Shown here piece by piece: positions 1-64,000 of a stretch of 64,000 nt of DNA. The stretch spans positions 64,001-128,000 of the forward strand of contig CAXXVO010000008.1 in assembly GCA_963422645.2 (NCBI GenBank), in the 5' to 3' direction. A model generated the notes under the pieces. It saw nothing but the letters and a program-made list of their open reading frames with translations, was not told the origin of the DNA and ran no database searches. Each line of letters begins with the position of its first letter. Within the stretch, counting starts at the first letter, position 1. The stretch is from Alphaproteobacteria bacterium (GTDB lineage: Bacteria; Pseudomonadota; Alphaproteobacteria; UBA828). The position numbers and the translations under genes were made by a program.

Positions 1-1241
1 CCAAGCACTTCGTCTCGCGCGAGAAGCTGTGCCTGCCGGCGAGCGCCAGCTACTGGATCAACGCTCTGGGCGGCAAGCCGCTGCTCTGTCTGCACAAGCC
101 GCTGGACCCGAAGATGGTCGCGGCCATCGAAGCCGACGTGGTGCCGGCGCTGCAGGAGCTTGGGATCGTTGGCGCCGGGGCGCCGGACCTGACCGCCGAG
201 CATCCCGGCCAGCCGGCGCTCACCCTGGTCTTCGACCGCGAGGGCTGGAGCCCGGATCTGTTCCGCCGGCTGGCGAGGCGCGGCGTCGCCTGCCTGACCT
301 GGCACAAGAACTTCAGGGGCGAGGACTGGCCGGCCGAGGACTTCGGCGCGATGACCGTTCCCATTCACGGACCGGCGGCGGACGGCAGCGCCACCATGCG
401 GCTGGCTGAGAAGCCGGTGACGTTGCCGAACGGCTTCAGGGTGCGCCAGATCCGCCGCCTGCTCGACAACGGCCGTCAGGTGCCGCTGATCACCACCGAT
501 CCGCACAAGCCGATGGCTGAGGTTGCGGGCGCCATGTTCTCGCGCTGGTCGCAGGAGAACTTCTTCAAGTACATGCGTGACGAGTTCAATCTCGACGCCC
601 TGCCGACCCACGAGCTCGAGCCTCTCGATCCCGCCGCCATGGTCGTCAACCCGCTGCGGCGGGCCTATGACAAGGCAATCCATCGCCTCGACCGCCAGCT
701 TGGCCGCCTGCGCAACCGCATCGCCGACACGGCCCGGAAGAAGCAGCCGACGGCGGAACTCAGGAGGGAAGTCAGGGACCTCCAGGATGTCCGCGACATC
801 GTCAGGGCCAGCCGCAGGGAGACGCCCAAGCACTGCCGGGCCGGCGACCTCGACGAAGCCGAGCAGCTCGATGCCTTGCCCGCGCGCGAGCGCCTCCTCC
901 TCGACGTCATCCGGATGATCGCCTACCGCGCCGAAACCCGCATGATGCTTCCCGTCATGCAGGCGCAGGGCCACAAGCCCCATCCCCGGAAACTGCTTCA
1001 AGCGCTGCTCACCGCCGATGCCGACATCCTGCCGGATCCTGGCAATGGCCTCCTGCGGGTCCACATTCTTGGCCTCGCAAACGACGCCTGCGACCGTTGG
1101 ATCGATGCGGTTCTGAGCGACCTGAACGCCACCGAAACGGTCTTCCCCGGCACCCGTCTGCGCATAGTCTACGACATCGACGGGGCCTCGGAATCCGCGC
1201 GGCTCGTGTCACCTAAAATCAGCAGAGGTCAGGAAGTCTGA
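1..1241 (+). mobile_element. Right part of an unclassified IS ending ...GGTCAGGAAGTCTGA
   Basis: Contains the transposase ORF. The end is defined by identity with the copies at 61979-62128, which stops exactly after TCTGA. Confidence 0.65.
3..1241 (+). CDS. Putative DDE transposase of an unclassified (ISNCY-like) IS, 5' part outside the window
   Basis: Frame is open from base 3 (KHFVSREKLCLPASASYWINAL...). Motifs VFDREGWS and MFSRWSQENFFKY (RW.QEN.FK, catalytic E). The stop codon coincides with the apparent element end, and the terminal 75 bp recur at 61979-62128. Confidence 0.75.
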   Translation, partial: KHFVSREKLCLPASASYWINALGGKPLLCLHKPLDPKMVAAIEADVVPALQELGIVGAGAPDLTAEHPGQPALTLVFDREGWSPDLFRRLARRGVACLTWHKNFRGEDWPAEDFGAMTVPIHGPAADGSATMRLAEKPVTLPNGFRVRQIRRLLDNGRQVPLITTDPHKPMAEVAGAMFSRWSQENFFKYMRDEFNLDALPTHELEPLDPAAMVVNPLRRAYDKAIHRLDRQLGRLRNRIADTARKKQPTAELRREVRDLQDVRDIVRASRRETPKHCRAGDLDEAEQLDALPARERLLLDVIRMIAYRAETRMMLPVMQAQGHKPHPRKLLQALLTADADILPDPGNGLLRVHILGLANDACDRWIDAVLSDLNATETVFPGTRLRIVYDIDGASESARLVSPKISRGQEV

Positions 1242-1298
1242 CCCTATAACGAGCGCTCGGAGCTTGCCTACGCGAGGGCCCGGCTCCTGACCGCGTAG
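1242..1298 (+). pseudogene. Probable 3' remnant of a TRAP substrate-binding (DctP/TakP) gene cut off by the IS
   Basis: Reads PYNERSELAYARARLLTA*, resembling TakP-type C-termini (SE.AY..AR). It sits where dctP is expected, upstream of dctQM, and is followed by a hairpin. Confidence 0.4.
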
Positions 1299-1317
1299 TA
1301 CGTCGGCAAGGTGTGCG

Positions 1318-1348
1318 TTCGGGGCGGGCGGTCGTCGCCCGCCCCGAA
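1318..1348. terminator. GC-rich stem-loop (terminator or mRNA-stabilising hairpin)
   Basis: TTCGGGGCGGGCG-GTCGT-CGCCCGCCCCGAA, a perfect 13-bp stem. Confidence 0.5.
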
Positions 1349-1469
1349 TGGCGCCGGCGGGACAGGATTGGCCCTGCGCCACTGCGGGGCATCGGGGAGG
1401 CGGGCATGAGGGTCGCCGCCGCGCTTGAGCGCGGGCCGCCTGAAAGGAGCACAGGCCGGCTGAAATGAG

Positions 1470-2033
1470 ATGCAGGCGTCTCTCTCCGCATTAGCCGCGC
1501 TCACGCGCGCAATAGATGTGGCCAACGAGCACATCGGCCGCGTCGCGTCATGGCTCGCCCTCCTCATGGTGCTTCTCCAGTTCGTCGTCGTGGTGATGCG
1601 CTACATCTTCGGCGTGGGCTTCATCGCGATGCAGGAAGGGATCATCTACCTTCACGCCACCCTCTTCCTGGTCGGCGCAGGCTATACGCTGCTCCACGGC
1701 GGCCACGTCCGGGTCGATATCTTCTATCGCGACGCACGCCCGCGCCTGCGCGCGCTCATCGATCTCCTGGGCGTGATTCTCTTTCTGATGCCGGTCTGCG
1801 TGATCATCGGCTGGGCGAGCTGGCCCTATGTGGAGCAGTCCTGGTCGGTGTTCGAAAAGTCGGCGGAAACCAGTGGCATTCCGGCGATCTACGCGCTCAA
1901 GTCGATGATTCTCGCGTTCGTGGTGCTTATCGCCTTCCAGGGCCTCTCGCTCGCGTTTCACGCGGTGCTGACCCTCGCCGGCCGCCAACAACGCCACGAC
2001 GACATCGCAGAAGCCGGCAGCAAGGCTGCCTGA
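1470..2033 (+). CDS. dctQ: TRAP transporter small permease
   Basis: 4 TM segments, HVRVDIFY motif, adjacent to dctM. Confidence 0.92.
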   Translation: MQASLSALAALTRAIDVANEHIGRVASWLALLMVLLQFVVVVMRYIFGVGFIAMQEGIIYLHATLFLVGAGYTLLHGGHVRVDIFYRDARPRLRALIDLLGVILFLMPVCVIIGWASWPYVEQSWSVFEKSAETSGIPAIYALKSMILAFVVLIAFQGLSLAFHAVLTLAGRQQRHDDIAEAGSKAA

Positions 2034-2039
2034 CCCGCC

Positions 2040-3632
<1,593 letters not shown>

Positions 3633-3642
3633 GGCGCGCGGC

Positions 3643-3775
3643 CCAGAGCGTTTCCATCTTCGACTGAAACGCTCTGGCTATTTGTCGCTCACGGCAGCCG
3701 GCCGGCGCCTGCGCGGGCGCGCCGCAATAGCGGCGGGCCGCGGTCGCGGCCCGCCGCGCGTCCGTCAATGTCGGA
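3643..3775. repeat. Palindromic REP/RIME-like intergenic element between convergent dctM and bioA
   Basis: CCAGAGCGTTTC...GAAACGCTCTGG stem (3643-3677) and GCGGCGGGCCGCG-GT-CGCGGCCCGCCGC stem. Confidence 0.5.
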
Positions 3776-3781
3776 CGCGCT

Positions 3782-5077
3782 CTAACGCTCCCGCGACCAG
3801 GCGGTCACGACGTCGATCAGCGCGTCCGTAAGCCGGGCGAGGTCGCCTTCGTCGATGGTGAGAGCGGGCGTGACGTAGACGATATCGGCGAAGGGGCGGA
3901 CCCAGACGCCGGAGTCCACGAAGCGCTGCTTGAGCCAGTCGATGCGGCTCATGTCGTCGAGCTGGATGACGCCGATCGCGCCCCGCACCCGCACATCGAC
4001 CACACCGGGCAGTCCCCGCGCGGGCGCCAACGCGGCGGCGAGATGGCTCTCGATGGCGCGCACCTGGGCGAGGCGGGGCTCGCTCTCGAAGAGATCGAGA
4101 GAGGCGTTGGCGGCGGCGCAGGCCAGGGGATTGGCCATGAAGGTCGGCCCGTGCATGAGCGCCGCGTCAGGATCGTCCGACAGGAAGGCCTCGAAGACCC
4201 TCTCGCTCGCCACGGTCGCAGCCAGCGCCATGGTGCCGCCGGTGAGCGCCTTGGAAAGCGTGACGATATCCGGCACCACCCCCGCTTGCTCGCAGGCGAA
4301 GAGCGTGCCGGTGCGGCCGAACCCGGTCATGATCTCGTCGGCAATCAGCAACAGGCCGTGCCTGTCGCAGGCTACGCGCAGCGTGCGCAGCACCTCCGGC
4401 GCGTGGAAGCGCATGCCGCCCGCGCCCTGGACCAGCGGCTCGACGATGACCGCCGCCACGTCCCCCCCATTGCGGGCGAGGTAAGCGTCGAAGGTTGCGA
4501 TGCCCGCCTCGTCCCCAGGCAATGGCACGACGTGCTGCTCCGGCAGCGCGCCGGCGAAGAGGCTGTGCATGCCCTCCTCGGGATCGCATACCGACATGGC
4601 GGCGAAGGTGTCGCCGTGATAGGCGCCCTGGAAGCTCACGAAGCGGTGGCGCCCGCGAACCCCCTGGTTGAGCCAGTACTGCAGCGCCATCTTGAGCGCG
4701 ATCTCCACCGCGACCGAGCCTGACTCCGAGAAGAACACCCGGCTGAGTGGATCGGGAAGCATGCCGGCCAAGCGGCGGGCCAGCCGGAGCGCGGGCTCGT
4801 TGGCGAGGCCGCCGAACATGACGTGGGGCATGCGCTCCAGCTGCTCGGCCACGGCGGCGCGGATGTGGGGATGGTTGTAGCCGTGGCAGGCGGTCCACCA
4901 CGACGCGATGCCGTCGATCAGCTCGCGGCCATCGGCGAGGACGATGCGTGTGCCCCTGGTCGCAGCCACGGGCAGCGGCGGCGGCACGCTCGCCATCTGG
5001 GTATAGGGCAGCCAGACGTGGCCGTAGCCCTCGGCCAGCCAGTCGGGCGCTTGCGGCGCGGAGGAGTCGGCAGGCAT
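3782..5077 (-). CDS. bioA: Adenosylmethionine-8-amino-7-oxononanoate aminotransferase
   Basis: VWLPYTQM, DGIASWW, SGSVAVEIALKMA, YHGDT, ADEIMTGFGRTG, SKALTGG, HGPTFMANPL; next to bioB. Confidence 0.95.
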   Translation of the reverse strand: MPADSSAPQAPDWLAEGYGHVWLPYTQMASVPPPLPVAATRGTRIVLADGRELIDGIASWWTACHGYNHPHIRAAVAEQLERMPHVMFGGLANEPALRLARRLAGMLPDPLSRVFFSESGSVAVEIALKMALQYWLNQGVRGRHRFVSFQGAYHGDTFAAMSVCDPEEGMHSLFAGALPEQHVVPLPGDEAGIATFDAYLARNGGDVAAVIVEPLVQGAGGMRFHAPEVLRTLRVACDRHGLLLIADEIMTGFGRTGTLFACEQAGVVPDIVTLSKALTGGTMALAATVASERVFEAFLSDDPDAALMHGPTFMANPLACAAANASLDLFESEPRLAQVRAIESHLAAALAPARGLPGVVDVRVRGAIGVIQLDDMSRIDWLKQRFVDSGVWVRPFADIVYVTPALTIDEGDLARLTDALIDVVTAWSRER

Positions 5078-5119
5078 GCGGCGCGCCGCGGCGTGCGCTG
5101 GGAGCGCCGCCTTCGCGCC

Positions 5120-6115
5120 CTAAGCCGGCATCGGCGCGATGCCGAGGCGGGCGAAGAGCTGGGTGTCGCGTTCGCGCCCGGGGTTGGGCGTCGTGAGCAG
5201 CTCAGGCCCGACGAACACCGAGTTGGCGCCGGCGAGGAAGGCCAGAGCCTGCATCTCGTCCGACATCTGCTCGCGCCCGGCCGAAAGCCGGACCACCGAG
5301 CCCGGCATGGTGATCCGCGCCACCGCCACCGTGCGCACGAACTCGAAGGGATCTAGCGCGTCCATGCCGTTGAGCGGCGTGCCCTCCACCTGCACCAGCA
5401 TGTTGATGGGCACGCTCTCGGGATGGCTCGGCAGGCTCGCGAGCGTCGCGATCATGTCCGCGCGGTCGCGGCGCGATTCGCCCATGCCGACGATGCCGCC
5501 GCAGCAGACGTTGATACCCGCGTCCCGCACATGGCCCAGGGTCTCGAGCCGGTCCTGGTACGTGCGCGTGGTGATGATCTCGCCGTAGAACGATTCGGAG
5601 GTGTCTAGATTGTGGTTGTAGTAGTCGAGGCCGGCATCGGCGAGGCGTTCAGCCTGGGGCTCGCTCAGCATGCCGAGGGTGACGCAGGTCTCCATGCCGA
5701 GCGCCTTGACGCCCGCGACCATCTCGGCCACCGCCTCCAGATCGCGGTCCTTGGGGCTGCGCCAGGCGGCGCCCATGCAGTAGCGGGTGGCGCCGGCTTC
5801 GCGGGCGCGCCGGGCCTCGGCCAGCACCTCGTCGCGGGACATCAGCTTGCCCGCTTCGAGCCCGGTGTCGTAGCGCGCGCTCTGCGGGCAATAGGCGCAG
5901 TCCTCCGGGCAGCCGCCGGTCTTGATGCTGAGCAGCGTCGACATCTGCACCTGGTTCGGGTCGAAGTGGCGGCGATGCGCGGTCTGCGCGCGGAACATCA
6001 GCTCGGCGAAGGGCAGCGCGAGCAATGCCTCGACCTCCGCCGCCGACCAGTCATGCCTGAGCGCGGGCGCAACACTCGGCGGCGCGTCCGCGCCGATCGC
6101 CTCGACAGTTTCCAT
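5120..6115 (-). CDS. bioB: Biotin synthase
   Basis: Radical SAM motif [11 protein letters not shown], plus YNHNLDT, CCGGIVG, ESVPIN and RLSAGR. Confidence 0.97.
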
Positions 6116-6145
6116 GATCGCTCGTCTCCGGCTCTCGCCCGGCGC

Positions 6146-6173
6146 AGGATAGGCCCGCCCGCCGCCGGGTCAA
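6146..6173 (-). promoter_or_regulatory. Putative sigma70 promoter of bioBA
   Basis: TTGACC-N16-TATCCT on the minus strand ~30 bp upstream of bioB. Confidence 0.4.
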
Positions 6174-6250
6174 GGAATCCGGCAGGGATATCGAAGCCGT
6201 GTCTTGAGCACGCGCGGGGCGCCGCGTCGAGCGTCCCGCCTCACATCTGT

Positions 6251-8620
6251 CTACACGCGGTTATCGGAAGCGACCCGGATCGCGCGCCAGACGCGCTCGG
6301 GCGTGAACGGCATTTCCACATGGCGGACGCCGAGGTGCCAGAGCGCATCGAGGATGGCGTTGCCGATCGCGGCCGGCGGCCCGGAGGTGCCGAGCTCGCC
6401 CACGCCCTTGACGCCGAGCGGGTTGGTCTCGGTCAGCGTCACGTGGCCGTCCAGCGTGAAGTCGGGCAGGTCGTCGGCGCGGGGCATCGTGTAGTCCATG
6501 AAGGTACCGGTGAGCAGCTGGCCCGACTCCGGCTCGTAGCGCACGTGTTCCAGCAGCGCCTGGCCGATGCCCTGGGCGGCGGCCCCGTGGCGCTGGCCGT
6601 CCACCACCAGTGGGTTGATCACGAGGCCCGTGTCCTCCACCGAATAGTAGGCGGTGAGCCGCACCGCGCCGGTCTCGGCATCGACGGTGACGGTGGCAAC
6701 GTGGGTGCCGTAGGGATAGTTGAAGTCGTCCGGATCGAAGAACGCCGCCTCTTCCAGCCCGAGCTCGAAGCCATCGGGATAGTCGGCGCCGCGGTAGGCC
6801 ATGTCGGCGATCTCCACGAAGGTCATCCGCCGATCGGTACCGCGCACGGAATAGGCGCCGGCCCCGAATTCGATGTCGTCCACGGCGCATTCCATGAGAT
6901 GCGCGGCGAGGCGGCGGCCCTTGTCGATAACGCGGTCGGAAGCGACGGCGAGCGCCGAGCCCACCACCGTGATCGAGCGCGAGGCCCAGGTGCCGAGGCC
7001 GTGGGGGATCCGGTCCGTATCGCCTTCGACGACGTCGATGTCGACCATGTCGCAGCCGAAGCGGTCCGCGACGATTTGCGCGTAGGTGGTGGCGTGGGAC
7101 TGGCCGTGGCTGTGGCTGCCGCAGAGCACGGTGATCTTGCCGCTGGGGTGGATCCGCACGGTGGCGACGTCCCAGAACCCCATGCGGCTGCCAAGGGCGG
7201 CGGCGAGCCGGCTCGGCCCGGCGCCGCCGGAACGGACGAAGGCCGCCATGCCGATCCCCATCATCTCGCCGTCCTCCCTGAGCCTGGCCTGCTCGGCCCG
7301 CAGCGCGTCGAGATCGGCCAACGAACGGGCCTTCTCGAGCACCGCCGGGAAGTCGCCGACGTCGTAAGTGACCCCGGTCGCGCTCGCATAGGGCATGGCG
7401 GCAGCGGGCACGAGGTTGCGGGCGCGGGCCTCGACCGAATCGCCCGCACGCTCCCGCGCGCCGTTCTCGATCAGGCGCTCGATGACGTAGGTGATCTCGG
7501 GGTTGCCGGCGCCGCGATAGGCATCGATCGGCGTGGTGTTGGTGTAGACGCCGAGCACTCGGCAATGCAGCGCGGGGATCGCATACTGGCCGGAGAACAT
7601 GCTGACGCAGAAGAGCGTCGGGATGCACGCGGCGAACTGGCTCTGATAGGCGCCGAGGTTGGCGATGATGTCGGCCTCGACGGCGGCGATGCGACCGTCG
7701 GAGTCGAAGGCCATGCGCGCCTCGGTGACGTGGTCGCGCGCGTGGATGTCCACCGCAAGCGTCTCGGCACGGGTCGCGGTCCAGCGCACCGGCCGGTCCA
7801 CCAGCCGCGCGGCCCAGGGGAGGCTCGCTTCCTCGGGGTAGTGATAGGTTTTTTGGCCGAAGCCCCCGCCGACATCGGGCGACACCACCCTGATCGCGTG
7901 CTCGGGCGCGCGCAGCGTGTCGCGCGAAAGCCACTGGCGGACCAGATGCGGGTTCTGCGTGGTGGACCAGAGGGTGTAGCGCCCGTCGCCACGGTCGTAC
8001 GCACCGATGGCCGCGCGCGGCTCCATGGCGCTGGGCGCGAGACGGTTGTTGACGAGCTTGAGCGAGGTGACGTGGGCGGCAGCGGCGAAGGCGGCCTCCG
8101 TCGCCTCGGCGTCGCCGAGCCGCCAGTCATAGGCGATGTTGCTACCGAACTCTTCGTGGACCAGCGGCGCATCGGCCTCGACCGACGCCGCCAGGTCGGT
8201 GATCGAGGGGAGCGGCTCCCACGCGACCTCGACTGCGGCCGCGGCGTCGGCGGCCGCGTGCGGGTCTTCGGCGACGACGAGGGCCACCGTATCGCCCACG
8301 TGACGGGCCTCGCCCAAAGCGAACACCGGCCGGCGGGCGAGCGCCATCGGAGTGCCGTCGTGGGAGTTGATGTCCCACAGCACGTCGGTCTCGCCGCCCC
8401 CGTCGCGCCGCCAATCCTCGCCGGTGAGGACGGCCAGCACTCCCGGCATGGCGCGCGCCTGGTCGGTGGCGACCGTCCCGACGCGGGCACGGGCGTGGGG
8501 GCTGCGGACGAAGGCGGCGTAGGCCTCCCCCGGCAGGCGGATGTCGTCCACGAAGCGGCCCTGGCCGGTCAGGAACCGGTCGTCTTCAACGCGCGTGTGC
8601 GCCGCACCGACGTGCGCCAT
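6251..8620 (-). CDS. Xanthine dehydrogenase / form-II CoxL-like molybdenum hydroxylase, large subunit
   Basis: Start reset to ATG 8620 (RBS GGGGAG). Motifs RVEDDRFLTGQGRFVDD, GGGFGQK, AYRGAGNPE, SHGQSHAT, KGVGE. Confidence 0.9.
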   Translation of the reverse strand: MAHVGAAHTRVEDDRFLTGQGRFVDDIRLPGEAYAAFVRSPHARARVGTVATDQARAMPGVLAVLTGEDWRRDGGGETDVLWDINSHDGTPMALARRPVFALGEARHVGDTVALVVAEDPHAAADAAAAVEVAWEPLPSITDLAASVEADAPLVHEEFGSNIAYDWRLGDAEATEAAFAAAAHVTSLKLVNNRLAPSAMEPRAAIGAYDRGDGRYTLWSTTQNPHLVRQWLSRDTLRAPEHAIRVVSPDVGGGFGQKTYHYPEEASLPWAARLVDRPVRWTATRAETLAVDIHARDHVTEARMAFDSDGRIAAVEADIIANLGAYQSQFAACIPTLFCVSMFSGQYAIPALHCRVLGVYTNTTPIDAYRGAGNPEITYVIERLIENGARERAGDSVEARARNLVPAAAMPYASATGVTYDVGDFPAVLEKARSLADLDALRAEQARLREDGEMMGIGMAAFVRSGGAGPSRLAAALGSRMGFWDVATVRIHPSGKITVLCGSHSHGQSHATTYAQIVADRFGCDMVDIDVVEGDTDRIPHGLGTWASRSITVVGSALAVASDRVIDKGRRLAAHLMECAVDDIEFGAGAYSVRGTDRRMTFVEIADMAYRGADYPDGFELGLEEAAFFDPDDFNYPYGTHVATVTVDAETGAVRLTAYYSVEDTGLVINPLVVDGQRHGAAAQGIGQALLEHVRYEPESGQLLTGTFMDYTMPRADDLPDFTLDGHVTLTETNPLGVKGVGELGTSGPPAAIGNAILDALWHLGVRHVEMPFTPERVWRAIRVASDNRV

Positions 8621-8764
8621 GCGTGCTCCCCCTCCACTGCGGCCGCTGCAGACCGCCGCTGGCAGGCTAGTGAGCCGGCGGACGGGCGTCCACCCTCGGT
8701 GCAGGGCGCGTGCTATGGTGAGCGCCAGCGCGGCAGGCCAGCGCGGCTGGACACGGGGGCGACG

Positions 8765-9832
8765 ATGTTGAAGCCGGAAACCGACGTTTTCGTATCGCAG
8801 CTCGACCGGGTGCTGAACGACCACGTGGAGCGGGGCATCGTCGGCGCCTCGCTCGCCCTTGTCCGGCCGGGCGAGGAGGTGCTGACGCTCGCCGCCGGCT
8901 GCGCCGATCGCGCGACGGGAACGCCGCTCGCCCCGGATCACCTGTTCAAGACGGCGAGCACCAAGAAGACCTGGACCGCGGTCGCCGTGCTCGCGCTGGT
9001 GAGCGAAGGGCGCGTGCGGCTGGATCAGACCATCGAAGGGTGGTTCCCGCAGCTGCCGCGCGCGAACGAAATCCGCGTGCGTCATCTGCTCAGTCACCGC
9101 AGCGGCCTGCCCGAATACGAAGCGTTCATGCCGAAGGGCGCGGCGGACGACTGGACGCCGGAGCGGATCATCGACTTCGCGCTCGCCAACGGCACGCAGA
9201 TCGGGCCGGGCGAGGCCTTCATCTATTCCAACCCCGGCTACGTGCTGGCGGGCGAGATCGTCGCCAGCGAGCGGGGCGAGACGCTCTCCCAATGGCTCGG
9301 GCGGGCTGTCTTCGAGCCGGCCGGCATGGGCGAGACCTGGAGCGGCGGGGACGAGGCCTTCCCGCGCGAACGCCTGGCCCGCGCCTACGTCTTCGATTCG
9401 GGTCAGCCCGAGACTCCGCTGGAGGACTCCTCCGACTGGTTCCCCCTATCCGGCATCGGGGCTGCGGGCGATCTGGTGACGACACCGCGCGACCTCGCGC
9501 GCGGCTACCATGCGCTGTTCACGGGGCAGGTGCTGGAGCCCGGCGCCCTCGCCATGCTGCGAGGCCCGCTGCTGCCGGCCGCTTTTCCGGGCACGAACAT
9601 CACCCATTGCGGCCACGGGGTCCTGGTCTCCCGCTTCGGCGACCTCACGATCGAGGGCCACCTCGGCCAGTTGCGCGGCCACGTCACCATGGCCGGCCAT
9701 CACGAGCCGAGCGGGATCACCGCCGTGCTCAGCCAGAACTCGTGCTCAAGCGACCTGGAGGCCTTCGGCGCGGCCGGCATTCACCCAGCTTTCGCCGAGA
9801 TATTCCGCCTGGCCGGGAGCTTAGCCCCCTAG
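8765..9832 (+). CDS. Serine hydrolase, beta-lactamase class C / AmpC-like family
   Basis: ATG 8765; SxxK (ASTKK), [11 protein letters not shown] and HLG motifs. Confidence 0.85.
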
Positions 9833-9907
9833 ACGCGCGCGGCCGCCCGCCTGGGCGCGCAGATGCGCTCAGGCGGTGACGGTCCGCCGTCGTCGGTCGG
9901 GACGCGC

Positions 9908-10327
9908 TCAGTCGAGCCCGTCGAGCGCCTTCTGGAAGCGCCCGGCGTGGGACTTCTCGGCCTTCGCCAGGGTCTCGAACCAATCCGCGATCTCGTCGAA
10001 ACCCTCGTCACGGGCGGTGCGTGCCATGCCCGGATACATGTCGGTGTACTCGTGGGTCTCGCCGGCCACCGCAGCCGCCAGATTTTCGCCGGTCTGGCCG
10101 ATCGGCATGCCGGTGGCCGGGTCGCCGGTCTCGGCCAGGTAGTCGAGATGGCCGTGGGCGTGGCCGGTCTCGCCCTCGGCGGTCGAGCGGAAGAGCGCCG
10201 AAACGTCGTTGTGACCCTCCACGTCGGCCTTGCGGGCGAAGTAGAGATAGCGGCGGTTGGCCTGTGACTCGCCGGCGAAGGCGTCCTTGAGGTTTTGCTC
10301 GGTCTTGCTTCCACCCAATGCTGGCAT
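9908..10327 (-). CDS. rbr: Rubrerythrin (short, erythrin-type)
   Basis: [38 protein letters not shown] and EKSHA di-iron motifs. Confidence 0.92.
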
Positions 10328-10410
10328 GGCTTTGTTCCCCCTGACTGATGGTTCGAGATGCTTGGCCGCCGCAGCGCAGGACGCGAGCACGGCCGGTGTG
10401 TTCATTACCC

Positions 10411-10459
10411 TATATGACGCAGCGCAGCGCAGCCGTCAACGGATTGGAATCATTCCAGG
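10411..10459 (-). promoter_or_regulatory. rbr promoter with adjacent Irr-binding ICE-like operator
   Basis: TTGACG-N17-CATATA (10439-10411). ATTGGAATCATTCCAGG at 10443-10459 matches the ICE consensus TTTRGAAYNRTTCYAAA at 14/17 positions. Confidence 0.6.
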
Positions 10460-10911
10460 GTGCGCGCGCGGCGCGGGGCCTTCGAGCCCTCTTCCGCCCC
10501 TTCGCCGGTCACCCGGATGACGACGTCGATGCGCGAGACCCTGGTCCCCGGAGGCGCAGGCGGCAGGTCGCTCACGGAGACGCGATCACCCGGCACGTCG
10601 ACCAGACGGCCGGTCTCCTCCAGGAAGAAATGCTGGTGATGCGTGGTGTTGGTGTCAAAGAAGGAGGGCCCCGCATCCACCACCAGCTCGCGCAGCAGCC
10701 CGGCCTTCGTGAACTGGTGCAGGGTGTTGTAGACCGTGGCGAGGGAGACGCCCGCCTCCTCGCTGAGCACTTCGGCATGAAGCTCGGCGGCGGTGACGTG
10801 GCGGTCCGGCCCGCCGAAAAGCCGGCGAGCGAGCACGATGCGCTGGCGCGTGGGCCGCAATCCGGCCTCGCGCAGGCGCGCCGCAGCGTCGCTGTCAGGC
10901 AGTGTCGTCAT
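10450..10911 (-). CDS. irr: Fur-family iron response regulator Irr
   Basis: LRPTRQR, SLATVYNTLHQF, FFDTNTTHHQHFF; linked to rubrerythrin. Confidence 0.85.
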   Translation of the reverse strand: MTTLPDSDAAARLREAGLRPTRQRIVLARRLFGGPDRHVTAAELHAEVLSEEAGVSLATVYNTLHQFTKAGLLRELVVDAGPSFFDTNTTHHQHFFLEETGRLVDVPGDRVSVSDLPPAPPGTRVSRIDVVIRVTGEGAEEGSKAPRRARTLE

Positions 10912-11071
10912 CTCTATGCCGTACCCTTGATGAGAAGATTCATAGCACAAGTTTGCAGCAAGTGCCGCGCCGCGCCCGATGGGCTACCATGGGGCATCGG
11001 ATCGGGAGGGTCGCCGCAGGCCGGCTTGGCATCGGCACGGCATGCGGTCTTGGCCCCGAGGAGGACGCGCC

Positions 11072-13165
11072 GTGTCAAGTGAATTCGTTGCCACCGCCTG
11101 CCCCCACGACTGCCCGTCGACCTGCGCGCTGGAGGTGGAGCGGCTTGCGCCGGACCGGATCGGCGCGGTCAGAGGCGCGCGGGAGAACGACTACACGGCG
11201 GGCGTCATCTGCGCCAAGGTCGCGCGCTATGCGGAGCGCGTGCACCATCCGGGGCGTCTCGCGCAGCCGCTGCAGCGAAGCGGCGAGAAGGGCGCGGGCG
11301 AGTTCCGTCCCATCGGCTGGGACGACGCGCTCGACCTGATTGCCGACTCCTTCGTCCGCGCCGAGGAGAAACACGGCCCCGAGGCCGTCTGGCCCTACTA
11401 CTACGCCGGCACCATGGGCCTGGTGCAGCGCGACGGGATCAACCGCCTGCGCCACGTGATGAAGTACTCGGGGCAGGACGAGACCATCTGCTCGCGTCTT
11501 TCCAGCGACGGCTGGTGGGCCGGGGTCGGCACCTACGTGGGGTCCGACCCGCGCGAGATGGCGAAGGCGGACCTGATCGTCGTCTGGGGCTGCAATCCGG
11601 CGTCCACCCAGGTCAACGTGATGACCCACATCGCGAAGGCGCGGAAGACGCGGGATGCCGCGCTCGTCGTGGTCGATCCTTACGAGACGCGGACCGCCAA
11701 GGTCGCCGACCATCACGTGGCCTTGCGGCCCGGCACCGACGGCGCGCTCGCCTGCGGCATCATGCATGTGCTCTTCGCCGAGGACTTCGCCGACCGCGGC
11801 TACCTCGCCCGCCACACTGATTGTCCGGGCGAATTCGAGGCTCATCTCGCGAGCCGAGACCCCGCGTGGGCGTCCGCCATCACCGGCATTCCGGCAGCCG
11901 AGATCGTCGCGCTCGCCCGCATGATCGGCCGCATCAAGCGCACCTACATCCGCCTTGGCTACGGCTTCACACGCTCGCGCAACGGGGCTGCGAATATGCA
12001 TGCCGCCACCTGCATCGCGGCAGTCACCGGCGCCTGGCAGTACGAGGGCGGCGGCGCCATGCACACCAACAAGAGCGTCTACGGCGTCGATGCCACCCTG
12101 ATCGAAGGGCTCGACGCGCGTGACCGCTCGGTGCGGCTCCTCGACATGTCGCGCATCGGTCCGGTGCTGACCGGCGACGCGAGCGACCTCGGTGACGGCC
12201 CGCCGGTCACCGCCATCGTCATGCAGAACGTCAACCCCGCGTCGGTGGCGCCGGAATCGGCCAAGGTGCGTGAGGGACTCATGCGCGATGACCTCTTCCT
12301 CGCCGTGCACGAGCAGTTCATGACCGACACCGCGCGCTACGCCGACATCGTGCTGCCGGCGACGACCTTCCTCGAGCATGACGACATTTACGTGGGCGGC
12401 GGCCACAGCTACCTGCTGATGGGCGCCAAGGTGATCGAGCCTTACGCGGAAACCCGCTCCAACCACGACGTGATCCGCGCACTCGCAAAGCGGCTCGGCG
12501 CCGAGCATCCGGGCTTCGACATGACCGCGTGGGAGATGATCGACGCGACGCTGAAGCGCTCAGGCCACCCCGACGCGGCGACGCTCAAGGCCATGCGCTG
12601 GAAGGACTGCATGCCGGAATTCGAGAGCGCCCATCACCTGAACGGCTTCGGTTGGCCGGACGGGCGCTTCCGCTTCAAGCCGGACTGGACCAGGATGGGG
12701 CCGCGCGGGGCCGAGATGCCGGCCTTGCCCGACCACATGGCGGTGACCGAGGCGCCGGACGCGGAACACCCCTTCCGCCTCGTCACCGCGCCCGCTCACA
12801 ACTACCTCAATTCGAGCTTCACCGAGACGCCCACCAGCATAGCCAAGGAGGCCAGGCCCTCCGCCCTCTTCCATCCCGGCGACGCCCGTGACCTGGGCTT
12901 CGAGGACGGCGATCGCATCCGCATCGGCAACCGGCGGGGCTCGATCCTGCTTCACGCCCGCATCGCCGGCGCCAACGGCAAGGTGTCGGACAACGGCACC
13001 ACCCAAGGCCAGCAGCGCGGCACCGTCATCGTCGAGAGCGTCTGGCCCAACACCGCCTTCGAGGAGGGGCTCGGGATCAACACGCTGACCTCGGCCGATC
13101 CCGGCTATCCCAACGGCGGCGCGGTGTTCCACGACACCGCCATCTGGGCCCGGCCTGCGAACTAG
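11072..13165 (+). CDS. Molybdopterin (bis-MGD) oxidoreductase family protein with N-terminal 4Fe-4S motif
   Basis: GTG start after RBS GAGGAGG; TACPHDCPSTC...C motif, PGTDGALA, TARYADIVLPATT, C-terminal MopB domain. Confidence 0.9.
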   Translation: MSSEFVATACPHDCPSTCALEVERLAPDRIGAVRGARENDYTAGVICAKVARYAERVHHPGRLAQPLQRSGEKGAGEFRPIGWDDALDLIADSFVRAEEKHGPEAVWPYYYAGTMGLVQRDGINRLRHVMKYSGQDETICSRLSSDGWWAGVGTYVGSDPREMAKADLIVVWGCNPASTQVNVMTHIAKARKTRDAALVVVDPYETRTAKVADHHVALRPGTDGALACGIMHVLFAEDFADRGYLARHTDCPGEFEAHLASRDPAWASAITGIPAAEIVALARMIGRIKRTYIRLGYGFTRSRNGAANMHAATCIAAVTGAWQYEGGGAMHTNKSVYGVDATLIEGLDARDRSVRLLDMSRIGPVLTGDASDLGDGPPVTAIVMQNVNPASVAPESAKVREGLMRDDLFLAVHEQFMTDTARYADIVLPATTFLEHDDIYVGGGHSYLLMGAKVIEPYAETRSNHDVIRALAKRLGAEHPGFDMTAWEMIDATLKRSGHPDAATLKAMRWKDCMPEFESAHHLNGFGWPDGRFRFKPDWTRMGPRGAEMPALPDHMAVTEAPDAEHPFRLVTAPAHNYLNSSFTETPTSIAKEARPSALFHPGDARDLGFEDGDRIRIGNRRGSILLHARIAGANGKVSDNGTTQGQQRGTVIVESVWPNTAFEEGLGINTLTSADPGYPNGGAVFHDTAIWARPAN

Positions 13166-13198
13166 GGCGAGGGGGAGTCAACCGCTCACCTCTTCTGG

Positions 13199-13430
13199 AG
13201 TAGTCCCCCGCCAGTAGTCCCCACCTCCCCCTGTCCCCCTCCCGACTTCTTCATTCCCCTCAGTCGGCGGGCGCTCGCTCCGCTCTCTTGCCTACGCGCG
13301 TACGCGCGCGGCGCAGTCGCGCCGTCCGGGCCTGCGGCCCAGGAGGGCGGAGGGGGAACGCAATCAGCCAAAGCGAGCTCTCCCTCTCCGCCCCTGGGGG
13401 CGGAGAGGGCCGGGGTGAGGTGGGGGACAG
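13199..13430. repeat. Composite intergenic palindromic repeat region
   Basis: CCCTCTCCGCCCC-T-GGGGGCGGAGAGGG-CCGGGGTGAGG hairpin, plus a ~90-bp unit (13251-13340) similar to 38850-38943. Confidence 0.55.
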
Positions 13431-13448
13431 CGCGTCAAGCGACGCCGA

Positions 13449-15020
13449 TCAGCAGGTCTTCCAGTCCTTCGCGGCCTCCAGGGCTGCAGCCACCTGGAGC
13501 ACCTTCGCATCCTCGAAGTGGCGGCCGACGATCATGCAGCCGATGGGCAGGTCGTCGGAGCGCCCGCACGGCACCGAGATGGCCGGGTGCCCGGTCACGT
13601 CGAACTGGCAGGTGTTGTGGATCATGTCGAGCGTGCGGAGGATACGCTCCTTGAGCGGCGCGTCGTTGCCGGGGATCGGCGTCGGCAGGATCGCCGTGGT
13701 GGGCATCACCAGCACGTCGCAGGATTCCAGCAGGTCGTCGTAGCTCTGCACGATCTGGCCCCGGATGTTCTGCGCCTTCGCGTAGTAGCGGTTGTAGTAC
13801 TCCGACTGCATGTATTCGCCGAAGAGCAGCACGTACTTCACCATCACGCCCATGTCGTTGGGCCTGGCGCGCGCGGCCTTCGCCACGTTGTCGAGCAGCT
13901 GGGTGTTGTAGAAGCCGCGCCAGTTGGTGCCGGTGTTGTTGCCTTTCAGCATGACCGCCTGCGCGCCTTCGGTGCACATCGGCACCCAGACGTGATAGGC
14001 GTCCTCGTGGCGCGGGTTGGAGACTTCGGTCACCTCGGCGCCTTCGCCGGCAAGGCGGTCGACGGCGGCACGGACGCTATCCGAGACCACCTTGTCGCCC
14101 GGCGGGAGCCCGGTATCGCCCCAGGTCTCCTCACCGGCACCTTGGTCGAAGCCTTCCTTCAACACGCCGATCTTGATGCCCTTGCAGCCCGCATCGAGGC
14201 CGGTGACGTAATTCGTGTCCAGCCCCGCCGGGATCATGCCCCGCTGGCGCGGGTCCAGAGGGTCTTCGCCGGCGATCGCGGTGAGCATGCGGGCGGCATT
14301 CTCCACCGTGTCGGCCATGGGGCCGAGGTGGTCCATGGTCATCTCGATCATCATGGCGCCGGTGTAAGGCACGAGGCCGTAGGTGGGCTTGAGCCCGACA
14401 ATGCCGCTCCAGCTTGCCGGGATACGGATCGAGCCACCCTGGTCGCCGCCGATGGACACATCGATATCGCCGGCCGCGACCGCAGCGCCGTTGCCGTTGG
14501 AGGACGCGCCGGTCGAATGGGTCGGCTTGTGCGGATTGCGCACGGGCCCGTAGGCTGAGGTATGGCTGCCGCCGGAGAACGAGCAGTCCTCGCTATTGGT
14601 CTTGCCGAGGATGGTCCCCCCGGCATCGAGCACGCGCGTCACCACGGTGGCGTCGATATCGGGGATGTAGCCCTCCATCCCCTTGGCGCCGTTGATCATG
14701 GGGAAGCCCGCGACGCAGATCGCATCCTTGATGCCGACCCGCTTGCCGGCGAGTACGCCTTCGCCTGAGCCCTTGATCTCGCCCTTCACGAACCAGGCGT
14801 TGTAGGGGTCCTCCTCAGGCCCCGGCCGGTAGGAACCAGCGCGCGGATATTTCACCGGCGGCTTGGTTTCCTGCATCGTGTCGAGGCGGCGGTAGCTCTG
14901 CAGCGTGCCCGCCATCATTTCGCTGTAGAGGGCGGCGTCCGCATCGCTCATGGTGAAGCCGAACGACTCGGCCAACTCCTGGACCTTGTTGGCGCTCGGC
15001 GCTACTGGACCTGTCGGCAT
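13449..15020 (-). CDS. Amidase signature family protein
   Basis: Catalytic K (GIKD), GASSNG and GGDQGGSIRIPAS. Confidence 0.92.
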   Translation of the reverse strand: MPTGPVAPSANKVQELAESFGFTMSDADAALYSEMMAGTLQSYRRLDTMQETKPPVKYPRAGSYRPGPEEDPYNAWFVKGEIKGSGEGVLAGKRVGIKDAICVAGFPMINGAKGMEGYIPDIDATVVTRVLDAGGTILGKTNSEDCSFSGGSHTSAYGPVRNPHKPTHSTGASSNGNGAAVAAGDIDVSIGGDQGGSIRIPASWSGIVGLKPTYGLVPYTGAMMIEMTMDHLGPMADTVENAARMLTAIAGEDPLDPRQRGMIPAGLDTNYVTGLDAGCKGIKIGVLKEGFDQGAGEETWGDTGLPPGDKVVSDSVRAAVDRLAGEGAEVTEVSNPRHEDAYHVWVPMCTEGAQAVMLKGNNTGTNWRGFYNTQLLDNVAKAARARPNDMGVMVKYVLLFGEYMQSEYYNRYYAKAQNIRGQIVQSYDDLLESCDVLVMPTTAILPTPIPGNDAPLKERILRTLDMIHNTCQFDVTGHPAISVPCGRSDDLPIGCMIVGRHFEDAKVLQVAAALEAAKDWKTC

Positions 15021-15082
15021 TCTGCTCTCCCTTGCTTCCCGAGGCCGCCGGGCAATGCCCGAACGGCGCGTCGCATTCTAGC

Positions 15083-17054
15083 CTGAACTTCCGGAGCGGA
15101 TATTGAGCTAAGCCATTGCGGTTGCTTTGGAAAGCACCGTTTCGCGGAGTCGCGTACTGGGTACGCTACAGGCTGACGCCGAGCAGGTCGAGCGCCTGGC
15201 GCTGCAGCTTCGTCGGTTTGGTGACCAGGTCGAAGGGCGGTGCTCCGGGCAGTTTCGGCTGAACTCTGTTCCTGGCGATGGTCGCCAGGTCTTCGAGGAG
15301 GGTGCGGAAGCTATGCACCGGCACGCCGTCTGGTGTGCGCTTGGCGGCGGCCTTGCGCCGGGCCGAAGGCGAGGGCTTTGCCGGTGCGACGATGGAGGCG
15401 CGCGCGGCGTCCGCGCCCGCCGGGTCGTCCTCGTCGAACAGGATGGGGGCGAGCCTTTGGCGCATGTGCCACTCGACATGGTAGGCGAGCATGCACAGCA
15501 GGACGTGGGCGCGCACGCGCTCAGGCCGATAGTGGTGGATGGGCCGCACCTTGAGGTCGACCGTCTTGACGCTTCGGAAGGCGCGCTCGATGCGGCTCAA
15601 TCCCTTGTAGGCGCGCACCGTGTCCTCGGCCCCGAGCTCGCGCTCGGACAGGCTGGTGCGGATGACGTAGAGGCCATCGAGCGCCGCCTCTTCGGCGATC
15701 CGCTCTGCGTTGCGCCGCCAGGCGAAGCCGTCATCGGCGATCTCCAGGTCGAAGTGCTTTCCGACCTTGTGCTTGCCGATGACCTTGCCCACGCGCAGCC
15801 CGATCTTGTCCTTGCCGGCGAGACGGCGCTTGTCGCGCCGGGTTGCCGCACGGATCGCGTCGAGATCGCTCTCGGTGGCCTGGAGCAGGGCCTCGCGCTT
15901 GCGCGCGCGCTCTTCGGCGAGCAGCGGGTTGCGGCAGGCGATCAGGCGCTCGCCGGGGAAGTCGGGATGATGGATCTCGGCCAGGGCGCGCTCGTCGAAG
16001 AGCGAGAGCTGCAGCGTCCCGCCGGAGGCCAGCTCGCGGATCGCCGGCGCCCGCAGCGCGCTGATCCACTCCAGCCCGGCCGGCTTCACCTCCTCGCGGA
16101 TGCGCGCCTCGGTGAGCATGCCGCGATCGCCCACGAGAACGACCCGCGAAAGCCGGAAGCGCCGGCGCAGCTTGTCGATCTGCGTGCCCAGTGTGGCCGG
16201 ATCGGCGGTGTTGCCCTCGAACACCTCCACCGCCACCGGGCAGCCCTGCGCGTTGCACAGAAGCCCGAACACGATCTGCAGCTTGCCGCGCTTGCCGTCG
16301 CGGGAGTAGCCGTGACGCGCCAGCGGACAGCAGCGCCCCTCCAGCCAGGTCGAAGTGACGTCGTAGAGCACCAGCGCGCCGTCCTCGAGATGACGCTCGG
16401 CCAGACCCCGCTCGATCCTGGGCTGGCGCTGCAGTAGCCAGTCCATCGCCTCGTAGAGCTCGTCTTCGCCGACCTCGCCCAGGGCGAGCGCCTCGCCGAG
16501 GCCGTGGCCAAGCGTGTCCTCGCTGAGCCCGCGCGCGGTGGCGAGCTTCGAGCGCGGCGCCACGATGCGGGCGACGATCATGGCCACCACGAGATCGCGC
16601 AGCCGCGAGCGCCTGGCGCCGATCAGCCGTTCCAGACCGAGGCCGCGCAGGGCGCCGAGCACCGCTGCCACATGGCCGAAGGGACGCGAGCGGGTGATGT
16701 CGAAGCCGTCGTGCTCGCGGATCGTCTCGCCTCGGGGCACTGCGGTTCCGCCGCGCAGCAGGATGCGCAGACCGTCGATCAGGTGCGGCGGCCACTTGGA
16801 CAGATTGGCCAGGGTGCGTTTTCTGATTTTTCCGCCCGCGCGCCATGATTCGCGCAGGAGGATTGCGGGCGGGGAGTTCCGGTTTGGGACGCTCTCGATA
16901 TACATGGGGACGGAACATAGCCCACCTCCCGCCTCATATCAACCACCTCTCTCCATTTACATGGGTACACTTTGCATCTGCGCCGAAGGCCGATACGCCC
17001 GTAAGATCAACGGCTTAGCCCCGAAAATCAGCCCATTTCCGGGGGGAAGTTCGG
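15083..17054 (-). mobile_element. IS1634-family element, copy A (1972 bp)
   Basis: Ends CTGAACTTCC...GGAAGTTCGG; 6-bp TSD TCTAGC at 15077-15082 and 17055-17060; same sequence as 58379-60350. Confidence 0.92.
15166..16905 (-). CDS. IS1634-family DDE transposase
   Basis: LYDVTSTWLEG, HGYSRDGK, VGDRGM, IERAFRSVK, RPIHHY. Confidence 0.92.
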   Translation of the reverse strand: MYIESVPNRNSPPAILLRESWRAGGKIRKRTLANLSKWPPHLIDGLRILLRGGTAVPRGETIREHDGFDITRSRPFGHVAAVLGALRGLGLERLIGARRSRLRDLVVAMIVARIVAPRSKLATARGLSEDTLGHGLGEALALGEVGEDELYEAMDWLLQRQPRIERGLAERHLEDGALVLYDVTSTWLEGRCCPLARHGYSRDGKRGKLQIVFGLLCNAQGCPVAVEVFEGNTADPATLGTQIDKLRRRFRLSRVVLVGDRGMLTEARIREEVKPAGLEWISALRAPAIRELASGGTLQLSLFDERALAEIHHPDFPGERLIACRNPLLAEERARKREALLQATESDLDAIRAATRRDKRRLAGKDKIGLRVGKVIGKHKVGKHFDLEIADDGFAWRRNAERIAEEAALDGLYVIRTSLSERELGAEDTVRAYKGLSRIERAFRSVKTVDLKVRPIHHYRPERVRAHVLLCMLAYHVEWHMRQRLAPILFDEDDPAGADAARASIVAPAKPSPSARRKAAAKRTPDGVPVHSFRTLLEDLATIARNRVQPKLPGAPPFDLVTKPTKLQRQALDLLGVSL

Positions 17055-17173
17055 TCTAGCCTGGACCTTTCTTCAGGGTCATGGCTCGGCGGGCATGGCG
17101 CAACACCCGGTATACATGGCGGAGGGCTGCTTTCGCTTGCCCACCGGAAGAATCGGGATAATGTTGCCGCGCC

Positions 17174-17935
17174 GTGACACCAAATCCTTCCATCCGAGTC
17201 GTTAAGCGGGCCTGCGCGCGGTCCCTTCTCTTCCTCGTTGCAGCCCTTCTGTCGGCGGCCGCGGGGCACGGGCCAGTCATGGCGGCCGACCTGCTGGCCG
17301 AGGGAGCCGCGGCCTATGAGGCGGGCAGCTACGGCGAGGCAGCCTCGATCTGGCGCCCGCTCGCCGAAGAGGGCGACCCCAAGGCGCAGTTCAATCTGGG
17401 ACTCCTCCACGAGACCGGCCGCGGCGTAGCTGACGACCCGGCCGAGGCCTCGGCGTGGTACGAACGGGCCGCCCGGCAGGGCGTGACCCAGGCGCAGCTC
17501 AATCTGGCATCGCTCCACCAGACCGGGCGCGGCGTCGCGCAGGACCCGGAGGAAGCGCTCTACTGGCTGGAAGTCGCGGCGCGGCTCGGCGAAGGCGCGG
17601 CGCGAGAGCAGGCGGCGGCCGCCGCCGCCGATTTGGCGCCCTTACTGGAGGACGGTGAGGCCCAAGCCGCCCAGTCCCGCGCGAGTGCCTTCGCGCCACG
17701 CCTGGAGGAACCTTCGATCCAGCGGGCAGCGGTCACTCTCATTCTCTCCGAGCGCCAAGTCGAGGACTTGCAGAGGCGGCTCGCGGCGCACGGTTACGAC
17801 CCTGGTCCGGCGGACGGCATTCCTGGCGAGATGACGAGAAACGCCGCACGCCGCTATCTCGCCGACCGCGGCCTCGAATGGCCCGAGGGCGAACTCCTGA
17901 CCCAGCGTCTTCTGGATCTCGTCGTCGAACCCTAG
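17174..17935 (+). CDS. Exported Sel1-repeat protein with C-terminal peptidoglycan-binding domain
   Basis: Signal peptide; AQFNLG..GRGV and AQLNLA..GRGV Sel1 repeats; LQRRLAAHGYDPGPADGIPGEMT. Confidence 0.82.
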   Translation: MTPNPSIRVVKRACARSLLFLVAALLSAAAGHGPVMAADLLAEGAAAYEAGSYGEAASIWRPLAEEGDPKAQFNLGLLHETGRGVADDPAEASAWYERAARQGVTQAQLNLASLHQTGRGVAQDPEEALYWLEVAARLGEGAAREQAAAAAADLAPLLEDGEAQAAQSRASAFAPRLEEPSIQRAAVTLILSERQVEDLQRRLAAHGYDPGPADGIPGEMTRNAARRYLADRGLEWPEGELLTQRLLDLVVEP

Positions 17936-17965
17936 CTCAGAGTTCGTGCGATCGTCGCGGGCACG

Positions 17966-18910
17966 CTATACCGCGCGCGGACCACGCCGGGTCACCAGAA
18001 AGAGACCTGCGAAGAGCAGCGCCAGTGCGCCCCAGATGTAGACGCTGTGACTCTCTCCCAGGATCAGGATGCCCCAACCAATCCCCGCCAGGGTGGCGAC
18101 ATAGTTCTGGGTTGAGAAGAAGACCGGCCCGGCGCGCCTGACGATCTCCAACAGCAGATAGAAGAACGCGGCGTTGATCAGGATGGCGCCGATCTGCGCC
18201 CAGTCGCTGTCGCTCATCGGGCCTGAGAAGAACCACCACTGCCCGCTCCCCGCCATGAAGGGCAAGACCATGATCGACGAGGCAAAGAGCAGCCCGCTTC
18301 CCATCGTGAGCGAATCGCTCCCGGCCGGCGCCAGGCGAGCGGCGGCGATCGTTCCGGAGGCGTAGCTGACCGGGACCAGCAGGCTGAGCAGCACCCAGCC
18401 GGCCATGTTGGATTGGGGCAGACTCGTCTCCGGCAGGACCACCAACAGAACGCCCGCAAGCCCGAGCGAGATTCCGCCGATCCGGAGCCAACGAAAACGA
18501 TCCATCGCGAGCGCCAGCGCCAGGATATAGGTGATCGTCGGGCTGAGCGTCCCGCCCAGGCTGATCACCCCGGCCGGCAGCTTGGGGGCGATAAAGGCCA
18601 GGAGAACGAACGGAAAGGCGAGAGTGAAGAAGCCGATCACGAAATAGGCCCTGACATAGGGCCAACTCAAGCGCGGGCGCCGGCGAAGCACACCGGCAAA
18701 CAGCAACAGAACGAGGCCCGCGCCGAGCGTCTGCCAAAAGACGTAGGCGAAGAAGGGGATGCCCCCGGTGACGGCGATCTTGTTGGCCGAGAAGATCAGC
18801 CCGAATATGCCGCCGCAGACGATGAGCAGGGCGAACGAAACGAGACGGTGTCGAAGCGGCGGCGGTGGTTCTTGCACGGTCGTCGCTTCTCTGGGCGCCA
18901 CGTCGCTCAC
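17966..18910 (-). CDS. DMT/EamA family transporter
   Basis: About 10 TM segments in two EamA repeats; ends GILILGE..SVYIWGALALLFAGL. Start uncertain. Confidence 0.85.
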   Translation of the reverse strand: MSDVAPREATTVQEPPPPLRHRLVSFALLIVCGGIFGLIFSANKIAVTGGIPFFAYVFWQTLGAGLVLLLFAGVLRRRPRLSWPYVRAYFVIGFFTLAFPFVLLAFIAPKLPAGVISLGGTLSPTITYILALALAMDRFRWLRIGGISLGLAGVLLVVLPETSLPQSNMAGWVLLSLLVPVSYASGTIAAARLAPAGSDSLTMGSGLLFASSIMVLPFMAGSGQWWFFSGPMSDSDWAQIGAILINAAFFYLLLEIVRRAGPVFFSTQNYVATLAGIGWGILILGESHSVYIWGALALLFAGLFLVTRRGPRAV

Positions 18911-19084
18911 CCTGCCGTTGCCCAGGCACCGTAGCACGCGTCAGCACAGCGTCCCGAGCGGCAGCCGGCGCCGCCATGGTCGGATGAGTTATGTAATCAG
19001 TTCACCGAGTTGCGCGAGACTTGGAATGGATTCGCGAAATTCCGTGTCGCGTCACGGCTTCGGTCGCGCCGAAAGGGCCGCAGC

Positions 19085-21067
<1,983 letters not shown>

Positions 21068-21306
21068 GCGGCTCGTTCCTTTCCGGACCTTGGGATCGGG
21101 CGGGCACCGCTTGGGCTCGCACACGCGCTGGACCCAGCGGACGATTCGGGGCGCACTTGCGCCCTTCGCGCCCGATTCGGGAGATGTGGGGTCGGGAGCC
21201 TCCGGGTCAAGTCACCCCTTCGCCAACCAGTCTGAAAAACCCGTGGGCGGGTGTCAAGCAAACCTTGACTGACGACATAGCAGGGTCGATGGAGCCGTGC
21301 GTACCG

Positions 21307-23133
21307 CTACGCCCTGCTTGCCCTGGGCGCTGCGCCCAAGTCGGGTATGTCCGTCTCCGCCTTCGCATTCTCCTGCAGGCGCAGAATACGTTCACGGGTG
21401 TGCTGCCACGTCTCTTCGTCGGTGTGGGCCCCTTCGGCTTCGGCCCGCGCCGCCTGCTCTTCGAGGCGTTGGTGCTGTCTCTTCAGGGCGTCCACGAACA
21501 AGTCACGGGCGTGGTCGATGCTGGCTGGCCTATCCAGAAAATGGGCGCCCTGCCCCGCCAGCTCTTCGACCACGTTGTCCAGACCCTGCTCTGCGAGGGC
21601 CGAACGAAGGCTCGCGCTCTCCGGCTCCGGCCCCGACTCGGCCCAGTCGATCAGCGCGGCGACGGCGGCGGCGAAACGAGGCGTTTCCAGGTGGAGCCCG
21701 GCCAGCGCCTCGTGCTGCTCCACCGCCAGCGCGGGAAAGCCGAGCAGGATCTGAAGCAGCGCGCGCTCGCGGGGCTGCGCCGTGCCGTGCCCCTCGGGGC
21801 CGAGCGCCTCACCCCGCCGCACCGGCGCCTCGGGCGTCGCGGACGATGGTGCGCCGCCCGGCCGCCGCCCTTGCCACGGCAGTCGCAGGCGCTGCCGAAA
21901 ATCCTCCATATAGCGGAAGCCGAGGTCGCGGTCGGGGATGCGCGCGACCTGGTCCTGCAGGTGCTTGTGGGCCCGTGCGCGCGCCTCGGGCGTGTCGAGC
22001 GTGCGGCCGCCCAACGCCAGTTTCCAGAGCTGGTCGGAGAGCGGGATCGCGGCGTCGACGACATCGGCCATCGCCCGGGGGCCTCGATCGCGCACCATCG
22101 TGTCAGGGTCCTGGCCCGCTGGGAGCGTCGCGAAACGTAGTGAGCGCTTCGCGCTGAGCCCGGGCAATGCCCGCTCGACAGCACGTGCGGCGGCACGGAC
22201 ACCTGCTTCGTCGCCGTCGAAGCAAAGCACCGGATCCTCCCCGAGCCGCCAGAGCGCCTCCAGCTGCTGTTCAGTCAGCGCGGTGCCGAGCGGCGCCACC
22301 GCCTCGGCGATGCCCGCCTGGTGCAACGCGATCACGTCCATGTAGCCCTCGACCGCGATGACGCGGCCGGCCTTGCGGGCGGCAGGCGCGGCGAGGTGCT
22401 GACCGTAGAGCAGGCTGCCTTTGGCGAAGAGCGGTGTTTCCGGCGAGTTGAGATATTTCGGCTGGCGCTCGCCCAGCGCCCGGCCGCCGAAGGCGACGAC
22501 CCGGCCGCGCCGGTCGCAAATGGGAAAGATCACCCGGCCCCGGAAGCGGTCGTAGGGCGCGCCGCCATCCTCCGGCGCGATCACGAGGCCGGCTTCCATC
22601 GTCGTCGCCTGGGTGACTCCCTCCCCTTCCAGCTTGGTGCGGAGCGCCGTGCGGCTGTCGGGCGCGAAGCCCAGGCGGAACGTGGCACGGGTTTCCTCAT
22701 CGACGCCACGCGCGTCCAGGTAGCGGCGTGCCGCCGCGCCGCGCGGCCCCGCGAGCTCGGCTTCGAACCAGGCGGCAGCAGCCTCGGTAACGCTGTAGAG
22801 CGAGTGCCGCTCCTTCTCCCGTGCCTGGGCGCGCGGGTCGCGCGCGGGAAGTGCCAGGCCCGCATCGCCCGCCAACCGCTCGACCGCCTCCGGGAACGGA
22901 AGGCCCTCGTCCCGCATGAGGAAGCCGATGACGTCGCCGTGGGCGCCGCAGCCGAAGCAGTGGAAGAAGCCCTTCTCCTCGTTCACCGTGAAGGAGGGCG
23001 TTTTCTCTTTGTGGAAGGGGCAGAGGCCGATCGATTCCCGCCCGCGGCGCACCAGCCGCACGCGCTTGGCGATCACGCCTTCCAGAGGAACGCGTGCGCG
23101 AATCTCGTCCAGAAATTGCGGTGGGAACGTCAT
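21307..23133 (-). CDS. dnaG: DNA primase
   Basis: CPFH...CFGC zinc finger, KYLNSPET, EGYMDV, FDGDEAG TOPRIM motif. Confidence 0.97.
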   Translation of the reverse strand: MTFPPQFLDEIRARVPLEGVIAKRVRLVRRGRESIGLCPFHKEKTPSFTVNEEKGFFHCFGCGAHGDVIGFLMRDEGLPFPEAVERLAGDAGLALPARDPRAQAREKERHSLYSVTEAAAAWFEAELAGPRGAAARRYLDARGVDEETRATFRLGFAPDSRTALRTKLEGEGVTQATTMEAGLVIAPEDGGAPYDRFRGRVIFPICDRRGRVVAFGGRALGERQPKYLNSPETPLFAKGSLLYGQHLAAPAARKAGRVIAVEGYMDVIALHQAGIAEAVAPLGTALTEQQLEALWRLGEDPVLCFDGDEAGVRAAARAVERALPGLSAKRSLRFATLPAGQDPDTMVRDRGPRAMADVVDAAIPLSDQLWKLALGGRTLDTPEARARAHKHLQDQVARIPDRDLGFRYMEDFRQRLRLPWQGRRPGGAPSSATPEAPVRRGEALGPEGHGTAQPRERALLQILLGFPALAVEQHEALAGLHLETPRFAAAVAALIDWAESGPEPESASLRSALAEQGLDNVVEELAGQGAHFLDRPASIDHARDLFVDALKRQHQRLEEQAARAEAEGAHTDEETWQHTRERILRLQENAKAETDIPDLGAAPRASRA

Positions 23134-23254
23134 CCCCTCACGCCTGGCTGAGCGCTCATCATGACCCGGCTCGCGCCGCTTTCCCAGCCCTTGTAACTCT
23201 TACGGGGCGGGCCTCCCCCCGTCTGCCGGCGCTGCGGCGGCCGGCCCCGGAGGA

Positions 23255-23713
23255 TCAGCCGGAAGCGAGCAGCTCCCTCACCAGCCCGCTCGCCTTGGCG
23301 AAATCCATGCGGCCCGAATACTTTTGCTTCAGGCACGCCATCGTGCGGCCCATGTCCTTGATTGTGCACGCATTTAAGTCGCTCACGACGCTGCGCACGG
23401 CCGAGACCAGATCCTCGCCCTCGATCGCTGGCGGCATGAAACTCTGGATCACGACGATCTCCTCGGCCTCGCGCTCGGCGAGGTCGACCCGGCCGCCCCG
23501 TTCGTACTGCTCAATGCTCTCGCGCCGCTGGCGAATCATCGTCTGCAACAGGGCCAAGATTTGGCCGTCGTCCAGCTCGACGTTGCCCTTGCCGCGCTCG
23601 GCAATGTCGCGATCCTTGAGCGCCGCCAGGATCAGCCTGACGGTCGCCACCCGGCACTTCTCTCGCGCCTTCATTGCGCGTTTGAGCGCGTCCTCCAGCT
23701 GCGGTCGCAGCAT
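23255..23713 (-). CDS. yqeY: GatB/YqeY domain protein
   Basis: MIRQRRESIEQY..GGR.DLAERE, KDMGRTM; lies upstream of dnaG. Confidence 0.9.
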   Translation of the reverse strand: MLRPQLEDALKRAMKAREKCRVATVRLILAALKDRDIAERGKGNVELDDGQILALLQTMIRQRRESIEQYERGGRVDLAEREAEEIVVIQSFMPPAIEGEDLVSAVRSVVSDLNACTIKDMGRTMACLKQKYSGRMDFAKASGLVRELLASG

Positions 23714-23744
23714 GGGCAGTCTCCCGTCGCTTGGAACGGCACGG

Positions 23745-23901
23745 ACTATAGAGGCCCGTCCCCGGCGATCAACGACGATTCGCCCTTGACAAGTATCTTG
23801 TGTCCCAACCAGACCTTCGGGCGACCGACTTGGGCACCCCAGGGGTCCACAATCGAGAAGTTGGGGGCGATGCTTGACCCCGGCATGGCCCCGACTACAC
23901 T
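23745..23901. promoter_or_regulatory. Divergent promoter region for yqeY-dnaG and carAB
   Basis: Minus strand TTGATC-N16-TATAGT (23772-23745); plus strand TTGACC-N16-TACACT (23874-23901). Confidence 0.4.
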
Positions 23902-23962
23902 GCGCCCAGCTTTGATTCGGACGGGGCGGCGGGGACGCGCGGCCGGTCCGCAGGAACCCTCA

Positions 23963-25114
23963 ATGTCAGGGACTGGATCGCCTACCGCCACTGCGGCGCT
24001 TGCGCTCGCCGACGGAACGGTCTTTCGCGGCCGCGGCCTGGGCGCGCGGGGCGAAGCTGTGGGCGAAATCTGCTTCAACACCGCGATGAGCGGCTACCAG
24101 GAGATCCTGACCGACCCCTCCTACGCCGGGCAGATCATCACTTTCACTTTTCCCCATATCGGCAACGTCGGAACCAACGAGGACGACCTGGAATCGGGGA
24201 CACCGGCGGCGCTCGGGCTCGTGCTCCGCGCCGATGTCACCGAACCCTCGAACTGGCGCGCCGTGCAGCACCTCGAAGGCTGGCTGGAGCGGCGCGGCCT
24301 CATCGGCATCGCCGGCGTCGATACCAGGCGGCTGACCCGCCTGCTCCGCGCAGGCGGCGCGCAGGACGGCGCGCTCGTGCACACCTCCGAGTCCGAGGCC
24401 GTCGACGAAGCCGCGCTCATCGCCAAGGCGCGCGCCTGGCCGGGGCTGGAAGGCATGGACCTTGCCAAGGAGGTCTGCTGCCGCCAGGCCTACGGCTGGA
24501 CGGAGACCACCTGGGACCACGAGACCGGCGCCTACGGCACTCTCGCCACGCCGCGCCACCGCGTGGTCGCGGTCGATTATGGCGCCAAGCGGAACATCCT
24601 GCGCTCGCTTGCCTCCTCCGGGTGCGAGGTCACCGTCGTGCCCGCCACGGCAGATGCAGACACGATCCTCGCTCACGAGCCGGAGGGAATCTTTCTCTCG
24701 AACGGGCCGGGGGATCCCGCCGCGACTGGCGAATATGCGGTGCCGATCATCGAGGGGCTGATCGCGAGCGGGCTGCCGATCTTCGGCATCTGCCTCGGCC
24801 ATCAGCTGCTCGCGCTCGCGCTCGGCGCTGAGACCAAGAAGATGCCCTTCGGCCATCGCGGCGCCAACCACCCGGTCAAGGAGCTCAAGACCGGGCGGGT
24901 CGAGATCACGAGCCAGAACCACGGCTTCGAGGTCATGGCCGATTCGCTTCCTGCGGGCGTCACGGCCACCCACGTCTCCCTCTTCGACGGCACGCTGGAA
25001 GGGCTCGCCGTCGACGATCGGCCGATCTTCTCGGTCCAGTACCATCCGGAAGCGTCGCCCGGCCCGCAGGATGCCCAGCATCTCTTCGCCCGGTTCGTGG
25101 CACTGATGGGCTGA
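23963..25114 (+). CDS. carA: Carbamoyl-phosphate synthase small subunit
   Basis: [36 protein letters not shown]. Confidence 0.97.
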
Positions 25115-25131
25115 GGGCAGGCGCACGCACG

Positions 25132-28398
<3,267 letters not shown>

Positions 28399-28471
28399 CG
28401 CCGGCAGCGGGGAATCATCGACAGGCTCGGGAGGGGACGCGCCCCGGATTCGGGCGCGCGGCGGTCCAGCG

Positions 28472-28942
28472 ATGGACAGACACTTAATTACGCCCGAGGG
28501 GCACAAGCACCTGAAGCAGGAGCTCAGCCGGCTCAAGGCGGAGCGACCCCGCATCGTGCGCGAGATCGCAGCCGCCCGTGAGCACGGCGACCTGTCGGAG
28601 AACGCCGAGTATCACGCCGCGAAGGACCGCCAGGGCCTCACCGAGGCGCGCATTCTGGAGCTGGAAGCAAAGCTCGGAGGCGCCGAGGTAATCGACACCA
28701 GCACGCTCTCCGGTGATCGCGTGCAGTTCGGTGCAACGGTTTCCATCGTCGACGAGGACACGGAAGCAGAGAGTACCTACCAGATCGTCGGCGCCGACGA
28801 GGCCGACGCGAGCGAGGGCCGGCTCTCTATCACCTCGCCGTTGGCGCGCGCGCTGGTCGGCAAGTCTGCCGGCGATTCCGTGGAGCTCGAGACCCCCGGC
28901 GGGCGCCACACCTACGAGATCACCGCCGTCTCCTACGGCTGA
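28472..28942 (+). CDS. greA: Transcription elongation factor GreA
   Basis: HGDLSENAEYHAAK, SPLARAL; follows carB. Confidence 0.96.
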   Translation: MDRHLITPEGHKHLKQELSRLKAERPRIVREIAAAREHGDLSENAEYHAAKDRQGLTEARILELEAKLGGAEVIDTSTLSGDRVQFGATVSIVDEDTEAESTYQIVGADEADASEGRLSITSPLARALVGKSAGDSVELETPGGRHTYEITAVSYG

Positions 28943-28944
28943 GC

Positions 28945-28962
28945 CTTGCGGGTCCCCGCAAG
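28945..28962 (+). terminator. Hairpin downstream of greA
   Basis: CTTGCGGG-TC-CCCGCAAG. Confidence 0.35.
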
Positions 28963-29267
28963 CGGCGGAAGAAATCCATCTCGCCGATCATTTGCGGGAT
29001 GGTGAACGCGCGCAGGACGCCGTCGAACTTGAAGTGTGTGGTCGCCAGCGGTGTCGGCTCTTGCCCCCGCTGGAATTCGCACGACCAGACACTGTGACTG
29101 TCGTAGAGCGTGTGGTCCTGATAGCGACACTGCCTTTTGTCGTTTGTCACGAAGGCGTCGCCCAGGACCCAGCGATGCTGAAAAGGAAAGCGATAGAGCT
29201 CGTTTTGCACATCGAGCCCAACTTTCCAGTTCGCGCGCTCCTCCACGCGGTAGGTCTGTACCCTCGG
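28963..29267 (-). pseudogene. Fragment resembling the catalytic domain of a Rieske ring-hydroxylating oxygenase alpha subunit
   Basis: YRVEERANWKVGLDVQNELYRFPFQH fits the NWK...D..E.YH.P..H pattern with His replaced by Arg; no Rieske domain present. Confidence 0.4.
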
Positions 29268-30309
29268 CTTAGCGGCCCTGCAGCGTCAGGCCAGAGAGGT
29301 CGATGTCCGGATCACGGCCGCAGATGAGGTCCGCCACGATGCGGGCCGATCCGCAGGCCATCGTCCACCCGAGATGACCGTGACCGGTATTGAGGTGCAG
29401 GCCTTCGATGGGCGTCGGGCCCAGATAGGGGCAGCCGTCCGGCGTCACTGGCCGGAGGCCGGTCCAGCCCTCGCCAGCCGCCCGGTCCGGATAGTCGGGA
29501 AAGAGAGAGAAAAAGAAGTCCTGAAGATGGCGGATACGATTCGGATTGAGCGTCGTATCGTAGCCCGCGAACTCCGCAGTGCCGGCGACGCGAATACGAT
29601 CGCCGATGCGGACGACCCCCACTTTATATCCCTCATCGGAAAAGGGAATGAGGGGCGCTGCGTTCCAGTCGCCCACGGGGAACGTGACCGAGTAACCCTT
29701 GACCGGATAAATCGGAAGCCTGATGCCCAGCCCACGCAGTTGGGCGGCGCTGCCAGTGCCCAGGGCCACGACGCAGGCATCCGCGTCCAATCGCCCGGCG
29801 TCGGTCCGTACTCCCGAGACTTTGCCCCCAGCCAGATCGATCGCTTCCACCGTCTCGCCGTAGCGAAACGCCACCCCGTTTGACGCGCATTCCTGTGCCA
29901 GCCCTTGGGTAAAGACGTGTGCGTCTCCGGCTTCGTCGTCGGGGTAGTGAATGCCACCGGCGATCCGGTCCGCCTGATCCCTCAGCGCAGGTTCCAGCGC
30001 GACACATTCCTCGGGATCGAGCGCATGCAGTCGCACCCCAAGTTCCTGCAGCATGTCGGCTGCCATGCGGGTCTTCTGCACGGACAGCCGGTCGCGAAGC
30101 AGCCGCAGCGTTCCGCGGGCATTGGCGTCATAGTCGATGCCGGTCTCCTGGACGAGCCGGTGCAGACATTCACGACTGAAGCTGCTCAATCGAAGAGTGT
30201 TACGGGTGTTTCTGCGCCAATGGCCGTCCTGGCACTGGCGAACGAACTTGATCCCCCAGGAGAGGAGGCCCGGCACCGCACCCAATCGGACCAGCATGGG
30301 TGAGTTTTC

Positions 30310-32198
30310 GTAACTGCCCAGGTCGTCTGATTTGTCATTTTGGGCCAGTGGATTGAGGCGTTTCTCGTTCGGAGTTGGTGGAAAGGGCTTGACGGGAATT
30401 TCGGGAAATGACTCAACAACGACATGAGCAATCCCGAGTCGCCGCGCGGCCCTTCGACGGGAGCAGCGCCCGAAACGCCCGCGCAGAAGATCGCCCGCCT
30501 GGAGGAGGAGAACGCCCGGCTTCGGGAGGAAAATGCCTGGCTTCGGCAGCAGAACGCGCGGCTGGAAGAGCAAGTCGCGCGTCTCGTCGAGCGCATCGAG
30601 GAGTTGGAGCGCCGTCTCGGCCTCAACAGCGGCAACAGCGTCAAGCCGCCTTCGAGCGATGGGCTGAGGAAGCCGAATTCGAAGCGGCGAACCCGAAGCC
30701 TGCGCGGCAAATCGGGCCGCAAGCCCGGTGGCCAGCCCGGCCACAAGGGCAAGACGCTGCGCCGCGCCGATCACCCGGATCGGGTGAAGGATCACGTCCC
30801 GGCTTCCTGCAAGGGATGCGGTTCGCCGCTTTCGGACGCGGCCAGGGCGGGAACGCCCGTCGCCCGCCAGGTGTTCGATCTGCCCGAGCCGAGCCCCCTG
30901 GAGGTGACCGAGCACCGGGCGCATGCCAAGTGCTGCGGGCATTGCGGGACGGTGACCCGGGCGGCGTTCCCCGACGGGGTGTCGGCGCCGGTGCAGTACG
31001 GCCCGCGCATTGCCGGGGTGGCGGTCTACCTTCAGCACGCTCACTTCCTGCCGGAGGATCGGCTGTCGCAGGTGATGGCCGAGCTCTTCGGCGCGCCGGT
31101 GACGGCTGCGACGTTGGCGACGATGAGCGAGAGGGCGGCCGAGCGGCTTGCGGGACGCGGCCTTGCACATACAGGACCTGGCGGCGGGCACGGCGCGGGT
31201 GAAACACATGGACGAGACCGGCTTGCGGATCGGCGGTCAGACGCAGTGGCTTCATGTGATCTGCACGCCGCTGCTGGCGGCGTACCGGGTCAGCGGCAAG
31301 CGCGGCGCCCTGCTCTCGGGTGTCTCCGGCATCGTCGTGCACGATCACTGGAAGCCGTACTTCGCGATGGAAGGGGTGGAGCACGGCCTGTGCAACGCCC
31401 ATCACCTGCGGGAGTTGCAGGCGCTGGTGGACATCGAAGGGGAGGCTTGGGCCCGGCGGATGCAGCAGCTCCTGCGCCGAGCCAATCGCGCCGCCCGCAT
31501 CGCGCTGGACAAGGATATCGCCGTTCCGGCGAGGCTTGTGGCGCTGATCGAGCGCCGATACGACGAGGTCATCGCCGATGCGCTGGCCTTTCACGAGAGC
31601 CAACCACCGTTCTCGCCTGGCAAGAGGAAGAAGCGCCGGAAGCGAAGGATCGGTCACAATCTGGCCTTGAGGCTGCGCGACCACAAATGCGCGGTGCTCC
31701 GGTTCCTGATCGACCTCGAGGTCGGGTTCACGAACAACGAGGCCGAGCGCGACCTTCGGATGATGAAGCTGCGCCAGAAGATCTCCGGGGGCTTCCGGTC
31801 CGCGCAGGGGGCCGAGAACTTCGCCATCCTGCGCAGCGTCATCACCACCGCCAGAAAGCAGGGCTGGAATATCATCGAAGCCCTGACCAGCCCATCGGAT
31901 CGGCTCATCGCCACCGTCAAGTGCGCGTAAGCTCACCTGGCACGGGTTCTCCAACAGCGGAGCCATTCTCATAAACGATCATGGTCGACGCCGTGCTGGA
32001 CCACCCCATAGAATGAAAATCGGTGCCCGTCGCGCGGGCGGACTTCGGGCCACATCGGGGTAGCTTACCGGTCGCAGTCCGCAAGAGGGGCATCGTGAGC
32101 TGTGAAACCCGGCGACCACAGAGGAGCACACGGGCGTCGCGTGGGTAGCGTTGTGCCGAATCCCAGAGAATTTTCACAGCAAGAACCTGGGCAGTTAC
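30310..32198 (+). mobile_element. IS66-family (ISBst12-like) element, copy 1 (1889 bp)
   Basis: TIRs GTAACTGCCCAGG / CCTGGGCAGTTAC; 8-bp TSD GAGTTTTC at 30302-30309 and 32199-32206. Confidence 0.95.
30424..31930 (+). pseudogene. IS66 transposase with +1 frameshift near 31147
   Basis: Coiled coil, KPPSSD and Cys zinc motifs in one frame; HMDETG, CNAHHLR and TNNEAERDLR in the +1 frame. Confidence 0.85.
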
Positions 32199-32544
32199 GA
32201 GTTTTCCCGCCCCAGCCACTTGACCATCAACAGGGGTGTCCCCGGCGATGCCCAAGGGTCCGACATGCTCGGCGTGATGAGTCCTCCGTTGGCGAACGAG
32301 GTCTCGAGCGCCGGCGCATGCCGGCGTTCGATGAGGGTGACCCCGCAGCCGCTCCGCGCGAGAAACCAAGCCGACGTGACTCCGACGACGCCGCCACCCA
32401 GCACCACGACGTGTCGTGCCGACGCCATTCAGTTCTCTCCCAATTGAGCGAGTCCTATCGTACCCCAATCGCGTCCCATTCCCCGCCTAGTTTCCTCGGA
32501 ACTTGACGTGCTAAATCCTCGGCTATTTTGAAGGAACTTTTGGG

Positions 32545-34433
32545 GTAACTGCCCAGGTCGTCTGATTTGTCATTTTGGGCCAGTGGATTGAGGCGTTTCT
32601 CGTTCGGAGTTGGTGGAAAGGGCTTGACGGGAATTTCGGGAAATGACTCAACAACGACATGAGCAATCCCGAGTCGCCGCGCGGCCCTTCGACGGGAGCA
32701 GCGCCCGAAACGCCCGCGCAGAAGATCGCCCGCCTGGAGGAGGAGAACGCCCGGCTTCGGGAGGAAAATGCCTGGCTTCGGCAGCAGAACGCGCGGCTGG
32801 AAGAGCAAGTCGCGCGTCTCGTCGAGCGCATCGAGGAGTTGGAGCGCCGTCTCGGCCTCAACAGCGGCAACAGCGGCAAGCCGCCTTCGAGCGATGGGCT
32901 GAGGAAGCCGAATTCGAAGCGGCGAACCCGAAGCCTGCGCGGCAAATCGGGCCGCAAGCCCGGTGGCCAGCCCGGCCACAAGGGCAAGACGCTGCGCCGC
33001 GCCGATCACCCGGATCGGGTGAAGGATCACGTCCCGGCTTCCTGCAAGGGATGCGGTTCGCCGCTTTCGGACGCGGCCAGGGCGGGAACGCCCGTCGCCC
33101 GCCAGGTGTTCGATCTGCCCGAGCCGAGCCCCCTGGAGGTGACCGAGCACCGGGCGCATGCCAAGTGCTGCGGGCATTGCGGGACGGTGACCCGGGCGGC
33201 GTTCCCCGACGGGGTGTCGGCGCCGGTGCAGTACGGCCCGCGCATTGCCGGGGTGGCGGTCTACCTTCAGCACGCTCACTTCCTGCCGGAGGATCGGCTG
33301 TCGCAGGTGATGGCCGAGCTCTTCGGCGCGCCGGTGACGGCTGCGACGTTGGCGACGATGAGCGAGAGGGCGGCCGAGCGGCTTGCGGGACGCGGCCTTG
33401 CACATACAGGACCTGGCGGCGGGCACGGCGCGGGTGAAACACATGGACGAGACCGGCTTGCGGATCGGCGGTCAGACGCAGTGGCTTCATGTGATCTGCA
33501 CGCCGCTGCTGGCGGCGTACCGGGTCAGCGGCAAGCGCGGCGCCCTGCTCTCGGGTGTCTCCGGCATCGTCGTGCACGATCACTGGAAGCCGTACTTCGC
33601 GATGGAAGGGGTGGAGCACGGCCTGTGCAACGCCCATCACCTGCGGGAGTTGCAGGCGCTGGTGGACATCGAAGGGGAGGCTTGGGCCCGGCGGATGCAG
33701 CAGCTCCTGCGCCGAGCCAATCGCGCCGCCCGCATCGCGCTGGACAAGGATATCGCCGTTCCGGCGAGGCTTGTGGCGCTGATCGAGCGCCGATACGACG
33801 AGATCATCGCCGATGCGCTGGCCTTTCACGAGAGCCAACCACCGTTCTCGCCTGGCAAGAGGAAGAAGCGCCGGAAGCGAAGGATCGGTCACAATCTGGC
33901 CTTGAGGCTGCGCGACCACAAATGCGCGGTGCTCCGGTTCCTGATCGACCTCGAGGTCGGGTTCACGAACAACGAGGCCGAGCGCGACCTTCGGATGATG
34001 AAGCTGCGCCAGAAGATCTCCGGGGGCTTCCGGTCCGCGCAGGGGGCCGAGAACTTCGCCATCCTGCGCAGCGTCATCACCACCGCCAGAAAGCAGGGCT
34101 GGAATATCATCGAAGCCCTGACCAGCCCATCGGATCGGCTCATCGCCACCGTCAAGTGCGCGTAAGCTCACCTGGCACGGGTTCTCCAACAGCGGAGCCA
34201 TTCTCATAAACGATCATGGTCGACGCCGTGCTGGACCACCCCATAGAATGAAAATCGGTGCCCGTCGCGCGGGCGGACTTCGGGCCACATCGGGGTAGCT
34301 TACCGGTCGCAGTCCGCAAGAGGGGCATCGTGAGCTGTGAAACCCGGCGACCCCAGAGGAGCACACGGGCGTCGCGTGGGTAGCGTTGTGCCGAATCCCA
34401 GAGAATTTTCACAGCAAGAACCTGGGCAGTTAC
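32545..34433 (+). mobile_element. IS66-family element, copy 2 (1889 bp)
   Basis: Same TIRs; TSD CTTTTGGG at 32537-32544 and 34434-34441; lies in the dadA/ridA intergenic region. Confidence 0.95.
32659..34165 (+). pseudogene. IS66 transposase with the same +1 frameshift (near 33382)
   Basis: Split ORFs equivalent to copy 1. Confidence 0.85.
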
Positions 34434-34592
34434 CTTTTGGGAATGGGATTTCAATTCCGGCATCAATGATCGAGATGACAGTCGGCATACGCATTTGTAA
34501 GGTTTGCCCGAAGACGCATTTTCTCCCATGCCACGTGCGACCGCGACGCAAGGTCGGCGCCGGTCCCACACGTCCGAGAAGAGAGGATCCCC

Positions 34593-34988
34593 ATGGCAGC
34601 ACCGATCTTTCATATGGCAGCCGGCGCACCCACGCCCGTCGCCCCCTTCAGCCACGCGGTGGAAGCCGACGGCTGGGTCTTCGTCACCGGTCAGATGCCG
34701 AACGACCCGAACGACGAGGCCGCGCCCCTCCCCGCCGGCATCGAATGCCAGACCCGGAACGTCATGGCCAATCTCAAGGTCGTGCTTGCCTCCCTCGGCC
34801 TCGGCTTTGAGCACGTCATCGTCGCGCGGGTCTATCTCACGCACTTCAAGGAGGACTACGCGGCGATGAACGCGGTCTACGAGACCTACTTCGATCCTGA
34901 ACGGCGCCCGGCGCGCACCTGCGTGGGCGTCACCGGGCTCGCCCTCGATGCCCGTATCGAGATCGACCTGCTGGCACGACGGCCGTAG
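34593..34988 (+). CDS. RidA/YjgF family protein
   Basis: PFSHAV, VTGQMP, MNAVY, RPARTCVGV, IEID. Confidence 0.9.
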   Translation: MAAPIFHMAAGAPTPVAPFSHAVEADGWVFVTGQMPNDPNDEAAPLPAGIECQTRNVMANLKVVLASLGLGFEHVIVARVYLTHFKEDYAAMNAVYETYFDPERRPARTCVGVTGLALDARIEIDLLARRP

Positions 34989-35133
34989 CCCGCGAATACG
35001 ATCCGCGCCATGGCGTGCATCCCTTGGACCGATGGTGGTGCATCGGCTATGACGGGCGCAGCGAAGAGACGCAGACGCACACTTGGCCCGGACGCGGACG
35101 TTTCAACGGTCCGGCACAGCAAGGGAGACATCG

Positions 35134-35778
35134 ATGGAAATTATCGCTGATCCGATCACCGTGAACTGCCGCAAGGTCCTCGCGGGCCTCAAGCTGACCG
35201 GCGCGGACTACACGCTGACCAAGGTCGACTATTTCAAGGGCGAGCAGAAGAGCCCCGAGGTTGTGGCGATCAATCCGAACGCCACGATCCCGGTCATGCG
35301 CGATGGCGACCTGGTCCTCTGGGAATCGAACTCGATCTTGCAGTACGCCGCCGACAAGGTGGGCAATGCGAGCGCGTATCCGACCGACCTGAACACCAGG
35401 GCCGACGTGAACCGCTGGCTTCTGTGGGAATGCGGGGCCTGGTTCCCGACCTGCTACATCCATCTGGTCGAGAACTGCGTGAAGCCGCTCCTGGGCGCCG
35501 AGACGGACCCCGCGGTGCTCGACGGCGAGGCGCCGAATTTCCACAAGCTCGCCGGCATCATGGATGCGCGCCTGGGCGGGAGCGCATACCTCTGCGGCGA
35601 TCAGCCGACCATCGCCGACGTGGCGTTGGCCGCGCCGATGCACCTCCATGCATGGGCCAAGCTGCCGCTCGACGACCATCCCAACGTCGTGCGCTGGATG
35701 ACGGAGGGAATCGAGACGCAGCCCTGGTGGAAGGCCACCCATGTGGGCGAGGGCTTTACGGCGTCCGAGGCGGCCTGA
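35134..35778 (+). CDS. Glutathione S-transferase family protein
   Basis: INPNATIPV, LWESNSILQY, YLCGDQPTIAD; RBS GGGAGA. Confidence 0.9.
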   Translation: MEIIADPITVNCRKVLAGLKLTGADYTLTKVDYFKGEQKSPEVVAINPNATIPVMRDGDLVLWESNSILQYAADKVGNASAYPTDLNTRADVNRWLLWECGAWFPTCYIHLVENCVKPLLGAETDPAVLDGEAPNFHKLAGIMDARLGGSAYLCGDQPTIADVALAAPMHLHAWAKLPLDDHPNVVRWMTEGIETQPWWKATHVGEGFTASEAA

Positions 35779-35884
35779 ACCGGGCGGGATGTCCGTCCGG
35801 CGAGGACAGGCTCCAAACAAGACCGGGCATCCGTGTCGCGGGTGCGGCCTCGCCGCGCGCCATTAGAACAGGACGGAGGCACGG

Positions 35885-36652
35885 GTGACCGACAGCGACC
35901 TTTCGGGGCGTGTCGCTCTGGTGACCGGTGGATCGCGGGGCATCGGCCGCGCGATCTGCCGGCGGCTCGCCAGGGCCGGCGCGTGGGTGGCGATCAACCA
36001 CTCGTCGAGCGACGAGGCCGCTCAGGAAACGCTGGCCAAGATCAGGGCCGATGGCGGAGAGGGCGGCGTCTACAAGGCCGACGTCTCGTCCTTCGACGCG
36101 ACCGATGCGATGTTCCGACGCATCGAGGCAGAGAGCGGCCCGGTCGACCTTCCGGTCACCAACGCCGGGATCGCCTCGTTCAAGGACGATGTCGATATGC
36201 CGGTCGATCTCTGGCGGCGGATCCTGTCGGTGAACCTGGACGGCACCTTTCACAGCGTGTGGCGCGCCAAGGCGGGCATGCTGGCCCGGGGCGACGGGCG
36301 CATCGTCTGCATCTCCTCGATCAACGGTCTGGCGCCGACCACGATGCAGTCCGACAGGCTGCTCGCCTACGGCACATCGAAGTCCGCCATCATCGGATTC
36401 TCGCGCAACTGCGCGGTCGCGTTCGGCCCGGCCATCCGCGTCAACTGCGTGGCGCCCGGCTTGATCGACACCGACATGACAAGCGGCATGAGCGACGAGA
36501 TGCGCCAACACATCATCGCAAGCACGCCCGCGGGCCGGACCGGCACGCCCGAAGACATCGCCGAGCTCACCCACTTCCTTCTCAGCGACGCCGCAGGCTT
36601 CATCACGGGCCAGACCTACGTCGCTTCCGGCGGTCTCGTCACACTGCCCTGA
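35885..36652 (+). CDS. SDR family oxidoreductase (FabG-like)
   Basis: [29 protein letters not shown]. Confidence 0.9.
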
Positions 36653-36719
36653 CAGGCTTTCGTCGCCTGTCGGCCTCAGGGAATCAGTCCTAGATCGTCA
36701 ACCTGTCGAAAGATCTCAG

Positions 36720-37142
36720 CTATCTCGACCGCCCCGGCATGCCCTCGTCCTTGGGAAGGTCCGGGTGCAGCAGATTCCAGGGCTGTGCGCTCGTTACGTA
36801 AATCTCCCGGCTCGGTTGGTACTTGCTCGGGTCGTCCAGGCTTCCCGCATAGAGCGCCCGGACCCCCTGGTGCGCCCCGTTGGTCAGGAAGAGCGGCGTA
36901 CCGCACGCGGGACAGAACGCCCGTTTCATAGAGCTTCCCGTATCCGAGGATCGTTCGAACCAACTCGGCTCGCCGCGTCGCAGAGAGAAATCGCTCTCCT
37001 TCACCACGATGACCGGCATGTAGGCGCCGCCGGTCGCCTGCTGGCAATGGGTGCAATGGCAGTTGCCCATGTAGCGCGGGGGAGCCGCACACTCGTACCG
37101 AATTGCGCCGCATGCGCACCCGCCGCCGAATGGGACTTCCAT
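36720..37142 (-). CDS. GFA (glutathione-dependent formaldehyde-activating) family protein
   Basis: GGCACGAIRY, CHCTHCQ, FCPACGT; ATG 37142 with RBS GGAGGAG. Confidence 0.88.
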   Translation of the reverse strand: MEVPFGGGCACGAIRYECAAPPRYMGNCHCTHCQQATGGAYMPVIVVKESDFSLRRGEPSWFERSSDTGSSMKRAFCPACGTPLFLTNGAHQGVRALYAGSLDDPSKYQPSREIYVTSAQPWNLLHPDLPKDEGMPGRSR

Positions 37143-37180
37143 TTTCGCTCCTCCCCTTGCGTCGCTGGCCGATCCTGGTG

Positions 37181-38290
37181 TCAGACCTCCGTCCGCACGG
37201 CGTCCGCCGCGAGTGGCGTGAGCCGCGCCGGATCGAAAGGCGCGAGGTCTACGTGGCTGCTCGCGCCGTCGGCGACCAGCTCGGCCACCGCCTCGCCCGT
37301 GGCCGGGGCGTTCAGCATTCCCCACACGCTGTGAGCGGTCGCCACGTAGGCGCCGTCCACGCCGGGGACGGCGCCGATGAGCGGCAACCCGTCCTCGACG
37401 ACGGGGCGGTAGCAGGCCTGCTCGGCCAACACCTCGGCGTCGCCGAGCGCCGGCGCGACCTGCGCCGTCATGGCGCGAAGACGAGCGGCGCCGCCCTCCT
37501 CCGGCGCCACCGCAGCGGGGTCCACCGGCAGTGGCGCCTCGCTGGAGAGGCCGCAGACGTAGGTCGTGCCGTCGGGCCGGGGATAGACCTCCGGCGAGGC
37601 GAAGTCGCCCGTCGCCGTCTCGAGTTCCACGAAGAGCGCGTGGGGCGACGGCTCGGGCGTGTAGCGAAAAACCACGCTGTGGCCCTTCAGGCCGTAGATC
37701 GCCGGCAGCGGCAGCCAGCGGCTCGCGAGCACCGACCATGGGCCCATGGCGATGACGACCGCGTCGCCTGCGACCTCCTGCCCGTCCACGATGGCGCCAC
37801 GCAAGGCGCGGCCCTCGCCGAACACGAGGCCGGTGACCGTGCCCATGAGCAGGCGCGTACCTGCCCCGATCGCCGCGCGCATCATGGCCTTGGTGAAGGC
37901 CGCCGGGCTGACCTGGGCCGTGGTTTCGCTGGTGCCGAGCTGGCGGTGGACGGCTGCGTCCTGCGCCAGCCAGCCGGGCCCGTCGAGCTGCCGGAAGGAG
38001 CCCACGTCCCGGCGCGCGCTGGCGACCACGCCGAGCGTGTCGAGCCTGCGGTAGCCCCACTCGTCGTCGATCGTCTCGGCAAGCTCGGCGTGCAGAGCGA
38101 AGCTGCGCCGCGCCAGCGGCTCGACCGGCGAGCCATCGCACCAGTCGAGCGCCAGGAACCCGCCCGACTTGCCCGAGGCCGCGTTGGCGATTCCGGTGCG
38201 CTCGATCACCACGGCCTCGATGCCGCGCTGTCCGAGGAAGTAGGCGATCGACGTGCCGATCACGCCGCCGCCGCAAATCAACACCCGCAT
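37181..38290 (-). CDS. FAD-dependent oxidoreductase (DAO/glycine oxidase family)
   Basis: GGGVIG, ASGKSGGFLA, QACYRP, HSVWGMLNAPATG. Confidence 0.88.
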   Translation of the reverse strand: MRVLICGGGVIGTSIAYFLGQRGIEAVVIERTGIANAASGKSGGFLALDWCDGSPVEPLARRSFALHAELAETIDDEWGYRRLDTLGVVASARRDVGSFRQLDGPGWLAQDAAVHRQLGTSETTAQVSPAAFTKAMMRAAIGAGTRLLMGTVTGLVFGEGRALRGAIVDGQEVAGDAVVIAMGPWSVLASRWLPLPAIYGLKGHSVVFRYTPEPSPHALFVELETATGDFASPEVYPRPDGTTYVCGLSSEAPLPVDPAAVAPEEGGAARLRAMTAQVAPALGDAEVLAEQACYRPVVEDGLPLIGAVPGVDGAYVATAHSVWGMLNAPATGEAVAELVADGASSHVDLAPFDPARLTPLAADAVRTEV

Positions 38291-38448
38291 GCGCGCCTCG
38301 CGACGGCTGCATCCAACCGCATAGTGATCGACACCACCCTTCCGATCGGGCCAGCGAAGCGCAGCCTAACGCCCGCCCGGCTCCGGTTGCAAAGGCGGGC
38401 GCCTCGGCTAAAGTCGGCGCCCTTTCACCCACGGATGGACGGACGCTC

Positions 38449-38832
38449 ATGCTCAACCGCGAGGAACTGATCGCCCTCGTCGAGGACGCTTACTTTTCTA
38501 ACGTCGACAACAAGAACCTTGAGCCTGCGCTTGCGTGCTTTGCGGAAGACGCCGAGCTCCGCATCCAATCGGCGCACGTGAGCCACGTCGGCCACGATCA
38601 GATCGGGCGCATGTTCCAGGACTTCATGGCCGCGACGAAGATCATCTACCACGGCGACTTCAGCCACGTCGTCGACGTGGAGGATCAATGGATCGCCTCG
38701 CAGTTCGTCGCCCGCAACGACTACGACGACGGCCGTCACGTGGAAATGCGCAACTGCAACTTCTTCCAGATCGAAAACGATCGCTTCAAGCGCGTCACCA
38801 TCTACATGACCGACGAGAACCCGTTGGTCTGA
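38449..38832 (+). CDS. SnoaL/NTF2-like fold protein
   Basis: 127 aa; YFSNVD..NLE...CFAEDA pattern with C-terminal beta strands. Confidence 0.75.
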   Translation: MLNREELIALVEDAYFSNVDNKNLEPALACFAEDAELRIQSAHVSHVGHDQIGRMFQDFMAATKIIYHGDFSHVVDVEDQWIASQFVARNDYDDGRHVEMRNCNFFQIENDRFKRVTIYMTDENPLV

Positions 38833-38849
38833 CCGCGCTTCGCGGTAAT

Positions 38850-38943
38850 TTCAGTTCCCTCAAGCGCCGGGCGCTCGCTCCGCTCGCTTGGCTTTCGCGC
38901 CATTCGGCGCGGCGCGCAGTCGCGCGCTCCGGGCCTGGCGGCC
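38850..38943. repeat. Second copy of the dispersed ~90-bp GC-rich repeat
   Basis: Shares CGGGCGCTCGCTCCGCTC, GCGCAGTCGCGC and TCCGGGCCTG blocks with 13251-13340. Confidence 0.55.
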
Positions 38944-39039
38944 GGGCCCTGCTCGCGTCCCACGATTCGTCGGAGACCGTTGCTTGCGGCAAAGGGCGCC
39001 CTTCGCCAGACTCGCCGCCGGCATTGGTGAGGAACAGGC

Positions 39040-40050
39040 ATGAGCGACCGCCCGCAGATCGACCCGCCCTATCTGCTCTTCCTTGGCGACGCGCGCGATG
39101 AGCTCGCCGCCAAGACCGCGCGTGGGGTGTTCGTCTTTCGCCCGGAGTGGTGCCTCGGCCAGATCAGGCTGCCGGGCTGCAAGGCCCGCCTCGACCTGCC
39201 CGAGATGACGGTCGAGGACGCGGCGGCCAAGGGCGCGAAGTGCCTCATCGTCGGCGTCGCCAATGCGGGCGGCGTGGTCAGCGAAAGCTGGACCGCCACC
39301 CTCGTGGCGGCGCTCGAAGCGGGCCTCGACGTGGCCAGCGGGCTTCATGTGCGCCTGAGCGACCTGCCGGCGGTGCGCGATGCGGCCGAGGCCAACGGCC
39401 GGCATCTCTTCGACGTGCGCCATCCGTCCCAGGAATTCAAGGTGGGGACGGGCTTGCGCAGAGCCGGCAAGCGCCTGCTCACGGTGGGCACCGACGCCTC
39501 GGTCGGCAAGATGTACGCCACGCTCGCGCTCGAAGCCGAATGGCGCCGGCGCGGCGTCAACTGCACCTTCCGCGCGACCGGGCAGACCGGAATCTTCGTC
39601 GCCGGCCGCGGGGTCTCGGTCGATGCGGTGGTGGCGGACTTCATCTCCGGCGCCACCGAGTGGCTCGCGCCCGAGAACGACCCGGATCACTGGGACCTCG
39701 TCGAGGGGCAAGGCTCGCTCTTCCACCCCTCCTACGCCGGCGTGACGCTCGGCCTGATCCACGGCGCCCAGCCCGACGCCATCGTGATCTGCCACGAGCC
39801 GACGCGTACCACCATGCGGGGCCTGCCGGGCTGGCCGCTGCCCGAGCTCGGCGCCTGCATCGAGGCCAACCTTCAGGCGGCGCGGCTCACCAATCCCGAC
39901 GTCATGTGCGCGGGTATCTGCGTCAACACCGAGGCGCTGGGAGCGGCGGAGGCCGACGCGCTGCTGGAAGAACTGGGAGCGGCCCACGGCCTGCCCTGCG
40001 TCGATCCGATCCGCACCGGTGTGGGCCCGATCGCCGACCGCGTTCTCTAA
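39040..40050 (+). CDS. dgcN: DUF1611 family, D-glutamate N-acetyltransferase DgcN-like
   Basis: PYLLFLGD, VGTDASVGKM, ATGQTG, EGQGSLFHPSY; next to an epimerase. Confidence 0.85.
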   Translation: MSDRPQIDPPYLLFLGDARDELAAKTARGVFVFRPEWCLGQIRLPGCKARLDLPEMTVEDAAAKGAKCLIVGVANAGGVVSESWTATLVAALEAGLDVASGLHVRLSDLPAVRDAAEANGRHLFDVRHPSQEFKVGTGLRRAGKRLLTVGTDASVGKMYATLALEAEWRRRGVNCTFRATGQTGIFVAGRGVSVDAVVADFISGATEWLAPENDPDHWDLVEGQGSLFHPSYAGVTLGLIHGAQPDAIVICHEPTRTTMRGLPGWPLPELGACIEANLQAARLTNPDVMCAGICVNTEALGAAEADALLEELGAAHGLPCVDPIRTGVGPIADRVL

Positions 40051-40062
40051 GGACCGCGCCTG

Positions 40063-41046
40063 GTGAGCCGGCGCCTCACCGTGCGCCTGGAGACGTGGCC
40101 GCTCGCGCGCGCCTTTCGTATCTCCCGCGGCGCCAAGACGGAGGCCCGCGTCGTCGTCGCCGAGATCGCCGACGGCCCCAACACCGGCCGGGGCGAGGCG
40201 GTCCCCTACGCCCGTTACGACGAGACACCTGAGGGGACGTGCGCGGCGATCGAGGGCCGGCGTGAAACGATCGAGAGCGGCATTACCCGGGAGGCGCTGC
40301 AGGACGCGCTGCCGCCGGGCGCTGCCCGCAATGCGCTGGACTGCGCGCTCTGGGACCTGGAGGCGAAGCAGACCGGCCGGCCTGCCTGGGCGCTGGCGGG
40401 GCTCGACGAGCCCCAGCCTTGTACGACTGCCGTGACCCTCAGCCTCGATACGCCCGAGAGCATGGGCGAGGCCGCCGCCTCGCATTCAGCGCTTCCCCTG
40501 CTCAAGCTCAAGGTCACTGGCGAGGGCGACCTCGCGCGAATCCAGGCGGTCCGCGAGAATGCGCCCGGCGCCAGGCTAATCGTGGACGCGAACGAAGGCT
40601 GGACCGTGCCGATGCTTGAGGCGTTCCTGCCAGCGTTCGCCGACCTCGGAGTCGAGATGGTAGAGCAGCCGCTGCCGGCTGCGGACGACGCCGCACTCGA
40701 GGGCCGTCAATTCGCGCTCCCGCTCTGCGCCGACGAGAGCTGCCACACGCGGGAGGACCTGACACGGCTCGCGGGCCGCTACCCGATGATCAACATCAAG
40801 CTGGACAAGACCGGGGGGCTCACGGAGGCGCTCGCGCTCGCGGTGGAGGCGCGGGCCATGGGATTCGACATCATGGTGGGCAGCATGGTCGGCACCTCGC
40901 TCGCCATGGCGCCGGCGGCGCTGCTCGCCGGCTTCGCCGACTACGTCGATCTCGACGGCCCGCTGCTGCTGGCCCGCGACCGTTCGCCGGGACTCAGCTA
41001 CGACGGCGCGGTCATGGCGCCACCGGAGCTCGCACTCTGGGGATAA
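40063..41046 (+). CDS. dgcA: N-acetyl-D-Glu racemase / L-Ala-D/L-Glu epimerase (enolase superfamily)
   Basis: KLK, DANEGW, EQP, ADES, NIKLDKTGG, DLDGP. Confidence 0.85.
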   Translation: MSRRLTVRLETWPLARAFRISRGAKTEARVVVAEIADGPNTGRGEAVPYARYDETPEGTCAAIEGRRETIESGITREALQDALPPGAARNALDCALWDLEAKQTGRPAWALAGLDEPQPCTTAVTLSLDTPESMGEAAASHSALPLLKLKVTGEGDLARIQAVRENAPGARLIVDANEGWTVPMLEAFLPAFADLGVEMVEQPLPAADDAALEGRQFALPLCADESCHTREDLTRLAGRYPMINIKLDKTGGLTEALALAVEARAMGFDIMVGSMVGTSLAMAPAALLAGFADYVDLDGPLLLARDRSPGLSYDGAVMAPPELALWG

Positions 41047-41156
41047 GAATGTGGATACAGGCCTTGCCCGGCCTTGTCTCTCTGCGCTCGATCTGAAACT
41101 CTGGCGCGACACTGGATCGGCCCGGCTACCGCCTGGGCCAGCGCAGCGAGAGGGCC

Positions 41157-41807
41157 ATGGGCCGCCTGTTGGAACTCGGAGAGCGGTTGGAGCTCGTCTC
41201 CATGGACCCGCACTTCCATGACATCAGCATCTCCCTCTACCGGGAGACCGGGGAGGGTGACACCTCCGGCTTTCTCGCGCACAGCTACAGCGGGAAAGAG
41301 GGCGCCACCGAGCGATTGGCCTTCGTGATGCGGGCAATGGCGGTCGTGGGCGGCATGGGGCCCGCACCGGGGCAGCCGGGCCGCTTGGCCTTTGCCTGCG
41401 GCGGCGCGCACCGGGCGGCGGTGAGGCGGCTCTTTCTTGAGGCTTGCAAGAAGGCGACGGGCGCCGAGGTTGCAGCGCTGCCCATGAGCATCTACGACAA
41501 GAAGAACGATCTCACCATCGACGCGACGGCGACCGGAGGTGGCGGCTACCGGCTTGCCACCGCCGGCGGCGAGGCCGGCGACAAGGTGGCACGGCGCGTG
41601 GATGGTATGACCCGGGGGCTGATCAAGCTGGCCGAGATGGAGCCGGGCGCGGCGCCGGGCGAAGCTCGCTTCGCCTGCGGCTCCGCCCATGACGAGCTGG
41701 TGGGCCTCCTGCTCGGCCGGGCGCTCAACGTCCGCGCCGCCATGCGCGAGGCGGAGGCAGCGGCGGCGCGGGGCGTCCTCGCCGCGCCGAGCGCGCAACA
41801 GACCTGA
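41157..41807 (+). CDS. Hypothetical protein with two F-A-C-G-x-A-H motifs
   Basis: RBS GAGAGGG; GC3-biased codons; first gene of the corrinoid operon. Confidence 0.75.
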   Translation: MGRLLELGERLELVSMDPHFHDISISLYRETGEGDTSGFLAHSYSGKEGATERLAFVMRAMAVVGGMGPAPGQPGRLAFACGGAHRAAVRRLFLEACKKATGAEVAALPMSIYDKKNDLTIDATATGGGGYRLATAGGEAGDKVARRVDGMTRGLIKLAEMEPGAAPGEARFACGSAHDELVGLLLGRALNVRAAMREAEAAAARGVLAAPSAQQT

Positions 41808-41825
41808 GGGTCGGGAGCGGAAGCG

Positions 41826-42869
41826 ATGACGGCAGTACCCTCCATGACCAGCCGCGAGCGGGTGCTTGCGGCGCTGAAGCGCGAGCCGGTGGATCGCACG
41901 CCCGTGTGCAACCCCACCTCGGTCGCGACTGTCGAGCTGATGGACCTGGTGGACGCGAACTTCCCGCTCGCGAACCGCGACCCGGAGCTGATGGCGCGGC
42001 TCGCCGCCACCAGCTACACCGAGCTCGGCTTCGACAGCATCATGCCGGTCTTCTCGATCATCCAGGAATCGTCCGCGCTCGGCTGCAAGATGCAGTGGGA
42101 GCAGAAGGACAACTGGCCGACCGTGCGCATGCGCGAGCCGATTTGGGAGGACGTGGACGACATCCGCATCCCCAACGATTTCCTCCTGCACCCGGACATG
42201 GCTTGCGTGATCGAGGCGATCCGCCTGCTGCGCCGCGAGTTCGGCGACGAGGTCGCGATCATCGGCAAGACCATGGGGCCGTGGACGCTGGGCTATCACT
42301 GCTTCGGCGTCGAGCCCTTCCTGCTCTTGTCGCTCGACGATCCGGGCAAGACCAAGCTCGCACTCGACCGCATGAAGGAGGCGACGATCGTCTTCGGGAT
42401 GGCGCAGATCGAGGCGGGCGCGGACGCGCTCACGGTCCCCGATCACGCCACCGGCGACCTGGTCAGCGCCGACTACTACAAGCGCTACCTCAAGGACCTC
42501 CACATCGAGTTGGTGGAGCGCCTGCCGGTGCCGCTCATCCTCCATATCTGCGGGCGCACCGTGGACCGCATGGGCTACATCGCCGAGACCGGGATCGCCG
42601 CCTTCCACTTCGATTCCAAGAACAAGCCGGCCGAATCCGTGGCGGTGATGGACGACCGGGTATCGCTGGTCGGCAACATCAACAATCCCGAGACGCTCTT
42701 CGCCAAGGGGCCCGACGACGTGCGCAAGGAGGTCTATGCCAACCTCGACGCCGGCGTGCAGGGGGTGGGGCCGGAATGCGCCATCCCGCTCCAGACCTCG
42801 GTCGAGAACCTGCGCGAGATTCCGCTGGCGGTGCGCGACTGGCACGCCGAGCACGACCGCCCGCACTAA
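41826..42869 (+). CDS. MtaA/CmuA family (UroD-fold) Zn-dependent corrinoid methyltransferase
   Basis: MTSRERVLAAL..PVDR.PV, P.LMA.LA, GPWT, AQIEAGAD; Zn ligands in LHICG and PECAIP; LVGNI. Confidence 0.88.
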   Translation: MTAVPSMTSRERVLAALKREPVDRTPVCNPTSVATVELMDLVDANFPLANRDPELMARLAATSYTELGFDSIMPVFSIIQESSALGCKMQWEQKDNWPTVRMREPIWEDVDDIRIPNDFLLHPDMACVIEAIRLLRREFGDEVAIIGKTMGPWTLGYHCFGVEPFLLLSLDDPGKTKLALDRMKEATIVFGMAQIEAGADALTVPDHATGDLVSADYYKRYLKDLHIELVERLPVPLILHICGRTVDRMGYIAETGIAAFHFDSKNKPAESVAVMDDRVSLVGNINNPETLFAKGPDDVRKEVYANLDAGVQGVGPECAIPLQTSVENLREIPLAVRDWHAEHDRPH

Positions 42870-42909
42870 GGCCCTGTGACACCCCGTCCATTTCACCACT
42901 GAGTCCCCC

Positions 42910-43659
42910 ATGGCTGAACTTGCCGACATCGCCAACGCGGTGATCCGCGACGAGATCGAGGAGTTTCTCGAGCGTCCCGACGAGATCGAGCGCAACGTCG
43001 CGCACTTCGCGCGCACGCGTCCTGAGATGCAGGACATCGCCGCCGCGTTGATCGAGGGCGACAATCATACGGTCGACGCACTCACCACGCAGGCGCTGGA
43101 GGCGGGCACCGAGGCGCTGGAGATCATGGACGACGGCCTGATCGCCGGCATGGGCATCGTCGGCATCAAGTTCCGCGAGAACTTCATCTTCGTGCCCGAG
43201 GTGCTGGCCTGCGCGCGGGCGATGAAGGCGGGAATGGCCCATATCGAGCCGATACTCTCGGCCTCGGGCGTCGAGCCCCTCGGTACCGTGATCATGGGCA
43301 CGGTCAAGGGCGACCTCCACGACATCGGCAAGAATCTCTGCATCATGATGCTCTCCGGCGCGGGCTTCGAGGTGGTGGATCTAGGCGTGGACACGTCGGA
43401 AGACGAGTTCATTGCCGCGCTGGAGGAGCACGGGGCGCCAATCATGGGCATGTCGGCGCTGCTGACCACGACGATGCCGAACATGGGAAAGACCATCGAG
43501 GCGCTGATCGACGCCGACCTCCGCGATGATGTGATGGTGATGGTGGGCGGCGCCCCGGTGACCGAGGAGTTCGCCGACGACATGGGCGCGGACGGCTACG
43601 GCAAGGACGCGCTCTCCTGCGTGGCACTGGCCAAGAAGCTGATGGAAGAGCGCGGTTAG
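42910..43659 (+). CDS. Corrinoid (B12-binding) protein
   Basis: Cap domain FVPEVL..ARAMK; DLHDIGKN (DxHxxG), MSALLTTTM, VGGAPVT. Confidence 0.93.
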   Translation: MAELADIANAVIRDEIEEFLERPDEIERNVAHFARTRPEMQDIAAALIEGDNHTVDALTTQALEAGTEALEIMDDGLIAGMGIVGIKFRENFIFVPEVLACARAMKAGMAHIEPILSASGVEPLGTVIMGTVKGDLHDIGKNLCIMMLSGAGFEVVDLGVDTSEDEFIAALEEHGAPIMGMSALLTTTMPNMGKTIEALIDADLRDDVMVMVGGAPVTEEFADDMGADGYGKDALSCVALAKKLMEERG

Positions 43660-43667
43660 GCAGGCCG

Positions 43668-45662
43668 TTGCCGAAGATCAGCCAAGAGGACTATCAGCAG
43701 CGGCTTGATCGGCTCACCGAGATCTTCGCGGATATCGTGAGTCATGCCGACGAGCAGGCGACGCAGCGCTGCCCCTACCGCGATGCGCGCGACCGCTGCA
43801 CCGCGGCGTTCTCGTGCGGCAACCAGATTCCTGCCGTCGAGAAGGGCGCGCCCGCGACCTGCGGCCACGACGGCACCTTCGACTATAGCGACGCGTGGGA
43901 GGATGACCCCGCCGCCGAGGAGCGTGCGAAGAAGAAGCTCGGCGCGATCAGACAAGCCGCCGCGGCGCAGCGGGAAGGCGCACCGCGACCCACGGGACCC
44001 GGCACCGTCTCCCACGACGGCAGAACACAGTCGCTCGCCATCGGCATGACGCTCTTCGACTGCGCCGACGAGCTCGCCGTCGAGGTGCCGACCTCCTGCC
44101 AGCGCAACGGCCGCTGTCACGAATGCGTGGTCGAGGTGAGCGCGGGCGATGAGGCTCTGTGCGCCCGCACCGAGGCGGAGGGATTTCTGCGCGCGCCCTA
44201 TCGCCTCGCTTGTCAGGCGATGGTCGAGCGGGACGACATCGACGTTGCGTTCGCACCGCTCCGCCGCCGCCCTCGCATCCTGGTGCGCGCCCATGCGGAT
44301 GCGGCCGGCGCGCCCGCGACGCTCGACCCCCTCGTCACCCGGCGGGGCGAAGAGGTGTTGTATGACGGCGACGTGGTGGACCGCTACCGGGGCAGCATGT
44401 TGGGTCTCGCGGTCGATCTCGGCACCACGACGGTGGTGCTCGACTTTGTCGATCTGGAGACCGGCAAGAGCGTGCACAGCGCCGCCTTCGAGAACCCGCA
44501 GGCCTTCGGCGGCAGCGACGTCATGCACCGTATCTCTTACGACCGCGAGGACAAGGCGGGCGAGCTGCAGAAGGCAGCGGCATCGGCCATCAACCGCGCC
44601 ATCGTTGACGGCTGCGCCCGGCTCGGCACCAACCGCCAGGCGATCTACGAGATCGTGGTCGCGGCCAACCCAACCATGCGCGATATCCTGTTCAAGTTGG
44701 ATGTCCAGGGAATCGGCCAGAAGCCCTACAAGTCTTCCATCGAGCACGCCTTCCTCGCCGGCGAGCGGGCGAACACGGCGCTCAGCGTCCGCGCGCTGCG
44801 CTTGGGCCTGCGCGCCAACCGTGCGGCCCGCGTCTATGGGCTGCCGCTCATCGCGAGCCATGTGGGGGGCGATGCCGCAGCCGCCCTCGTGGCGCTCGAA
44901 GAAGGGTTCGCCGACGCCGATACCGTGATGCTGGTCGACATGGGCACCAACACCGAGGTCGTGCTCAAGCACCGGGGCCGGATGCTCGCCGCCTCCTGCC
45001 CGGCGGGGCCGGCGTTCGAGGGCGGGCTGGTGCGCTACGGCATGCCGGCCTGCGACGGCGCCATCGAGGCGGTCCGTCTCGGCGAAGACGGCGAGGCCGC
45101 CTGCGAGACCATCGGCGGCAAGGAGCCGGTGGGGCTCTGCGGCTCCGGCCTCATCGACCTGCTGGCGGAGCTGCGCCGGGCTGACGTGCTGACCGCCAAG
45201 GGTGTCTTCACCGCCGACCGCAAGCAGAGGGAGATGATGGTGGTGCCGGAGCACGGGATCACCTTCTCCAAGGAGGACGCCAGCAACCTCGGCCAGGCCA
45301 AGGCCGCCAACTACTGCGGGCAGTACATCGTCATGCGCGCGCTCGGCGTCGATCCCGCTGGGATCGATCGGCTCTATCTCGCGGGCGGCTTCGCCAACTA
45401 CGTGAACGTGCGCAGCGCCATCGCCATCGGCCTGCTGGCGCCGGTACCGGAGGAACGCGTCGTCAAGGCCGGCAACGCGGCGGCGCGCGGGGCGCGGGCG
45501 ATCCTGCTCTCGGCCGCCCGGCGGCGCGCGCTGGAGCGCGAGGTCCAGGACATCGAGCATATCGAGCTGGAGACCACGCCCGATTTCTTCGACCTCTTCG
45601 TGGACGGCTGCCAGCTCAAGCCCATGCCCTCGCACCTCGCACCTGAAGGGACCGCCGCATGA
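43668..45662 (+). CDS. Reductive activator of corrinoid protein (RACo/DUF4445 ASKHA ATPase) with 2Fe-2S domain and Cys-rich N-terminal extension
   Basis: CQRNGRCHEC...RLACQ; DLGTTT, DMGTNTE, AGPAFEG, GLCGSG, LAGGF; TTG start. Confidence 0.9.
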   Translation: MPKISQEDYQQRLDRLTEIFADIVSHADEQATQRCPYRDARDRCTAAFSCGNQIPAVEKGAPATCGHDGTFDYSDAWEDDPAAEERAKKKLGAIRQAAAAQREGAPRPTGPGTVSHDGRTQSLAIGMTLFDCADELAVEVPTSCQRNGRCHECVVEVSAGDEALCARTEAEGFLRAPYRLACQAMVERDDIDVAFAPLRRRPRILVRAHADAAGAPATLDPLVTRRGEEVLYDGDVVDRYRGSMLGLAVDLGTTTVVLDFVDLETGKSVHSAAFENPQAFGGSDVMHRISYDREDKAGELQKAAASAINRAIVDGCARLGTNRQAIYEIVVAANPTMRDILFKLDVQGIGQKPYKSSIEHAFLAGERANTALSVRALRLGLRANRAARVYGLPLIASHVGGDAAAALVALEEGFADADTVMLVDMGTNTEVVLKHRGRMLAASCPAGPAFEGGLVRYGMPACDGAIEAVRLGEDGEAACETIGGKEPVGLCGSGLIDLLAELRRADVLTAKGVFTADRKQREMMVVPEHGITFSKEDASNLGQAKAANYCGQYIVMRALGVDPAGIDRLYLAGGFANYVNVRSAIAIGLLAPVPEERVVKAGNAAARGARAILLSAARRRALEREVQDIEHIELETTPDFFDLFVDGCQLKPMPSHLAPEGTAA

Positions 45663-46687
45663 CCACCGCACCGCTGATCGTCATCGGCGAGAACATCCAC
45701 TGCACCCGTGTCGCGCTCCGCAAGGGCAAGCGCATCGCAGAGCGCGACGGCGCTGAGGTCATCTTCTACGAGACCGCAGAGGGCGAGGAGCGCGCGCTGC
45801 CGGTGACGGCGGAGGCGAAGCGGACCAAGGACTACGAGGAAGGGCGGGTCAAGCACGTCCAGGTCGCGATCGAGACCGCGATGGAGACGGCGGCGGGCGA
45901 TCCGGCCGAGGGCCTGCGTTACATCGAGGCGCAGATCCGCCATCAGGAGCGCACAGGCGCCGCCTTCCTCGACCTCAACGTCGACGAGATCGCGCCCAAG
46001 CTCGCCGTGCAGACCGGCGCCATGGCCTGGCTCGCCGCCACGGTTCAGGAGATGACCGAACTCCCGATCTCCGTCGATTCCTCCAGCGTGGACGTGATCC
46101 GCGCAGGCCTGGAGGCGCTCGCGCCGGCCAAGATGCGCCCGATGCTCAACTCGGCCTCGCTGGAGCGGTTGGATGCGCTCGACCTCGCGCGGGAGCACGA
46201 CTGCCGCGTGGTGGTGACCGCGGCCGGCGAGCGAGGGATGCCCGACGGCGCCGACGAGCGCGTGGCGAACGCATCCCGCATGGTGGAGGCCGCCTTGGCG
46301 AGAGGGTTCGCCATCGGTGACCTCTATATCGACCCGCTGGTCTTCCCGATCTCGGTCGACTCCAGCTTCGGCAACCACTGCTTCGACGCGATCCGCACCT
46401 TGCGCGCGCGCTTCGGCGACGAGGTCCACATCACCGGCGGCATGAGCAACGTCTCGTTCGGGCTGCCGGCGCGCAAGCTCCTGAACGAGATGTTCGTGCT
46501 GCTAGCGGTCGAGGCCGGTGCCGATGGCGGAATCATGGACCCGGTGGCGAGCCCGCCGGAGGCGATCCTCGGCATCGACCGCACGGAGCCTAACTACAAG
46601 CTAGCCGAAGACGTGTTGATGGGGCGGGACGAGCACTGCATGGCCTACATCCGGGCCTGGCGAAAAAGCAGGCGCAAGGCCAAGTGA
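45659..46687 (+). CDS. Methyltetrahydrofolate:corrinoid methyltransferase (AcsE/MetH pterin-binding family)
   Basis: VIGENI, LDLNV, ISVDS, MLNS, IDPLVFP, GMSNVSFGLP; ATGA overlap with the previous gene. Confidence 0.88.
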   Translation: MTTAPLIVIGENIHCTRVALRKGKRIAERDGAEVIFYETAEGEERALPVTAEAKRTKDYEEGRVKHVQVAIETAMETAAGDPAEGLRYIEAQIRHQERTGAAFLDLNVDEIAPKLAVQTGAMAWLAATVQEMTELPISVDSSSVDVIRAGLEALAPAKMRPMLNSASLERLDALDLAREHDCRVVVTAAGERGMPDGADERVANASRMVEAALARGFAIGDLYIDPLVFPISVDSSFGNHCFDAIRTLRARFGDEVHITGGMSNVSFGLPARKLLNEMFVLLAVEAGADGGIMDPVASPPEAILGIDRTEPNYKLAEDVLMGRDEHCMAYIRAWRKSRRKAK

Positions 46688-46700
46688 AAAAGAGACACCC

Positions 46701-47102
46701 ATGACCGAGACCGAACGGCCGCCGGACGCCGAGCCCGCGCTCCGCACGCTCGCCATGCCCGCCGACGCGAACCCCAACGGCGACATCTTCGGCGGCTGGG
46801 TGCTGGCGCAGATGGACCTTGCCGGCGGCGTTGTGGCGGCGCGGCGCGCCGGCGGACGCTTGGCCACGGTGGCGGTGGAGGCGATGCGCTTCCACGCCCC
46901 GATCGCCGTCGGCGACCTCGTGACCTGCTACGCCGAGGTAGTGAAGACCGGGACGACCTCGATCACCATCGACATCCAGACCTGGGCGCGCCGGCGGCGC
47001 GGCACCGTGGAGGTGAAGGTGACCGAAGGGACCTTCATCTACGTTGCCATCGACGACAACGGCCGGCCCCGCCCGCTCCCCGAAGAGACGGCGGAGAGTT
47101 GA
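46701..47102 (+). CDS. Acyl-CoA thioesterase (hotdog fold, YciA-like)
   Basis: LAMPADANPNGDIFGGWVLAQMD. Confidence 0.92.
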   Translation: MTETERPPDAEPALRTLAMPADANPNGDIFGGWVLAQMDLAGGVVAARRAGGRLATVAVEAMRFHAPIAVGDLVTCYAEVVKTGTTSITIDIQTWARRRRGTVEVKVTEGTFIYVAIDDNGRPRPLPEETAES

Positions 47103-47174
47103 CGATTGGAGCGAGACCGTCTTTGACGGGCTCGCGACAGGCCGCGACGGCGGCCCGTCAAGAACGCACGCGCC

Positions 47175-48605
47175 CTAGGAGCGGGCGCTGACGGCGGGGT
47201 CGTGGGCCGGGTCGAGGCCGCGGATGACGGTGCAGGGCATCGGTGCCGTCCGCAGCTTCTCGCACGCACGATTGGCGTCGTTCTTGTAGAGGCCCAGAAA
47301 GCGCGCCCGATAGAGGGTGCTGCGGCCGTCGGTACGAGGCGTGAGCGTCGCCGCCGCATCGTTGAGGAGCGGCGCGCGCGCCGACGCCCGGCGCATAGCG
47401 ATCTCTGCCGCTGTCACCGACTCATAGGAGCCCACCTGGACCCCCCAGGGGCCATCCACAGTCGACGCAGCCGCAGCCTTCTTTGCCGACGATGACTCGG
47501 TCGCGATCACCGAGTCCACGACCGCGAGCGTCGCGGCCACGGACTTCGACGGCGGGGGCAAGGGTCCCGAAACGACCTCGACCGGCTCGAGCGCCGGGCG
47601 CGGAGCCTGCGATGGGCTCTCGATCGGCTCGGCCAGCGGCGCCGCCGCACCCTCGGCCAGCTCGGGCGGCTGGGCCGCCGCAACCATGATCGCCGCCGGT
47701 TTAAATCGTGTTGCCGGCGCGGCCAATCCGGAGCCGGCGGGTGGGCGCGGAATGCCCGCGTAGCGGACGCGGCCGCGCTTGGCGTCGTTCTCGGCAATTC
47801 GCGTGAAGCCGAGGTCGAGGAGGTTGGCCATGTGGGCATTGCGCGAGTTCGGCGTCTTGCCGCCGAAGACAACCGCGATGACGCGCCGGCCGTCGCGTTC
47901 CGCCGAGGCCACGAGGTTGAAACCCGAGGCGCGGATATAGCCGGTCTTGATGCCGTCCATGCCGCGATAGCGGGCGAGCAGCTTGTTCGGCGTGCGATGC
48001 ACCCTGCCCTTGTAGCTGAAGCGCTGGTCGTCGAAATAGTGGTAGCGGTCCGGGAAGTCCCGCATCAGGGCTTGGGCGAGCCGCGACATGTCTCGCGCCG
48101 TGCTGCGCTGCTTCCGGTTCGGCAGCCCGGACGCATTGCGGAAGGTGGTTCGGGACATGCCGAGCTCTTGTGCCTTCCTGGTCATTATCCTGGCGAACTC
48201 GATTTCGGTTCCGCCCAGCGCCTCGGCGACCACCACGGCGATATCGTTGGCCGATTTTACGATCAGCGACTTGATCGCGTCCTCAGCACGGATCGTCGAG
48301 CCGGCACGCAATCCGAGCTTGGAGGGTGACTGCCCCGCCGCCCGCTTCGGGACCTTCAGCTTGGAGTCGAGGCTGAGCTTCCCCTCGTCGATTGCCTCGA
48401 AGAGCAGATAGAGGGTCATCATCTTGGTCAGCGACGCCGGGTATCGGCGTACGTCGGCGCTGCGGGAGCGCAGGACTTCGCCGGTCTCGGCATCGATGAC
48501 GATGGAGGCGTAGCGCGCCTGCGCCTCCTCAGCAGAGAAAACCTGCGATATGACGAGGATACAGAGCACGAGGACGAGACCGAGGGCGGCCGTACCGGGA
48601 CGCAT
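47175..48605 (-). CDS. D-alanyl-D-alanine carboxypeptidase (S11) with C-terminal SPOR-like domain
   Basis: PASLTKMMT, SAN, KTG; C-terminal WGVQVGSY...ACEKL. Confidence 0.9.
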   Translation of the reverse strand: MRPGTAALGLVLVLCILVISQVFSAEEAQARYASIVIDAETGEVLRSRSADVRRYPASLTKMMTLYLLFEAIDEGKLSLDSKLKVPKRAAGQSPSKLGLRAGSTIRAEDAIKSLIVKSANDIAVVVAEALGGTEIEFARIMTRKAQELGMSRTTFRNASGLPNRKQRSTARDMSRLAQALMRDFPDRYHYFDDQRFSYKGRVHRTPNKLLARYRGMDGIKTGYIRASGFNLVASAERDGRRVIAVVFGGKTPNSRNAHMANLLDLGFTRIAENDAKRGRVRYAGIPRPPAGSGLAAPATRFKPAAIMVAAAQPPELAEGAAAPLAEPIESPSQAPRPALEPVEVVSGPLPPPSKSVAATLAVVDSVIATESSSAKKAAAASTVDGPWGVQVGSYESVTAAEIAMRRASARAPLLNDAAATLTPRTDGRSTLYRARFLGLYKNDANRACEKLRTAPMPCTVIRGLDPAHDPAVSARS

Positions 48606-48790
48606 TATTCTTCTTCTTCGCCGTGATCCCACGTCCGCCCCGCCACCCCCAGCGAATCGACTCAACATCCTTTATGTGTTCCAACTGGCGAGTTCGTCAA
48701 GAACGGCTTGTGAAAAAAGTTCTGGAAGTCTTTGATTCGGCGGAATCTCTGGCTCGCCGGGACGCACGAAAAAGCTGTGGGAAACGCTTG

Positions 48791-50185
48791 CTAGAAGTCG
48801 GGCGGCTCGATGCCGCTCGCGCGCAGTTGGAACGCGAGATCGTCCTTCAGCCGGTTCAAGGCGGCATCGTTCGCGCCCTCGCAGCGGGCCACCAACATGG
48901 GCTGCGTGTTCGATGCACGCAGCAGCCACCAGCCCTCTTCGGTCTCGGCTCTCACCCCGTCGATGGCGGAGAAGGTGGCGCCCGCGGCGCTGAGCCGGGC
49001 GCCGATCTCGTCGGCGACCTGGAACTTGCGCGCGTCCGGGCAGGGGAAGCGGACCTCGGGCGTGCTGACCCTGCGCGGCAGTTCAGCCCGCAATGAGGCG
49101 AGCGAGCGCCCCTCGCCGGCGATCAGCCGCAGAAGGCGGAGAGCGGCATAGAGGGCGTCGTCGAAACCGTAGTAGCGGTCGGCGAAAAAGATGTGGCCGC
49201 TCATCTCGCCTGCGAGCGGAGCACCGAGCTCCGCCATCTTCGCCTTGATCGGCGCGTGCCCCGTGCGCCACATCAAGGGCGTGCCGCCGAGGCGGGCGAT
49301 CTCGTCGAACAGGACGCTGCTCGCCTTTACATCGCCGATGACGGTTGCACCCGGTCGCTCGTGCAGCACTTCGCGGGCGAGCAATGCCACGAGCTGATCG
49401 CCCCAGAGGATCACGCCGTCGCCGTCCACGACCCCGATACGGTCGCCGTCGCCATCGAAGGCAATGCCGAGATCGCAGCGCTCGGCGCGCACCGTCTCGA
49501 TCAGCTGCACCAGGTTCTCTGGTACCGTGGGGTCCGGATGGTGGACGGGGAAGGTTCCGTCGACCTCATCGTTCAGCAGGATATGGCGGCCCCGGAGGCC
49601 GCTCGCAAGCGCGCCGAGCACCGCGCCGGCGGCGCCGTTGCCGGCATCCCACGCCACGGTGAATGGTTGTTCTACCGCTTCGGCGAGGAGGCGCGCGACA
49701 TAGGCATCGCGGACCTCATCGGCTTCTGTCACCCTTCCGGTGCCCTCGGCGAATGCGCCGTCCTTTACGACCTGTGCCAGCGCTTCGATATCGGCGCCGT
49801 AGAAGGGCCCACCGCCCAGCACCATCTTGACGCCGTTGTAGGCGGGCGGGTTGTGGGAGCCCGTGATCATCATGCCGCCGTCGCATTGGCGGTCGTGGAC
49901 GGCGAAATAGAGCATCGGACTCGGACCAACGCCGATACGGAACACGTCGGCGCCGGCATCGGTCAATCCTTCGACCAGATAGGCCTGGAGGTCGGGCGAG
50001 CTCAGCCGGCCATCGCGCCCAACGCAGATAAGCGGTCGTCGGATGGCGGTGCAGCGGTACCGCGCGATGGTGGCGAAGCCCAGGCCGACGGCGGTCATGT
50101 CGGCCCCGGTCAAGGTCTCACCGACGATGCCCCTGATGTCGTAGGCGCCGAGGATCGCCGGGTCGAGCGCGTGCCCCGCGCTCAT
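48791..50185 (-). CDS. Phosphomannomutase/phosphoglucomutase
   Basis: YDIRG, TGSHNP, FDGDGDR, GEMSGH, RASNTQP. Confidence 0.94.
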   Translation of the reverse strand: MSAGHALDPAILGAYDIRGIVGETLTGADMTAVGLGFATIARYRCTAIRRPLICVGRDGRLSSPDLQAYLVEGLTDAGADVFRIGVGPSPMLYFAVHDRQCDGGMMITGSHNPPAYNGVKMVLGGGPFYGADIEALAQVVKDGAFAEGTGRVTEADEVRDAYVARLLAEAVEQPFTVAWDAGNGAAGAVLGALASGLRGRHILLNDEVDGTFPVHHPDPTVPENLVQLIETVRAERCDLGIAFDGDGDRIGVVDGDGVILWGDQLVALLAREVLHERPGATVIGDVKASSVLFDEIARLGGTPLMWRTGHAPIKAKMAELGAPLAGEMSGHIFFADRYYGFDDALYAALRLLRLIAGEGRSLASLRAELPRRVSTPEVRFPCPDARKFQVADEIGARLSAAGATFSAIDGVRAETEEGWWLLRASNTQPMLVARCEGANDAALNRLKDDLAFQLRASGIEPPDF

Positions 50186-51498
50186 GGCGAGGCCGCCGGC
50201 CGGCCGACACTGACATAGCGAATGCCGGCACCGGCGACCTCGCTTGGCTCGTAGACGTTGCGGAGATCGACCATCAGCGGTGTCCTGAGCAGGCCCCTGG
50301 CGCGCTCCAGGTCGAGCGCCCTGAACTCGTTCCACTCGGTGAGGATGACGAGTGCGTCCGCATCCGTCATCGCATCGTAGGAGTCGTTGCACCAGACGAC
50401 GCCGTCGAGGAGGGCGCACGCTTCCTCCATGCCGGCGGGATCGAAGGCGCGGGCTTTGGCCCCCTGCTCGATGAGTCCCGGCAGGATCACGAGGCTCGGG
50501 CTCTCCCGCACATCGTCGGTGTTGGGCTTGAACGTGACTCCGAGCACAGCGATGGTCTTGCCCGCGACGGAGCCGCCGCAGGCCTGCACGATCTTGTCGA
50601 CCATCGCGACCTTGCGTGCGGTGTTCTTGCGCAGCACGGCCTCGACGATTTCGGACGGTGCGCCGGCTTCCTCGGCGATGCGGACGAAAGCTGCAGTGTC
50701 CTTGGGGAAACACGAGCCGCCGAAGCCGGGGCCTGCGTGCAGGAAGTAACGCCCGATGCGGCCGTCGAGGCCGATGCCCTTCGCGACGTCCTGAACATCC
50801 GCGTCGAGGCGCTCGCAGAGGTCGGCGATCTCGTTAATGAAGGTGATCTTGGTCGCGAGGAAGCAGTTGGCGGCGTACTTGATGAGCTCCGCCGTCTCCA
50901 GCGTGGTGAAGAGCACCGGAGTCTCGATCAGGAAGAGCGGCCGGTAGAGCGCACGCATCACCTCCCGCGCCCGCTCGGAGTCGACGCCGACGACGACCCG
51001 GTCGGGGCGCATGAAATCGCCGATCGCAGAGCCCTCGCGCAGAAACTCGGGGTTCGAGACGACATCGAACGCGGCATCGGGACGGCGCTCCCGAATGATG
51101 CGCGCGATCTCGCGCCCGGTGCCGACGGGCACCGTCGATTTCGTCGCAACGACGGTGTAGCCGTCGAGGGCGTCGGCGACCTGGCGGGCCGCCTCGAACA
51201 CGAAGGAGAGGTCGGCATGGCCGTCGCCGTGCCGGCTGGGCGTGCCGACCGCCAGCATCACCACATCGGCTTCCGCCACAGCGTCTGCAACGTCTTCGGT
51301 GAAGGAGAGGCGGCCGGCGGCGGCGTTGGCGGCGACCAGCGTCTCCAACCCCGGCTCGTAGATCGGCACCCGACCCGCGCGGAGCGCCGCGACCCTCTCC
51401 GGCGCGGCATCGGCGCACGTCACGGCGTGGCCGAACTCCGAAAAGCACGCGGCCGACACCAGGCCGACGTATCCGGCACCAATCATTGCAACGCGCAT
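50182..51498 (-). CDS. ugd: UDP-glucose 6-dehydrogenase
   Basis: GAGYVG, KSTVPVGT, NPEFLREG, GFGGSCFPKD. Confidence 0.95.
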   Translation of the reverse strand: MRVAMIGAGYVGLVSAACFSEFGHAVTCADAAPERVAALRAGRVPIYEPGLETLVAANAAAGRLSFTEDVADAVAEADVVMLAVGTPSRHGDGHADLSFVFEAARQVADALDGYTVVATKSTVPVGTGREIARIIRERRPDAAFDVVSNPEFLREGSAIGDFMRPDRVVVGVDSERAREVMRALYRPLFLIETPVLFTTLETAELIKYAANCFLATKITFINEIADLCERLDADVQDVAKGIGLDGRIGRYFLHAGPGFGGSCFPKDTAAFVRIAEEAGAPSEIVEAVLRKNTARKVAMVDKIVQACGGSVAGKTIAVLGVTFKPNTDDVRESPSLVILPGLIEQGAKARAFDPAGMEEACALLDGVVWCNDSYDAMTDADALVILTEWNEFRALDLERARGLLRTPLMVDLRNVYEPSEVAGAGIRYVSVGRPAASP

Positions 51499-51538
51499 CG
51501 CGATGTACCTCGATACAAAACGCCTGTGGCGATCCGCC

Positions 51539-52417
51539 CTACGAGGAGGGCGTCGCCTCACTCATGAAGGTCAACAGATCCTGTCTCAACTCCGGCCGTT
51601 CCAGGGCGCCGGCAATCGTCGCCTGCAGGTAACCGGCCGGGCTGCCGCAATCGAAGCGCCGACCGGTGAAGCGCACGCCGTGGAAGGGCTCCTCGCGCAC
51701 CATCGCAGCCATGGCGTCGGTCAGCTGAATCTCGCCGCCCGCGCCCGGCGGCTGCGCGGCAAGCCGCGCGAAGATGCCCGGTTGCAGGATGTAGCGGCCG
51801 ATGAGCGCGAGACGTGACGGTGCGTGCTCAGGATCGGGCTTCTCCGCCATGCCCGATATGGTGACGGTCTGCCCCTCCTCGGCCGCGACCTCGACGATTC
51901 CGTAACGTCCGGTCTCGGCCTGCGGCACCTCGGCAAGCGCCACGACGCTTCCTCCCGACTTGCCGTAGACCGCGACGAGTTCCGCGAGACAGGGCGGGGC
52001 GCCGAGGAGAAGCTCGTCCGGAAGCAGCACCGCAAAGGGCTCGTCACGCACCAGATCGCGCGCGCAGAGGACGGCATGGCCGAGCCCGAGCGGTTCCTCC
52101 TGACGCACGAACCTGGCGGCGCCAGGCTCAAGCACGGCACTCGCGGCGGCCGCCAAGGCAGCATTGTCACCCCGCGCCTCAAGATGGGCATCGAGCGCCG
52201 CGTCACGCTCGAAATGGTCCTTGATCGCCGCCTCGCCCCGGCCGGTGACGAAGATGAATTCTTCGATCCCCGCGGCCCGCGCCTCTTCGACCGCGTACTG
52301 AATCAAGGGCTTGTCGACCACCGGCAACAACACCTTGGGCACTGCCTTGCTTGCGGGCAGGAATCGCGTGCCCATGCCGGCGACGGGGAGCACGGCCTTC
52401 CTCACCGATATGGGCAT
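51539..52417 (-). CDS. galU: UTP--glucose-1-phosphate uridylyltransferase
   Basis: PVAGMGTRFLPASK, QEEPLGLGHAV, EKP, GEIQLTDA. Confidence 0.93.
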   Translation of the reverse strand: MPISVRKAVLPVAGMGTRFLPASKAVPKVLLPVVDKPLIQYAVEEARAAGIEEFIFVTGRGEAAIKDHFERDAALDAHLEARGDNAALAAAASAVLEPGAARFVRQEEPLGLGHAVLCARDLVRDEPFAVLLPDELLLGAPPCLAELVAVYGKSGGSVVALAEVPQAETGRYGIVEVAAEEGQTVTISGMAEKPDPEHAPSRLALIGRYILQPGIFARLAAQPPGAGGEIQLTDAMAAMVREEPFHGVRFTGRRFDCGSPAGYLQATIAGALERPELRQDLLTFMSEATPSS

Positions 52418-52509
52418 TTCTAGGACCTCGCCGCGCCGACGGAGAGCTGTGGAGGCGGCGGTGTGCCACGGCGCCTGCAGCGCGGCAAGCGAGCCCGGCG
52501 CCGCATGGC

Positions 52510-53256
52510 TCAACCGCCGAGCAGCAGCTCCTTCGCCTGGTTGATCTTGGCCGCGAGATAGTTGGAGCCGCCGTGATCGGGGTGGATCTTGCGCATGAGC
52601 GTGCGGTGCGCTTCCTTGATCTCCTCCGCGCCGGCACCGGGCTGGAGGCCGAGGATCTCGTAGGCCTCCTCGCGAGTCATCGGCGTGCGGCCGGCGCTGG
52701 CCCTCTTGCGGCCCCAGCCCTGGCCCGTGCTGGCGCCAGCGCTGCGTTCGCGCTCGGCCTCTGCCTCGGCGCGCTCGCGCCAGTCGGGGCCGAGGGTGCG
52801 GTCCATGTAGGCCTCCAGCAGCCGCCGGCCCTCTTCGTCCCGCAGGCTGCATTCGTCGAAGAGGTCCAGAAGCTCGTGTTCCCCGAGCTCGTCGAGCCGA
52901 CGCCCGGTATGGCGCCCCTGCAGCACCGTGCCCTCCATCTCGCCGCTGTCGTGGTCCAGGGTCATGCGCAGATAGGGGGTCTCGACATCCGAGCGTTGGC
53001 CGGCCGTGGGATTCGGGTTCATCCGGCCTGCAGCCATGCGGCCCAAGAACCAGGGCAGCCCGGTAAGCGCGAGCGGCAGGAAGGCGAGATGCGCCTTGCC
53101 TGTCACGCCGAGGAAGATCGTGGCGGCGGCGCCTGCGGCGATGAAGCCCCACTTGACCCATTTCGCGAGTTTCGAGGGATTGGCCGTGGCGAACCAGCGG
53201 CTGAGAAACACAACCAGCACCAGGAGCGCGAGCCCGAGAAGGACGTAGGCGACCAT
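52510..53256 (-). CDS. Membrane-anchored DnaJ-domain protein
   Basis: N-terminal TM segments; C-terminal [18 protein letters not shown]. Confidence 0.88.
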
Positions 53257-53306
53257 CGTGGGGGCAGTCTAACGGATCGGGCGGCAGGTGCGCGGGTTGG
53301 GCGGGC

Positions 53307-54017
53307 TCATTTTATCTGATGGGCGATCTGTAACACCGCCTCACCGCGCTCACGGCTGTAGTCCCTGAGCGCCCTGCGCCCGCCGGCGGCGTAGACCGCA
53401 ACCGCGCCGAGCAGCTCCTTGAGCTGGCGCGCGCTCGACGCATCGAAGCGCAGATAGGCGCCGTTGGTGAGCCTGGCGATCTGGCGAAAGGCCAAAGATG
53501 CCCCCGGGTCCGGGCCCTCATGGAACATGAAAGCGGGAACCCCGCGCAAGCCCAGCTCGCCGGCGATGGCGCAGAGCTCGTCCACGTTCTCTTCCATGGC
53601 ATCGCCGACGAAGACCAGCGCGTGGACCCGCTGCGCCTGGGTCTCGTCCAAGGCGTGGCGCAGCACCTTGCGAATCTGGGTGTGGCCGCCGAGGCAGTGG
53701 ACGGCAGTCATGACGCGCACCAGAGCACGCGAATCCTGCACCCACTTGCTCGCCCGGCACTCGCCGAAGCCGCGGTAGTAGACAAGCTGTACCGAGAGCC
53801 CGCCGAGGGAGGCCGTGGCGTCGAACATCTCCCCCTGGATCTGGCAGGCGCGATCCCATGTCGGCTCCCGGCTCGCCGTCGCATCCATCGCAAAGATGAG
53901 GCGTCCGGTCTCGCCCTGCTTTAGTGGCGCGGGCGTCGTCGCGACCCGGCGCAGGAAGGCATCCACGCCAGCGCTGTCGCTCTGACCCTTTGTCGGTAGC
54001 TTCCGATCGCGGCTCAT
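53307..54017 (-). CDS. VWA-domain protein
   Basis: FAMDATASR MIDAS motif, FVGDAMEE; paired with the DnaJ protein. Confidence 0.85.
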   Translation of the reverse strand: MSRDRKLPTKGQSDSAGVDAFLRRVATTPAPLKQGETGRLIFAMDATASREPTWDRACQIQGEMFDATASLGGLSVQLVYYRGFGECRASKWVQDSRALVRVMTAVHCLGGHTQIRKVLRHALDETQAQRVHALVFVGDAMEENVDELCAIAGELGLRGVPAFMFHEGPDPGASLAFRQIARLTNGAYLRFDASSARQLKELLGAVAVYAAGGRRALRDYSRERGEAVLQIAHQIK

Positions 54018-54034
54018 CGCAGGTTCCCCCTCTA

Positions 54035-54982
54035 CTATATGGGGGTGATCGGGAGCCGCGCCAGACGCTCGGTCAACATGGCGAAGATGCCGTCCGCATC
54101 GACCCGCTGCAGCACGTGGGCGTTGGCGGCGGCGGCGGTGCGGCCGTGGAGATCGCACACCGTCCGCCCGAAGCAGTTGCCGTCGTTGAGCTCCACATCG
54201 ACACGCATGTCGCGGCCCTCGAAGAGATCCGGCGCCAGAAGATACGCGATCACGCAGGGATCGTGCATGGGCGCGCCGTGGTGATAGGCCTCGATGTTCT
54301 TCTCACCATACAGGTCGAGCATTCCGCAGACCGCTGCCGCCGGCGCGGTGCCGAGCGCGCGGATCGCCTCCAGCCGGGGCGGCGTCGCAATCGCCTGATG
54401 GGTGACGTCGAGACCGATCATGGTGAGCGGCACCCCCGCCTCGAACACCACGTGCGCGGCGTGGGGGTCGGCGTGGACGTTGAATTCGGCAGCCGGTGTG
54501 ACGTTGCCGAGTCCGATGGCACCTCCCATGGTCACGATCTCGCGGACGTTGGCGAGAAGCGCCGGATTCTTGACGATGGCGAGCGCGACATTGGTGAGGG
54601 GGCCGAGCGTCGCCAGCGTGACGGGTTCCTGCGCCGCCGTCAGCGTATCGACAAGAAAGTCCACCGCGTGGGCTGCTTCAGCCGGGCGGCTCGGCTCCGG
54701 CAGATCGGCGCCGTCAATCCCGGTCGGCCCGTGGATGTACTCGGCGGTCTCCGGCTCACGCACCATGGGCCGGGAGCAGCCGGCGTAGACCGGCACCTCG
54801 GGCCGGCCGGCGAGATCCCTGATCCGGCGCGCATTGCTCTCGGTCCGGGCGAGCGGCACGTTGCCCGCGACGGCGGTGATGCCGAGCAGTTCGAACTCCT
54901 CGGCGGAGGCGAAGGCCAGCAGCAGGGCGACGGCATCGTCCTGGCCGGGGTCGCAGTCGATGATTAGCGGTCGCGCGCTCAT
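54035..54982 (-). CDS. Nucleoside hydrolase (IUNH family)
   Basis: DCDPGQDD, GPLTNVA, AEFNVHADP, MHDP. Confidence 0.93.
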   Translation of the reverse strand: MSARPLIIDCDPGQDDAVALLLAFASAEEFELLGITAVAGNVPLARTESNARRIRDLAGRPEVPVYAGCSRPMVREPETAEYIHGPTGIDGADLPEPSRPAEAAHAVDFLVDTLTAAQEPVTLATLGPLTNVALAIVKNPALLANVREIVTMGGAIGLGNVTPAAEFNVHADPHAAHVVFEAGVPLTMIGLDVTHQAIATPPRLEAIRALGTAPAAAVCGMLDLYGEKNIEAYHHGAPMHDPCVIAYLLAPDLFEGRDMRVDVELNDGNCFGRTVCDLHGRTAAAANAHVLQRVDADGIFAMLTERLARLPITPI

Positions 54983-55459
54983 TGCAGGGCCGAATCATAC
55001 CTAGCAGCGCGCGCGCCGGATAGTGCCCGAGATTGGGAGTGTGCGCCGGGCTCCGCGTGGCCGCGCGGTGCATCGTGTCGCGGGCATGGGCACGCGATGT
55101 CCATGCTCAAGTCACGGACATTGAGACGGCAGTTCAGGCGTGTCTAGTCCGGAGGGACGTCCCGCAGGCGAACGAAGCTATTGCCGTTGCCGGCAAGCCC
55201 GCAATCACCATCGCTCGCGCGATCCGACACATCATCGTCGACGCGCTGCGGGTCGACCGCATCGGCTGGAAAGGGAGTGAAGCGATGGCCCTGGGTGAGC
55301 CGACTGGTGTAGTCAACGCCCTTCCACCAGGCGGCCGCCGCTTCGCGCACGGCGTTCCAATCCAGTTCGAAGCCCAGTCCCGGCCCGTCGGGGACGGGCA
55401 GCCTGCCGTCATGCAACGTCAGGTCGGGCTGCCTGACGATGTCCCAGGCGAGAAAATTG

Positions 55460-57339
55460 GTAACTGCCCAGGTCGTCTGATTTGTCATTTTGGGCCAGTG
55501 GATTGAGGCGTTTCTCGTTCGGAGTTGGTGGAAAGGGCTTGACGGGAATTTCGGGAAATGACTCAACAACGACATGAGCAATCCCGAGTCGCCGCGCGGC
55601 CCTTCGACGGGAGCAGCGCCCGAAACGCCCGCGCAGAAGATCGCCCGCCTGGAGGAGGAGAACGCCCGGCTTCGGGAGGAAAATGCCTGGCTTCGGCAGC
55701 AGAACGCGCGGCTGGAAGAGCAAGTCGCGCGTCTCGTCGAGCGCATCGAGGAGTTGGAGCGCCGTCTCGGCCTCAACAGCGGCAAGCCGCCTTCGAGCGA
55801 TGGGCTGAGGAAGCCGAATTCGAAGCGGCGAACCCGAAGCCTGCGCGGCAAATCGGGCCGCAAGCCCGGTGGCCAGCCCGGCCACAAGGGCAAGACGCTG
55901 CGCCGCGCCGATCACCCGGATCGGGTGAAGGATCACGTCCCGGCTTCCTGCAAGGGATGCGGTTCGCCGCTTTCGGACGCGGCCAGGGCGGGAACGCCCG
56001 TCGCCCGCCAGGTGTTCGATCTGCCCGAGCCGAGCCCCCTGGAGGTGACCGAGCACCGGGCGCATGCCAAGTGCTGCGGGCATTGCGGGACGGTGACCCG
56101 GGCGGCGTTCCCCGACGGGGTGTCGGCGCCGGTGCAGTACGGCCCGCGCATTGCCGGGGTGGCGGTCTACCTTCAGCACGCTCACTTCCTGCCGGAGGAT
56201 CGGCTGTCGCAGGTGATGGCCGAGCTCTTCGGCGCGCCGGTGACGGCTGCGACGTTGGCGACGATGAGCGAGAGGGCGGCCGAGCGGCTTGCGGGACGCG
56301 GCCTTGCACATACAGGACCTGGCGGCGGGCACGGCGCGGGTGAAACACATGGACGAGACCGGCTTGCGGATCGGCGGTCAGACGCAGTGGCTTCATGTGA
56401 TCTGCACGCCGCTGCTGGCGGCGTACCGGGTCAGCGGCAAGCGCGGCGCCCTGCTCTCGGGTGTCTCCGGCATCGTCGTGCACGATCACTGGAAGCCGTA
56501 CTTCGCGATGGAAGGGGTGGAGCACGGCCTGTGCAACGCCCATCACCTGCGGGAGTTGCAGGCGCTGGTGGACATCGAAGGGGAGGCTTGGGCCCGGCGG
56601 ATGCAGCAGCTCCTGCGCCGAGCCAATCGCGCCGCCCGCATCGCGCTGGACAAGGATATCGCCGTTCCGGCGAGGCTTGTGGCGCTGATCGAGCGCCGAT
56701 ACGACGAGATCATCGCCGATGCGCTGGCCTTTCACGAGAGCCAACCACCGTTCTCGCCTGGCAAGAGGAAGAAGCGCCGGAAGCGAAGGATCGGTCACAA
56801 TCTGGCCTTGAGGCTGCGCGACCACAAATGCGCGGTGCTCCGGTTCCTGATCGACCTCGAGGTCGGGTTCACGAACAACGAGGCCGAGCGCGACCTTCGG
56901 ATGATGAAGCTGCGCCAGAAGATCTCCGGGGGCTTCCGGTCCGCGCAGGGGGCCGAGAACTTCGCCATCCTGCGCAGCGTCATCACCACCGCCAGAAAGC
57001 AGGGCTGGAATATCATCGAAGCCCTGACCAGCCCATCGGATCGGCTCATCGCCACCGTCAAGTGCGCGTAAGCTCACCTGGCACGGGTTCTCCAACAGCG
57101 GAGCCATTCTCATAAACGATCATGGTCGACGCCGTGCTGGACCACCCCATAGAATGAAAATCGGTGCCCGTCGCGCGGGCGGACTTCGGGCCACATCGGG
57201 GTAGCTTACCGGTCGCAGTCCGCAAGAGGGGCATCGTGAGCTGTGAAACCCGGCGACCCCAGAGGAGCACACGGGCGTCGCGTGGGTAGCGTTGTGCCGA
57301 ATCCCAGAGAATTTTCACAGCAAGAACCTGGGCAGTTAC
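55460..57339 (+). mobile_element. IS66-family element, copy 3 (1880 bp; 9-bp in-frame deletion)
   Basis: Same TIRs; TSD GAAAATTG at 55452-55459 and 57340-57347. Confidence 0.95.
55574..57071 (+). pseudogene. IS66 transposase with the same +1 frameshift (near 56288)
   Basis: Split ORFs equivalent to copies 1 and 2. Confidence 0.85.
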
Positions 57340-58378
57340 GAAAATTGTTCATGTACTGGTTGCCATCGTCCAGATTGGGGGTCACCGCTGCCGCGTGGGA
57401 CGCCGCCGCCGTGGTAATTCCCGTCTCGTGTAGTCCGTGGATGCAAACATCGATATTGGCCGCCTCTGCGATGTGCGCCACCTTGCAGAAGCGCAGCAGG
57501 CCCCCGGTCTCGTGCAGGCCGACGACAATCAGGTCGGCCGCGTGCAGGCGGCAGACGTCGAAGGCGTCGCCCAGCGCAATGACACCCTGGTCCGCCGCAA
57601 TCGCAACCGGGCTTCCGGCCCGGACCCGCGCCAGCGCCTCGACGCTCTCCGAATCGATCGGTTGCTCCACGACCTCGATGTCAAACAGGGAAAGCCTTCG
57701 CATCATGCGGGTGGCCCGAACGGGGTGCCAGCGCCCGCTCGGGTCGAGACGCAAGCGTTTGTCGGGTCCGATGGCGGCCCGGACCCGGGCCACGACCTCG
57801 GCGTCCAGATCGTCGCCCCGCCCCACCTCGACGAAGATTACTTCGTGACCCGAGGCCGCGAGCCGTGCGGCCTCGCCTGCGGTTTCCTCGGCGGTTTCGC
57901 CTTGCGGGAAGCCGAAATAGCGCACTTCATCGCGCACCGCGCCCCCTAGCAGAGCATGGACGGGGCGGCGCACCGCCTTGCCCATGGCGTCCCACAGCGC
58001 CATCTCCAGCCCCGCGAGCGCCTTTCCCGCGAATTTGGAAGCTCTGCAAGCCTCTTCGCGCCCGAAGAGCGCGTTGTAGGCCTCGCCAATCAGGCGGGCG
58101 TTCTCGAAAGGACTGCGTCCAATACAAAAATCCGCCGCGAGCGATAGATGGGCACGAACGGCCTCGGCCGATGGCGTCGCGATCGACTCGCCGTATCCGA
58201 CCACGCCCTCGTCGGTATGGACCTCGACCAGAATTACCTCGGCGCCATGGGTGACGCCCTGAGACCAGTGAAAGGGTTGCTTGTAGGGAATCCAGAGCGG
58301 CGTCGTGACAACCTCGCTAATCTTCACGTCCTCATCCTCCGGCGCTCGGCTCCTTCGGTCATCTCGACCCAGTCTAGG

Positions 58379-60350
58379 CCGAACTTCCCCCCGGAAATGG
58401 GCTGATTTTCGGGGCTAAGCCGTTGATCTTACGGGCGTATCGGCCTTCGGCGCAGATGCAAAGTGTACCCATGTAAATGGAGAGAGGTGGTTGATATGAG
58501 GCGGGAGGTGGGCTATGTTCCGTCCCCATGTATATCGAGAGCGTCCCAAACCGGAACTCCCCGCCCGCAATCCTCCTGCGCGAATCATGGCGCGCGGGCG
58601 GAAAAATCAGAAAACGCACCCTGGCCAATCTGTCCAAGTGGCCGCCGCACCTGATCGACGGTCTGCGCATCCTGCTGCGCGGCGGAACCGCAGTGCCCCG
58701 AGGCGAGACGATCCGCGAGCACGACGGCTTCGACATCACCCGCTCGCGTCCCTTCGGCCATGTGGCAGCGGTGCTCGGCGCCCTGCGCGGCCTCGGTCTG
58801 GAACGGCTGATCGGCGCCAGGCGCTCGCGGCTGCGCGATCTCGTGGTGGCCATGATCGTCGCCCGCATCGTGGCGCCGCGCTCGAAGCTCGCCACCGCGC
58901 GCGGGCTCAGCGAGGACACGCTTGGCCACGGCCTCGGCGAGGCGCTCGCCCTGGGCGAGGTCGGCGAAGACGAGCTCTACGAGGCGATGGACTGGCTACT
59001 GCAGCGCCAGCCCAGGATCGAGCGGGGTCTGGCCGAGCGTCATCTCGAGGACGGCGCGCTGGTGCTCTACGACGTCACTTCGACCTGGCTGGAGGGGCGC
59101 TGCTGTCCGCTGGCGCGTCACGGCTACTCCCGCGACGGCAAGCGCGGCAAGCTGCAGATCGTGTTCGGGCTTCTGTGCAACGCGCAGGGCTGCCCGGTGG
59201 CGGTGGAGGTGTTCGAGGGCAACACCGCCGATCCGGCCACACTGGGCACGCAGATCGACAAGCTGCGCCGGCGCTTCCGGCTTTCGCGGGTCGTTCTCGT
59301 GGGCGATCGCGGCATGCTCACCGAGGCGCGCATCCGCGAGGAGGTGAAGCCGGCCGGGCTGGAGTGGATCAGCGCGCTGCGGGCGCCGGCGATCCGCGAG
59401 CTGGCCTCCGGCGGGACGCTGCAGCTCTCGCTCTTCGACGAGCGCGCCCTGGCCGAGATCCATCATCCCGACTTCCCCGGCGAGCGCCTGATCGCCTGCC
59501 GCAACCCGCTGCTCGCCGAAGAGCGCGCGCGCAAGCGCGAGGCCCTGCTCCAGGCCACCGAGAGCGATCTCGACGCGATCCGTGCGGCAACCCGGCGCGA
59601 CAAGCGCCGTCTCGCCGGCAAGGACAAGATCGGGCTGCGCGTGGGCAAGGTCATCGGCAAGCACAAGGTCGGAAAGCACTTCGACCTGGAGATCGCCGAT
59701 GACGGCTTCGCCTGGCGGCGCAACGCAGAGCGGATCGCCGAAGAGGCGGCGCTCGATGGCCTCTACGTCATCCGCACCAGCCTGTCCGAGCGCGAGCTCG
59801 GGGCCGAGGACACGGTGCGCGCCTACAAGGGATTGAGCCGCATCGAGCGCGCCTTCCGAAGCGTCAAGACGGTCGACCTCAAGGTGCGGCCCATCCACCA
59901 CTATCGGCCTGAGCGCGTGCGCGCCCACGTCCTGCTGTGCATGCTCGCCTACCATGTCGAGTGGCACATGCGCCAAAGGCTCGCCCCCATCCTGTTCGAC
60001 GAGGACGACCCGGCGGGCGCGGACGCCGCGCGCGCCTCCATCGTCGCACCGGCAAAGCCCTCGCCTTCGGCCCGGCGCAAGGCCGCCGCCAAGCGCACAC
60101 CAGACGGCGTGCCGGTGCATAGCTTCCGCACCCTCCTCGAAGACCTGGCGACCATCGCCAGGAACAGAGTTCAGCCGAAACTGCCCGGAGCACCGCCCTT
60201 CGACCTGGTCACCAAACCGACGAAGCTGCAGCGCCAGGCGCTCGACCTGCTCGGCGTCAGCCTGTAGCGTACCCAGTACGCGACTCCGCGAAACGGTGCT
60301 TTCCAAAGCAACCGCAATGGCTTAGCTCAATATCCGCTCCGGAAGTTCAG
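58379..60350 (+). mobile_element. IS1634-family element, copy B (1972 bp)
   Basis: TSD TCTAGG at 58373-58378 and 60351-60356; inverted relative to copy A. Confidence 0.92.
58528..60267 (+). CDS. IS1634-family DDE transposase
   Basis: 579 aa, identical to the copy A protein. Confidence 0.92.
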   Translation: MYIESVPNRNSPPAILLRESWRAGGKIRKRTLANLSKWPPHLIDGLRILLRGGTAVPRGETIREHDGFDITRSRPFGHVAAVLGALRGLGLERLIGARRSRLRDLVVAMIVARIVAPRSKLATARGLSEDTLGHGLGEALALGEVGEDELYEAMDWLLQRQPRIERGLAERHLEDGALVLYDVTSTWLEGRCCPLARHGYSRDGKRGKLQIVFGLLCNAQGCPVAVEVFEGNTADPATLGTQIDKLRRRFRLSRVVLVGDRGMLTEARIREEVKPAGLEWISALRAPAIRELASGGTLQLSLFDERALAEIHHPDFPGERLIACRNPLLAEERARKREALLQATESDLDAIRAATRRDKRRLAGKDKIGLRVGKVIGKHKVGKHFDLEIADDGFAWRRNAERIAEEAALDGLYVIRTSLSERELGAEDTVRAYKGLSRIERAFRSVKTVDLKVRPIHHYRPERVRAHVLLCMLAYHVEWHMRQRLAPILFDEDDPAGADAARASIVAPAKPSPSARRKAAAKRTPDGVPVHSFRTLLEDLATIARNRVQPKLPGAPPFDLVTKPTKLQRQALDLLGVSL

Positions 60351-60469
60351 TCTAGGGAGCCAATCGCCCAGTCCTGCCCTCAAAATTGAGGGGGTAGGCG
60401 GACATCGTCGGAATGTTGGCCTATGGAGGTCACGAGGAATTGGTGCAGGACATCGGCCATAGGCGACCG

Positions 60470-61630
60470 TCAGTGGCGCAATTGCCGAGACAGTGGGACG
60501 CCGGCGAGCGTCGACACCAGCCGCACCAGCTCCACCTGCCGGGAGATACCGTGCTTGACGAATATTTTCTGCGTGTGCCACCGGATCGTGCTTTCCCTGC
60601 GTCCCGTTGCAGCTGCGATTTCTCGGGGTGTCCTGCCCTCGGCCAGCATCGCGGCAACCTGGCTTTCCGCAGGCGTAAGATCCAGGGTGGCCATCACGAG
60701 TTCCGGATCGATGCGAGCCTGGATGGCAGGATCCACGATTAGTGCGACCGCAGCGACGTTTCGGGGGCGGAAGTCCATCTCTCCGTCGCCCACGGGGCTC
60801 ACGTGAAGAACGAGTCGCGGCAAGACGGATCGACGCTTCACCAACATCGAAGCGCTCGCACCCTGGCCACCGCCCTGCGGCAGGACTCGTGCCAACAGCC
60901 TCTGCAGATCGTCGGCGGCGGCTGGAGAGCGGGCGTGGAGGAAGCCGCCCCGGTCGAACAACCCATCGCCCTTGCTCAGCAGGTCTCGAGCGGGGTCGTT
61001 GATGGCCACGATTCGTCCGCGTCGGGCCAGTTGGATTACGCCGAATCTGGTGTTGTCGAGCAGCCTGTCGAGGGAGGAGCCCGCGGCCCCCGCATCGGCC
61101 AGCGCCTGGCGGACACGAACGAATTGGCGAATGTGGGGCAATAGACGCCTGATCATGTCGAGCTGATCGGACGACCAGCCGTCAGGGGCGACGGGATCGC
61201 AAATCGACCAGACGATGCGCGAGCCACTCGGCCCATCCAGTCGCACGTCTATTCCGTTCTGACTGCTGCCGAGGGGCAGCGCCTCGTTGTATGCGGCCGA
61301 GGTCTTCCGCTCCCGTTCCGTGTAGAGGTCGGGTACGTGAAAGAGCTTGCTGTCAGGCAGTTTCCTGACGCGCGGTACGCGCTCGTCCCGCGGAAAATAG
61401 TTTTTGAAGTAGTGGCGCTCCAATTCCCTATTGAGTTCCCCGTAAAAGCAAAACCTCTTGTAGTAGATCTCGAAATCGTCCTCAGTACTGCCCTCGGCAA
61501 ACGTCAAGAAATTGCCCTTCGTCCGGCAGAAAGCGTCGATCAGGGCGAAGGTTGGTAACCAGTGGGCATCGTCGAGCATGGCCTCGTGCAGCGATGCCAG
61601 AATGCGATCGAACGCGTCTTGTTTGCTCAT
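60470..61630 (-). CDS. LuxR-type HTH transcriptional regulator with PAS-like domain
   Basis: ATG 61630; LTPAESQVAAMLAEG..PREIA...ESTIRWH..IFVKHGISRQVEL. Confidence 0.85.
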   Translation of the reverse strand: MSKQDAFDRILASLHEAMLDDAHWLPTFALIDAFCRTKGNFLTFAEGSTEDDFEIYYKRFCFYGELNRELERHYFKNYFPRDERVPRVRKLPDSKLFHVPDLYTERERKTSAAYNEALPLGSSQNGIDVRLDGPSGSRIVWSICDPVAPDGWSSDQLDMIRRLLPHIRQFVRVRQALADAGAAGSSLDRLLDNTRFGVIQLARRGRIVAINDPARDLLSKGDGLFDRGGFLHARSPAAADDLQRLLARVLPQGGGQGASASMLVKRRSVLPRLVLHVSPVGDGEMDFRPRNVAAVALIVDPAIQARIDPELVMATLDLTPAESQVAAMLAEGRTPREIAAATGRRESTIRWHTQKIFVKHGISRQVELVRLVSTLAGVPLSRQLRH

Positions 61631-61978
61631 GATGAGCTTGCGACCCTCGTTGTCCCGGTTGCCCCTTGGGCCCAGATCCTCGCTCAGTGACCTCACGCAA
61701 GGCCCTTTGGCGGGACTCAAGAGTCGGTTCTGGCCAGCCGCGCCGGACCTCCATGACAACGGGGCGGCCAGACAGCCAACATTCGCCGCGAAGACGAGCC
61801 CCACCGGGTGGTCCGCTCCGAATAGTAGTTAAACCACAGGCGTAATGCCATATCTGAGATAAGCAATATGTAGTAACTACCCAGGTACCCCGCCGCCAGT
61901 TCTGAGTGCGTGCTGATGTTGCTTGCCGTCGGTGCCGTTTCGCCGTCGGCGCGTCGTTGATCCCCGCTTGACTGTATA

Positions 61979-62128
61979 GTCTACGACATCGACGGGGCCT
62001 CGGAATCCGCGCGGCTCGTGTCACCTAAAATCAGCAGAGGTCAGGAAGTCTGAGTCTACGACATCGACGGGGCCTCGGAATCCGCGCGGCTCGTGTCACC
62101 TAAAATCAGCAGAGGTCAGGAAGTCTGA
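61979..62128 (+). repeat. Two exact tandem 75-bp units, each identical to 1167-1241
   Basis: GTCTACGACATCG...GGTCAGGAAGTCTGA at 61979-62053 and 62054-62128. Confidence 0.97.
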
Positions 62129-62174
62129 GGTTCTCTCGCCTATGGGTTGCACTCTCGCATGAGAGGAGCAGCCG

Positions 62175-62843
62175 GTGGGGTATTTCGGGTCGAAGGCGAC
62201 GACCGGTCTGAGCCAGGCGCTGATTGCGCTGATGCCGCGGCACTCTGTCTATATCGAGAGCCATCTTGGGGGCGGGGCGCTGATGAAGCGCAAGCCTGCG
62301 GCCATGCGCTCGATCGGGATCGACCGCGACGAGCGGGCGCTTGAGGCCTTTGGCTGCGACTACCCGGTGGAGTTGGTGCCCGGCTGCGCCCATTCCTTCC
62401 TGGCCTCGTTCCCGTTTCTGGGCCCGGAGCTGGTCTACAGCGATCCGCCCTATCTGCACGCGACCCGGCGTTCGTCGCAGCGCTACCGCTTCGAGTACGA
62501 GGAGGCCGACCACGTCGCGCTCCTCGAACTGCTCAAGGGTCTGCCCTGCCAGGTGATGGTCTCGGGCCACCCGTCTGCGCTCTATGACGAGCTGCTGGCG
62601 GGCTGGCGCCGGCTGGCGCTGCAGGTGACGACCCAGGCCCAGGTGCGGACCGAGGTCGTGTGGTTCAACTTCGTGCCTGACCGGGTGCACTGGGCGAGCT
62701 TCGCCGGCCGGAACTTCACCGAGCGCCAGTGCATCAAGCGCAAGGCGGCCAACTGGGGCCGGCGCTACGAGGCCATGCCGGCGGGCGAACGCCTGGCGGT
62801 GCTGGCCGCGATCATGGCCGTCGAGGCCGACGAGGGTTCGTGA
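62175..62843 (+). CDS. Small D12/Dam-like (alpha-class) DNA adenine methyltransferase
   Basis: RBS GAGAGGAG; YFGSK, YIESHLGGGA (SAM binding), YSDPPY (catalytic), EVVWFNF. Confidence 0.85.
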   Translation: MGYFGSKATTGLSQALIALMPRHSVYIESHLGGGALMKRKPAAMRSIGIDRDERALEAFGCDYPVELVPGCAHSFLASFPFLGPELVYSDPPYLHATRRSSQRYRFEYEEADHVALLELLKGLPCQVMVSGHPSALYDELLAGWRRLALQVTTQAQVRTEVVWFNFVPDRVHWASFAGRNFTERQCIKRKAANWGRRYEAMPAGERLAVLAAIMAVEADEGS

Positions 62844-64000
62844 CAGTGTCGCGCTGGCACGAGGACCTCGCTGCCCACGACGAGGCCTTCGCGTGCCTGC
62901 AGGACCTTTTCACCCCACAATCCTTCGCAATGACCGCCGTCAAAGCCATTCGGGAATGGGGCCAGGGGTTGCTGCGCCTGAGCGCGGCCCTGGTCAAGGA
63001 GAACGACGCGCTGGAGCGGGAGAACGCCCGCTTGCGCGAGCGGATCGCCGAACTCGAGCGCAGCGCCGCGCTCGACAGCACCACCAGCTCCAAGCCGCCG
63101 GCCAGCGACGGTCTGAAGAAGAAGAGCGGTGACCGGGAGAAGCGCACCCGGAGCCAGCGCGGCAAGTCCGACAGGCCCAGTGGCGGCCAGCCGGGCCACA
63201 AGGGAACTACCCTGGAGCGGACCGCGACGCCCGACCATGTCGTCGATCATGATCCGTCCGCCTGTGAGGGCTGCGGCGCGCCGCTGTCGGACGCTGACCG
63301 TCACGGAGCCCCCGTCTGCCGGCAGGTCTTCGATGTGCCCGAGCCGCAGCCCCTCGAGGTCACCGAACATCGCGGCCATCGTTGCCTCTGCGCTGCCTGC
63401 GGCACCGTGACGACAGCCGTCTTCCCGAACGGCGTGAGCGCACCGGTCCAATACGGGCCGCGCATCACCGCGTGGGTGACCTACCTGCTGCACGCTCAGT
63501 TCATTCCCGAGAAGCGGGTCGCCGAGGTCATGAGCGACCTCTTCGCGGTCAAGCTCTCAACAGCCACCATCGTCGCCATGGGAAGGCGCACCGCCCGGCG
63601 CTTCGAGGGCTTCCTCGATCGCCTCGCGGAGATCATCCGCACCGCAGCCCCAGTCAAACACCTCGACGAGACCGGCATCCGCATCGCCGCCCGGACCCAT
63701 TGGCTCCATGTGCTGTGCACCCCGTTGCTCACCATCCTGCGCGTCGCCACCGGGCGCAGCCACATCGACGAGAAGCTCAACGGCATCGTCATCCATGACG
63801 ACTACGCCACCTACTTCGCTCTCGAGGGCGTGCGCCACGGGGCCTGCAACGCCCATCACCTGCGCGAGCTCCAAGCCCTCATCGAGATCGAGAAGGAAGA
63901 CTGGGCAACGAGCACGCACCGGCTCCTCATCCGTGCCAACAGAGCCGCCCGCTTCGCCCACAAGAACGACCGCGACGTGCCCGCCTCACTGGTGGCCCGC
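62840..64000 (+). CDS. IS66 transposase, unbroken as far as visible, 3' part outside the window
   Basis: GTG overlaps the MTase stop (GTGA). A single frame carries SSKPPASDG, C..C motifs, KHLDETG and CNAHHLRELQAL. Absent from the ORF track because it runs off the edge. Confidence 0.88.
   Translation, partial: MTVSRWHEDLAAHDEAFACLQDLFTPQSFAMTAVKAIREWGQGLLRLSAALVKENDALERENARLRERIAELERSAALDSTTSSKPPASDGLKKKSGDREKRTRSQRGKSDRPSGGQPGHKGTTLERTATPDHVVDHDPSACEGCGAPLSDADRHGAPVCRQVFDVPEPQPLEVTEHRGHRCLCAACGTVTTAVFPNGVSAPVQYGPRITAWVTYLLHAQFIPEKRVAEVMSDLFAVKLSTATIVAMGRRTARRFEGFLDRLAEIIRTAAPVKHLDETGIRIAARTHWLHVLCTPLLTILRVATGRSHIDEKLNGIVIHDDYATYFALEGVRHGACNAHHLRELQALIEIEKEDWATSTHRLLIRANRAARFAHKNDRDVPASLVAR

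Follow-up and report, generated by a model that had tools for sequence, protein, structure and literature searches.

Insertion sequences are usually thought to encode just what their movement requires. In IS10/Tn10 and IS50/Tn5, promoters and ends are controlled by Dam methylation, the enzyme being the host's Dam and the sites GATC. To our knowledge, the host's Dam is the sole methylase through which such control of transposition (IS10, IS50) has been described. Adenine methylases of relaxed specificity are also carried by mobile DNA; according to PMC3299994 and PMC5778455, Hia5/Hin1523 (alpha class) and M.EcoGII (beta class) are prophage-borne orphan enzymes of this type, and none of them is linked there to a transposase. 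In the present study, an IS66-family element was found near the end of the window, by which we mean the whole stretch of 64,000 nucleotides that was analysed. This element is equipped with a predicted minimal adenine methylase together with the promoter of that gene, and the methylase is far more conserved than the transposases that it serves. These findings suggest that methylase-carrying elements set their own methyl mark and, if this is true, transposons would have a further, new level at which they regulate or protect themselves. A search of the literature outside ISfinder and the subscription journals found no publication in which IS66 elements have a methylase among their accessory genes; in PMC9296519, IS66 appears in a count table only.

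The insertion sequence at this locus is an IS66-family member that is complete and has been active recently; it has a single transposase and lacks tnpA/tnpB. It belongs to subfamily A and, like every feature given below except the target-site duplication, it lies on the plus strand. The element occupies positions 61873..64000, where it is cut by the window end; the whole copy measures 2611 bp (C9:125873-128483) and extends 483 bp beyond the window. This length is that of the typical 2461-bp copy plus a 150-bp scar, and the window copy differs from 12 other exact 2461-bp copies at 1-5 positions, exact full-length copies in general showing 1-5 nt differences. Sequence comparison placed the left terminal inverted repeat, GTAACTACCCAGGT, at 61873..61886, so that the IS66-type left end which the earlier note had read at 61873 does begin there. 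The right end is at window-equivalent 64483 (C9:128483), beyond the window, and reads ...ACCTGGGCAGTTAC, followed by AATATGTA. On the other strand, the right inverted repeat ending at this position is GTAACTGCCCAGGT; the ends start with GTAA and the left and right 14-bp sequences pair at 13 of 14 positions, which supplies the matching repeat that had been sought past the window. The predicted 8-bp duplication, AATATGTA, is likewise present on both sides of the element, with its left copy at 61865..61872 (no strand assigned) and its right copy at window-equivalent 64484-64491. There is no closer left end that excludes the methylase gene, the best end-motif matches inside 61887-64000 having 3 mismatches. 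Furthermore, the methylase gene lies within the inverted ends and travels with them, as seen in 32 of 48 exact full-length copies, which have perfect 8-bp duplications.

The only open reading frames of the 2461-bp element are those of the methylase and the transposase. This leaves no room for tnpA/tnpB, and the element, although a member of the IS66 family, stands outside the canonical three-gene group (IS66, IS679). We grouped it with the ISBst12 group of ISfinder, which we take to comprise the single-transposase IS66 elements without tnpA/tnpB. It shares with this subgroup the DDE_Tnp_IS66 and zf-IS66 domains, the 8-bp duplication, the GTAA ends and the lack of tnpA/tnpB, but it differs in having a promoter and methylase cassette upstream of the transposase gene and overlapping it, and in the DUF6444 N-terminal region of its transposase. 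The transposase (513 aa; DUF6444, zf-IS66 and DDE_Tnp_IS66 by domain matches) is encoded from 62840 to 64000 and on to window-equivalent 64381. The full protein matches PF03050 at 3e-38, and the part inside the window scores 186.1 bits against NF033517, for which the cut-off is 180. The stop/start overlap GTGA claimed at 62840-62843 was confirmed, the GTG start of the transposase at 62840 overlapping the TGA stop of the methylase (62841-62843), and the second subfamily, at 82% nucleotide identity, has the overlap as well. RNA-library contigs from two runs extend across the junction of methylase and transposase; such contigs may contain DNA, do not make transcript starts visible and do not prove a single transcript, and we take them as a weak hint that the two genes are co-transcribed.

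The methylase gene (62175..62843) starts with GTG and encodes, by profile, alignment and model, a Dam-like adenine methyltransferase of 222 aa with no target-recognition domain. A Shine-Dalgarno-like sequence read off the DNA, GAGAGGAG (62161..62168), stands 6 nt 5' of the start. A 47-sequence alignment, with relatives down to about 40% identity, located the SAM-binding motif I HLGGGAL (residues 30-36; 62262..62282) and the catalytic motif IV DPPY (residues 90-93; 62442..62453), in which G32, D90, P91 and P92 are invariant and G34 and Y93 nearly invariant. Residues 1-167 of the protein form a Rossmann core, and residues 181-221 a conserved, basic helical hairpin at the C-terminus; within the hairpin, R184 does not vary at all, and R189 and E205 hardly vary. 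In the AlphaFold model (pLDDT 92.4), the Rossmann strands run consecutively with no inserted domain, and the hairpin is outside the part that aligns to Dam. VIA-align of this model gave Z 17.9 with E. coli Dam (rmsd 2.2, 147 residues aligned), 17.7 with T4 Dam and 17.1 with DpnM, and about 13-14 with generic methyltransferases. A two-copy homodimer prediction (alignment A1) gave 0.25, 0.31 and 0.25, which, at a mark of 0.42, speaks neither for nor against a dimer.

With E. coli Dam, T4 Dam and DpnM, the window methylase shares the motif order (N-terminal Y-x-G-x-K, the FxGxG-like HLGGG, DPPY) and the Rossmann core (Z 17-18, rmsd 2.1-3.1, 147-155 residues), and SAM motif I followed by DPPY on a Dam-like Rossmann core is what assigns it to the Dam family. 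It differs from the family in scoring below the Pfam and TIGRFAM thresholds, with no Pfam match at E <= 0.01 and 27 bits against TIGR00571 (cut-off 114.85); 42 of the 47 aligned relatives match PF02086 (D12 methyltransferase) at E <= 0.01. The profile built from the alignment matched both DpnM (3.3e-11) and E. coli Dam (4e-6). The match falls into two blocks, between which about 100 residues of the target are passed over: in DpnM, residues 16-75 pair with profile positions 2-61, and residues 177-267 with positions 71-158. Profile alignment and model agree that the recognition domain of about 100 residues which Dam and DpnM carry between motif II and DPPY is missing, and the earlier description of the enzyme as TRD-less was borne out by both the profile and the structural comparison. 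The spacing of about 45 aa between the SAM motif and DPPY needs correction, as the distance from GGG (32-34) to DPPY (90-93) is about 55 residues; the point that this interval is short stands, Dam and DpnM being about 100 residues longer there. In addition, the window methylase carries the conserved two-helix C-terminal hairpin as an addition relative to Dam and DpnM. By sequence and fold it is a Dam-derived adenine methyltransferase pared down to the catalytic Rossmann core and the basic hairpin, and it would be a natural minimal Dam core for asking how adenines are found without a recognition domain. Like Hia5/Hin1523 and M.EcoGII, it is on a mobile element, and its specificity would also be relaxed. 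However, Hia5 has 281 aa and retains a divergent recognition region at residues ~80-170 (PMC3299994), and the motif order of M.EcoGII is reversed (PMC5778455).

The cassette consists of a 60-bp promoter, a short 5' UTR and the 222-aa methylase, with the transposase gene directly downstream. Its conserved promoter, CTTGACA-N-CATAG-N10-CTATGCT, is of the near-consensus sigma-70 type, and its spacer and -10 region contain a conserved inverted repeat, CATAG-N10-CTATG, with half-site centres 15 bp apart. Of 101 distinct upstream sequences, 99 have TTGAC no more than 110 nt ahead of the gene; TTGAC-N3-ATAG-N10-CTAT was matched by 73 of 98, the 10-nt spacing is fixed in 91 of 98, and the conservation of ATAG equals that of the -35 and -10 elements. 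Conservation of the promoter extends over records labelled Alphaproteobacteria, Planctomycetota, Bacillota, Dehalococcoidia, Binatia and Uhrbacteria. In the window copy, comparison of upstream sequences placed the -35 element, TTGACT, at 61968..61973 and the -10 element, TATGGG, at 62141..62146, inside the CTATG half-site of the inverted repeat. Between them, in the promoter spacer, is the 150-bp scar, which is made up of two exact tandem 75-bp units (61978..62129, the flanking AG being ambiguous). These units equal the terminal 75 bp of a 2.51-kb Transposase_29-type insertion sequence and are foreign to the IS66 element proper. Since the scar separates -35 from -10, the proposed promoter-methylase circuit is probably broken in the window copy.

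The window leader measures 302 bp, against 152 bp in typical copies, the surplus being the 2 x 75 bp. It can hence no longer be regarded as a native part of the element, half of it being debris of another insertion sequence. The idea that a leader RNA is the targeting partner of the methylase was weakened on the same ground, and further because only the promoter is conserved between subfamilies and no Rfam family was matched; the Rfam scan of 61500-64000 at E <= 1 gave one chance miRNA match and nothing in the leader. A simple promoter and terminator scan of 61700-63000 found nothing, and for the promoter this is explained by the split and by a -10 element, TATGGG, below the rule of the tool. 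Near the ends of the element, no CTATG/CATAG was seen by eye on the end sequences; therefore, IS10-like control at the ends is not indicated.

Methylases are 62-84% identical between lineages whose IS66 transposases share 22-31% identity. The cassette is also present in a 2.78-kb IS701 element with its own inverted ends and 4-bp duplications (three genome records), and it occurs solo as well. Nucleotide homology between the window-type element and the IS701 element is limited to element positions 118-839, and the shared stretch reaches from the -10 region to 18 nt beyond the methylase stop. To judge from these sequences, the methylase and its promoter form a portable cassette. In a metagenome scan of homologues, for which the narrower alignment A2 was the query, the methylase was directly upstream of an IS66 transposase at 66 of 74 informative loci, in agreement with the association of homologues with IS66 on which the earlier reading depended. 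The distribution is patchy: among 401 genomes sampled from the phylum, 3 gave a full-length match, one of them being the genome of the window itself. Relatives at a greater distance (about 43% identity) show the same kind of coupling, in their case to an Ogg-HhH glycosylase-like gene.

In this genome there are about 100 left ends, in two subfamilies, and 79 promoters of the cassette are intact. Both open reading frames are intact in 46 of 48 exact full-length copies, and that of the methylase is intact in all 48. A comparison of the two subfamilies gave a dN/dS of 0.215 (methylase) and of 0.247 (transposase), which points to purifying selection on the methylase reading frame. The same genome also holds 64 sibling elements, of a 1.88-kb form, that share these ends but have no methylase; duplications flank 46 of them, and the conserved promoter motif is absent from all 64. 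As these siblings have proliferated, the methylase is dispensable in cis, although it might act in trans. With about 100 copies and 64 methylase-less siblings, the genome offers a built-in comparison.

Our preferred reading, which we hold tentatively and judge to fall a little short of probable, is a self-encoded, IS10/Dam-like epigenetic control of the element. The cassette promoter would drive one methylase-transposase transcript, and the methylase, catalytically active and of relaxed or very short specificity, would mark adenines of its own promoter in the CTATG half-sites, including the -10 element, and probably elsewhere too. Fully methylated copies would be kept quiet, and expression would go up briefly after replication or on entering a naive cell. 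This would follow the logic of Dam with IS10 and IS50, where promoter adenine methylation quiets the element except when it is hemimethylated or unmethylated, but the methylase would here be brought by the element and move with its promoter, whereas there it is the host's Dam. With the conserved promoter and its inverted repeat, the regulatory reading takes on a concrete form. On the other side, about 100 copies of a methylase of relaxed specificity might be harmful, and half-sites centred 15 bp apart are not what a dimeric binder usually recognises. A wider form of self-encoded control, unlikely as a whole, would see in the cassette a portable epigenetic timer, in which the TRD-less methylase marks its own CTATG adenines by means of the C-terminal hairpin and gates the transposase. 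The co-translated transposase would be confined to newly replicated or newly arrived DNA, the module would have been captured repeatedly by unrelated transposases (several deep IS66 lineages and IS701), and in the distant glycosylase-coupled relatives the 'self' mark of a restriction-like system would be provided by this minimal methylase.

The same lack of a recognition domain suggests low specificity and can also be read as anti-restriction: a relaxed adenine methylase with a broad-host promoter, expressed at once in a new cell, would shield the DNA that carries it from restriction and aid spread between distant hosts. The near-consensus promoter, conserved from Alphaproteobacteria to Uhrbacteria, and the patchy distribution in the phylum agree with such an escort, and non-specific phage methylases have been proposed as a counter to restriction (PMC5778455 and PMC3299994). 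We nevertheless hold it to be improbable, as the DNA must be methylated before it is attacked, and a single small gene carried into the cell on a large replicon would protect it only slowly. This reading would also leave unexplained why the gene is so closely linked to the transposase, often with an overlap, and why the promoter holds a conserved inverted repeat, and known alpha-class non-specific methylases such as Hia5 retain a divergent recognition region. The inverted repeat, which overlaps spacer and -10 and travels only with the methylase gene, would fit a protein that has become an exapted DNA-binding regulator, no longer mainly a methylase, which binds CATAG-N10-CTATG through its hairpin, with a flipped adenine perhaps in the DPPY pocket, and represses the one promoter of its own gene and of the transposase. 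The conserved basic hairpin (R184, R189, E205), which lies beyond the Dam-superposed portion of the model, would suit this role; it is decidedly unlikely, because SAM and DPPY motifs invariant in relatives only 40% identical argue that catalysis is retained, and the 15-bp spacing is as unusual for a dimer here as under self-encoded control.

An enzyme without its own recognition domain could instead be recruited by the end-bound transposase to mark ends or transposition intermediates. Translational coupling would secure co-production of the two proteins, and the coupling of the 43% identical relatives to another DNA enzyme, the Ogg-HhH glycosylase-like protein, fits this picture. Specific protein contacts should co-vary with the partner, yet the methylase is conserved while its IS66 partners drop to 22-31% identity or switch to IS701, solo cassettes exist, and the methylase-less siblings transpose using the same ends. 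The earlier proposal that the transposase targets the methylase loses ground by the same partners and solo cassettes, and we regard such recruitment as very unlikely. The modularity of the cassette, found alone too, and the equal success of the 64 siblings (46 with duplications) would fit a passenger, that is a hitch-hiking or host-useful gene which merely lends a strong promoter to the downstream transposase. This is highly improbable in view of the position directly upstream of an IS66 transposase at most of the informative metagenome loci, and of a reading frame under purifying selection that is intact in every exact full-length copy.

Several further associations were looked at and set aside. 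An IS630-type transposase, assigned by motifs recognised in translation, adjoins the cassette in L079; that record has a further copy (L081), with which the shared sequence is 826 bp long and covers nothing but the cassette, so that the IS630-like gene is taken as a neighbour. An IS91-type gene 1.6 kb downstream of the cassette in L089 was not counted as linked. A contig in X16 leaves out the whole element (it passes from 1375 to 3857 of L010, and 13 other letters stand in the gap) and was considered as an empty site in a relative, but was too weak for use because one side consists of 44 letters at 80% likeness. Between the two subfamilies of the genome, dS is 0.316 for the methylase against 0.623 for the transposase, and for the lower methylase value recent exchange of the cassette fits as well as functional constraint.

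We found that the element in the window is an IS66-family insertion sequence (IS) of only two genes, a 222-aa Dam-like methylase and a 513-aa transposase, with neither tnpA nor tnpB. The element families themselves are known, and the new part is the IS66 (and IS701) architecture carrying a minimal Dam-derived methylase cassette; a literature search, with ISfinder, subscription journals and supplements outside it, returned no account of a methylase serving as an accessory gene of IS66. The left end (GTAACTACCCAGGT) starts at 61873 and its inverted copy (GTAACTGCCCAGGT, 13/14 match) ends at window-equivalent 64483, past the window end. In the genome sequence read beyond the window, both ends are flanked by AATATGTA, which is exactly the 8-bp duplication predicted in the earlier note. 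The methylase ORF (62175-62843) has a GTG start preceded by GAGAGGAG, and its TGA stop is overlapped by the GTG of the transposase at 62840. The transposase carries DUF6444, zf-IS66 and DDE_Tnp_IS66 domains, and its within-window part alone exceeds the NCBIfam IS66 threshold (186.1 bits vs 180). The insertion lies about 70 bp upstream of the start of an adjoining gene (60470-61804, minus strand) for a 444-aa protein, the C-terminus of which was read by eye as a putative LuxR-type helix-turn-helix, and it may affect the promoter of this gene.

The element is live and has expanded in this genome (5.9 Mb, 23 contigs, 67% G+C), of which the window is C9:64001-128000 and where the left-end motif occurs 100 times. 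Two subfamilies with 82% nucleotide identity are present, A (2461 bp, the window type) and B (2507-2511 bp), and the GTGA overlap of the two genes is kept in both. Both ORFs are intact in 46 of the 48 exact full-length copies and perfect 8-bp duplications flank 32 of them; the insertion targets are A+T-rich, while the genome itself is G+C-rich. The sequence of the window copy departs from those of the 12 exact 2461-bp copies at 1-5 positions. Purifying selection is evident between subfamilies A and B (dN/dS 0.215 for the methylase, 0.247 for the transposase).

In addition, the genome holds 64 methylase-less siblings with the same 14-bp ends (GTAACTGCCCAGGT), of which 46 have perfect 8-bp duplications and 33 encode a 501-aa transposase, 58% identical to that of the window in one such copy. 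Siblings of 1.88 kb lie in the window at 30310-32198 (transposase split across two frames), 32545-34433 and 55460-57339. In the sibling copy examined, both the methylase and the ATAG/CTATG promoter are absent. Since the siblings multiply without it, the methylase is not required in cis for multiplication of such IS66 elements, and an essential role in the chemistry of transposition is thus argued against; it may, however, act in trans. Matching duplications were absent from 16/48 exact full-length methylase-carrying copies and 18/64 methylase-less copies, and in some cases (e.g. GGCGTTTC, GAAATGAC, CTTAAAAC) the left flank of one locus pairs with the right flank of another, suggesting rearrangement mediated by the IS or contigs joined at repeats during assembly.

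The window methylase has no Pfam match, and its match to TIGR00571 (dam) is below threshold. Its family is nevertheless very large: one search found 2776 proteins at E <= 0.001 (the best 120 of the 2776 being listed), and another, against a library clustered at 50% identity, gave 5898 representatives at the same threshold, 458 of them at E <= 1e-30. The catalytic motifs are conserved: in an alignment of 47 sequences, down to about 40% identity, G5, H23, G32, D90, P91, P92, H113, G178 and R184 are invariant and K7, E28, G34 and Y93 nearly so, and 42 of the 47 match PF02086, the D12-class adenine methylase family. In a search with a profile of the alignment, DpnM is matched at 3.3e-11 and E. coli Dam at 4e-6, each in two blocks. 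Profile positions 2-61 correspond to DpnM 16-75 and positions 71-158 to DpnM 177-267, leaving about 100 DpnM residues without counterpart at the place of the recognition domain of Dam-type enzymes. The AlphaFold model is confident (pLDDT 92.4): residues 1-167 form a Rossmann core without interruption, and two long helices (181-221) come after it. Its top VIA-align matches are E. coli Dam (Z 17.9), T4 Dam (17.7) and DpnM (17.1), superposed over 147-155 residues with rmsd 2.1-3.1; Z is about 13-14 for generic methyltransferases, and every match is confined to residues 1-170. Taken together, the profile gap, the model and the structural matches therefore bear out the description of a Dam-like methylase lacking a target-recognition domain, although about 55 residues, not about 45 as first given, separate the motifs. 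Hia5, an alpha-class non-specific methylase of 281 aa, differs in that it retains a divergent recognition region (PMC3299994), and M.EcoGII belongs to the beta class (PMC5778455).

The methylase gene and its conserved promoter form a modular cassette. Of the 80 loci obtained from genome records for relatives of the methylase, 65 are followed within about 140 bp by the start of a match to an IS66 transposase whose identity to that of the window is at least 74%; in six more the match has 27-30% identity (L083, L087, L088, L090, L091, L092), and nine have none downstream. In six of these nine, from three genome records (L077, L078, L082, L084-L086), the methylase stands ahead of an IS701-family transposase (DDE_5; NF049999 at 4.5e-92) in a 2.78-kb element (positions 3446-6226 in every locus) that has inverted ends of its own, GCTCGACTTTGTACA, and makes 4-bp TNAG duplications. 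About 550 bp separate the left end of this element from the methylase start; a 176-aa antisense ORF there, with a weak DUF3024 match, may be spurious. Two others are solo cassettes (L079, L081), and the ninth, L089, was assigned to neither group. In 80 metagenome loci, 65 have an IS66 transposase directly downstream, nine have no match to the reference transposases and six are too short to judge. One of these nine holds a divergent IS66 and one a DDE_5 transposase, which a second resembles at its N-terminus, by eye only. Linkage to IS66 was thus found in 66/74 informative metagenome loci. Divergence is much lower among the methylases than among the transposases they accompany (for example, 84% vs 22% identity between L087 and L088 and 70% vs 30% between the window and L087). 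Window-type and IS701 elements share nucleotide homology at positions 118-839 only, a segment that starts in the -10 region and extends 18 nt beyond the methylase stop.

TTGAC occurs within 110 nt upstream of the methylase gene in 99 of 101 distinct upstream sequences. The consensus aligned on it, CTTGACA-N-CATAG-N10-CTATGcT, reads as a putative -35 TTGACA, a 17-nt spacer and a -10 TATGCT, and the ATAG in the spacer equals both hexamers in conservation. TTGAC-N3-ATAG-N10-CTAT is matched by 73/98 sequences; the inverted repeat is perfect in 52/98 and the 10-nt spacing is kept in 91/98.

The window copy is an ordinary member whose promoter, undamaged in typical copies (CTTGACTGTATAGGTTCTCTCGCCTATGGG), was split by another IS. 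Two exact 75-bp units (61978-62129) lie between TTGACTGTAT and AGGTTC and shift the -35 element 150 bp from the -10 element. The unit is the terminal 75 bp of a 2.51-kb IS with ends CAGACTTCCTGACCTC, 5-bp duplications and a transposase matching PF21804 (Transposase_29) across two reading frames; the genome contains at least 67 full-length copies and 118 matches to the unit. Its target preference is (A)(T)|A-G-N-Y-T, AGGTT being commonest (9/40), and in subfamily-A promoters it sits at the same AGGTT. Interruptions were found in 16 of 36 A-type left ends (nine in one orientation, five in the opposite, one by a related IS and one being the window scar), the other 20 being intact, and in none of the 59 B-type promoters, which read ATAGAGTT. 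This is one IS repeatedly knocking out the promoter of another; at least two independent insertions into AGGTT, one per orientation, are indicated, and only this minimum is claimed because some interrupted ends may copy one nested structure. The right end of the 2.51-kb IS is itself a target, at an AGTCT that lies 75 bp inside the tip, and such self-insertion accounts for the tandem units; arrays of two or three exact units occur, for example, at C8:179330-179554, C9:638277-638426 and C22:107749-107898. A nested IS pair, presumably deleted later between ATAG repeats, is the best reading of the window scar.

With regard to function, we tentatively prefer, at somewhat below an even chance, that the element throttles its expression by methylating its own promoter. 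The cassette promoter would drive a single methylase-transposase message, of which two RNA-library contigs bridging the junction give a weak hint. The methylase would be active with relaxed or short specificity and would methylate the adenines of the promoter, so that expression of the element would be largely confined to copies just replicated or just arrived. IS10 and Dam follow the same throttling logic, but here the methylase is encoded by the element itself. It is unlikely that the methylase instead serves as an anti-restriction escort, and we rather doubt that it is a repressor which has lost its main catalytic role. Recruitment by the transposase is improbable; the methylase is strongly conserved opposite very divergent or unrelated transposases, which argues against specific recruitment. 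That the cassette is a mere passenger appears equally improbable.

Among 401 genomes sampled across the phylum, full-length methylase matches were found in three, including this one; in the other 12 genomes with matches, only the core of ordinary Dam-like genes was matched. In the two further genomes (L094, G337:C22, 1426-2948; L095, G127:C56, 719-2295), the methylase is about 43% identical, as judged from the range of the 47-sequence alignment, and its gene overlaps one downstream that encodes an Ogg-HhH DNA-glycosylase domain. The adjoining gene encodes a conserved 235-aa protein that matches no family, and the genes may together form a restriction-like or repair module. No PADLOC defence model was matched by any neighbouring protein tested, this module included.

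Follow-up and report, generated by a model that had tools for sequence, protein, structure and literature searches.

Tandem insertion-sequence ends in the leader of an IS66-MTase element, a probable deletion relic at a transposition hot spot

Genomes rich in insertion sequences (ISs) contain incomplete IS copies, solitary ends and insertions nested in one another. In the 64,000-nucleotide stretch analysed here (the window, C9:64001-128000 of genome G000), the 75-bp end of one IS is present twice, head to tail, in front of the DNA methyltransferase (MTase) gene of an IS66-type element, and nothing else of that IS accompanies it. How did an end come to be there twice without its element? The feature is real and more than chance, yet it is an ordinary kind of scar with a neat cause for its tandem form, and the scar itself changes little. 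We consider it probable that the 150 bp are a deletion relic of a multi-ended copy of the source element, called ISX here, at a hot spot inside the IS66-MTase element. Like a partial IS, the fragment is identical to one IS end, occupies a bona fide target and lies in an IS-crowded genome; unlike one, it is a perfect tandem of two ends, with a period set by an internal self-target. The case is of use for the annotation of IS-rich genomes and as a caution against over-reading tandem IS ends.

Table 1. Coordinates of the features discussed, in window positions
Feature	Position	Strand	Remarks
Full ISX copy C9:62727-65241, right-hand 1241 bp	1..1241	+	last 75 bp equal the unit
IS66-MTase left arm, terminus GTAACTACCC to insertion site, 105 bp	61873..61978	+	homology among copies starts at query position 473 (window 61873)
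TTGACT, proposed -35	61968..61973	+	present
ATAG microhomology, left junction	61976..61979	+	common to the IS66-MTase site (tgtATAGgtt) and to ISX immediately ahead of the unit (gcgcATAGtct)
Unit 1, ISX right-end copy (final 75 bp)	61979..62053	+	100% identical to 1167-1241 and to unit 2
Unit 2, second ISX right-end copy	62054..62128	+	adjoins the intact right-hand target copy
AGGTT, sole remaining 5-bp target copy at the hot spot	62128..62132	+	from comparison of occupied and empty copies
TATGGG, proposed -10	62141..62146	+	present; lacks T at position 6
Dam-like DNA methyltransferase ORF, 222 aa	62175..62843	+	weak TIGR00571 dam match (E 3.2e-6, below cut-off); no Pfam match
IS66-family transposase ORF	62729..64000	+	DDE_Tnp_IS66, DUF6444, zf-IS66; extends past the window

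The doubled unit and its host element

Tandem Repeats Finder reported a single 75-bp array, at 61978-62129 (period 75, 2.0 copies, 100% matches). The 75-mer from 61979-62053 matched at 100% at C9:125979-126053, C9:126054-126128 and C9:65167-65241, the last being window 1167-1241, which confirms the original prediction that the two units are identical to each other and to the end of an IS 61 kb away. Read in AGTCT phase, unit 1 occupies 61978-62052. Alignment to an IS66-MTase element without the insert gives it a length of exactly 150 bp and shows no other difference, and within C9:120000-130000 there was no ISX sequence beyond the two units, as had also been predicted. Upstream of the IS66-MTase element, the window carries a 579-aa ORF for a DDE_Tnp_1 (IS4-type) transposase (58528-60267, + strand) and an ORF of 444 aa whose C-terminus has a LuxR/GerE HTH domain (60470-61804, - strand).

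The insert lies 105 bp inside the IS66-MTase element, at tgtat/AGGTT/ctctc (site T). Counting left arms by an exact 17-mer anchor gave 32, of which 19 are empty at T, 11 carry ISX there, one carries a related IS and one the 150-bp insert. An empty site, for which the original prediction suggested comparing other copies, is found in 19/32 left arms, where ...TTGACTGTATAGGTTCTCTCGCCTATGGG... runs uninterrupted; the 150-bp array is confined to 1/32. The ISX copies at T stand left end first, in the orientation of the units, in eight cases and inverted in three. Since ISX sits there in 11/32 left arms, T is a strong ISX hot spot, and about a third of the copies of one IS have been hit by another IS at one site.

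The IS66-MTase element, whose MTase gene precedes that of the IS66 transposase, has about 85 related copies in G000. Identity reaches 99% or more in about 36 left arms, and a second subfamily of about 50 copies, at 83% identity, shares homology from the TATGGG region onwards. At three of the occupied T sites (C15:208186, C19:162842 and C10:211138) the left-arm target copy has GAT or GCT instead of GGT; the right-side copy at those three, and all 19 empty sites, read GGT.

The two junctions of the insert differ in kind. Empty copies read tgtatAGGTTctc at T, and full insertions read tgtatAGGT-TCAGAC...GTCTGA-GGTTctc, whereas the 150-bp insert reads tgtat, two units, AGGTTctc, the left AGGTT copy expected from a normal insertion being absent. 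The right junction of the units, GTCTG/AGGTT, is the same as in full ISX insertions at T. Comparison with those insertions thus identifies it as a normal ISX-to-target junction from which the body and the left duplication copy are gone. The ATAG microhomology predicted at the left junction is present; that both sequences contain it is no surprise, each being an A-NNN-T target set among similar bases. What remains has the make-up of an IS-end relic: one IS end is matched, the rest of the IS is absent, the target is genuine and the other duplication copy is gone. The units have neither a left repeat nor a target duplication and are therefore not a mini-element of the MITE or mini-IS kind. Nor do they resemble a repeat-spacer or guide RNA array, consisting of two abutting identical units without spacers and without an Rfam match at E up to 1.

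The original prediction placed the units between the -35 and -10 of a sigma70 promoter that their removal would restore. Removal does restore TTGACT-N17-TATGGG, which matches 8/12 consensus positions, but a sigma-70 consensus scan (two hexamers, 16-18 nt spacing) found no promoter-like site in either the empty copy or the window region, so the phrase "between -35 and -10" is conjecture. What is certain of the insert, as of each of the 11 full ISX copies at T, is that it splits the leader of the MTase and transposase genes at least 28 bp upstream of the MTase start. The suggestion that one element silences another stands as far as disruption is an effect of ISX lying at this site in 11/32 left arms, although the promoter itself is unproven; disruption of the IS66-MTase element by ISX follows from the target preference of ISX.

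ISX and its target rule

The 75-mer is the right end of a high-copy 2.5-kb insertion sequence. ISX measures 2515 bp in the numbering used here and has perfect 17-bp terminal repeats (TCAGACTTCCTGACCTC). Its ORF matches Pfam PF21804 (Transposase_29; E 3e-72, profile positions 136-560) and has N-terminal HTH domains. No named NCBIfam IS model scored above its curated cut-off, with sub-threshold matches in the HTH region to IS630, IS481 and ISNCY models. Searched against a large protein collection, the transposase gave at least 890 matches at E <= 0.001 (8000 candidates scored), PF21804 being present in all 120 homologues among the matches listed; tblastn against plasmids returned no match. ISX combines a transposase domain, terminal inverted repeats, target duplication and multiple copies, as an insertion sequence does. 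For PF21804 in G000, this is a first sequence-level account of the ends, A-NNN-T target, duplication and self-target of an uncharacterised transposase family.

G000 contains 67 full-length ISX copies. The genome-wide search with the 75-mer found 107 right-end sites (94 with one exact unit, six with two, one with three and six with a one-mismatch variant unit), so that unit number varies from 1 to 3. The source named in the original prediction, although identical in sequence, is accordingly not a single distant copy. The unit takes in the final 24 codons of the ISX transposase together with its stop codon.

Several features of the ISX population can be recorded here. An intact open frame of about 793 codons is present in only 10/67 full-length copies, an intact 785-aa ORF occurs in some copies, and the copy entering the window is frameshifted. 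Copy length ranges from 2512 to 2517 bp, mainly through an indel hot spot at about 1194-1198 (ctggcagGCGccg) and a GG indel at about 145. A 1025-bp form in which 1-832 is joined to 2320-2515 occurs in eight copies with both ends (for example, C3:205689-206713) and looks like a non-autonomous mobile derivative.

The target of ISX is A-NNN-T, which is duplicated on insertion. Matching flanks were found around 34/67 full copies, and in 34/34 of these the three duplicated bases are preceded by A and followed by T; likewise, A is the next base after 240/240 ISX end 16-mers in G000. Two descriptions fit the G000 data equally, a 5-bp duplication with termini CAGAC...GTCTG and a 3-bp duplication with termini T...A. 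ISX-related elements in the related genome G011 favour the former. The next base after 18 of their ends is A (9), G (6) or C (3), and four related elements have clean 5-bp duplications (CATTT, CAATG, AGTCT and AACTT). Because of these ends and duplications, ISX is better described as having termini CAGAC...GTCTG and duplicating 5 bp of consensus A-NNN-T, the 3-bp alternative being disfavoured by relatives duplicating CATTT and CAATG.

In the 5-bp reading the target completes the ISX stop codon, since the TGA (window 1239-1241, and every ISX right end) consists of the last two bases of the element, TG, and the A that begins the duplicated target. Some G011 ends of ISX relatives have C or G as the next base. 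G011 also holds two elements of about 263 bp (C3:590403-590665 and C3:3022297-3022559) with ISX-like terminal repeats and 5-bp duplications (AGTCT and CAATG), which look like MITE-like relatives of ISX.

Nested insertion and tandem right ends

The tandem form has its source in ISX itself, which carries a perfect target of its own, cgcat-AGTCT-acgac; the A of AGTCT precedes the final base of the element by 75 bp. A second ISX entering the AGTCT of a host ISX would leave the left part of the host, then the guest, then AGTCT with the last 70 bp of the host; direct nesting of this kind would place two right ends head to tail with a 75-bp period. Ten ISX bodies in G000 stop exactly at position 2444, and in every case a further ISX end comes next (nine direct, one inverted). 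The built-in AGTCT thus nests ISX copies in each other's tails and gives rise to multi-ended elements.

Tandem right ends occur at six loci besides 61979-62128, on C16, C8 (with three units), C5, C3, C9 (at 638 kb) and C22. The left part of the host is kept upstream at the first five and was not found upstream of the C22 locus. Outer 5-bp duplications match around the whole structure at 3/6 loci (AGGTT, AAGCT and AACCT) and do not match at the other three, which recombination among more than 100 ISX copies likely explains. The three-ended structure, at C8:174448-179555, is the only one in G000. In G011, a 90%-identical element has two identical 75-bp units joined as GTCTG/GGTCT, the junction predicted for a nested insertion with duplication GGTCT; it is an independent case in a diverged copy.

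Some apparent solo units proved to be something else. At C12:106495, C18:197280 and C9:306669 the left flank is formed by the end of a different high-copy IS (74-83 genome matches) inserted beside the unit, and 91-bp fragments at C3:190077, C21:16383 and C21:19021 were excluded on the same ground. At C5:290323 and C5:633822 the insertion is nested in inverted orientation.

A comparable habit is described for IS30, which uses both hot spots and sites beside its own inverted repeats as targets; the resulting dimers have abutted ends and undergo further rearrangement, as outlined in PMC9333248. On that outline ISX is similar in preferring sites made by or inside its own copies, in having three abutted end-to-end junctions and in its rearrangement-prone tandems. 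It differs in that the self-target is an ordinary consensus site in the coding tail rather than a matter of terminal-repeat recognition, and in spacing, duplication length and transposase family. The three abutted ISX pairs (C7:73470-73506, C8:321760-321796 and C8:359781-359817) have only one target copy between the ends, with spacers GTC, ACA and GGT between T...A termini.

Loss of the ISX body and other readings

On the reading that we prefer, a doubly or triply ended ISX would have stood at T, 105 bp inside the IS66-MTase element, and later loss of the ISX body together with the left target copy would have left tgtat, two units and AGGTT. No full ISX precursor of the IS66-MTase copy at C9:125.9 kb was seen, and 0/6 of the other tandem loci lie at a T site; the past body at 61979-62128 is therefore inferred rather than observed, as is the manner of its loss. 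What the data do show is the target rule, the hot spot and the origin of tandem ends by nesting. The original prediction had proposed an IS insertion followed by microhomology deletion and duplication, which comes close to this sequence of events, except that the duplication most likely came first, by ISX nesting, and not later at the locus.

Three candidate routes would each yield the observed joint, and none is singled out. A two-ended ISX could have lost 2443 bp by slippage between its two ATAG copies. Alternatively, the transposase could have cleaved a three-ended ISX at an inner right end, the flanks being rejoined through AG; this route needs a three-ended parent, of which G000 has a single example. 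Finally, the 3' end of the donor flank, freed when one IS end attacks beside the other during copy-out, might have undergone strand switching or ligation. Body-less right-end relics were found at three places (61979-62128, C15:295518-295592 and C3:180513-180585), all starting within 0-3 nt of the expected inner ISX right-end stop, and these start points would favour a break at the inner right end. At C15 the left flank comes from inside another repeat, and 5/5 other copies of that repeat continue differently. Counting against the relic explanation, the left breakpoint at C15 is not at an A-NNN-T site.

Other ways of losing the body were considered. Among homologous-recombination routes to the body-less form, none was found by which tgtat would come to abut AGTCT. 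A 72-bp pseudo-element (TACGAC...GTCTGA) was rejected as the inserted unit, since it would give GGT, not GTC, at the left. Neither Ku (PF02735) nor Prim-Pol (PF09250) domains were found in the 99.6%-complete G000, and classical end joining and an IEE-type helper are thus without support.

The order of events could have been the reverse, with a single 75-bp relic formed first and then doubled locally by replication slippage or unequal exchange. Unit number does range from 1 to 3 across G000, and an AGTCT-phase unit followed by AG gives a 2-nt repeat at the unit borders, but so short a repeat is weak support for slippage. Nested insertion, by contrast, is documented as the tandem source at 5/6 other loci and accounts for the exact 75-bp period in the diverged G011 relative as well, and we regard local doubling as unlikely. 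We give still less credence to direct integration at T of DNA made of ends only, either a concatemer or a 75-bp circle formed by autointegration at AGTCT. An excised ISX attacking its own AGTCT would be expected to give such a circle, with a joint equal to the unit-unit junction, and the insert does lack a left target duplication. Yet units without the left inverted repeat could not insert normally, the right junction is that of ISX with its target at a site used 11 times by full ISX, and a 75-bp double-stranded circle would be physically strained. The unit-unit junction pattern also had no match in public genomes, in a scan that may omit the genome of the window and very near ones. The minicircle or concatemer integration raised in the original prediction accordingly gained no positive evidence.

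About equally doubtful is an extension of this idea, in which autointegration at AGTCT or use of a pseudo-end would free a 75-bp module as a transposase product, the module would be reinserted without duplication and the array would damp one or both elements. If this were true, an array of transposase-binding sites would sit in the leader of a competing IS66-type element. An array selected for function, whether as a transposase-binding decoy or as a guide-like leader controlling the IS66-MTase element, is the least probable reading of all. Each unit does contain the full 17-bp terminal repeat, presumably a transposase-binding site, and the array lies upstream of the MTase gene. It is nevertheless the sole such copy among 32 left arms, has no spacers and no RNA family match, and its structure is wholly explained as a by-product of transposition; the decoy or guide array put forward in the original prediction is not borne out. 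An assembly artefact, the repeat having been collapsed or mis-joined, is very improbable too. The region does lie between high-copy repeats, but 67 full 2.5-kb ISX copies are resolved inside contigs, and no errors appear in either unit or either flank on comparison with their families. The left junction, moreover, joins non-homologous sequence via only 4 nt, which collapse would not make.

As a deletion relic, the 150-bp insert has its nearest counterparts among known systems in the ISApl1 and IS30 cases, a general literature search (in which the IS family was not searched by name) having turned up nothing closer. Loss of ISApl1 from Tn6330, the mcr-1 transposon, is outlined as proceeding by deletions between 2-4 bp microhomologies, near IS length, for which a model of IS excision by strand switching, in copy-out-paste-in elements, has been proposed (bioRxiv 10.1101/2023.06.07.543989). 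In both cases, on that outline, the IS body vanishes from its site to leave an immobile scar, with the joint falling in a microhomology of 2-4 bp beside the IS ends. The donor-flank 3' end model, as sketched in the same preprint, would predict the junction seen at 61979-62128. The ISX transposase belongs to another family and might work by copy-out or by cut-out, and no IEE-like Prim-Pol domain was found in G000. Unlike at ISApl1 sites, 150 bp of the ISX end remain, because ISX had extra right ends.
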